DNA of 37,074 bases from a virus (Duplodnaviria; Caudoviricetes): positions 1 to 37,074 of the IMG/VR virus record IMGVR_UViG_3300043449_001791. One strand, written 5' to 3'. The notes under the pieces were generated by a model, which was given only the letters and a program-made list of their open reading frames with translations, was not told where the DNA came from and did not search any database. The translations under genes and the position numbers were made by a program. Of this stretch, positions 1-37,074 are shown in pieces; position 1 is the first letter of the stretch, and every line of letters starts with the position of its first letter.

Positions 1-2
1 GA

Positions 3-140
3 ATTGGAGCAAACAATACCACTCTTTACACCAACTATACCAACACAGATCACTACCACACCATTCCCTATGACGGCAGCAGCAGTCGCCATGCAACCAT
101 GCCACCATTTATAGTGGCTAATTACATTATTAAGACTTAG
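3..140 (+). CDS. C-terminal fragment of tail-collar/tail fibre protein (5' truncated by window)
   Basis: Manual translation ...DHYHTIPYDGSSSRHATMPPFIVANYIIKT* matches the typical tail-collar ending HxH...HxxMPPxxxxNYIIK. Confidence 0.75.
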   Translation: MGANNTTLYTNYTNTDHYHTIPYDGSSSRHATMPPFIVANYIIKT

Positions 141-148
141 GAGATCTC

Positions 149-337
149 ATGGAGATTTTGATTAGCGAATTTGAAAATGCCGAAACTAAAGAGAATGGTT
201 ATAATGTCACATTCGTGAACAGAAATAAAAAGAGATCAACTAATGATACGGACTTTTTCCCGGCTGGCTCAGATGTTGAAGTCAAAATTGGTGAACTTAA
301 AAAGCTGCTGAAGAATTATTTTAATGCACAGGTATGA
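149..337 (+). CDS. Hypothetical protein (tail fibre region)
   Basis: 62-aa ORF with AGGAG RBS directly after the upstream stop. Confidence 0.65.
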   Translation: MEILISEFENAETKENGYNVTFVNRNKKRSTNDTDFFPAGSDVEVKIGELKKLLKNYFNAQV

Positions 338-387
338 CTCCTGATGAGATTAGGGCGGTCAGGAAACTTTTGAAGGCGGGTAGCTAA
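334..387 (+). CDS. Putative 17-aa mini-ORF MTPDEIRAVRKLLKAGS
   Basis: Fills the gap exactly, with ATGA overlap upstream and TAATG overlap downstream. Confidence 0.35.
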   Translation: MTPDEIRAVRKLLKAGS

Positions 388-1784
388 TGACTTTACGAGC
401 GGGTGAAGGAATCGTAATCAACTACGACGGCGCCGGCGCCGAAGTCGCCGTATCGACACCGCAATGGTTTGTGGCGGAGATTACGGGCACCGTTTTGGGA
501 TCGTCGCCGGTGATCCACAAATGGAAAAAGAAAGTACCCAAGAAAGACGGCAAAACCTACGAAGACGCCAACCCGCCATTAATTGGTGACGGCACATCAA
601 ATCCGGCGTATTTGCCGGCGCTGACCACGGGCACCACCAGCACGGCGACCGTAAGCGGACTGGTCTATATGCGATTGCGGGGCCAAAATGGGGCAGGGCA
701 AGCCGTTTATGAAATTATTGGCGCGGCAGGCGGGAGCGGTGGTGGAGGCGGAAACGCAACGCTCGAGGTGGTAACGGATGTAACTTGCACTCCTTCAGGC
801 CTTGAAGTTTCAACGGCAACATTGGCAGGGGCAGATTATGACGTTGCCATCATTCGACAATTTTTATCATTAAGCGATGTGGTGCCAAAAAGTTTTCTAG
901 GTAATCAAGGGCGTGTTGTTCGCGTTAATGAGGCCGCCACCGGCCTAGAATTTGGACCAACAACCGGAAGTTTGGCGCAAACTTTTATTGCTTTGGATGA
1001 TACACCGCTAATTTATGGAAGCAGCGCCTATAAATCGGTAATCGTCAATTCAACTAATGATGGCGTTACATTTGCCGCTAACAATATAACGGTTGAAAAA
1101 AGCCTTTCTGGTGGCGGCAATCCAAACATAACCACCGGCGGCAGCGCTTGGCAGCCGCTTAGTTTGCTTAATGACGTTGCCAATCCTGGTAACAACCAAC
1201 ATTACGGAACCAATTCCACCGGCGAAAAAGGTTGGTATACCAATCCTGATATTTCTGGTTTGGACACTCGCTTGGATACGCTGGAAGGCCAAACGCTAGA
1301 TACAAGACTAACCACCATCGAAGGGCAAACACTAGATACTAGACTAACCACCATCGAAGGGCAAACGCTAGATACAAGACTAACCACCATCGAAGGGCAA
1401 ACACTAGATACAAGACTAACCACCATCGAAGGCCAAACATTAGATACTAGACTAACCACCATCGAAGGGCAAACGCTCGATACCAGATTAACAACTTTAG
1501 AAGGCCAAACATTAGATACTAGACTAACCACCATCGAAGGGCAAACGCTAGATACTAGATTAACAACGCTGGAAGGTTACATCAGCAGCTCCGCGTTAAC
1601 ATTTGGAGGAATCCAAGTTGTAGGGGCGCAGCAAGGAGCAGTTGCGGATGCGGTAGGAGGCACAATCGATAATACCGATGTAGCGTCCTGCGCAAGCACC
1701 ACGCAAACAGCGGTTGACGATTTAAAAACTCAAATTAATTACTTGCTAGCGGCTTTACGCACTCATGGCCTAATAGCGAGTTAA
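387..1784 (+). CDS. Tail/head fibre protein with 12-aa tandem repeats
   Basis: Gly/Thr-rich; two FxxLxDxP...VN...GxxF fibre-type repeats; GQTLDTRLTTIE repeats; C-terminal QINYLLAALRTHGLIAS typical of fibre termini. Confidence 0.75.
   Translation: MTLRAGEGIVINYDGAGAEVAVSTPQWFVAEITGTVLGSSPVIHKWKKKVPKKDGKTYEDANPPLIGDGTSNPAYLPALTTGTTSTATVSGLVYMRLRGQNGAGQAVYEIIGAAGGSGGGGGNATLEVVTDVTCTPSGLEVSTATLAGADYDVAIIRQFLSLSDVVPKSFLGNQGRVVRVNEAATGLEFGPTTGSLAQTFIALDDTPLIYGSSAYKSVIVNSTNDGVTFAANNITVEKSLSGGGNPNITTGGSAWQPLSLLNDVANPGNNQHYGTNSTGEKGWYTNPDISGLDTRLDTLEGQTLDTRLTTIEGQTLDTRLTTIEGQTLDTRLTTIEGQTLDTRLTTIEGQTLDTRLTTIEGQTLDTRLTTLEGQTLDTRLTTIEGQTLDTRLTTLEGYISSSALTFGGIQVVGAQQGAVADAVGGTIDNTDVASCASTTQTAVDDLKTQINYLLAALRTHGLIAS
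1260..1577 (+). repeat. 36-bp coding tandem repeat, 8 full copies (1287-1574) plus one degenerate copy
   Basis: Unit ggccaaacgctagatacaagactaaccaccatcgaa with mostly third-position variation. Confidence 0.95.
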
Positions 1785-1787
1785 AAC

Positions 1788-3269
1788 ATGGATTTTTATA
1801 AAACCAACGTTGTCGCTAATTACATGGTTATTAGCTCAATAAATACAACTTCCAACGTGATAACTTTATCTAATCCGTTTGGCTCAATTCCTTTTGACAA
1901 TAGAAAAACTCCGTTCAGTTTATTGGCTGATCCACCTACAAAAACAATTGATAGTTATGCCTATGATTATAAATGGATTATATTTGGCGCTGTTTATCGA
2001 GTTGTTTTTTCTAGCACTAATCCGTTAACCGGAAACTTTGCGGAAAACGTGGTGTATTATGTGCGAGCAACTGGTTCATATACCTGCAAAGTTTATTCCA
2101 ATGTCAATGATGCTTTCAATGAAACTAATGCCATAGCGCTTGCCGGTTCAATCGCCGCCGGTGATCGCATGAATTTTTTGTTTAAAAACAATTATTACGT
2201 TAATCCATGCAAAGATTTTGCAACGCCTCACCAATGTTGTCCAGCATTGCCACCGATAAACACTCAGGATGTTTTTACCGGTTGCACAGTGACATTCAAG
2301 AACCGCCAGATTGATTGTTATTTAGAGTTCTTTGGAGGTCAATTATACGGTTCTCATCATTTAGGACCAAGCAACGGAAATAAAGCTTTGTTTTATGGAA
2401 AGATTACTGATTTTGTAAACAGTATAGGACACACTGTAAGTTTGGTTTGTTTGGTTCAAATAACCAAAGTTAACTTGGAAACAAAAATAGAAATTGAAAT
2501 TCAAATACCTTATTACATTGTTTCAGGAGTTTATTATTCTGATACATATTCTGTTTTTACCAAGGCAAATACAACTCACGCAAATTTTACCGCTACCGGA
2601 ACTGTAACTGGTGATTCATTTCAAAGCGCAACAACGGCGGATTACAATTTTAACCACACAGGAAACATCAACCAAACCGCAAAGCTTAAGTTAATATCCG
2701 CTGCTTTTGTCAGTGGCAATTTATTACCAACTAAATTTGGAGTTGGTGATATTAACGAACTTCTTACATATAATCCGGATACAAGATGTTATGAATCGGA
2801 ATTAAAAAATTATTATAACATTCCTGGACGGTTGACCGTTCCTTTGAATACTTTTTATCCTCCGAACGATGGATTTAAATTTGTATTGGCAAACTACCCT
2901 ATAACCGTAAGTTATGAAAAACGTTATTTTTATGGAAGATGTGAGTTTTATGATTTTGGAAACAACAATGTTAGTGATTATATAACTTATCAAAGTATAG
3001 CTTTTCCTAATTGGGAATATTTATTTCAAAAGAAAATTATAGATTCAATAAGTGCTTATGATTTTTACGCTCATGTTGAAATTACATCATCGCCTTATGT
3101 TTATTATTACTCTAGGACAGCTATAGCCGTTCAATATAGCCGCAGCAAAAACGCCAAAACATCAAGCTTAAACTTTAGCAGCGAAATAGAGCATTTTTAC
3201 AAATCATCTGATTTTTACATCGGTTCAACGGAACCTGGATCGTTTTTTTCAACGTATAAGCTAACGTGA
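1788..3269 (+). CDS. AT-rich hypothetical protein, probably tail-associated or receptor-binding
   Basis: 493-aa ORF rich in Tyr/Phe/Asn/Thr with a CCP motif; follows the fibre gene; visibly lower GC than neighbours. Confidence 0.55.
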   Translation: MDFYKTNVVANYMVISSINTTSNVITLSNPFGSIPFDNRKTPFSLLADPPTKTIDSYAYDYKWIIFGAVYRVVFSSTNPLTGNFAENVVYYVRATGSYTCKVYSNVNDAFNETNAIALAGSIAAGDRMNFLFKNNYYVNPCKDFATPHQCCPALPPINTQDVFTGCTVTFKNRQIDCYLEFFGGQLYGSHHLGPSNGNKALFYGKITDFVNSIGHTVSLVCLVQITKVNLETKIEIEIQIPYYIVSGVYYSDTYSVFTKANTTHANFTATGTVTGDSFQSATTADYNFNHTGNINQTAKLKLISAAFVSGNLLPTKFGVGDINELLTYNPDTRCYESELKNYYNIPGRLTVPLNTFYPPNDGFKFVLANYPITVSYEKRYFYGRCEFYDFGNNNVSDYITYQSIAFPNWEYLFQKKIIDSISAYDFYAHVEITSSPYVYYYSRTAIAVQYSRSKNAKTSSLNFSSEIEHFYKSSDFYIGSTEPGSFFSTYKLT

Positions 3270-3285
3270 TTTAGGTCATTTATGT

Positions 3286-4656
3286 ATGACCCCAAAACGA
3301 GGCTATACATTTATGAACATTTTTACCCCCATCGCCCTTTTTCTAATCCTAGCCGCAGATTCCCAGGTCGGAGGCCGCGTCAGCCCCGACGGCGCCGAGC
3401 AAATACAAATCGACCTACCGGGCAAGGAACAACTAAAAAACGTGGGGGGCAGGGACGGCGCCGGGCTTTGCGTGTTCACTTCCCTTGAGCATTCGGGCCG
3501 CTGGCAAAATGTGGAACAGCTTACCGGATTCCAGAGCAAAATGAAAAAGGAGGAAGGCGGCGGCTGGCCCGAAAAAGTCGACAAAATGGTAAGCAAATAT
3601 GCCCCCGGAATCACCTATTTACAGTATCAGGGCAACGACCCAACTTTACTAAAATTAGCCTTAAAAACCGGCAGAATGCCCGCTGTAACCTATGGCTATA
3701 GTCCAAGGTATAGCGGCACCGGCAGAATCGCTCACATGGTAAATCTGGTGCATTTCAGCGATAAATGGACGGCAGTTTTGGATAACAATTTCCCCGGTGA
3801 AAATAATTATGAATGGATGGCGCCCGTGGAGTTTGTGCGCCGATGGAAACTTGGCGGCGGCGGCTGGGCCGTATTCCTGCTAGCGCCACCCCCACCACCC
3901 GCACCGGCACCCGCTACGCCAAAATTCTTTCAGGCGCCCCATGAGCCAGCCGAACCCGCAGAAGCCCCCGCCGCCCCGCTTTTTGGGGTCGAAACCGACA
4001 AAATGAGCCTTACTACCGGATGCTTTTTGAATGGCAAAAAAATCACCCCGTCCTACGCCCAGCGAGTACTAGAGGGCGGGGAACTGACCGACGACACCCA
4101 TAAACTGCATGTGACCATTATCAGCCAGGACACCGCCGCCGCCGCCCGTGTCAAATCTGACCTAGAGAAAAGCGCTTGGGCCCCGGTGCTTTTGATTCAA
4201 TCCTACCCCCCCACACATTGGGCCGTTAGCGATGTCGGATTCAACACCGAGGGCAGCCCCCGCATCATCGTGCAGGGGCCGCCGGGCGCCGATGGCAGCG
4301 CTCCGGTGCTTCATTCCCAGGGCGATTACAGCGACGGCATTGATGGCTTGATTAGCGCCTTGAGACGCAAAGCGCCCAACTACGACCCGCAAAAAGACAA
4401 GGATGGCAGGAAAACGCCCGACTTTACCAACACGTTGACTATAGTCCGAGCCGTTGTCATGGCCTCCCTAATCGCATTTTTTGCCGGGTGGTTTGGTCGC
4501 ACTCTAGTGCCGGCGGCGTTAGCTGGCCTAAAAGGTGTTCATGCCAAAGTCTTTCCGCCCAAACCCACATTAGAAGAAAGTATTATCGCAGCCATGAAAA
4601 AACTTAAGGAACAGGAGGCCGCCAATGTCAAACGAACCGACGCCGACCCCAGTTAA
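3286..4656 (+). CDS. Exported, membrane-anchored papain-fold (C39-like) cysteine peptidase; candidate lysis enzyme (alternative start 3313)
   Basis: Hydrophobic N-terminal segment; GLCVFTS (Cys), AHMVNLV (His), LDNN (Asp/Asn); Pro-rich linker; C-terminal hydrophobic helix; next to a holin-like gene. Confidence 0.6.
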   Translation: MTPKRGYTFMNIFTPIALFLILAADSQVGGRVSPDGAEQIQIDLPGKEQLKNVGGRDGAGLCVFTSLEHSGRWQNVEQLTGFQSKMKKEEGGGWPEKVDKMVSKYAPGITYLQYQGNDPTLLKLALKTGRMPAVTYGYSPRYSGTGRIAHMVNLVHFSDKWTAVLDNNFPGENNYEWMAPVEFVRRWKLGGGGWAVFLLAPPPPPAPAPATPKFFQAPHEPAEPAEAPAAPLFGVETDKMSLTTGCFLNGKKITPSYAQRVLEGGELTDDTHKLHVTIISQDTAAAARVKSDLEKSAWAPVLLIQSYPPTHWAVSDVGFNTEGSPRIIVQGPPGADGSAPVLHSQGDYSDGIDGLISALRRKAPNYDPQKDKDGRKTPDFTNTLTIVRAVVMASLIAFFAGWFGRTLVPAALAGLKGVHAKVFPPKPTLEESIIAAMKKLKEQEAANVKRTDADPS

Positions 4657-4867
4657 GCCCGGTTGGCAAACCACCGAATTTTGGCAAACATTGATTTTAC
4701 AGGGCTTGGCCCTAGCTACCATTATGGGTTTTTTGTCTCCCGCTGACAGCGCTGGCATCGGCAGCAACATAACCAGCATGATCGAGCATGTGATTGCGCT
4801 GTTGGTCGCCGGCGGCACCGTCGTGCATTACATCACGGGCCGAAATAAAGCCAAAGGGAACGCATGA
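4625..4867 (+). CDS. Holin-like membrane protein
   Basis: 80 aa, KPGWQTTEFW start motif, two hydrophobic helices, basic C-terminus. Confidence 0.65.
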   Translation: MSNEPTPTPVKPGWQTTEFWQTLILQGLALATIMGFLSPADSAGIGSNITSMIEHVIALLVAGGTVVHYITGRNKAKGNA

Positions 4868-5013
4868 CCGACCGAACCCTGATCTACCTGATGGGGGCCG
4901 CTAATGCCATGCTGGCATGGTACTGGACATCGCACGCTTGCGACTGTGGGAACGACCGCCCAATATTGCGAAAGCTTATTCAACTTTTTTGGATTTTTAT
5001 AGGAATCGCATGA
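4864..5013 (+). CDS. Small membrane protein (49 aa; not in ORF track)
   Basis: MTDRTLIYLMGAANAMLAWYWTSHACDCGNDRPILRKLIQLFWIFIGIA; ATGA overlaps at both ends. Confidence 0.55.
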   Translation: MTDRTLIYLMGAANAMLAWYWTSHACDCGNDRPILRKLIQLFWIFIGIA

Positions 5014-5357
5014 CAAAAGATATTACCCTTTGCGCCCGATGTGGCAAAAATTTCAGCAAGCGCCGTAATCTGTGCGCCGGCTGTTATAGCCGTTTTAAGG
5101 GCAATTACCCTTGCGCAGACGCCGTATTTATACTAGAACCACTATATCCGGCACAAAACCCAACGGACGCCCAGCCAGGAACGCGGGAGAAAATACAAGT
5201 CTTGGCAGATCGCTACGAAAATCGGGAATTTTTATGGCACCCTGACGATAAGCGGGGGCCGATAGTGAATCACCATGCCATCAATTCGGAAGCTAAACCG
5301 CGTCAGATATTACGACGCGCATGGTGTGCAGTGCCCGCCGGCGGCGGCGACGACTAA
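5010..5357 (+). CDS. Zinc-finger hypothetical protein
   Basis: CARC...CAGC; PTDAQPGTREKIQVLADRY...LWHPDD motif recalled from planctomycete hypothetical proteins; ATG 5010 overlaps the upstream stop. Confidence 0.65.
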   Translation: MTKDITLCARCGKNFSKRRNLCAGCYSRFKGNYPCADAVFILEPLYPAQNPTDAQPGTREKIQVLADRYENREFLWHPDDKRGPIVNHHAINSEAKPRQILRRAWCAVPAGGGDD

Positions 5358-6525
5358 AAAAACTGAAAAATCTCAACTGTACTACGCTTTTGGCGCCATT
5401 TCCGGCAGCCGCAAACCCATTCCCCTAGCCAAGACCCGCTCCGAATCCGTCGCCATGCTGGCCCGCATCCTAGCCGGCGTTGAAATTCCCAAAACCAAAA
5501 CCCTAGCAGGCCATCTTAGCAACTGGGCCGCCGCCTTAAAACTGGCCGGGATCACGCAGGCCCGCCAGCGGGAGGTCGTGGCCAAGGTCAGGCGCATTCT
5601 GGAAGCCGCCGGCGTGATGCAAAGTAAAACGATCAGCGCCGAACAGGCCAGAGCCGTGTTTACCCGCTGGGACACCGAAAAAAAACGCTGGAGCGCTCAA
5701 ACTAAGTCTCATTACCTCAAGGCTTTAAATCAGTTTTTACGGCACGCCGGCCTGCCCGCTATACGAATCACCCTTCCAGTAATCCGAGCCAATAAAACCT
5801 ACCAGCGGGGCGCCCTGACCCCGGAGCAGGCCGCCGCCCTGATCCACGCCGCCGCCGCTGGTGCACCCTACCGGGGCTTGCCAGGACAACGCCGGGCCCT
5901 ACTGTACCGCCTAATCCTGACCACCGGCCTAAGACGCAAAGAGGCCATGGGCCTGACCCATGAACATGTGCAGCAGTCCCGAATATCCCTGTTAGCCCAC
6001 GAAACTAAAAACCGGCGCCCGGCGGAGATCGACCTGGGCCCGGAGCTATCGACCGCACTGGCCACCGTGGGCCAGGGCCGGATCTTTCCCGGCACATGGG
6101 GCGACCGCTCCGCCGTCATGGTACGCCGGGACGCCGCCGCCGCCGGAATCAGCGTGCCCTTTCGCCTGGACTTGCACACCCTGAGACACACCTTTATAAG
6201 CTGGTGTGCAGCTAAATTTCGGGTGGAGATCACGCAAAAACTGGCCCGACATTCTACCAGCGTGCTTACGCTAGACTACTATACGCACGCTAAAAACGAT
6301 GATGTTAACGCCGCAGCAGCAACCATTGAAGACGAGCTAAATAGGTGTGCAAATAGGTGTGCAAATATTTTTGAAAATGGGGGCGGCGCCGGAAACCAAA
6401 AAAATCAAAACAGTAAAAATCCCCGGAAAAAACTCTATTTAATAATGCGCCCGATAGGAGTCGAACCTATAACCTACGGTTCCGAAGACCGTTGCTCTAT
6501 CCAGTTTTTGCCGCAAATAATTTAA
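5275..6525 (+). CDS. int: Tyrosine recombinase / phage integrase
   Basis: TGLRRKE (Arg), TKN (Lys), LHTLRHTF (HxxR), LARHST...TLDYYTH (His, Tyr nucleophile). Confidence 0.95.
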   Translation: MPSIRKLNRVRYYDAHGVQCPPAAATTKKTEKSQLYYAFGAISGSRKPIPLAKTRSESVAMLARILAGVEIPKTKTLAGHLSNWAAALKLAGITQARQREVVAKVRRILEAAGVMQSKTISAEQARAVFTRWDTEKKRWSAQTKSHYLKALNQFLRHAGLPAIRITLPVIRANKTYQRGALTPEQAAALIHAAAAGAPYRGLPGQRRALLYRLILTTGLRRKEAMGLTHEHVQQSRISLLAHETKNRRPAEIDLGPELSTALATVGQGRIFPGTWGDRSAVMVRRDAAAAGISVPFRLDLHTLRHTFISWCAAKFRVEITQKLARHSTSVLTLDYYTHAKNDDVNAAAATIEDELNRCANRCANIFENGGGAGNQKNQNSKNPRKKLYLIMRPIGVEPITYGSEDRCSIQFLPQII

Positions 6526-6557
6526 AATTTAAGCTTTAGGTGTGCGTTTAGGTGTGC
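6342..6557 (+). repeat. Integrase arm-type sites: TAGGTGTGC x4 in two pairs flanking the att core
   Basis: Copies at 6342, 6354, 6537 and 6549; 12-bp period within each pair. Confidence 0.8.
6446..6506 (-). tRNA. Partial tRNA-Arg(UCG) lacking its 5' ~13 nt; interpreted as the attP core
   Basis: Reverse complement AACTGGATAGAGCA-ACGGT-CTTCGGA-ACCGT-AGGTT-ATAGG-TTCGACT-CCTAT-CGGGCGCA gives D-loop, anticodon arm (TCG), T arm and 3' acceptor strand; the 5' acceptor strand is missing. Confidence 0.9.
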
Positions 6558-6767
6558 TATATTTTTGCGAATCGCCCGCCCGGTAGTTCCCTTTTCCCAG
6601 AAAGGCGCCCAGCTGCAATGTTAAGGAATTTAATAATCGACATTCTGACGGATGAAATAAAAAAAGAGTTTACCAATATTTTTTCTCATAAAAATGAAAA
6701 TCTAGTTAGCACGCCGGAAAATTCTAGTCATAATGTGGTAGATCTACCTATCCCCAGAGGTACTACC

Positions 6768-6986
6768 ATGATCGACACCACGGGCCCGTTGTTTTACAGC
6801 CCCAAAGAGCAGCGTATTTTGGAATTTTTAGCCCAGCATGGCCCTATGAAACAGTCAGCCATCGTAAAACATTTTAAAGATCATCCCGACCCGATCAACG
6901 ACACGACCGTGCGGGAGTTACTGGCCAATCTAAAACACCGGCGCGCAATTAGCACCGGCGACGATGGGTATGGTGTGATTCGCTAA
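6768..6986 (+). CDS. Small winged-HTH DNA-binding protein (alternative start 6618); possible excisionase or regulator
   Basis: SPKEQRILEFLAQHGPMKQSAIV...VRELLANLKHRRAI...GY pattern; AGAGG RBS; adjacent to attP. Confidence 0.6.
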   Translation: MIDTTGPLFYSPKEQRILEFLAQHGPMKQSAIVKHFKDHPDPINDTTVRELLANLKHRRAISTGDDGYGVIR

Positions 6987-7384
6987 TCCAACTGATTGCT
7001 TCGGTCTTCCAAATCCGGGCCTTGTTTCTTTTTCTTTTTGCGGGGCGCCCCAGGAAAGATCTGATCTTCAGCAGGCAGCCCCTTGGCAAGCCTGACTAGC
7101 CGATGTGCTTCCAAATATGCCTTGCTAGTGTTCATAGATGTTATTCGCAGCATATCGAGAAAATATTCCAATAATTTCAATAATTCTTTTTCGCGTGTTT
7201 CTTCCGCTAGGCTTTTTGTTTCCAGCCGCTTGGCCGCTTCGGGGGATAAATCCCGCACTGTTTTCACTAGCCACCTGATCGCACATTCAACATGAATCTC
7301 ATAGCACCCCGGAAAATGGGGCACGACGCTGGCACGAAAACCGTGGGCTTTTAAAATTTTTTCAAGTTCTTCTTCCGTGATCAT
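6983..7384 (-). CDS. Hypothetical protein
   Basis: 133-aa ORF, convergent with the wHTH gene, helical charged composition. Confidence 0.6.
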   Translation of the reverse strand: MITEEELEKILKAHGFRASVVPHFPGCYEIHVECAIRWLVKTVRDLSPEAAKRLETKSLAEETREKELLKLLEYFLDMLRITSMNTSKAYLEAHRLVRLAKGLPAEDQIFPGAPRKKKKKQGPDLEDRSNQLD

Positions 7385-7418
7385 GTGTCACCAAACCCCT
7401 TAATCTTTAGCGATCTGC

Positions 7419-7451
7419 ATAATTATTAGATAATTATCAGATAATTATCTG
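7419..7451. promoter_or_regulatory. Putative operator: three palindromic ATAATTAT boxes at 11-bp period
   Basis: Boxes at 7419, 7430 and 7441; the last lies within the perfect palindrome CAGATAATTATCTG; between divergent genes. Confidence 0.6.
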
Positions 7452-7559
7452 CCCAAGAACTAGGAAAAATAAATTTTTATCTGCACTTTTTAGTTGGCAG
7501 TATACCCCCTCACGGATGAACGACTGGCATGGATGCCAACTTCTTTAGGAGGCAGTCAA

Positions 7560-7754
7560 ATGTTCTTAGATCAAAACGTGGGGGGCATATGGCAGACTTG
7601 GAAACAAATCGCAGAATTGGAAGCCAAACGACAGCTAATCGAAAATTACGACCCGACCTTGGCACGGGGGCTGGCCAGAAAAATTCAACGGCGCACGGCA
7701 GTGCTGGCGACACTGGTCGCCCAGGATGCGGAGCAGCAGGGGAAAACGGATTAA
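7560..7754 (+). CDS. Small hypothetical protein
   Basis: AGGAGG RBS before ATG 7560; 64 aa, helical. Confidence 0.65.
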   Translation: MFLDQNVGGIWQTWKQIAELEAKRQLIENYDPTLARGLARKIQRRTAVLATLVAQDAEQQGKTD

Positions 7755-7954
7755 TTTTTATCAGTCGGCGGCGGCCAAAGTCCTTCAACTTTGAGGGCTT
7801 GTTCCAGCAAAATTGTGATAGTCATCTGCATCGAACGACGCCATTTCGAGGAATGGGCTTCCAAGGCTTTTTGCAAGTCCCAGGAATCGCAAACCCAGCC
7901 CTTGTACAGCGTTTTTCGTTCATTAGTTTTTTTAGGTCGTGCCATAGCGCTCAT
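7751..7954 (-). CDS. Arc/ribbon-helix-helix-like regulator, candidate repressor
   Basis: MARPKK start; DLQKALEAHSSKWRRSMQMTITILLEQAL helix pair; divergent from the early operon. Confidence 0.6.
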   Translation of the reverse strand: MSAMARPKKTNERKTLYKGWVCDSWDLQKALEAHSSKWRRSMQMTITILLEQALKVEGLWPPPTDKN

Positions 7955-8011
7955 GTTAAACCCCTTTGCAACATTAGCCAATCCATAATTAGTATATCAC
8001 TAATATTTTTA

Positions 8012-8102
8012 ACTAGTTTAAAAATAATTCTTTTTTACTAGCTATCACTTGTTTTTTACAAGTTATCATAGTATATACTAGTATTAACTAGTAAAAACTA
8101 GT
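8012..8102. promoter_or_regulatory. Divergent control region with a phased ACTAGT-like operator array
   Basis: Exact ACTAGT at 8012, 8077, 8087, 8097; variants at 8037 (ACTAGC), 8047 (ACTTGT), 8058 (ACAAGT), 8067 (CATAGT); very AT-rich. Confidence 0.7.
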
Positions 8103-8133
8103 GTTTACTTTCCAACTTTCCTAGGAGTTAGCC

Positions 8134-8505
8134 ATGACCACATCAGACCGAGTCGAGCTAGAGATTGAAGCCGCCAAAATCCGGCGGGAGCAACTGGAAA
8201 CAGAATTAGCTATTAAGGACAGCTTGCGGGCGCTGGAAGCGCATGAAACTATTTTGGCGGCGGCACCCGAATCAATCAGGGAATACGCCCAAGGATTAGA
8301 GCGGAGCGATTGGAATTTCCAAGTGCGCTTTGACCTGCCCAATTTTTCCATTCTAGGGCGGATATCCAAAATGAAACTACATCCCCAGGTCGAATGGCAT
8401 TGGACAAGGCGCAACGCCTGGCATCATGTCCACACCCTGGATGAAGCATTGGTCTATGGCGCAGAGCAGGGCGCCCGGTGGGTCGATATCCCCCCACCAT
8501 TCTAA
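8134..8505 (+). CDS. Hypothetical early protein
   Basis: AGGAG RBS; N-terminal coiled coil; first gene of the rightward operon. Confidence 0.7.
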   Translation: MTTSDRVELEIEAAKIRREQLETELAIKDSLRALEAHETILAAAPESIREYAQGLERSDWNFQVRFDLPNFSILGRISKMKLHPQVEWHWTRRNAWHHVHTLDEALVYGAEQGARWVDIPPPF

Positions 8506-8518
8506 CGTGCATGAACGA

Positions 8519-8563
8519 GCGCCCGGTTTTTCTGTGCGTGCGCATGGGGCCGGGTGTTTTTTT
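8519..8563 (+). terminator. Intrinsic terminator/attenuator
   Basis: GCGCCCGGTTTT...GGGGCCGGGTGT stem with several G-U pairs, followed by a T tract. Confidence 0.6.
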
Positions 8564-8584
8564 CTGAAAGCAGGAGGCAGGCAG

Positions 8585-8785
8585 ATGGCAGGAAGACTAA
8601 ACGGATTAGTCATTAAGGTGAAAGAGGGGGAGCGTTTCCTTCTCAACATGGATGGCACGTCGTGCTGGGTCGGCGTCGCCGGCGTCGGCACAAGCGCAGC
8701 TCGACTTGTCGTCGATGCGCCTAAAAACGTGGTGGTGGTACGTGAAAAAATCATTAAGGAGTTAGAACGATGCAGACAGCTATAG
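8585..8785 (+). CDS. csrA: CsrA/RsmA-like carbon storage regulator
   Basis: LVIKVKEGE...ARLVVDAPKNVVVVREKI aligns with the CsrA pattern LxRKxGE...VRLGIxAPxxVxVxRxEI; AGGAGG RBS. Confidence 0.7.
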   Translation: MAGRLNGLVIKVKEGERFLLNMDGTSCWVGVAGVGTSAARLVVDAPKNVVVVREKIIKELERCRQL

Positions 8786-9654
8786 CATTAAAAACCGAAA
8801 AATCCCTTGAAATAAACGGATTTGGTGAAGCCGTGAAACTGGCGGAGATTATGGCAACCGCAAAACTGGTGCCTACACACCTGCAAAAATCACCCGCTGA
8901 TTGTTTGCTAGTTATTGAGCAGGCGATCAGATGGGGCATGTCGCCTTTTGCGGTGGCGCAGGCCACCAGCATTATCAGCGGCAAGCTGATGTTTGAAGGA
9001 AAATTGGTGGCCGCCGCCATCCAAGGCAGCGGCGTGATCAATGGAAGCCTTAACTATTCCTACCAGGGAACGGGCGACCAACGGCAAATTACGGTCAGCG
9101 GCACGCTACGGGGAGAAAGTGAGCCCCGCACAATCACCGCTAAATTAGCCGATGTAAAGACCAAGAACGAGCAATGGACAAAGGCTCCTGACCAGATGCT
9201 TTCGTACATGGGAGCAAGGATTTGGGCCCGCCGCCATGCCCCTTCGGTCATGCTGGGCGTGTACGCCCCTGATGAATTTGACGACGCACCAGCCCCAGCA
9301 AAAAAGGCCAAGGCAGTGCAAAATATTCAAGTGACGCCCGAGGCGGCGGAGGATGGGGTCAAAGTTATGCCCACGGAGGCCCCGTCTTCTGCACCTTTAG
9401 CCGATCCATCAATTACCCAGGAACAACTTAAGGAAATTAACTTTCTTTTGAAACAACTGGGATACACCAAGGAAAAAAAGACGGCATGGGGCGAGGAAGT
9501 CAAAGCTCTCTACAACGTCAATAAGCCTACCGAATTGACCAAGATAGACGCCGAAGCAGTCATAACCGACCTAAACCATGAACTGGATTTAGTGAATCTT
9601 GACAACAACCCTTTTAAAGAAACCGCAACCGCAACTGTAGGAGGTGCCAAGTAA
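8770..9654 (+). CDS. RecT-family single-strand annealing protein
   Basis: SPADCLLVIEQAIRWGMSPFAVAQ...GKL...PDQML...ARRHAP...GVYAPDE motifs. Confidence 0.8.
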   Translation: MQTAIALKTEKSLEINGFGEAVKLAEIMATAKLVPTHLQKSPADCLLVIEQAIRWGMSPFAVAQATSIISGKLMFEGKLVAAAIQGSGVINGSLNYSYQGTGDQRQITVSGTLRGESEPRTITAKLADVKTKNEQWTKAPDQMLSYMGARIWARRHAPSVMLGVYAPDEFDDAPAPAKKAKAVQNIQVTPEAAEDGVKVMPTEAPSSAPLADPSITQEQLKEINFLLKQLGYTKEKKTAWGEEVKALYNVNKPTELTKIDAEAVITDLNHELDLVNLDNNPFKETATATVGGAK

Positions 9655-10160
9655 TGAGCATTTTAGATTTAGCTAGTGGATCAAAAATTCTTGAATTTTG
9701 GGCCGAAAAAGACGGCTTTGTCGAAGGCGAAATTGACCCCGTGCTTGACGAACTACTTCAAGAACTTGAGGGCAGAATTGAGGACAAGGTCGAAGCCTAT
9801 TGCCGCATCATTCGGGAGCTTGAGCTTACGTCGGCGGCTAGGAAGGAAGAAGCAGAGCGAATCCGCAAACTTTCCGACCAAGACGGCAACACGGTGAAGG
9901 CGATGAAGGGCAGGCTAATGTACTTTTTCAGCCTGCAATCCATCGACAAATTGAAGACGCCAAACTTCAATTTGAGCATCTGCAACAACGGCGGGAACCA
10001 GCCCCTGGACATCACCGTACCGCCTGAAAGCTTGCCAACCGATTGCCAGAAAATCACCTTGAGCCCTAACCTGGACGTGATCCGGGAGAAGATCAAGGCG
10101 GGTGAAGTTATCGCCGGCGTTACTGTCCTACCCCGTGGCCAGCATTTACGTATTAAATAA
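9654..10160 (+). CDS. Siphovirus Gp157-like protein
   Basis: IEDKVEAY...KEEAERI...KLKTPNFNLSI...IKAGEVIAGV...HLRIK pattern; next to the recombinase. Confidence 0.8.
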   Translation: MSILDLASGSKILEFWAEKDGFVEGEIDPVLDELLQELEGRIEDKVEAYCRIIRELELTSAARKEEAERIRKLSDQDGNTVKAMKGRLMYFFSLQSIDKLKTPNFNLSICNNGGNQPLDITVPPESLPTDCQKITLSPNLDVIREKIKAGEVIAGVTVLPRGQHLRIK

Positions 10161-10172
10161 GGAGGTTTAAAC

Positions 10173-11099
10173 ATGAAGATGACTACTATTACCAGCGTTA
10201 AATTTATGCGCCTAAAGCGAAAGCTGGGCCTTACTCATTGGCAGGCCGTGGGGCTTCTCGAAAGTCTGTGGGTGTTTGTTGCCGCCAATGCCATGGCCGG
10301 CGACGTCGGCAGGCACACCAATGAGGACATTGCCGCCGCCATTGAATGGTCGGGCGATTGCGACCAGATGATCAATGTTTTGGTCGAAACCGGGTGGCTG
10401 GATAACCACTTGGAATGCCGGCTGGTAGTCCACGATTGGGACGAACATTGCCCGACCTACATCAAGGGCATCATGTCCAAGAAGGGCAAAACGTTTTTTA
10501 CTAGGGGCGACCTTAGTAGCCCCGGAGAAGCGTCTCCGAGTGGACTAAGTAGCCCCGAAGCCCCGCCTGCAACCGACCTTAGTAGCCCGGTGGGTGGCTC
10601 TCCGGCCTTACTTAGTAGCTCGGAGGCCCCACCTTCGACCCTACTTAGTAGCTTGGAGGCCCCACCTGCAACCCTACTTAGTAGCCCAGGAAACCCGCCT
10701 GCAGAGCTACTACCTAGGCAAGGCTATCCTAGGCAATTCAATTCAAGTCTTGCCAAGGGGGGGCAGGCGGCCACCCCGGAACCCGCCCACCACCTGACGA
10801 CCACTTGGAACTTCTACGCCCGCGGCAGCCGCCCAGGCAATGAGACTTTTCCGAAGGTCATCGAAGTTTTTGCCGAGGCCCTTCGCCGTGGAATCAAGCC
10901 GGCGACGATTCAAGCGGCCATTGAAGACCCCAAGCGTGACCGCACCGAGCCGCTATTTTTGTTTTCGGATCGCGAACTTCGCCCCCAGCAGCGCAAGGGC
11001 CCGGCGACGCCAAAAAGCACCGAAGAACTTTTGGACGCCATGACCGCCGATTCACGCCAAAGGGACGTGCTGGAGGTGGCATATCATGGGCGAAACTAA
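10173..11099 (+). CDS. Putative replication initiator protein
   Basis: N-terminal wHTH-like region (KFMRLKRKL...AVGLLESLW...GWLD...HDWDEH); internal iteron-like repeats; position in the replication module. Confidence 0.7.
   Translation: MKMTTITSVKFMRLKRKLGLTHWQAVGLLESLWVFVAANAMAGDVGRHTNEDIAAAIEWSGDCDQMINVLVETGWLDNHLECRLVVHDWDEHCPTYIKGIMSKKGKTFFTRGDLSSPGEASPSGLSSPEAPPATDLSSPVGGSPALLSSSEAPPSTLLSSLEAPPATLLSSPGNPPAELLPRQGYPRQFNSSLAKGGQAATPEPAHHLTTTWNFYARGSRPGNETFPKVIEVFAEALRRGIKPATIQAAIEDPKRDRTEPLFLFSDRELRPQQRKGPATPKSTEELLDAMTADSRQRDVLEVAYHGRN
10509..10706 (+). repeat. Six iteron-like repeats at 33-bp period (candidate replication origin)
   Basis: CT(T/A)AGTAGC at 10512, 10545, 10578, 10611, 10644, 10677; the fullest copies contain the inverted repeat CTACT-T-AGTAG. 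Confidence 0.8.
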
Positions 11100-11841
11100 C
11101 TTGACCACGCAGGCCGACGCCGCCGCCGAGAAAGCCGCCTGGATGCGCTGGGGAGATTATCACCGCACCCTTTTCGGATGGCATTCCGACAACGATGGGC
11201 GCATGGTGGCCACATGGATCGGATTTTTCAGGCGATCAGGATTCACGCCCGAGGAAATGCAGGCCGCCACCGATGGCGTCGCCCGTCAAGAGATTCCGCC
11301 CTTTAGCCATGAGAAACATTTAAACGCCTTGGAGCAACATGCGTTGATGTTTCGCCGGGAAAAAATCAAGCGCACCGCCTACGCCGTGGCCGAAGAAAGG
11401 GGCACTTGCACCGATTGTTTTAACTCCGGCCTGATCAGCGTCCCTTGGTTGCCCGACGTGGTCGATGGCGTCTGGTGCAGCACCCGTACCGCATCCGTGT
11501 GGTGCCGCTGTGCCGATGGCCGAGTGTACGCCGGCGTCAAGGATCACCGGGACAGGCCGCTAATGGGCAGCACCGAATACTTTACCCGCAATCCCAAATG
11601 GCGCCAGCAGATGGCGGAGCGCCAGGAACTAAAAACCGAGAAGGCGATTTTAGTCGAGGACATCGAAATGGCCGCCGGCGGCGACACCAAGCCCCGAGCC
11701 GTGCTAGACCGGATTATTACCCGCATGTCGGTTCGCTTTGGGCTTATCCCCGGAGATGAGCCGGAAAAAATTGACCCCGCCAGCGTGGCGTGGTCAGAAG
11801 GTCGTGTAACTAAGGATTGGAAACCAGGAGACCCCGTATGA
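11086..11841 (+). CDS. Zn-binding replication-associated protein (possible helicase loader)
   Basis: CTDCFNSG...WCRCADG motif; directly follows the initiator. Confidence 0.5.
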   Translation: MGETNLTTQADAAAEKAAWMRWGDYHRTLFGWHSDNDGRMVATWIGFFRRSGFTPEEMQAATDGVARQEIPPFSHEKHLNALEQHALMFRREKIKRTAYAVAEERGTCTDCFNSGLISVPWLPDVVDGVWCSTRTASVWCRCADGRVYAGVKDHRDRPLMGSTEYFTRNPKWRQQMAERQELKTEKAILVEDIEMAAGGDTKPRAVLDRIITRMSVRFGLIPGDEPEKIDPASVAWSEGRVTKDWKPGDPV

Positions 11842-12278
11842 TTTTTAACAACAACGATTTTTCTACCCCGCCGACAAAGCAAAAAACTTTTGCGGATCTG
11901 CCCGAAGGCACTTACAGCGTGACGATTGAAAGCGAGGAAACCAAGCCGACTAAGGCCGGAACCGGGGAATACCTGCAACTGGTTTTCAAAGTCGATGAGG
12001 GCCCAAGGGCAGGGGCCAAAATATTTGACCGATTGAACCTTAGAAACCCAAGCGCCAAAGCTGTGGAAATAGCGCAGGAAGCCCTTGCACGCCTGTGCGA
12101 AGTGGTCGGCCTGACCAACCCCAACGACAGCAACGAATTAGTGGGAAGGCGTCTAAAAGTGATTACGCAGAACGAGCATTACCAGGGCAAGGTCTACCCC
12201 CGAGTCAAAGGCTATCAGGCCCACCCGGAAGCCGAAGCGCAAGCCGAAGCGGAATTTTTGGACGACTTACCCTTCTGA
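11838..12278 (+). CDS. DUF669 family protein, phage ssDNA-binding protein
   Basis: LPEGTYSVTI...TKAGTGEYLQLVF...IFDRLNL...AVEIA; acidic tail DDLPF. Confidence 0.85.
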   Translation: MIFNNNDFSTPPTKQKTFADLPEGTYSVTIESEETKPTKAGTGEYLQLVFKVDEGPRAGAKIFDRLNLRNPSAKAVEIAQEALARLCEVVGLTNPNDSNELVGRRLKVITQNEHYQGKVYPRVKGYQAHPEAEAQAEAEFLDDLPF

Positions 12279-12280
12279 GA

Positions 12281-12353
12281 TCCCTCAGGGGCGGAGCGCA
12301 GCACCAGCGCAAGAGAACTCCAGGGAGACCACGGTACCCCGCCCGCCGTGGTC
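12281..12353 (+). ncRNA. Candidate structured RNA element (two stem-loops, possible pseudoknot)
   Basis: TCCCT/AGGGA, GGAG/CTCC and GACCACGG/CCGTGGTC stems; GGGCGG (12289) is complementary to loop CCGCCC (12339). Confidence 0.35.
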
Positions 12354-12394
12354 ATTTAAGCTTAAGGGCCAAAATGATTTAACACGGGGCAGGC

Positions 12395-12574
12395 ATGGAT
12401 CAGTGGGAACCATTACGGGACGAGGCCCGACGTCGCCGACTTTTGGAATTGCAATGGAAACCCACACCTAACACCCGCAGGTCATGGACTGACCCCACGG
12501 GGCAGCAGTGGCCGGAAGCGAAAGCTTTTGAGTGGCTACGACAGAATGACGACCCAGTCCATCTGAGGTTCTAA
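12395..12574 (+). CDS. Small hypothetical protein (59 aa; not in ORF track)
   Basis: MDQWEPLRDEARRRRLLELQWK...WTDPTGQQWPEAKAFEWLRQ; TAATG overlap with the next gene. Confidence 0.6.
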   Translation: MDQWEPLRDEARRRRLLELQWKPTPNTRRSWTDPTGQQWPEAKAFEWLRQNDDPVHLRF

Positions 12575-13458
12575 TGCCGAAAAAAGCCAAGGATACAGGC
12601 TCAAACGACGATTGGAAAATCGAACGCACTGATAGCCACGTTCATCGACTAGTCGCCTATTACTCTCGCGTCAACGACACCCGCACCATCTACGCCTTAT
12701 CTGATTTGCACTGGGACAGCGCCCATTGCGAGCGGGATATTCTAAAAAAACATCTAGACGCCGCCGTTCAAGAAAACGCCATGATTATTATGGTCGGCGA
12801 CGTGTTTGACCTGATGCAAGGCAAATGGGATCCAAGAAGGGATCAAAGCGTCTTAAGGCCCGAACATCGGGGCAACTGCTACCTGGACAGCGTGCTAGAC
12901 ACCGCCGTCGAATGGTTCAGCCCTTACGCCAAACACATCGCCCTGATCAGCCCAGGCAACCACGAAACTAGCGTGCAGGCCCGCAACGACACGAACATGA
13001 CGCAGCGTTTTGCTGATGGATTGCGTCCCCATGGATTCCGGGGCGCCGTGGGACAATATTGGGGCTGGATAATTTTTCAAAGTAATTTGTACAACAGCGT
13101 CGCTACCAGGCGCATTCATTATCATCACGGCTACGGCGGCGGCGGCGAAGTGACGAGAGGCTTGATTGACAATAATAGAACCCGTGGCCAGTACGAGGGC
13201 GGCGACGTGTATTTGTCCGGGCATATTCATCGGCGCAACGTCGATGAAAACAATCCAATAAGAGTCAGCGCTAACGGAAATTTAGAAATGGCGCAGCAGT
13301 TTTTTTTACGATGTGCCAGCTACAAAAATGAACACACCGACGGCTGGCATGTATCCAAGGGCCGGGCAGGGCGACCTATTGGAGGTTGGGCGATTGACTT
13401 GACATTCAGTCGAAACAAAAAATTATCACATTTAAACATCGCAACAAGGATGCTATGA
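12574..13458 (+). CDS. Calcineurin-like metallophosphoesterase
   Basis: SDLH, GDVFD, GNHE, HHG and GHIH motifs in canonical order. Confidence 0.9.
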   Translation: MPKKAKDTGSNDDWKIERTDSHVHRLVAYYSRVNDTRTIYALSDLHWDSAHCERDILKKHLDAAVQENAMIIMVGDVFDLMQGKWDPRRDQSVLRPEHRGNCYLDSVLDTAVEWFSPYAKHIALISPGNHETSVQARNDTNMTQRFADGLRPHGFRGAVGQYWGWIIFQSNLYNSVATRRIHYHHGYGGGGEVTRGLIDNNRTRGQYEGGDVYLSGHIHRRNVDENNPIRVSANGNLEMAQQFFLRCASYKNEHTDGWHVSKGRAGRPIGGWAIDLTFSRNKKLSHLNIATRML

Positions 13459-13459
13459 C

Positions 13460-13804
13460 ATGGCTGATTTTTGGGAAGAAGAACATACCGAATCTGAAAG
13501 CGGCAGCGACTGGAAAGCCGACGCCGCCAATCCCTACGAGGAATTTATCCTGGACTTTTTGGAAAACTACGAGGCTAAAATGCCCGAGAAATACGCCGCC
13601 ATGTTTAAAAGCATCATCGACGCCGTGCTAGAACGGGAGTGGTATCTGGAGGAATCCGAGACCACCGCTAACGCCGCATTATTTGCCGTGACCTACACCA
13701 TTAGTCTTGGTGTGCCTGTTTCCCTGACCGTGGCAAAATCTTTAAGCGCAGTGATAAGCCAGTGCGTGCGAGACGACATTAAAGCCGAAAACGAGCGCAA
13801 CTAA
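13460..13804 (+). CDS. Acidic hypothetical protein
   Basis: 114-aa ORF coupled to neighbours; Glu/Asp-rich. Confidence 0.65.
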   Translation: MADFWEEEHTESESGSDWKADAANPYEEFILDFLENYEAKMPEKYAAMFKSIIDAVLEREWYLEESETTANAALFAVTYTISLGVPVSLTVAKSLSAVISQCVRDDIKAENERN

Positions 13805-14040
13805 TGGATTCTAAAATTAATCACCCGCCGCATTACACCGCCTCACCAATCGAGTGCATTGACGCAATTCAAGCCGCTTTGGGCAAAGAAGCTTTCATCG
13901 ATTTTTGCAGAGGGCAGGCCATCAAATACCTATGGCGTGCAAGGCTCAAAGACACCTTGGAAGAAAACTTGCAAAAGGCGCAATGGTATCTTCACAGGGC
14001 GCTATTGGAGATCAACAATGAGTATCATCAAACGCATTAG
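13804..14040 (+). CDS. DUF3310 domain protein
   Basis: INHPPHYT...IECIDAI...FCRGQAIKYLWRA...LQKAQWYL. Confidence 0.9.
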   Translation: MDSKINHPPHYTASPIECIDAIQAALGKEAFIDFCRGQAIKYLWRARLKDTLEENLQKAQWYLHRALLEINNEYHQTH

Positions 14041-14341
14041 CGAGTATTTTCAAGGGATGCCGGCCCGGTCGCCGCAGTGGCCGGCAGTGCGCAAGGCGTG
14101 GCTAAAAGACAATCCGACATGCGCCGCCTGTGGAAGCCAAGACAACGTCGAGGTGCATCATATTGAGCCGTTTTTTTTACGGCCCGACCTCGAACTTACC
14201 GCATCAAATTTTATCACCCTTTGCGAAAACGGCGGCAACTGTCACCTATTTGTCGGCCACCTGAAAAACTGGAAAAGCTACAACAGAAGCGTGAAAGAAG
14301 ACGCCGCCATCGTCCTTAAAAAAGTTAAAGCACGTCCATAA
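14018..14341 (+). CDS. HNH endonuclease
   Basis: CAACG...EVHHI...NFITLC...CH...H; GGAG RBS before ATG 14018. Confidence 0.9.
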   Translation: MSIIKRISEYFQGMPARSPQWPAVRKAWLKDNPTCAACGSQDNVEVHHIEPFFLRPDLELTASNFITLCENGGNCHLFVGHLKNWKSYNRSVKEDAAIVLKKVKARP

Positions 14342-14347
14342 TTTTTG

Positions 14348-14375
14348 TTGACAGCTGCATTGAATTTGTTACAAA
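14348..14375 (+). promoter_or_regulatory. Putative sigma70 promoter
   Basis: TTGACA-16 bp-TACAAA with TG extension, in the gap after the HNH gene. Confidence 0.4.
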
Positions 14376-14472
14376 AGAAAATACATATGAGAGCGAGTAC
14401 CTAACCCTCTCGGAACACCAATCACCGGCATAACTGGCAGGACGCCACGCCCCAGGTCGAAAAATCCCAACA

Positions 14473-14979
14473 GTGCAGGTTGAACTATCTCCCGCCGATA
14501 TCGGCGTGATACACACGTTAGGCGCATTGCGTACCGCCGTTTCCAAAGCGAGCGGCGCAACTCCCAGGCAGTTTGGGCATGATCAAACCGCCGTCGATGT
14601 GACCGGCGTTGCCGCCGAATACGCCTGGGCGAAACATCACAACACCTTCCCGGATTTAACTTTTACTTCTAGGAAAAACGGCTACGACAATCTCACCGCC
14701 GGCAAACGGGTCGACATCAAATCGACCGCGCAGCTATCGGGCCGGTTGATCAGCAACCCCCAACAAAACAACCCCGACGTGGATTTGATGGTGCTTGCCA
14801 TCGTGCAATTACCCATCGTGCATTTCGTGGGATGGTGCAGGCCGGATGAGCTACGCCGCCCGGAGCATCTGATCGACCTGGGGCATGGCCCGGTTTACGC
14901 CTTGGCGCAGGGACACCCGGCGCTTAGACCGTTCAAAAAAGCATTGAGGAAAACACCCGCCGCAGTGGCGGGCGATTAG
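14473..14979 (+). CDS. Hypothetical protein with PD-(D/E)XK-like motif
   Basis: GVAAEYAW...GYD...VDIKST pattern; GTG start. Confidence 0.55.
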   Translation: MQVELSPADIGVIHTLGALRTAVSKASGATPRQFGHDQTAVDVTGVAAEYAWAKHHNTFPDLTFTSRKNGYDNLTAGKRVDIKSTAQLSGRLISNPQQNNPDVDLMVLAIVQLPIVHFVGWCRPDELRRPEHLIDLGHGPVYALAQGHPALRPFKKALRKTPAAVAGD

Positions 14980-15007
14980 GAAGGTTTCTCTAGAGGAGGT
15001 TTCTATC

Positions 15008-15187
15008 ATGTTAGCGATTCTTTTGACCTTGGCGCTTGGCGCCGGCGGCGATTGTTTCGGCGGCCAGTGCAGCGCAGCCCGTGGCGCCCGTGTCAGCGTG
15101 CAAACCACGACCACCCGAGTTGTGAAGCGGGAGCGGTGCGGCAGGCTGTTCCAACGTCGTGGCAAGTGCGGCGGCGGCTGTCGCTAA
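15008..15187 (+). CDS. Small exported Cys/Gly/Arg-rich peptide (59 aa; not in ORF track)
   Basis: GAGGAGG RBS; MLAILLTLALGAGGDCFGGQCSAARGARVSVQTTTTRVVKRERCGRLFQRRGKCGGGCR. Confidence 0.7.
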   Translation: MLAILLTLALGAGGDCFGGQCSAARGARVSVQTTTTRVVKRERCGRLFQRRGKCGGGCR

Positions 15188-15195
15188 TCCGACCA

Positions 15196-15265
15196 CACCG
15201 CAACCGGCACGCCCTATGTGGTAGTGGGGCGACGCCGGGCCGATATTCACCTTTTCGGTGCGGTG
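15196..15265 (+). ncRNA. Three-way-junction structured RNA, unit 1
   Basis: P1 CACCGCA/TGCGGTG; A; P2 CCGGC/GCCGG plus CGCCCTA/TGGGGCG; G; P3 CCGA/TCGG. Confidence 0.65.
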
Positions 15266-15273
15266 CTAACTTA

Positions 15274-15344
15274 CCCCCGCAACCGGATCGTTAGAAGGTA
15301 AATACTGACGGGCCGGGCCGGTAAACGCAACAGCGGTGCGGGGG
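15274..15344 (+). ncRNA. Three-way-junction structured RNA, unit 2
   Basis: P1 CCCCCGCA/TGCGGGGG; A; P2 CCGG/CCGG plus TCGTTAG/CTGACGG; G; P3 CCG/CGG; same topology as unit 1. Confidence 0.65.
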
Positions 15345-15365
15345 CTTTAAAAACAAAAGGAAAAA

Positions 15366-15614
15366 ATGAAATTTAAAATACTGGCGATAGCTACATCGCT
15401 TCCAGGTTGGGTAGCAAAATTTAGCCACGAAAACGGTTCAACAACTTATAAGCCTGTGGCTTTTTGGGCGATTGTTAATGATGAAGGTTTTTTAGGACAT
15501 CGTGTAGTAGGTTTTAGCGAAACAGATGGCACAGGATTTTGCCCCGATGATTCACACGAAAATTTTGAAGGTTGGACAAAGATTGACTACTTAAAAACGG
15601 GAAACAATGATTAA
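15366..15614 (+). CDS. Hypothetical protein (AT-rich cassette)
   Basis: 82-aa ORF with AAGGA RBS directly after the RNA units. Confidence 0.65.
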   Translation: MKFKILAIATSLPGWVAKFSHENGSTTYKPVAFWAIVNDEGFLGHRVVGFSETDGTGFCPDDSHENFEGWTKIDYLKTGNND

Positions 15615-16650
15615 ATCTGAATGCTTAATAGATACAGATAGCAAAAAATGGGAAACGGAATTAAAATCTTTAGCCCAAAAAGGAAATGACTTTCTTTTAA
15701 AAGCAGAAAAAGCATTTTATTATTTTGAAGGCAGAAGTAGCAATCATCAAAAAATTGATCAAGGAGCTACAGCAGCGGTAGAATTTTTAAGTAATTTTCA
15801 AAAATCCGCTGAATATGCGAATGCAATTATAGCTCAACACAAAAAATGGTTGGAAATGGTGAAATACCACTACCGACTTACTAAGATTGATTTTTCAAAC
15901 CAAAGTATCAAAATTGATTTTGAATCTTATTATCACGAAGAAGACACATTTAGTTTATTTTACGAAAGAGGGAATAAACGCTGGGGTCACACAAAACCCC
16001 ATGGGGATTTAATAGTTGAGTCAGGCATGTCTAGTCACTATTTAGAAGGCATTACAGACGTTTTAGAAGCATTTGTAAAAACAAATCATTTTGAAAATTT
16101 AATAAAAAAAGACCGGCACGAACGTGCCCATGATTGCTTTGATTGGCCTAAAATATCCAAGCAAAAAGATATAGAAAAAATATGCAACCTTTTAAAAGAT
16201 CAAGTGTTTTTAGACCTTATTCAAGAAAACAAATTGCAAGATATTATTAATTCTTACGACGCCTATCGGCAATCTAACACCGCACGAAAAACAAATATTC
16301 GCCTTAAAAACATAATCTCAAGAGTATGCACTGTACAAAGCATGCCGCAACCGCCAGGAGCGTTTTGCAAAGCTAAAGACACCGCCGGCATGGGAGAAAA
16401 ATCCGGTGTTTATTTTGGTTGGAAAGGCGAAACTTGTTTTTACGTTGGCAGAAGCAACCACATTGAACACAGATTAAAATCGCATCATGTTATAGGCTTG
16501 GATGATGAGGTCTCTTGGCTAGAAATGCCAGACGAAGATACCCACGCTAACGAATTGTTTTACATTTGGTTATTAGAACCAGAATGCAACGGACAAATAA
16601 AATTAGCTGAAAAATCAAAAAAATTGGAGGACACAAAGCCCACTCCATGA
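15607..16650 (+). CDS. Protein with C-terminal GIY-YIG nuclease domain
   Basis: SGVYF...FYVGRS..IEHRLKSH...E...LEPECN matches GIY-YIG; N-terminal ~250 aa unrecognised; AT-rich. Confidence 0.75.
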   Translation: MIKSECLIDTDSKKWETELKSLAQKGNDFLLKAEKAFYYFEGRSSNHQKIDQGATAAVEFLSNFQKSAEYANAIIAQHKKWLEMVKYHYRLTKIDFSNQSIKIDFESYYHEEDTFSLFYERGNKRWGHTKPHGDLIVESGMSSHYLEGITDVLEAFVKTNHFENLIKKDRHERAHDCFDWPKISKQKDIEKICNLLKDQVFLDLIQENKLQDIINSYDAYRQSNTARKTNIRLKNIISRVCTVQSMPQPPGAFCKAKDTAGMGEKSGVYFGWKGETCFYVGRSNHIEHRLKSHHVIGLDDEVSWLEMPDEDTHANELFYIWLLEPECNGQIKLAEKSKKLEDTKPTP

Positions 16651-17006
16651 CCCACCCCTACACCCTGACCATTCCGCCCTCGACCAACCACCTCTACCGC
16701 CGCCGGGGCCGGCATACCTTTAAGACTCAGGCCTACACCGATTGGATTACCGAAAACACCCTGACCATCGGCAAAGCCAAACCCCACCGCAGTTACCCGG
16801 CCAAGATCCATATCAGCATTCACGGGGGCAAGGGCTGGCGGGTCTCCAGGGACATCGACAACGCCGCCAAAGCCTGCCTTGACCTGATGCAATCCATTGG
16901 CGTTCTAGCCGAGGATAACACCCAGCACATCAACCATTTAGTCATCAGCTACATCGAGCCAAAAAGCCTGAAAGATGAAGCGTTTGTGACATTGGTCATT
17001 TATTAG
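16647..17006 (+). CDS. rusA: RusA-family Holliday junction resolvase
   Basis: PPSTNHLY...RDIDNAAKACLDLM...GVLAEDN. Confidence 0.9.
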   Translation: MTHPYTLTIPPSTNHLYRRRGRHTFKTQAYTDWITENTLTIGKAKPHRSYPAKIHISIHGGKGWRVSRDIDNAAKACLDLMQSIGVLAEDNTQHINHLVISYIEPKSLKDEAFVTLVIY

Positions 17007-17025
17007 GGAGGAAGGGAGGGGTAGT

Positions 17026-17784
17026 ATGCTAGGGCCATCTATATTCGGATCATTGGGAAAGTTTCTTGGAAAACTGCTGTTTGGCAATTCCACGCCGCCG
17101 CCAAACCAACCCAAACCACCACCTAAGCCAACCAGTCAGCAACAGCTTGAGATAAGACCCCCATCGCCGGAGGATCGGGCCCTTACCCCGGTGACACCGT
17201 CCGCCCAGCAAAGTTACGCAATGGAGTACAAGCGCCTTTACGGCATCCTTCAAAATGAACTGGCAGGCATGAAAAACACCATGGTGCCCAAAGACAATCA
17301 ACGCCGCCGGCGACGACAGGCAGGCCAAAACAATAACATTCTTCCATCGACCACCACCCGCCAAATTCCAAGGCCGTACAACAAACGAGACGTGTACCAG
17401 CACGGCGACCTTTCCTTGCGCTACGGCTATCAAGACGGGCAAGATGTCGATGTGGATTCTTCATGGATCGGAGCGTTTAATTTTCGGGTTTACGGCGGCG
17501 ACTATGGCGGAGATCAGGATATTCGGGACGTTGGGGATCTTACGCTAGTCGTGCTAAAGCCCAGCCGCCCTAATCCAACAGGCCGCTATGTTTACCCCAG
17601 CGTGCCCCGACCCGTAATGAATCGGGCCATGACCTACCCGAGCAAGGGGCAATTTTACTGGGCCGTTTTGCGGCACTACAGCAACCGTGGCGCAATTGGT
17701 CGCCGTATGCTTCGCACTGCCCATCACCTAATTACCAACCCCAACAGCCCGCACGCAGGGACAAGACGAGGCCGCCGCCGATGA
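17026..17784 (+). CDS. Protein with C-terminal KTSC-like domain
   Basis: VDSSWI...GRYVYPSVP...PSKGQFYWAVLR resembles the KTSC consensus. Confidence 0.55.
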   Translation: MLGPSIFGSLGKFLGKLLFGNSTPPPNQPKPPPKPTSQQQLEIRPPSPEDRALTPVTPSAQQSYAMEYKRLYGILQNELAGMKNTMVPKDNQRRRRRQAGQNNNILPSTTTRQIPRPYNKRDVYQHGDLSLRYGYQDGQDVDVDSSWIGAFNFRVYGGDYGGDQDIRDVGDLTLVVLKPSRPNPTGRYVYPSVPRPVMNRAMTYPSKGQFYWAVLRHYSNRGAIGRRMLRTAHHLITNPNSPHAGTRRGRRR

Positions 17785-18017
17785 TACCACCCGACGCCAA
17801 CAAACCCGTATTTAAAGACCAATGCCAAACCAGCGTCGACTGGTTCAATGAAACCTACTCAAGCTATTGCGCCTCCGACTATGTGCGGGCCCAGGCAGCC
17901 GCAACGATGTACCTAGCCGAAGGGCTTGAGGCGCTCCGCCTGTGGTGCCGGGTGCAATCCGGTGAGATTAAGGCCAGTGAACTGGAACCGCCGGGGGCAG
18001 ATGTGCCCAAGGCGTAG
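17781..18017 (+). CDS. Hypothetical protein
   Basis: 78-aa ORF, ATGA overlap with the upstream gene. Confidence 0.6.
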   Translation: MIPPDANKPVFKDQCQTSVDWFNETYSSYCASDYVRAQAAATMYLAEGLEALRLWCRVQSGEIKASELEPPGADVPKA

Positions 18018-18044
18018 CAATATTCCCCTGTAAAAAAGGACTTT

Positions 18045-18461
18045 ATGGCGAAAAAAAAGCCAACGGAACTTACCGAGCAGAAAATCAAAGCCATCTGCAA
18101 AGCCATCACCCTAGGGGCAAATGTGCATGTGGCCGCATCCGCCGCTAACATCGACCGGAAAACTTTGTACAACTGGCGCCAGAAAGGCAAAAACAGCAGC
18201 AGCGGCATGTTTTACGATTTAGTGAAACGCATGGAAGTGGCGGAAAATCAATTCATCACGAACAACCTTCAAAATCTATCACGCCATAGCAATTTATCCT
18301 GGCAGGCGTCGGCGTGGCTATTGGAACGCCGGCATCCCGAGCTATTCGCTAAGATCACCGAACGCCGGGAATTAGACGAACTGAAAAAGGAGGTGCAGGC
18401 AATCCGGGGCGAGATGGCCCGCAACAGCGTTGCGCAAGATGAGCAGGATGACGGGAAATGA
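18045..18461 (+). CDS. terS: Terminase small subunit (putative)
   Basis: HTH (VAASAANIDRKTLYNW), WQASAWLLERRHP motif; upstream of terL. Confidence 0.75.
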   Translation: MAKKKPTELTEQKIKAICKAITLGANVHVAASAANIDRKTLYNWRQKGKNSSSGMFYDLVKRMEVAENQFITNNLQNLSRHSNLSWQASAWLLERRHPELFAKITERRELDELKKEVQAIRGEMARNSVAQDEQDDGK

Positions 18462-19744
18462 ACTATTTAAGCGTGTGCAGCGGCATCGAGGCCGCAACCG
18501 TGGCATGGCATCACCTTGGCTGGAAACCCTTGGCATTCAGCGAGATTGAACCATTCCCTAGCGCGGTGCTGGCCCATCATTACCCGCATGTTACCAATTT
18601 AGGAAACATGACCCAATTCAAGGAGTGGAATCTTGGAAACGAATCAATTGATGTCCTTGTCGGAGGAACTCCCTGCCAATCCTTCAGCGTCGCAGGACTC
18701 AGGCAAGGCCTTAAAGATCCTCGAGGTAACCTCATGCTTACATACCTTGGCATCGCTGAGCGTTTCCGGTCTCAATGGATTGTCTGGGAAAATGTCCCCG
18801 GTGTTTTGTCATCGAACGGAGGACGGGATTTTGGAACCTTCCTCGGGTCATTGGTCGAGCTGGGGTATGGGTTCGCCTACCGAGTCCTGGACGCTCAATG
18901 GTTCGGAGTGGCCCAGAGAAGGCGCCGTGTGTTCGTTGTCGGATACCTTGGAAACGCAGGAAGTGCCGCAAAGGTTTTATTTGAGCGCGAAAGCGTGTGC
19001 CGGAATCCTGCGCCGAGCCGAGAAAAGGGGAAAGGCATTGCCGCCAATGTTGCGGACTGCCTTAGAAGCGGTGGCGCGGGAGGAGTGCCAAGCTCCAGAG
19101 GAGAGCATTTAGTTGTTGGAAGTTTAGATTCCGAGTGCGGAGGAAGTAAGCTGACACACCAAACAGTTGCCAACGGTCATATCATTGGTGAATGGCAAAG
19201 TCCAAATGGTAAAGACGTTGTAGGGGCAATGCGAGCTAGGGACTACAAAGGTATTGGTAATGATGACCTTACCGAAGGTCGAGGACTGGCAGTTGCCACC
19301 GCATTTCATCCAACGCAAACACCAATTAGCAGCACGGATATTAGCCATGCACTAGGAACCGGAAACAAAAAAGGAACTGCAACGGCAGCGGTGGCAATTC
19401 CAATATCCACACAAAATGCAATAGGAAGATTAAATGGAAGAGAGGATTGGCCGCTTGGAATTTTTAAAGATGGTGATCCTTGTCCAACAATGTCCAAATC
19501 TCATGGCCATGCGGTTTGCACTGATATTTCATATTCAACAGCCGTGCGCAGACTAACACCAACCGAGTGCGAAAAACTTCAAGGTTTTCCAGATGGCTAC
19601 ACCGCTATTCCGTGGCGAAAAAAGCAAGCCGATCAATGTCCAGATGGGCCAAGATACAAGGCACTAGGCAACAGCATGGCCGTGCCAGTGATGCGTTGGA
19701 TTGGTGAGAGGATTGACAAGGTAGAAAAGGGCGCCGCCCCATGA
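18458..19744 (+). CDS. DNA (cytosine-5) methyltransferase
   Basis: Motif I SVCSGIEA, IV GGTPCQSFS, VI ENVPG, VIII QRRRRVF, IX RRLTPTECEKLQGFP, X YKALGNSMAV. Confidence 0.95.
   Translation: MNYLSVCSGIEAATVAWHHLGWKPLAFSEIEPFPSAVLAHHYPHVTNLGNMTQFKEWNLGNESIDVLVGGTPCQSFSVAGLRQGLKDPRGNLMLTYLGIAERFRSQWIVWENVPGVLSSNGGRDFGTFLGSLVELGYGFAYRVLDAQWFGVAQRRRRVFVVGYLGNAGSAAKVLFERESVCRNPAPSREKGKGIAANVADCLRSGGAGGVPSSRGEHLVVGSLDSECGGSKLTHQTVANGHIIGEWQSPNGKDVVGAMRARDYKGIGNDDLTEGRGLAVATAFHPTQTPISSTDISHALGTGNKKGTATAAVAIPISTQNAIGRLNGREDWPLGIFKDGDPCPTMSKSHGHAVCTDISYSTAVRRLTPTECEKLQGFPDGYTAIPWRKKQADQCPDGPRYKALGNSMAVPVMRWIGERIDKVEKGAAP
18633..19112 (+). CDS. Nested alternative-frame ORF in the methyltransferase (possible beta-type subunit)
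   Basis: 159 aa; AAGGAG 7 nt before TTG; LSDTLE...FYLSAKACAGILRRAEKRGK motif. Confidence 0.5.
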   Translation: METNQLMSLSEELPANPSASQDSGKALKILEVTSCLHTLASLSVSGLNGLSGKMSPVFCHRTEDGILEPSSGHWSSWGMGSPTESWTLNGSEWPREGAVCSLSDTLETQEVPQRFYLSAKACAGILRRAEKRGKALPPMLRTALEAVAREECQAPEESI

Positions 19745-21228
19745 CCAGCGTCAAACGCATCCTAGCATTGGCCCGCCGCACCCGTGCCGAACTTGTCGCC
19801 CGCAACAAGGCATTGCCCGCCGACCCCGTCGCCTACGCCGCCGCCAAGGGTATCAAGATCACCCCGCAGCAGGCCCGCATCCTGCAAGCTCTCACGCAAC
19901 CCCCGCATAGCGTCCTAGTACGGGCAGCCCACGCCGTGGGCAAGACGTTCATCGCCAGCCTTGCGGCTTCGTGGTTTTACGATCTGCATAATCCCGGCCT
20001 AGTGCTGACCACCGCCCCCACGCATATTCAAGTGGCCGACCTACTTTTCAAAGAACTCAGGAACGTACGCAGAAACGACCCGCATTTCCTGCCCAAAGCC
20101 ACCCGCCTTGAGGAAAATCCCAACCATTTCATCCATGGTTTGACCGCCAACAAAGCCGACGCCTTTCAGGGGCGCCATGGCACCGCCTTGATGATTGTTT
20201 TCGATGAGGCGGCCGGCGTCGATAAAATTTTCTGGGAACGGGCCCGCACCATGTTAAGCGACGGCCCTAGCTATTGTTTTTTGGGCATCTACAACCCATA
20301 CGACGTTAGCAGCCCGGCTTACGCAGAGGAAGCAAGCGGGCGCCACACCGTGCTTGAAATGTCGGCGCTTGATCATCCAAACGTAACCAGCAGGCAAAAC
20401 ATAATACCCGGCGCCGTTACCCATGCCCAAGTAGTCGAGCGCCTTGAAACCGAATGTAAGCGCCTCACCCCCGATGAGCCGCACCCGTGGAACGCTTTTC
20501 AATTTGAGGGAGTCACCTACCTACCCGAAGATCCGCTATTTGAGATCCAGATCCTAGGCCGCTGGCCTACCAGGGCAATTAACTCAGTTTGGGGCGACAG
20601 CGCTCTGGCATTGCTCTTGCAACCCATGGCCGTTGAGCCTAATTGGCTTGTCGCTATTGGTTGCGACGTGGCCCGCTTTGGTGACGATAGAACCGTAATG
20701 GTAGTACGCCGGGGCCGGTGCATCATCGGCATTGAGGCCCACCGGGGCTGGACGATCACCCAGACCGCCGCCAGGCTCAAAGAATTGGCGGCTGAACACG
20801 CCACCCCCAACCAGCACGCCACCCGCATTCCCATTTACATCGACGAGGGGGGCCTCGGCGCCGGCGTCGTGGACTGTTGCGGGGCCGGCAATGAGCGCCA
20901 CAATTTTGTGGGTGTCAATTCTTCGACCGTGTCCAACTGGCCGGGCGACTTTCCCAACCTTCGCAGCGAACTGTGGTTCTTGGCCGCCGAACTGGCCCGA
21001 GATGGCAATCTTTCCATGCAGTCGCTACCGCTGGCCGCCCAGCAACAACTCCTGGCCGAACTTAAGGCGCCGGTGTTTGTCGTGGACAGTATGAACCGGC
21101 GGGTGGTTGAGGCCAAGACCCAGACCAAGCGCCGCCTAGGAAAGTCGCCCGACCTGGCCGACGCCTTCAATTTAGCCTGTTATTTGCCCGCTAATAACAC
21201 CGTGGAGCGGGTCACAGGTCATTTATGA
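19741..21228 (+). CDS. terL: Terminase large subunit
   Basis: Walker A RAAHAVGKT, Walker B IVFDEA, nuclease GCDVARFGDD and SPDLADA. Confidence 0.95.
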   Translation: MTSVKRILALARRTRAELVARNKALPADPVAYAAAKGIKITPQQARILQALTQPPHSVLVRAAHAVGKTFIASLAASWFYDLHNPGLVLTTAPTHIQVADLLFKELRNVRRNDPHFLPKATRLEENPNHFIHGLTANKADAFQGRHGTALMIVFDEAAGVDKIFWERARTMLSDGPSYCFLGIYNPYDVSSPAYAEEASGRHTVLEMSALDHPNVTSRQNIIPGAVTHAQVVERLETECKRLTPDEPHPWNAFQFEGVTYLPEDPLFEIQILGRWPTRAINSVWGDSALALLLQPMAVEPNWLVAIGCDVARFGDDRTVMVVRRGRCIIGIEAHRGWTITQTAARLKELAAEHATPNQHATRIPIYIDEGGLGAGVVDCCGAGNERHNFVGVNSSTVSNWPGDFPNLRSELWFLAAELARDGNLSMQSLPLAAQQQLLAELKAPVFVVDSMNRRVVEAKTQTKRRLGKSPDLADAFNLACYLPANNTVERVTGHL

Positions 21229-21244
21229 CTAAAGGAGTTAAATC

Positions 21245-21556
21245 ATGGCAGTTTCAACCGTTTCAATAAATTTTATGGGGCCGGGAAATTACACGCTATC
21301 ATCGCCAGAATCGGGCAAAGTAGCTAGTTTGCTTATGGTCGCATTAACTAATTTAGGCGGCGTAGGTTTTCAATTCATTGATTCCGATGCAACTCAGCTA
21401 ACCGGGCCACTAATGCTGGCCGATTTGCAGCAATTTGTAACCAATTTCGGCACCGTCGCCGTGCCGCTGTGCGCCACCGCCGCCGGCAAGGGATTAAATC
21501 TGAGCGTGCTAGACGGCGGACGCCTGACCGGTTTTGCCGTGATCGACATTTCCTAG
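21245..21556 (+). CDS. Hypothetical virion-associated protein
   Basis: AAGGAG RBS; 103 aa, beta-rich; between terL and portal. Confidence 0.65.
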   Translation: MAVSTVSINFMGPGNYTLSSPESGKVASLLMVALTNLGGVGFQFIDSDATQLTGPLMLADLQQFVTNFGTVAVPLCATAAGKGLNLSVLDGGRLTGFAVIDIS

Positions 21557-21573
21557 CATCCAACAGGGGCAGC

Positions 21574-23115
21574 ATGAATCTTAAAAAAGCTCAGGAAAGC
21601 ACCGATTATTTTGCCAGCTTGCCAATTTCCCCGTTTGGCACCACCGCTGACCTTTTCGCCGAACAAAGCCCCTACGGCTTCACCGATGGCGGCAGTCAGA
21701 TCTATCTAAGCCGCCGGGATAATCGACTTACCGGCGAATCCTTGCCGACCTACATCAACTGGTTCCAACTCAAGATGATTCGGGACAGATCCCGCCTTAT
21801 CTGCAAAAACAATGAATACGCCATCGCCGCCGTCCAAGCGCATATTTCCTACGTTGTGGGAACGGGCCTGACCTATGTGGCCATGCCCAGGAAAAAAGGC
21901 GTGCCTGATAGCCTAGTGCGTCAGGTGCAGGAACTAATCGATCTATTTCGGGAAGCTTCCGAATTATCCAACATCGAGGCCGAAGCCATCCGCCGCCTGC
22001 ACGTCGACGGGGAATGCTTCATTCGGGTATTTCCACAGCAGGGCGGCCTGATCGCCTTGCGCTTCATCGAGCCCGAATTGATCCGAAGCCCCAGCGATAA
22101 CACCTCAAAACCTGACCATAGTTTTGGGATTGAAAGCGACCCCGAGGACGCTCAATCTATCCGAGGCTATTGGGTCATTGAACGCCCCTTTGAAAGCTTG
22201 ACGCCCACCTTGATTGAGGCCGAAAACATCCTGCATCTAAAGCTGAACACCGACTCCAACGCCAAGCGGGGCCTGCCCACCACCTACGCCGTGGAAGGGA
22301 ATTTCCGGTTTTGTGAAGACTTGCTAACTTCCCTGATCACCCTGGCCAAAGCACGGGCCAAGTTTGCGGTGATTCGCAAAATCAAGGACGCACCGCCCGA
22401 CGCATTAGCCGCATTGAGCGCCACCAGCACGGACGCCACGATTACCGACCCGAACACCGGACAAAGCTCTAACTTGAATCGTTTTGGCTACGGGTCGATC
22501 CTGACATCATCGGACAATATCGACTATGAATTTCCCGCGGCGAACCTGGACGCCGGCGGCATCATCGAAGCGCTGCAGGCCAATCTAAGGGCAATCGCCA
22601 GCCGTTACGGCATCAGTGAAACCATGATGAGCGCCGACGCCAGCAACAACAACTACGCCAGCGCCTTAGTCGCCGAAGGGCCCGCCCATCGCACCTTCAA
22701 ACGTATGCAATCTTTGTTAGGTCAAGCTTTTGGGGAAAGGCGCCTAAATCCCAATCGTAGTTTGATCTGGCGTCAGATCCGGGCCGCCGTGGATCGGGGC
22801 ATTTTGCCCGGCGAAGTTTTGACCGACATCACCATCAAAGCCGAAGGGCCTTCACTGGTCACACGGGACACCGACCGGGAAGCCAACACCAACCGCACGT
22901 ATTTAGAGATGGGAATCAAGTCCAAACAGACCATTTGCACGGAATTAGGATTAGATTACGAAACCGAATCCAAAAATCTAAAGGCCGACCCCGCCCAGGC
23001 GCAGCAGCAGCAGCCGGGCAGCAATGGGGCAGAGGGCCAGCCGGCACAGGACGCCGCCGGCGCTGCGGGAGCCGGGGAACAACCCCAGCCCGACCAACCA
23101 GCGCCCACGTTCTAA
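21574..23115 (+). CDS. Portal protein (lambda-like family)
   Basis: RSRLICKNN...YVVGTG...VDGECF...GIE...RGLP...NNNYASA pattern; position after terL. Confidence 0.9.
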   Translation: MNLKKAQESTDYFASLPISPFGTTADLFAEQSPYGFTDGGSQIYLSRRDNRLTGESLPTYINWFQLKMIRDRSRLICKNNEYAIAAVQAHISYVVGTGLTYVAMPRKKGVPDSLVRQVQELIDLFREASELSNIEAEAIRRLHVDGECFIRVFPQQGGLIALRFIEPELIRSPSDNTSKPDHSFGIESDPEDAQSIRGYWVIERPFESLTPTLIEAENILHLKLNTDSNAKRGLPTTYAVEGNFRFCEDLLTSLITLAKARAKFAVIRKIKDAPPDALAALSATSTDATITDPNTGQSSNLNRFGYGSILTSSDNIDYEFPAANLDAGGIIEALQANLRAIASRYGISETMMSADASNNNYASALVAEGPAHRTFKRMQSLLGQAFGERRLNPNRSLIWRQIRAAVDRGILPGEVLTDITIKAEGPSLVTRDTDREANTNRTYLEMGIKSKQTICTELGLDYETESKNLKADPAQAQQQQPGSNGAEGQPAQDAAGAAGAGEQPQPDQPAPTF

Positions 23116-23125
23116 GGGGGCATGA

Positions 23126-23602
23126 ATGCCCGTCGACGATCAAACCATCTTAGACCATAAGCCGCTCGTTTTAAAAGTTGCCACCTTCTACGGCACGTTG
23201 TGCGCCGCCGACCTGGACGACCTGATTCAACAGGGATGGCTAGGTTTGATCAAGGCCGGCAAAAAATGGGATGAAAGCAAGGGCGTGACATTTGGCGCCT
23301 ACGCGGCGCTTTGGGTCAAGGGCAGCATCTACCGCTATGTGTTTGGGCGCCGGCCCCAATGGGAAGATTCATTTGATCCCTTGATCGGCGACGAAATGGA
23401 TTTTGAGCGCCGGCACGCCACCACCGACTTTTTGACGGATGCGCTTGACCTTCTCCCGCCCGACCATGCCGAGGTCATGCGGGAAAGACTATTGAACCGT
23501 ACGACCATCACCCAGGCGGCACGGGCCACCGGGCACACCACCGGGGACACCTTGGCACTGTACGAGCAGGGCATCGCCATGCTTAAAATTTTCACGGAAT
23601 GA
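23126..23602 (+). CDS. Sigma-70 family RNA polymerase sigma factor (regions 2 and 4)
   Basis: DLDDLIQQGWLGLIKAGKKWDESKGVTFGAYAALWVKGSI (region 2); LPPDHAEV...TITQAARATG (region 4 HTH). Confidence 0.85.
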   Translation: MPVDDQTILDHKPLVLKVATFYGTLCAADLDDLIQQGWLGLIKAGKKWDESKGVTFGAYAALWVKGSIYRYVFGRRPQWEDSFDPLIGDEMDFERRHATTDFLTDALDLLPPDHAEVMRERLLNRTTITQAARATGHTTGDTLALYEQGIAMLKIFTE

Positions 23603-25041
23603 TTAACACACCCGCTGTCATGTCATTTACAAGTATGAGCAGAATCATCAACATTGTGGAAGACATCGTCAAGGGCCTGCCCAAAGTGGCCGCCGTTGCC
23701 GTCGTGGCACGTGGGGAAAAAACCCCACCCCCCACCATTCCAGGGTGCAAAATACTTGGATTTAAATCCCGCAACAACCGCACCTACACCCGTGAAGCCA
23801 TTGCTCAGGCAGCGCACAAATACGAAAACGCCAAGGTAAATTTAGACCACAACACCGGCACCGACCCCCGCAAATTCTCCGAGCGCTTTGGGCGCATGGT
23901 CAATGTGCGCATGGAAGCCGACGGCTTGTATGGGGATCTTCAATACAACCCCAAGCACCCGCTAGCCGAGGCGTTTCAATGGTGGATCAAGAACGACCCC
24001 ACCGCCATCGGATTGAGCCACAACGCCACCGCCGAGGTTAAGAACACCGCCGAGGGCGGCGAGATCGTTACTGAAATAAGGGACGTCGACAGCGTGGATC
24101 TAGTCGCAGATCCAGCCACGACCAAAGGGCTTTTTGAAAGCTACGGCATGAAAAATTTAGACATAGGAAACAACGAAACAATTAGCAAAGGAATCGAAAA
24201 AAACAACGACGGCACTTACACGGCAATGACGTACTCACAGAGCAAAACCTTTAAAACTCTTGCCGCCGCAAAAAAGTGGATGAACGAAAGACCCAAAAAG
24301 GAATCAGAAGAACCAAACGAAAGGAATGGGATTATGAACCCCGATGAAATGCCAGAAATGGCGCCGCCGCCCCAAGTCAACACCGACATGAACCAAGCCC
24401 CCGTCGATGAGGCCATTGACGACGACGGCGACTTTGCCAGCCACCTAGGCAACGCCATTTTGGCGATCATCAACGACGCCGGACTAAGCAGCGCCGACAA
24501 GCGCAAGAAAGTGCTTGGCGCTTTGAAACTCATGGACGACGGCGAAGAAGTGCCCGAAGCCGATGAGGAAGCGATGCCACCGGAAACCGGCGACATGCCA
24601 GCCGAACCCATCGACGAGGACATGGAACCCGTCGAGGAAGGTGACTACGCCGACGGCGACGACGAGACCGCCGCCATGGAAGCCGCTTTGCTAGGCCCCG
24701 ACAACGAGCCCGACGGCGACGAAATGCCCATGAAAAAACCCGCCCAAGAAGCCGTGCAGATTGCAAAGCTCCAAGCTCAACTGGACGCCTACCGAGTGCA
24801 GGAATCACTTAGGAAAAAGAAGGCCAGCCTGATTAAAGCTTGCAAAGAAGCCAAGATCCCAAGCGAAGCCGTTACCCCGATATTTGTAAGCCAGCTTATG
24901 AAACTCAAGGAAAGCACTTGGCCCAAGTTGATCGCAGATCGCAAGAAGGTGGCCAAGGTTTCCATTCAAAAACCAGTCTCTACCAGCGTGGTAGCGACCG
25001 ATTCTTACACCCAGTTTGTCACCGAACTGCTGAACAACTAG
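23599..25041 (+). CDS. Prohead protease-scaffold fusion
   Basis: SRNNRTY...VNLDH...GLSHN...SVDLVADPAT protease motifs followed by an acidic helical scaffold region. Confidence 0.85.
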   Translation: MINTPAVMSFTSMSRIINIVEDIVKGLPKVAAVAVVARGEKTPPPTIPGCKILGFKSRNNRTYTREAIAQAAHKYENAKVNLDHNTGTDPRKFSERFGRMVNVRMEADGLYGDLQYNPKHPLAEAFQWWIKNDPTAIGLSHNATAEVKNTAEGGEIVTEIRDVDSVDLVADPATTKGLFESYGMKNLDIGNNETISKGIEKNNDGTYTAMTYSQSKTFKTLAAAKKWMNERPKKESEEPNERNGIMNPDEMPEMAPPPQVNTDMNQAPVDEAIDDDGDFASHLGNAILAIINDAGLSSADKRKKVLGALKLMDDGEEVPEADEEAMPPETGDMPAEPIDEDMEPVEEGDYADGDDETAAMEAALLGPDNEPDGDEMPMKKPAQEAVQIAKLQAQLDAYRVQESLRKKKASLIKACKEAKIPSEAVTPIFVSQLMKLKESTWPKLIADRKKVAKVSIQKPVSTSVVATDSYTQFVTELLNN

Positions 25042-25060
25042 AGAAAGGATTTTGTGCATC

Positions 25061-25528
25061 ATGCCACGTTATTTATTCGCGGAAACCAACCCAGTATCGG
25101 CCCCAGTGCAGACAGCAACCGCTGTTAGCGTGGGCGATATCCTAGGCTACACCGGCGGCTATGTTTACCTTGCCAGTGCGGAAACCTGGGACACCAACCT
25201 TGCCACGACTCAAACTAATTTTGCGACCAAGTTTCTTGGCCTTTCCGGCCAGAAAAAACTAAGCACTGAGGCCAGGGTACACGGCAACAGCACCGACAAC
25301 ATCATCCGGGTCGATTGCAGCGGCGTCTACGAGTTTGACGCATCAAGCGCAAGCTATGTGATCGGCGATTTTGTCGGGCCCGCAAAGGACAGCGGCAACG
25401 CCCTGTTAGCCGGCACCGTCGCCAAGGTTTCCGGCGTGGCGCTTGCCATCGGCCGGGTCATCGAAAACACCACCGGCACCAAGGTCAAGGTGCAATTGTT
25501 GTCCACACTTAACCCCGTAAGCAAGTAA
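25061..25528 (+). CDS. Head decoration / capsid cement protein
   Basis: Position before MCP; VSVGD...FLG...GVYEF...GDFVG...AIGRV pattern. Confidence 0.7.
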   Translation: MPRYLFAETNPVSAPVQTATAVSVGDILGYTGGYVYLASAETWDTNLATTQTNFATKFLGLSGQKKLSTEARVHGNSTDNIIRVDCSGVYEFDASSASYVIGDFVGPAKDSGNALLAGTVAKVSGVALAIGRVIENTTGTKVKVQLLSTLNPVSK

Positions 25529-25559
25529 CACCAGAACACCAACGAAAGGACTGTAGACC

Positions 25560-26729
25560 ATGTTAGGAAATAAACTTAAGAAATTGACCGAATCGTACGG
25601 AATAGCCAAGACTTCCAAGTTTCTTGGCGACGCGATTCGGGAGAAGAAAATCAGCAAGCATTCCATCAGCATTCGCCAATTGGCTGAAAGCTTCATGGGA
25701 TACAACTGGGCCGAAAACCTTTACCGTTTCAACAGCGGCGTAAGGGTTCAGGAAGCCAGCGAAGGCGTTGACGCATCCAGCTTTACCGCCATCACCGGGC
25801 AGCTTTTAGTGAACGAAATTAAAGATAAGTTTGACTTGGCCAAACTTATTGGCGACGACGTTTGCGAAACCGTCCCAGTGACCAACGGCAACCTCAAAGA
25901 GCAAAAGGTGCCATGGCTTTCCAACGTGATCGACTCCGTGGAAAAGGTCGAGGAAGGAATGCCTTACCCGCACACCACCTTCTCACCCAACTACATTGAG
26001 TATCCAGCCATCGAGAAGATCGGCAAAATTTGCGCCGTGACGATGGAAGCGATCTATTCTGACCTTACCGGCCAGATCCTTGATAGCGCCGGCAGCGTCG
26101 GCACCTATTGCGGATTGGCACGTGAGGAAAGAATCCTCAAAGTAGTTTTGGGCTTGACCAACAATCACAAGTGGAACGGTTCAAGCTACAACACCTATCT
26201 AAGCTCAGGCGCTTGGGTGAACACCGTTGGCAATTTTGTTTTAAAAGACTGGACTAGCGTTAACACGCTGGAACAGCTTTTCACTAACATGCTTGATCCC
26301 AACACCGGGAAGAACATCCTGATCGAGCCCAAGCAAATGCTGGTTATGCCAAGCAACAAATATCGTGCGATCCGGGCATTTAGCGCCACCAGCACCCGCA
26401 GCGGCGACTTTGCCACCAGCGGCAACCCTGATCAGATCGAAGCGCCAAACCCACTGGACAAGGATTACCAAATCTTGACCAGCCCCCACGCCCGCCGACT
26501 CTTGACCGAATCCGGCGTCAGCGCATCTATAGCCGACAGCTATGTATTCCTGGGAGACTTCAAAAAATCGTTTATCTGGAGAGAGGCAAAACCGCTCACC
26601 GTGGTTGAAGCGCCCGCTCAGAACCCCAGAGAATTTGAGCAGGACATTGCGCTCGCCGTCAAAGCCTCTTTGATGGGCGTTGCATGCGTCCGTGATCCCC
26701 GTTATGTGGTCTTTGGGGTCAATGACTAA
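25560..26729 (+). CDS. Major capsid protein
   Basis: 389 aa; VEEGMPYP...KIGKICAVTMEAIYSDLTGQI...FLGDFKK...DPRY; position in the head module. Confidence 0.9.
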   Translation: MLGNKLKKLTESYGIAKTSKFLGDAIREKKISKHSISIRQLAESFMGYNWAENLYRFNSGVRVQEASEGVDASSFTAITGQLLVNEIKDKFDLAKLIGDDVCETVPVTNGNLKEQKVPWLSNVIDSVEKVEEGMPYPHTTFSPNYIEYPAIEKIGKICAVTMEAIYSDLTGQILDSAGSVGTYCGLAREERILKVVLGLTNNHKWNGSSYNTYLSSGAWVNTVGNFVLKDWTSVNTLEQLFTNMLDPNTGKNILIEPKQMLVMPSNKYRAIRAFSATSTRSGDFATSGNPDQIEAPNPLDKDYQILTSPHARRLLTESGVSASIADSYVFLGDFKKSFIWREAKPLTVVEAPAQNPREFEQDIALAVKASLMGVACVRDPRYVVFGVND

Positions 26730-26953
26730 TGGCTAAAAAAACGACTCAGTCTGCCCCTGCCAGCGTGCCGACACCGGATTCATCCCCCGGCGAGGCACGC
26801 CCTCAGGCGGCCACAAAATACCGTTGTTCTGTCAAGGATAACGCCGAGGCCATCATCGAGGCATCCAGCCCCGATGAAGCCCAAAAAATCTATTTAGCGG
26901 CGTGCGGCATCACCGCCACCGAAAACCCCGTTTCCGTCGTGGCGCAGGTCTAA
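26729..26953 (+). CDS. Small hypothetical head-associated protein
   Basis: 74 aa, TAATG overlap with MCP. Confidence 0.65.
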   Translation: MAKKTTQSAPASVPTPDSSPGEARPQAATKYRCSVKDNAEAIIEASSPDEAQKIYLAACGITATENPVSVVAQV

Positions 26954-26985
26954 CCGGCGCCCGGCGCTTTTTAGGCAGGCAGGCC

Positions 26986-29900
26986 ATGAAGAAAATCACC
27001 GGCGCCCAGGGCGCTTTTATCGTTCGTATTCTGATGGAATCCATGCAATCTATGAGGGCCGCAGGCAAGCGCCTTTTGGAAGCAGGATTCACGGGAGAAC
27101 GTAAAGACAAATTAGGGCACACCCGTTACTATCGAGACGGCAGGCAGGTTAAGAACCCCAACGCTCAGGAAAAGGCGAGTATCAAGGCCGCCGCCGGCCA
27201 GCCCCTTCCCGCAGGTCAAGCACCATCGCACAACGACGCCGCCACCCGAGTCAACGCATTAGCGCCCGACACGCCCCCGCAACAAGTTAAGGCGCTGGCC
27301 AATGATCTGATGCAGATGGACACCAAAGACTTAGAGAAGATGGCGCAGGATGAGCCACAAAAAAGAACATCCTATGCGGGCGAAAATGGGGATGTCATTC
27401 AAACGCCCGGCGGTTACATAGACATTCAGTTTCAAAAAAACTCAACATCTCCACGAAAACAAAGCGTGATTGGATTTGTCGTGGATGAGGACAAACGAGG
27501 TCAGGGTATTGGCGATAAGCTCTTAAAACAAGCAAAGCAAAAGTATCCAGATTTAGGCGGTCAAGTTTCTTCAAAAGCCAGCTTAAAAGTTTTTTATAAC
27601 AACGGTTTCAGATCGCCAGATATGCCAGAAGCGTCGTTTGCAGAAACGCTACAACATTGGCAAAATGAAGGCGGCAGTCTTTTCATGGCGGCAAACGATG
27701 AAAACGGAAAGCCTTACGCAACCGGAAACGAGCCAAAGCAATCAACAGCATCAACAAGCTCAACATCAGAATTATCACCCGAACAAATAGAGAATTACAA
27801 AAATCTTATAGCCAGCATTGAAAAACAATTAGACCCAACAAAAACAGATTTGTCACGTTATAGTCAAGAAAAAATCAATGGTGTGATTAGCAAGCTTAAC
27901 GACTACCGTGCAAAAATTGGTTTACCACCGTATCAAACCAACAATAAAGCCGAAGAAACACCACCAGCACCAGCGGCCCCGACAAATACGCCTAAAGAAG
28001 AAACATTAAAAAAACATAAAGACGCTTATAAATTTGCAATAGATGCTGAAGACAACGCTGAAAGCATCAACGAAAAGCTCAAAGCCAGAGATAAAGTAAC
28101 CAATGCTATACAAGCATTTGCTGATGCCGCTGGCATGGAATTTTTTGACGCTTACGACCTTTTGGAAAAGGAAAACGATGAAGCCGGGCTTACTCCGGGC
28201 CTAGCGTCAAAATCAATAAAAACAAAAAATAACAATAGCATACTAGAAAAACATAAATCTGATTATAAAGCGGCTACAGATTTTATGGATGCCGCCGATA
28301 CAATTGATGGCAAAAAAGAAGGCGGCAAAAAACAAACCGACATTATTCACAGTTTGGCTAAAGAACTAGGAATTGATTTTTTTGATGCCTACGACTTACT
28401 CGAAAAAGAAAATGACGAAGCGGGCCTGACACCAGGATACATGCCTCAAAAAAAAAATTTAACGAATAAACCTTTTACTCAAGGCCAACCCGGCTTTACC
28501 GGCACCGACTCACAGGGCCGCCAATGGCAAGACGGCAAGCTAGTCGCCGCCAAAGATGAACTCACCGGCACGGCATCACCCGCCGCCGGCATGAATCCCG
28601 AAGCCCTGGCTTTAGACGCCCTTCGCCTAAAACAAAACCGCAAGCCGCACAACGCCAGCCACATCACCCCGGACGCCGTCGCCGGACTTAAGGCCAAGGG
28701 CCTGATAGACGATGCCAATAAAATCACCGACAAGGGCAGGGAACAACTTTACGCCGCCAAAAATAAAACACTACGCAAGGCGACCGGGCCTAAGGCCACA
28801 GCACCAGCCGCAGCGCCAGCCGCCCCGACTAATCTGGGGGCCGATGCGGACGCCCTAGAAGCCCTTCGCCTTAAATCCAACCGCAAGCAACACATTGCCG
28901 GCCACATCACACCCGAGGCCATTGCAAGCCTTAAAAGGCAGGGATTTATCGACGATAATAACAAATTGACCATGATGGGCAGGGCACATCTTGCCGCGCA
29001 AAAGGGCAGTAAAATACCATCACAACCGGAAGCGTCCAAAGCCAAACGGGCCAGTCGCAATAAGGACAGTCTAATCAGCATTGTGCGACGCAAAGGCGGC
29101 ATTAATTCCGACAGCGTCAAGGCCGGGTATGACTACAAGAATGATATAATTGAAGGCGGCCTATTGCACGCCATTCGCAAGCAGGGCATGGGCCTTGATG
29201 AAATGGCGCAAACGCTGATGGTGGAAGGGCATATCATTGTGCCCGAAGGCGTTGACCCCGGCGAACATTTGTTGAATGAAATGAAAGCCCGTCACAATTC
29301 CGCCTTGAAAGATACGACTAAGGAGATAGACTTAGAGCAAGAAGCGTACTACAAAGCCAAACAGGCAGCACTAGAAGGAGGCCACGATGAGCGATCTATT
29401 GAAGGCAGTGGAAGAAGCGGCGTACAGGTTGGCGAAAGCGCAGGCCAAGAAGAAGGTTATCGAGCGCTCGATGAATGGGATAATAGCGGAGCAGGAACGC
29501 AGAGCGGCGGCGAAACAAGCGCAGCAGTCAGCGGCGACGGGTACGACAGCAGCGCCAGCGACGACTACGACCGGAACGCAACCACCGGCCCAGTAGATAC
29601 CAGCTTTGACTTTGGATTCAATGTTAAGCCCAAAGACGAAACCCCGGCAGAACCAACGCCCGAGCCAGCGCCAACCGCATCAGAACCCGAGCCCGCCCAA
29701 GCTCAAGCACCCACTCCAACACCCGCAGCGCCCACCGCAACATCTCCCGCAGAACAAACTTCCGATGAACTTTTAAAGCGCCATCTTCAACGCCAAGGCT
29801 TCACCGGCATCGACGCTCAAGGCCGGGAATGGCGTAACGGGGAACTGGTGGCAGCGCAACCAGAAGAACCAAAACAAAAACGAGCGGCAAAGGGCGGCGA

Positions 29901-32900
29901 AATAGGCCCCAACGGTGAGCATTACAAAGGCGGCGCATTCATTGCCACAACTGAATTGCCCAAGAGATTAAAAGACAAAATAAAACAGGCCGCAGGCAAT
30001 GGCAAAGAAAAGGTTATGGACATTAAAACGGGAAGATGGGAATTTGAAACACCGCCCAACCCCGGATTAATGTCAATTTTTAGTCGCCTACCAATGGGTA
30101 TATATATTGACCCAAAAGGAAATTTATTTGAGCCGGGTTTGCATTATCCTGAAGTAGTTAGTAAAGAAAAACGACGAGAAATTACGGAATTAGCAGAAAA
30201 ATACAGAGCAGGCGAAAAGTGGGTGCCCATCAATGATTATCCAATAATGGCTAAAAAAAAACATATTTATCAATTAGCCGCCGCCGGCCTACCTATATCT
30301 GGAGCGCTTTTGGATAAAGTAAAAGATGACCTTGATTTTCAAAAATACTATGAACTTCAAAAATCTAAAAACGACAAGCCAGCAGAAGCCCCAGCACTAA
30401 CACCCGCAGGCAACACCGACCTTTTCGGCAACCCTACCAAGCCCACGCCCAAGGGCCCTGAGACCATGCCCGGCCTGTTTGGGGATCAGGTGCCCGTCGC
30501 ACCCGACGCACCCACACCCACCGCCGGCGAGCCATTGCCAGGCAGCGACAACCCACTAGACCGCCCTGGCGCAGGCAGGGGCAAACAAGATGGCACCCAG
30601 GATATGTTTGGGCTGTTTGGGCCTAGCAACAAGGCCAAGGTCGATGCAATCAACAACGGGCCCGACCCCGTCACCGAGCCCAGCACACCGGCGGCGGCAG
30701 CGGATCAGGATCAGCCCAACGACACACCACGCACCAAGGCCGCAAGGGTATCGGCGGCACTAGCAGGAGACTTTGAAAACGCCCGAGATAGCGCCGTTCC
30801 TAACATGGGCGTTGACCTTAAGGGCAGCGCCCGCCATAGGGCCATGGCATGGAAAGGACTTAAGGACGCAGAAGCCAACGGCACCGCAGAAGCACTGGTA
30901 AGACGGGACGAACTTTTAAAGCATGAGCCCAGCAATTTATTTACAATCCTAAAGCCGGAAACATCGTTAAGCGTTTTGACCAGTCACTTAGCCATGCAGG
31001 CATTTCCTAAGGAAGTGCATCAGTATGAAAAATATGTAAGGTCAACCAAAGACCAAGTCAGCACCCCGGCCCAATTGCGGGCGCAGTATTACGAGGCTTT
31101 CACAGAAATAAAAAAACTCAGCGAGGATTTAGCGACGCAGGGCAAAACGCCCAAGGAAATAACAGCCGCATTAAAAACAAAAGTGAGCGACTTGATAGAC
31201 AAATTCAGGAAGAAAGGCCAAGGCGAGCAGGCAAGCTATTATTTAACCAAAGGACAACCCCATTATCTAGACGGCGACCGTTACAACCCGGTTGCTAACA
31301 GCTTGGCCGACATGTATAACCGACTGGCAAACACCGGGTCAACCAGCGTCATGGGCAGAGTCAACGACTTTGGAAAACGATTGCAGGCGGCCAATGGAAA
31401 CGCGCCGCCAACCCTAGAGACTTTGCACACCGCAACAAAGGCCATCGGAGATATTCTTGAGGGCAAAAGCTTTAATCAAGCATTTGACACGGTGCAAAAA
31501 AAAGGCGCTGGATTTGATTATAGTGCCGCCTACGGCGACGAGATAATCAGAAAAGGTGGAAAAAAGATTAACATGGAAGAACAATCCAAAGATCGGCCCG
31601 GCAGCAAGGTGTTCATGGATGACATGAAGGTAAGGGGCGTTCAGTTTGGAAATAGCCTGCCCGACCAGGAACGAATTTACCACGCCGAAAAATCAGCGGA
31701 AGCCCTAAGCGACCTTACCGACATTCTTGGACTACCCATGGAAGCCGCCGGCCTTGGTGGCAAATTGGGGCTTGCCATTGGCGCCCGAGGAAGGGCAGGG
31801 GCCAAGGCGCATTTTGAACCTTGGCAGGCTGATGACAAGGCCAATCCTAGCAAGGGCGGCCCCGTGATTAACTTGACCCGTGCCAGCGGCGCCGGCAGCC
31901 TTGCCCATGAATGGGGTCATGGCTTAGATCATTTTGCGGCAGGAAACGAACCGGGAGAAACAAAATTTTTAAGCGAAGGCAGAGGAACACCTAAAACCGT
32001 TGAAGCCATGAGAAAAGTGCAAGAAGCCATGGACAGCAGCGGATTTTCGCAAAGACTAAAAATAGCATTGCGCGGTGAATTGCAAAGCAAATACTGGTAC
32101 AGTGATACAGAAAAATTTGCCCGCACTTTTGAGCGCCATGTCCAAAATAAATTGCGAAATGCAGACAGGGAAAACACTTATTTAACAGGGCTTAAGCACT
32201 CAGTACACCCTTACTGGCCCAACAACGACGAAATGGCGCACATAGCGCCGCATATGGACGCCCTTATTGCAGCTATTGCCGCCGAAAAATTCCCAAACCA
32301 CAAAATGCCCGCCCCAGCACCCGCAACGCCAAAGGCAGCAGCCCCAGCGCCAGCACCGGCGGCGGCGTCAAAGGAAGAAAAACCAAAATTTGCAATGGAC
32401 GCATGGAAACAAAGAGGCAGCAACAAAAAAGAAACCCCATATCAATCATTTGAAGCTATTCACGGCAGGCCCCCAACTTTTCAAGAGCTACATGGCGAAC
32501 CCGGAGGGCTCTTAGAAAAGCAGAAAAACAAAACCATGCAAACAACGCCAACCCAACCAAATGATCAATGGGTTGACGTTACCCCAGCAGGCTACGGGCC
32601 CAGCGATGACACACCACCGCCGGCGGCGACGGCGTCTAAAGACTCAGAATCACCAATAACAGCATCGGCACCCGTTAAATCATGGGCGCAAAAGAAATTT
32701 AAAAATCCTGAACACGCTCAAAACTTTGCAAAATGGTTTGGAGATTCAAAAGTTGTTAATGACCAAGGTGAACCCCTTGTTCTTTATCACGGCGCTGGAA
32801 AATCCTTCGATGCTTTTGACAAAGACCAGATAGGAACAGGAACCGACGTCGGCAGAGCAGGGGCCGGTTTTTATTTTACTTCTGACACAAACATAGGTTC

Positions 32901-33417
32901 TTCATATGCCTCAATGTCTTCAGGAAAAGCGCAAATTTATCCCGTTTATTTGCAAATTAAAAACCCTCTTGTTTTATCTAAAAAAGAAGGTGAATCAATT
33001 AATGACGCAGTAAAAAGAGTAGCAAAATCAATCGGAGTTGAAACAGACCCAAGATTTGATGGGAATAAACCAACTAACAAAGAATATGCACAAGAATTTA
33101 GACGCCAAGCCATTAAAGCGGGTTACGACGGAACTATAACAAATTTTGACAACGGGTCATTTGAAGCAAATGTTTTTGAGCCCAATCAAATTAAATCAGC
33201 GCTTGGCAATCAAGGAACTTTTGATCCCAACAGCCCAAAAATCACTGAAAGCACCGACCCCCACGCCGAAAAAATCAAGCTGGTGCAGGCAATCATCGCC
33301 CGACGTGGCATTAAGCCGCCGCAGCCCAAAGCGCAAGCAAAAAAAACCCCCGAGGCCAGCGGCGACGCCGACCCCAGGGTGAAAAGAATTAGGGAGCTTA
33401 TGGACGCCTATTGCTAG
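26986..33417 (+). CDS. Large polyvalent protein (GNAT, internal repeats, LPD1 zincin-like domain, ART-PolyVal-like domain)
   Basis: VDEDKRGQGIG...FYNNGF (GNAT); RGVQFGN...LAIGARG...SLAHEWGHGLDH...EKFARTFE (LPD1); FAKWFGDSKVV...LYHG...GFYFT...GYDG...VFEPNQIKSA (ART). Confidence 0.85.
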   Translation: MKKITGAQGAFIVRILMESMQSMRAAGKRLLEAGFTGERKDKLGHTRYYRDGRQVKNPNAQEKASIKAAAGQPLPAGQAPSHNDAATRVNALAPDTPPQQVKALANDLMQMDTKDLEKMAQDEPQKRTSYAGENGDVIQTPGGYIDIQFQKNSTSPRKQSVIGFVVDEDKRGQGIGDKLLKQAKQKYPDLGGQVSSKASLKVFYNNGFRSPDMPEASFAETLQHWQNEGGSLFMAANDENGKPYATGNEPKQSTASTSSTSELSPEQIENYKNLIASIEKQLDPTKTDLSRYSQEKINGVISKLNDYRAKIGLPPYQTNNKAEETPPAPAAPTNTPKEETLKKHKDAYKFAIDAEDNAESINEKLKARDKVTNAIQAFADAAGMEFFDAYDLLEKENDEAGLTPGLASKSIKTKNNNSILEKHKSDYKAATDFMDAADTIDGKKEGGKKQTDIIHSLAKELGIDFFDAYDLLEKENDEAGLTPGYMPQKKNLTNKPFTQGQPGFTGTDSQGRQWQDGKLVAAKDELTGTASPAAGMNPEALALDALRLKQNRKPHNASHITPDAVAGLKAKGLIDDANKITDKGREQLYAAKNKTLRKATGPKATAPAAAPAAPTNLGADADALEALRLKSNRKQHIAGHITPEAIASLKRQGFIDDNNKLTMMGRAHLAAQKGSKIPSQPEASKAKRASRNKDSLISIVRRKGGINSDSVKAGYDYKNDIIEGGLLHAIRKQGMGLDEMAQTLMVEGHIIVPEGVDPGEHLLNEMKARHNSALKDTTKEIDLEQEAYYKAKQAALEGGHDERSIEGSGRSGVQVGESAGQEEGYRALDEWDNSGAGTQSGGETSAAVSGDGYDSSASDDYDRNATTGPVDTSFDFGFNVKPKDETPAEPTPEPAPTASEPEPAQAQAPTPTPAAPTATSPAEQTSDELLKRHLQRQGFTGIDAQGREWRNGELVAAQPEEPKQKRAAKGGEIGPNGEHYKGGAFIATTELPKRLKDKIKQAAGNGKEKVMDIKTGRWEFETPPNPGLMSIFSRLPMGIYIDPKGNLFEPGLHYPEVVSKEKRREITELAEKYRAGEKWVPINDYPIMAKKKHIYQLAAAGLPISGALLDKVKDDLDFQKYYELQKSKNDKPAEAPALTPAGNTDLFGNPTKPTPKGPETMPGLFGDQVPVAPDAPTPTAGEPLPGSDNPLDRPGAGRGKQDGTQDMFGLFGPSNKAKVDAINNGPDPVTEPSTPAAAADQDQPNDTPRTKAARVSAALAGDFENARDSAVPNMGVDLKGSARHRAMAWKGLKDAEANGTAEALVRRDELLKHEPSNLFTILKPETSLSVLTSHLAMQAFPKEVHQYEKYVRSTKDQVSTPAQLRAQYYEAFTEIKKLSEDLATQGKTPKEITAALKTKVSDLIDKFRKKGQGEQASYYLTKGQPHYLDGDRYNPVANSLADMYNRLANTGSTSVMGRVNDFGKRLQAANGNAPPTLETLHTATKAIGDILEGKSFNQAFDTVQKKGAGFDYSAAYGDEIIRKGGKKINMEEQSKDRPGSKVFMDDMKVRGVQFGNSLPDQERIYHAEKSAEALSDLTDILGLPMEAAGLGGKLGLAIGARGRAGAKAHFEPWQADDKANPSKGGPVINLTRASGAGSLAHEWGHGLDHFAAGNEPGETKFLSEGRGTPKTVEAMRKVQEAMDSSGFSQRLKIALRGELQSKYWYSDTEKFARTFERHVQNKLRNADRENTYLTGLKHSVHPYWPNNDEMAHIAPHMDALIAAIAAEKFPNHKMPAPAPATPKAAAPAPAPAAASKEEKPKFAMDAWKQRGSNKKETPYQSFEAIHGRPPTFQELHGEPGGLLEKQKNKTMQTTPTQPNDQWVDVTPAGYGPSDDTPPPAATASKDSESPITASAPVKSWAQKKFKNPEHAQNFAKWFGDSKVVNDQGEPLVLYHGAGKSFDAFDKDQIGTGTDVGRAGAGFYFTSDTNIGSSYASMSSGKAQIYPVYLQIKNPLVLSKKEGESINDAVKRVAKSIGVETDPRFDGNKPTNKEYAQEFRRQAIKAGYDGTITNFDNGSFEANVFEPNQIKSALGNQGTFDPNSPKITESTDPHAEKIKLVQAIIARRGIKPPQPKAQAKKTPEASGDADPRVKRIRELMDAYC
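29387..29596 (+). CDS. Candidate nested small gene in another frame of the polyvalent gene
   Basis: AAGGAGG at 29375-29381, ATG at 29387; 69-aa amphipathic helical product. Confidence 0.45.
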   Translation: MSDLLKAVEEAAYRLAKAQAKKKVIERSMNGIIAEQERRAAAKQAQQSAATGTTAAPATTTTGTQPPAQ

Positions 33418-33418
33418 G

Positions 33419-33634
33419 CTACTTTTCCCCCCTCTTACGGGCCGCGATATTGCTGGAAACTATCTCATGAGCGACGTTAATCGCAAACCGCATTGCGTTG
33501 GCCGTCGTGGCAGCAACCTCGACCGGCCCGCCCGACCAATCGCAATTAACCCGAATAAATTCCAACTTTTCGACGTCGTTATCCGTCAGGCGAAACGTCT
33601 TGCGGGGCGTCGCCCCTTTAGGTTTAGGCTTCAT
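33419..33634 (-). CDS. Small ribbon-helix-helix-like DNA-binding protein
   Basis: PRKTFRLTDNDVEKLEFIR...TANAMRFAI. Confidence 0.6.
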   Translation of the reverse strand: MKPKPKGATPRKTFRLTDNDVEKLEFIRVNCDWSGGPVEVAATTANAMRFAINVAHEIVSSNIAARKRGEK

Positions 33635-33887
33635 TACTCATTCTCCTTTGAATTTTTTTCAAAAGCTTCACAGAACAAAAAACATGGCCAGCAAAATTCC
33701 AACCGCCGCACAGTATATCGGTTATCTTTCCCTTGCTGGTGCATTCAATAAATAATGTATTGCCATCTTCCAGCAATACATTTTCTTCCGCCTCATCATC
33801 ATATTTCATTGCAAACTCTCGGGCGGATTGTACCGCCGCAAGAATCGCCTCTGCTTCAGTCGCATAAGTTTGTAACTCGTAGATCAT
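33624..33887 (-). CDS. Hypothetical protein (moron)
   Basis: AAGGAG RBS; 87 aa, acidic. Confidence 0.65.
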   Translation of the reverse strand: MIYELQTYATEAEAILAAVQSAREFAMKYDDEAEENVLLEDGNTLFIECTSKGKITDILCGGWNFAGHVFCSVKLLKKIQRRMSNEA

Positions 33888-33901
33888 TTAATAGACTCCT
33901 T

Positions 33902-33939
33902 AAAAAAGTTAAAAACGGGCCCGAGAACACCCCGAGCCC
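33902..33939 (-). terminator. Intrinsic terminator inside the reverse-strand operon
   Basis: Minus strand GGGCTCGGG-GTGTT-CTCGGGCCC followed by GTTTTTAACTTTTTT. Confidence 0.7.
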
Positions 33940-33946
33940 TTTGGAA

Positions 33947-34195
33947 TTACGCCTTCACCATGCGACAATTAGGATCACGCAAAAAGCCTTCAATTGTGTA
34001 TGGTTCATCTTCTGGATTAGACCAAACAACCTTAGCCGTTGGGTAATTGTAAACCGGGTCCAAACACATTTCCAAAGAAGGGTGTGCAAACCACCAGAGC
34101 TCTTTCCCGCCAGGCAGCATCTTGAACACTACCCACACGTAATTGGCTTTGGTTCCAACCCGTCGCACCTCATACCGTCTTTTTGTCTTAAACAT
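33947..34195 (-). CDS. Hypothetical protein (first moron gene)
   Basis: AAGGAG RBS before ATG 34195; MFKTKRRYEVRRVG..., 82 aa. Confidence 0.65.
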   Translation of the reverse strand: MFKTKRRYEVRRVGTKANYVWVVFKMLPGGKELWWFAHPSLEMCLDPVYNYPTAKVVWSNPEDEPYTIEGFLRDPNCRMVKA

Positions 34196-34238
34196 GATTC
34201 TATCTCCTTGTTTGTGTTTCCGTCTTCTAACTACCCCT

Positions 34239-34273
34239 ATCCTAGCTTGTGTCTGACATATGTCAAGACACAA
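34239..34273 (-). promoter_or_regulatory. Sigma70 promoter overlapped by a palindromic operator
   Basis: Minus strand TTGACA (34266-34261), 16 bp, TAGGAT (34244-34239); near-palindrome TTGTGTC-TGACATATGTCA-A-GACACAA at 34247-34273. Confidence 0.75.
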
Positions 34274-34325
34274 CAGCAAAGATTTTCAAAATAAATTTAG
34301 GTCATTTATAAATAAGGGGAAAAAC

Positions 34326-34550
34326 ATGGCAAAAAGTATTGTAGAACAGCTAGAAGATTTAAAAACCATTCGGGACGGTTATTTGACCGCATTGGTTGCC
34401 GACGCCGCCAACCCGCAACCGTCATATAGCTGGGAAGGCGTGAGCGTTGACCGTATGACATGGCGGGAAAAACTAGCCGCCCAGATCGGCGTGATGAATA
34501 CCATGATGAACCGGGTCAGCCCCACCGAAATACGAGGGCAAATCATCTAA
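34326..34550 (+). CDS. Head-tail adaptor (gpW-like)
   Basis: 74 aa, helix-PSYSWEGVSVDR-helix pattern; first gene of the head-tail block. Confidence 0.65.
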   Translation: MAKSIVEQLEDLKTIRDGYLTALVADAANPQPSYSWEGVSVDRMTWREKLAAQIGVMNTMMNRVSPTEIRGQII

Positions 34551-34900
34551 TGCCCACGATTGACACCACCGGCGGCTGGGAAATGCTAGACAATCCCGAA
34601 CGCATCACCCTACGCAACCCCGATAACCAAGAGGTCACGATTGATTACGGTTTTAGGCGTATGAGCAGGCTTGTTTTTGTCGATGAAGCAGGATTACAGC
34701 GCCCAGGGCAAACGCAAAGATGGCTGGTATGGTCAGCGCACCTAGGCCATTTCAAGCCGACCCCTAATTGCCGGATCACTGACGCCGAGGGCAAACATTA
34801 CTTTGTGGATGATGTGACTTATCAGGGCAATGGCGCCTATTTTGCGCTAGAAACGACCACGGAGGCCGGCCCGGACATTCCGACGGCGCACGACGTATGA
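34550..34900 (+). CDS. Head closure/stopper protein (putative)
   Basis: Position and size; PTPNCRITDAEGKHYFVDDV beta pattern; TAATG overlap. Confidence 0.6.
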   Translation: MPTIDTTGGWEMLDNPERITLRNPDNQEVTIDYGFRRMSRLVFVDEAGLQRPGQTQRWLVWSAHLGHFKPTPNCRITDAEGKHYFVDDVTYQGNGAYFALETTTEAGPDIPTAHDV

Positions 34901-35337
34901 GCACGTATTTTGACATTTTAGAGGCCGTAAAACAGCGAGTAATCGGCTGTTGTGACGACATTACGCCCGTGATCCGCAAGCGCCCAATATTGCTGGCCTC
35001 GGATGGGCTTCCGGCCATCATCATCAGCCCCGGCCCCGGCGCTGAGACCGTGGGCGAAGAGATGTTTTCCCGCACCGTGCAATATCTCTACCCCGTAACG
35101 ATTACCTTAGTGAGCGCCAGCGACCGGGTGACCGAGGTTGATGTGCATGGGATTTTGGATCTCCGGGAGCGCATCCGGCAGGCGGTCTATCAACCCCTGC
35201 TTGACGGCGTCGCAAGCATCGTCAACACCACGATTGACCTAGACCCGCCGTTTTCGACCGCCGCCGGCCCCAGCACCGTCTACGACGTCACCGCCATCCG
35301 ATTGACTTTCACCGCCACCGAACAAAGGAGCGCCTAA
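34897..35337 (+). CDS. Tail terminator/completion protein (putative)
   Basis: Position; LPAIIISP...YPVTITLV...RERIRQAV pattern. Confidence 0.6.
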   Translation: MSTYFDILEAVKQRVIGCCDDITPVIRKRPILLASDGLPAIIISPGPGAETVGEEMFSRTVQYLYPVTITLVSASDRVTEVDVHGILDLRERIRQAVYQPLLDGVASIVNTTIDLDPPFSTAAGPSTVYDVTAIRLTFTATEQRSA

Positions 35338-35338
35338 C

Positions 35339-35815
35339 ATGGCCCTAACCACATCCGTCATCACCGGCAAAATCCAATGGTCGCAGATCAAAACCAACAC
35401 CGGCTTTGCCAATACTAGGCAGGGCCCCGATGCCATCGCATCAAGCATTACGCCTCCGGTGAACACGATCAACGAGATTTTCTGTGAAACCCGCACCCTA
35501 GCGGCGGCGGCCAGCCATACCTACAACCTGCAGGCCCTGACCAACTTTTTTGGGGAGGCCATCCTGTTCACCAAGGTCCGCGCCTTGCACTTGTCCACCA
35601 CCGGCGGCCAAATCACCCTGTCACCGGGGGCGGCAGATCCCCTGACGTGGTTTATGGGCGGCACTAACCCCACTTTAACTTTACCCAACGGGTCATTTAT
35701 TACTATCGGCATGGGAACCAATACGACCGTAAGCGGATCGGCCAAAACCCTGACGATAGAAAACACCGGAAACACCAGCGCGACCTACCAAATTACCCTG
35801 GTCGGCGGCGTCTAA
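35339..35815 (+). CDS. Hypothetical structural protein
   Basis: AAGGAG RBS; Thr/Gly-rich beta protein within the tail block. Confidence 0.65.
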   Translation: MALTTSVITGKIQWSQIKTNTGFANTRQGPDAIASSITPPVNTINEIFCETRTLAAAASHTYNLQALTNFFGEAILFTKVRALHLSTTGGQITLSPGAADPLTWFMGGTNPTLTLPNGSFITIGMGTNTTVSGSAKTLTIENTGNTSATYQITLVGGV

Positions 35816-35829
35816 CAGGAGATAAAATC

Positions 35830-36198
35830 ATGGCATTCTTTGCAGGCAAGGCAGGATCAGTGAGCGTGGGCGGCGGCGCCAAAAAATTGACCGACTGGTC
35901 CTTGGATTACAAGGCCGATCCGATTGAAACCACCAATTTTGAAGACGCCGGTTACGCCTCGCATGTCTACGGCATTAAAAGCGCTGACATCAGCGCCAGC
36001 GGGCCCTACGAGGGCGCAGCCGGCGGGCAGCCAGGTGCCGGCGACCATGTGACTTTTATCTTGGATTGCGGCGGGGCGGGCCCAACATTTACCGTTAATG
36101 CTTTGCTGACCTCGGTCAAGATTGACCAGAACGTCAAGGACGTGGCCAAAATCAGCTACACAGCCACATCTACCGGCGAGTTCACCATCACCGTTTAA
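35830..36198 (+). CDS. Major tail tube protein
   Basis: AGKAGSV...WSLDYKADPIETTNF...GIKSADISASG...ISYTATSTG. Confidence 0.8.
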   Translation: MAFFAGKAGSVSVGGGAKKLTDWSLDYKADPIETTNFEDAGYASHVYGIKSADISASGPYEGAAGGQPGAGDHVTFILDCGGAGPTFTVNALLTSVKIDQNVKDVAKISYTATSTGEFTITV

Positions 36199-36207
36199 GG
36201 GGCCTAA

Positions 36208-36687
36208 ATGCCAACGACGAGCGAAGCACTGGGGGCGGCAGCGGCCCCCACTTGCATTGAATACGATGGAAAAACGTATAAAGCCGGTTTGATCACCCAG
36301 CGCATTAAATCCCAGGTCGAGCGCTGGCTGGAAAAGCGGGCCATGGCCTCCGTGATGCGCTTCCGGGCGGATCTGGACATGACCGAGTTTCGCAATCTTA
36401 GCGCAGCCGTGACCGCCGACATCGCAGCCGGAAAATATGCCTTTGGTGGCCCTTATTGCACCGAAGCGCTGGGCACCATGGCCGGCGGCGTGGCGTTTGC
36501 CAGTTTTATTTTCAACTGCACCGAGGAGGAAATGGAAGCTCTGTTTTTGGCACGGCCCGAGGAAGTGACGCAGGTACTTGAGCTAGTGCAGGCCCAGAGC
36601 TTCCCGCAAAAAAAAACGGAACCGGCGGAGGACATGAGGCCGCCGACACCGAGTCCGACGGGCGAAGAATCTACGCCGGCTACATAA
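36208..36687 (+). CDS. Tail assembly chaperone (gpG-like)
   Basis: Follows the tail tube gene; contains a slippery A run near its end. Confidence 0.75.
   Translation: MPTTSEALGAAAAPTCIEYDGKTYKAGLITQRIKSQVERWLEKRAMASVMRFRADLDMTEFRNLSAAVTADIAAGKYAFGGPYCTEALGTMAGGVAFASFIFNCTEEEMEALFLARPEEVTQVLELVQAQSFPQKKTEPAEDMRPPTPSPTGEESTPAT
36609..36615 (+). other. Programmed -1 ribosomal frameshift site A-AAA-AAA
   Basis: In-frame X XXY YYZ heptamer within a 9-A run; the -1 frame is open to 36995. Confidence 0.75.
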
Positions 36688-36995
36688 ATGTCTATCAGCT
36701 TTACGCGTGCCTGATCGACGCCCCGTACCACCTGACGTTTAGCGCCATTGCCGATTTGACCGACCGCCAGATATACGACCTCTATTACCGGGCGAGGGAC
36801 AAGGACGGGGCACCCGAGCCGATCCCCGACCCCGAGGCCGAATGGCAGCGCAAAGAGGTGGCCGAGGACGCCAACACGCCAGAGGCCAAGGCCAAGAGCT
36901 ACAGCCAGTTTATGTCGATGGCGGCAACGTTTGGGATGGACCTAGCTAAAGCGCAGGCAAAATGGGACGAGGCGCAGGCAAAACATGGAACTTGA
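36615..36995 (+). CDS. gpT-like frameshifted extension of the tail chaperone
   Basis: -1 frame reads NGTGGG...LIDAPYHLTFSAIADLTDRQIYDLYY..., continuous with ORF 36756..36995. Confidence 0.7.
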   Translation, partial: NGTGGGHEAADTESDGRRIYAGYINVYQLYACLIDAPYHLTFSAIADLTDRQIYDLYYRARDKDGAPEPIPDPEAEWQRKEVAEDANTPEAKAKSYSQFMSMAATFGMDLAKAQAKWDEAQAKHGT

Positions 36996-37074
36996 TTTAC
37001 CCACAGGCACAGGCGGCAACAACGGCGGCGACCACCTCGCCAAATTTTTAAGCACGCTCACGCAGCTAGTCGAC
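36985..37074 (+). CDS. Probable tape measure protein N-terminus (3' truncated by window)
   Basis: ATG overlapping the gpT stop region, open to the window end; assignment is positional only. Confidence 0.5.
   Translation, partial: MELDLPTGTGGNNGGDHLAKFLSTLTQLVD

Follow-up and report, generated by a model that had tools for sequence, protein, structure and literature searches.

A tandem pair of three-armed RNA units in a tailed temperate phage: a clade-restricted RNA family with candidate antisense targets at early-gene starts

The C4 RNA of phages P1 and P7 (Rfam: RF01695) and the CI RNA of phage P4 are the closest described counterparts of the RNA units reported here, which they resemble in outline (PMC5320573, PMC4825925 and PMC2864571). 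Both are about 70-80 nt long and form a three-stem junction, in which a short P3 (4-5 bp, loop about 12 nt) starts right after P2. Their loops are believed to base-pair with early mRNA of their own phage, close to a ribosome-binding site, and their targets flank the RNA within about 100 nt on the same transcript. C4 has a P1 of 17 bp, a P2 with a short tetraloop and 7 nt of single strand between P3 and P1; it occurs singly and starts with GG at its processing site.

The stretch analysed here (the window) is a whole record of 37,074 bases, by gene content a tailed temperate phage. Its genes include an integrase, RecT, a replication initiator, SSB, RusA, terminase, portal and tail genes, almost all on the + strand, and the phage comes from freshwater and estuary metagenomes. 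The features of the RNA locus are:

15008-15187, + strand: 59-aa ORF with a hydrophobic N-terminus, conserved cysteines and an arginine-rich end, always ahead of the RNA
15196-15265, + strand: unit 1, three-way junction P1 (6 bp)-AA-P2-P3-P1
15216-15224, + strand: P2 loop of unit 1
15244-15254, + strand: P3 loop of unit 1
15274-15344, + strand: unit 2, same junction as unit 1, homologue of the lone type C unit in relatives
15295-15304, + strand: P2 loop of unit 2
15321-15333, + strand: P3 loop of unit 2
15346-16641, + strand: cargo slot with ORFs 15366-15614 and 15607-16650, replaced or empty in relatives
16647-17006, + strand: RusA-like resolvase gene, the right boundary of the slot

The unit limits are drawn with full P1 stems, which leaves a spacing of 8 nt between the units. 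The pair starts 8 nt past the stop of the 59-codon ORF and ends 21 nt ahead of the next start codon. A preliminary description of this DNA had claimed two units on one scaffold, and the scaffold is indeed matched twice in the window (15198-15263 and 15277-15341), with no match in 100 dinucleotide shuffles. The covarying outer P1 pair is present as described, A-T in unit 1 and C-G in unit 2. In unit 1 the minimum free energy (MFE) structure is the three-way junction (z -3.4); in unit 2 the junction is 0.3 kcal/mol less stable than the minimum, and the MFE and centroid structures show P3 open or partly formed. The claimed preference for the + strand also holds, since this strand folds better than the - strand in both units, and does so in 9 of the 10 units examined across the clade. 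The loops were said to be unrelated, which needs correction: the P3 loop of unit 1 complements the P2 loop of unit 2 at 9 of 10 positions, a complementarity matched by 29 of 5000 shuffles. The motif GTAAA is common to both loops of unit 2. One run typed as RNA (X20) contains a single 158-nt contig over 15030-15169, and the units fall outside it.

The clade of relatives was assembled by searches with flanking proteins and with sequence patterns, which returned one clade only. Every member has some structure in the same slot. L144 has the same tandem pair as the window, G001, G003, G004, G008 and G007 have one three-way unit (type C), and in G002/G006 and L215 a long hairpin accompanies a three-way unit (types A and B). 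A more distant relative (L218-L220) has a plain GC hairpin of the same stem type in the slot, without a three-way unit. All seven three-way units that we decomposed share the junction P1-A(A)-P2-P3-P1 with a P3 loop of 11-13 nt, comparable to that of C4 and CI, and 86 of 90 junction-proximal cells are paired. Double-sided changes occur at 9 of 15 positions and at 3 of 15 once the type B units are left out, whose homology rests on position and topology and which a window-built model did not find. The pairs were counted after decomposing the units by their folds, because MAFFT aligned the divergent ones incorrectly. With a covariance model built from window-type units alone, a check suggested in the preliminary description, four of the five non-training matches are type C units in the same slot, albeit only at E 0.15-2.

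Between the window and L144 the RNA region is identical at 147 of 149 positions and four flanking stretches at 89-94%, and in the A/B pair the RNA is conserved no better than its flank (89% each). The strain differences inside units number six, every one in the 5' arm of a P2 stem and none in a loop; by inspection four of them are paired and pair-preserving and two lie within an internal loop. As the events are few, this pattern is only suggestive support for the fold. The loops are fixed among close strains and vary only between units and between lineages. The G004 RNA is identical to that of G003 at 72 of 73 positions while the upstream DNA is 83% identical, which suggests exchange of the module.

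Wider searches returned little beyond the clade. The strict scaffold pattern had no viral match and matched 36 metagenome and 61 genome loci, and only 2 of these 97 passed a fold filter: L144, a true member, and L116, which sits within a 266-codon open frame and was taken as a chance match. A loose pattern matched at least 113 viral loci, judged to be chance by eye among the matches listed. Two further patterns gave 39 and 3 loci, of which 5 and 3, respectively, came from known clade records; the remaining 34 looked like chance. BLAST against annotated phages gave no match, and a fold scan across the window and part of G001 showed no additional convincing copy. A literature search did not find a description of this RNA, and the part of the supplement to the viral RNA catalogue of Fremin et al. 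2023 (PMC10690425) that was searched contained no match. We conclude that the units at 15196-15265 and 15274-15344 are a real, uncatalogued and clade-restricted RNA family.

The comparison with C4 had been put forward on the basis of size and multi-stem shape. Rfam holds no relevant match for the window, the locus or seven relative loci. The C4 model itself (gathering threshold 45 bits) had no match at E<=5 in the window and none at E<=10 in 15150-15400 or in the seven relative loci, with P1 and P4 as positive controls at 68.8 and 74.9 bits. The anatomy of the junction differs too: in the units P1 has 6-10 bp, P2 is long and its loop open, P3 and P1 are separated by 0-1 nt, and the junction strands measure 2/0/0 or 1/0/1 nt. 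Unlike C4, they occur singly or paired and start with C or U. The predicted targets presented below lie 4 and 7 kb upstream rather than beside the RNA. As for flanking targets in the C4 style, p<0.05 was reached by only 2 of 20 cognate pairs on the downstream side and 1 of 20 on the upstream side. Membership in C4 was thus rejected on model match, junction anatomy and the arrangement of flanking targets.

The suggestion that the stacked P3 and P1 stems mimic a tRNA for RNase P processing found no support in the sequence. Measured against a 12-bp acceptor/T stack with a 7-nt T loop and a 3' CCA, the units have a tRNA-like stack of about 11-16 bp, but their P3 loop has 11-13 nt, a 3' CCA is missing in 10 of 10 units and they start with C or U. 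ARAGORN found nothing. As a further known class, int-alpA (Rfam: RF02996, threshold 35.8 bits) gave only a 9.8-bit match elsewhere (12328-12368) across the five records searched, and differs in that the loops of the units do not track the gene directly downstream. Small RNAs derived from 3' untranslated regions, as described in PMC9438474 and, for CisR, PMC13250501, likewise lie directly after a stop codon and have a GC stem and a U-rich tail. The units differ from these in pairing by loops on a closed three-way scaffold, in being tandem and phage-borne and in having predicted targets in the same operon. The phage RNAs sar (P22), OOP and aQ (lambda) likewise adjust, through pairing, lytic or lysogenic genes of the phage that encodes them (PMC12197685). 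They are transcribed opposite or next to their targets, whereas the units are sense-strand, distant and imperfectly complementary.

The units sit in the 3' untranslated region of the 59-aa ORF (15008-15187), which is kept in all relatives and has no family match. Downstream, the left breakpoint of cargo exchange coincides with the 3' end of the RNA, just past the last P1. The cargo differs in L144, G001, G004, G006 and L215 and is absent in G003 and G008. One run contains a 1294-for-1645 replacement spanning 15346 to 16641, and a single sample contains three alternative continuations after the RNA. Cargo genes include ParB-like, GIY-YIG and HATPase genes.

It had been stated that no convincing target was found in the window. 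We found two candidates, both at starts of genes upstream of the units:

8100-8143, + strand: predicted target 1, start of gene 8134-8505 (leader at 8100-8112, first codons at 8137-8143)
11072-11085, + strand: predicted target 2, start of gene 11086-11841 (ribosome-binding site and spacer)

Gene 8134-8505 is the first of the early operon, past a rightward promoter-like site at 8055-8084. Gene 11086-11841 directly follows the replication initiator and carries a lead, no firmer than that, to a helicase loader; the proteins of both genes have no Pfam match and no significant PHROG or fold match. Together with its flanks, the P2 loop of unit 2 is predicted to pair over 13 bp at 8100-8112, the best of 3760 sites genome-wide. 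For the P3 loop of unit 2 an 8-bp pairing is predicted at 8101-8108, first of 44 start regions in the window and only 493 of 4206 genome-wide with flanks. The P2 loop of unit 1 could form 7 bp at 8137-8143 over the start codon of gene 8134 (rank 2 of 44), and its P3 loop, with flanks and one bulge, 13 bp at 11072-11085 over the ribosome-binding site (rank 1 of 44). Across the four loops, gene 8134 ranks 2, 40, 1 and 1 and gene 11086 ranks 35, 1, 25 and 19 among the 44 start regions, so that for each loop one of the two genes comes first or second. The convergence of three loops was reached in 4 of 500 shuffles, a count to be read with the 5-mer shared by two of these loops, both of unit 2. Ranked genome-wide with flanks of 2 nt, the main site of gene 8134 is 1 of 3760 and that of gene 11086 is 2 of 3624. 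A genome-wide enrichment of 7-bp complements was not clear. By accessibility-corrected energies the cognate pairs have only a modest advantage, and for two of the swaps a pairing derived from the stem scored equally well.

The same two genes emerge in G003, whose RNA has other loops: gene 8134 ranks 1 and 3 and gene 11086 ranks 2 of 36, and genome-wide the corresponding sites of the orthologues are 22 of 4654 and 3 of 4487. Both genes together were reached in 3 of 600 shuffles in G003 and in 26 of 600 in G001. The leaders of gene 8134 have only 10-18 of 40 positions in common (18 of 40 for the G003 leader). By protein searches, gene 8134 has at least one further lineage (P0035-P0037). Among 35 orthologous genes in three genomes, 8134 and 11086 rank first and second, at 8, 0 and 2 of 220 shuffles by three statistics. 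Swapping the RNAs between lineages takes gene 8134 from -7.85 to -0.31 and the match is lost; the best gene in the swapped combination has -7.0 compared with -8.2 for the best cognate gene.

G001 is weak in these tests, with 40, 78 and 33 of 200 shuffles for the window and G001 alone and genome-wide ranks of 394-1740. Even so, gene 11086 comes 1 of 37 in this genome, and the gene 8134 ribosome-binding site is preceded by two short sites in the correct order. Other window sizes gave 8, 49 and 41 and also 15, 16 and 14 of 200 shuffles. In the A/B lineage, which is without gene 8134, gene 11086 ranks 5, 26, 2 and 20 of 28 with strict loops and 2, 12, 5 and 1 with flanks, so the result hinges on the loop boundary chosen. 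In G004 gene 11086 is only 5 of 21. Loop differences between G001 and G003 are not accompanied by compensating target changes. As G001 and G003 share one RNA type, only two lineages are clearly independent; moreover, the targets were first spotted in a joint table, so the later tests were not blind, and shuffle p-values range by test from <0.005 to 0.4. On sequence grounds we consider the support for the targets moderate, being strong in G003, weak in G001 and boundary-dependent in the third lineage.

A third site was considered in the type C relatives:

G003 12540-12563 and G004 13183-13207, + strand: portal-start complement of the type C P3 loop

The P3 loop of G003 and G004 has a perfect 11-12 nt complement just before the portal ribosome-binding site. 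As a general target the portal start was rejected, as this perfect match is restricted to G003 and G004 and is absent from the window, G001 and G006.

Taken together, we lean towards the units being antisense regulators of the early genes 8134 and 11086 with a C4-like action, a reading that we consider likely by a modest measure, judged from the genomes themselves. As structured modules that follow a small phage gene within its 3' untranslated region, the units would display short loops for antisense pairing on a fixed three-armed scaffold. They would be freed from a longer transcript, with a 3' end set by the GC-rich P1 and a short U tract or by trimming, and would pair in trans with RNA encoded 4-7 kb upstream. 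Pairing at the start regions might block ribosome loading and so damp the early and replication programme, perhaps through negative feedback late in the lytic cycle or by adding a second layer of immunity in lysogens. More speculatively, contact between the P3 loop of unit 1 and the P2 loop of unit 2 could keep both loops inactive in the uncut precursor. Of the proposal that this is an array of scaffolded antisense or guide RNAs with programmable loops, the scaffold stands, with a conserved junction, differing loops and pair-preserving changes in relatives, and the loops probably act by pairing, given the candidate targets. Nothing points to a protein-guided guide RNA, and the array of programmable loops is to be dropped, with at most two units per locus and loops that are fixed among close strains.

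The 3' position of the units also fits a structure acting in cis, a terminator, attenuator or exonuclease block that ends or stabilises the message of the small ORF and insulates the cargo slot, with loops that have no specific partner. The plain GC hairpin of the distant relative has the same stem type in the same slot, 3-6 T follow within 8 nt of the last P1 in 8 of 8 loci, and the cargo breakpoint lies at the RNA 3' end. Taking at least 5 T in 8 nt as the mark of an intrinsic terminator, 5-6 T are present in five of the eight loci, but the tract of the window itself has only 3 T. A scan for consensus terminators does not flag the units either, although its loop limit of 8 nt makes it blind to stems with large inserts. 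An end structure has no need of a conserved three-way junction, tandem copies or strain-fixed loops, and the ranks of 8134 and 11086 would go unexplained. As the full account of the units we find it unlikely. Such a role is nevertheless compatible with antisense action, and it is probably ancestral because the distant relative has the plain hairpin and the tails are U-rich. Alternatively, the RNAs may act in trans on host mRNAs or on genes of competing related phages, the matches to the own genome being partly chance or a by-product. In favour of this reading, the G001 RNA fits the G003 leaders better (ranks 1, 3 and 20, 1) than its own (13, 7 and 17, 1); the apparent module exchange between G003 and G004 and their portal match point the same way. 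The RNAs of the window and of G003, however, match their own genomes best, and we hold targets elsewhere to be rather improbable.

Two further explanations place the function beside the units or in the DNA. A leader in cis that sequesters the ribosome-binding site of the adjoining cargo gene, as in int-alpA or the C4 a2/b2 arrangement, could draw on the two downstream loop-leader pairs with shuffle p <0.05 (L144 and G004) and on the decoy-like look of the complementarity between the unit-1 and unit-2 loops. About one such match is expected in 20 tests, though, and none is in the window. Furthermore, one RNA precedes several unrelated cargo leaders, two records have no cargo at all and the int-alpA model has no match at the locus, so that we regard a leader function as very unlikely. 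The least credible explanation to us, which we would be surprised to see hold, is an element acting as DNA, either a REP-like repeat or a recombination or cassette site that drives cargo exchange. The coincidence of the swap breakpoint with the RNA 3' end speaks for it, but homologous recombination alone produces such a breakpoint where a conserved block adjoins a variable one. At odds with a DNA element are the G-U pairs, which make 9 of 10 units asymmetric between strands, and the strain differences that turn G-C into G-U; moreover, neither the far end of the slot nor the rest of the genome has a second copy. For a REP-type repeat in particular, only two adjacent copies are present and none of the 61 genome loci is a convincing match.

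Going beyond the antisense reading of the units, we tentatively propose a re-targetable antisense module that may have grown from a terminator hairpin. In this scenario, which is possible rather than probable, the junction is kept, the loops are rewritten as the start regions of early genes drift and a second unit is added when a target escapes. The result could be an RNA-only layer of immunity or competition among related phages, of which the hairpin, single and double stages are all extant. The P3 loop of unit 2 still fits the 11086 site of relatives (ranks 2-3), and the added unit 1 fits that of the window. If true, the family would be a second, structurally distinct answer to the loop-display antisense design of C4 and CI, in phages of a host group (probably Planctomycetota, a weak lead) in which our literature search found no such RNA. 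The plain-hairpin, one-unit and two-unit states in one slot form a rare series for work on the origins of regulatory RNAs, and the named target sites make the antisense claim directly testable. As known at present the family is narrow, and its reach is limited accordingly.

The pointers to the host group are a CsrA-like gene and a sub-threshold Atlas match. The phage itself encodes this CsrA-family protein as gene 2 of the early operon (8585-8785, + strand). A 3' piece of a tRNA just after the integrase (6446-6514, - strand), with an anticodon read as TCG (Arg), is likely the attachment site and could reveal the host.

Several other elements of the genome were observed. Divergent from the early operon is a 67-aa leftward ORF (7751-7954, - strand) without a family match, and between the two lies an AT-rich stretch (7985-8100) with repeated ACTAGT palindromes; these are likely a repressor and its operators. 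G001 shares this region; those of G003 and G002 are different. Two genes contain tandem repeats that keep the frame: a tail-fibre-like gene (1212-1643) with repeats of 36 nt and the replication initiator gene (10512-10703) with repeats of 33 nt, the latter being a candidate origin.

A conserved intergenic structure of two hairpins follows the SSB gene (12279-12365, + strand) and is also found in G001 (9313), G003 (4589) and G004 (3710). Its comparison with Rfam gave nothing above chance. The downstream stem varies on both sides among relatives, and its C-rich loop complements a G-rich stretch within hairpin 1, which may form a pseudoknot. Finally, a hairpin with a CCCGC/GCGGG-type stem lies at the 3' end of the gene preceding the 59-aa ORF (14956-14976, + strand). 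It was found in 8 of 8 records checked, has a variable loop and is flagged as terminator-like on the - strand.
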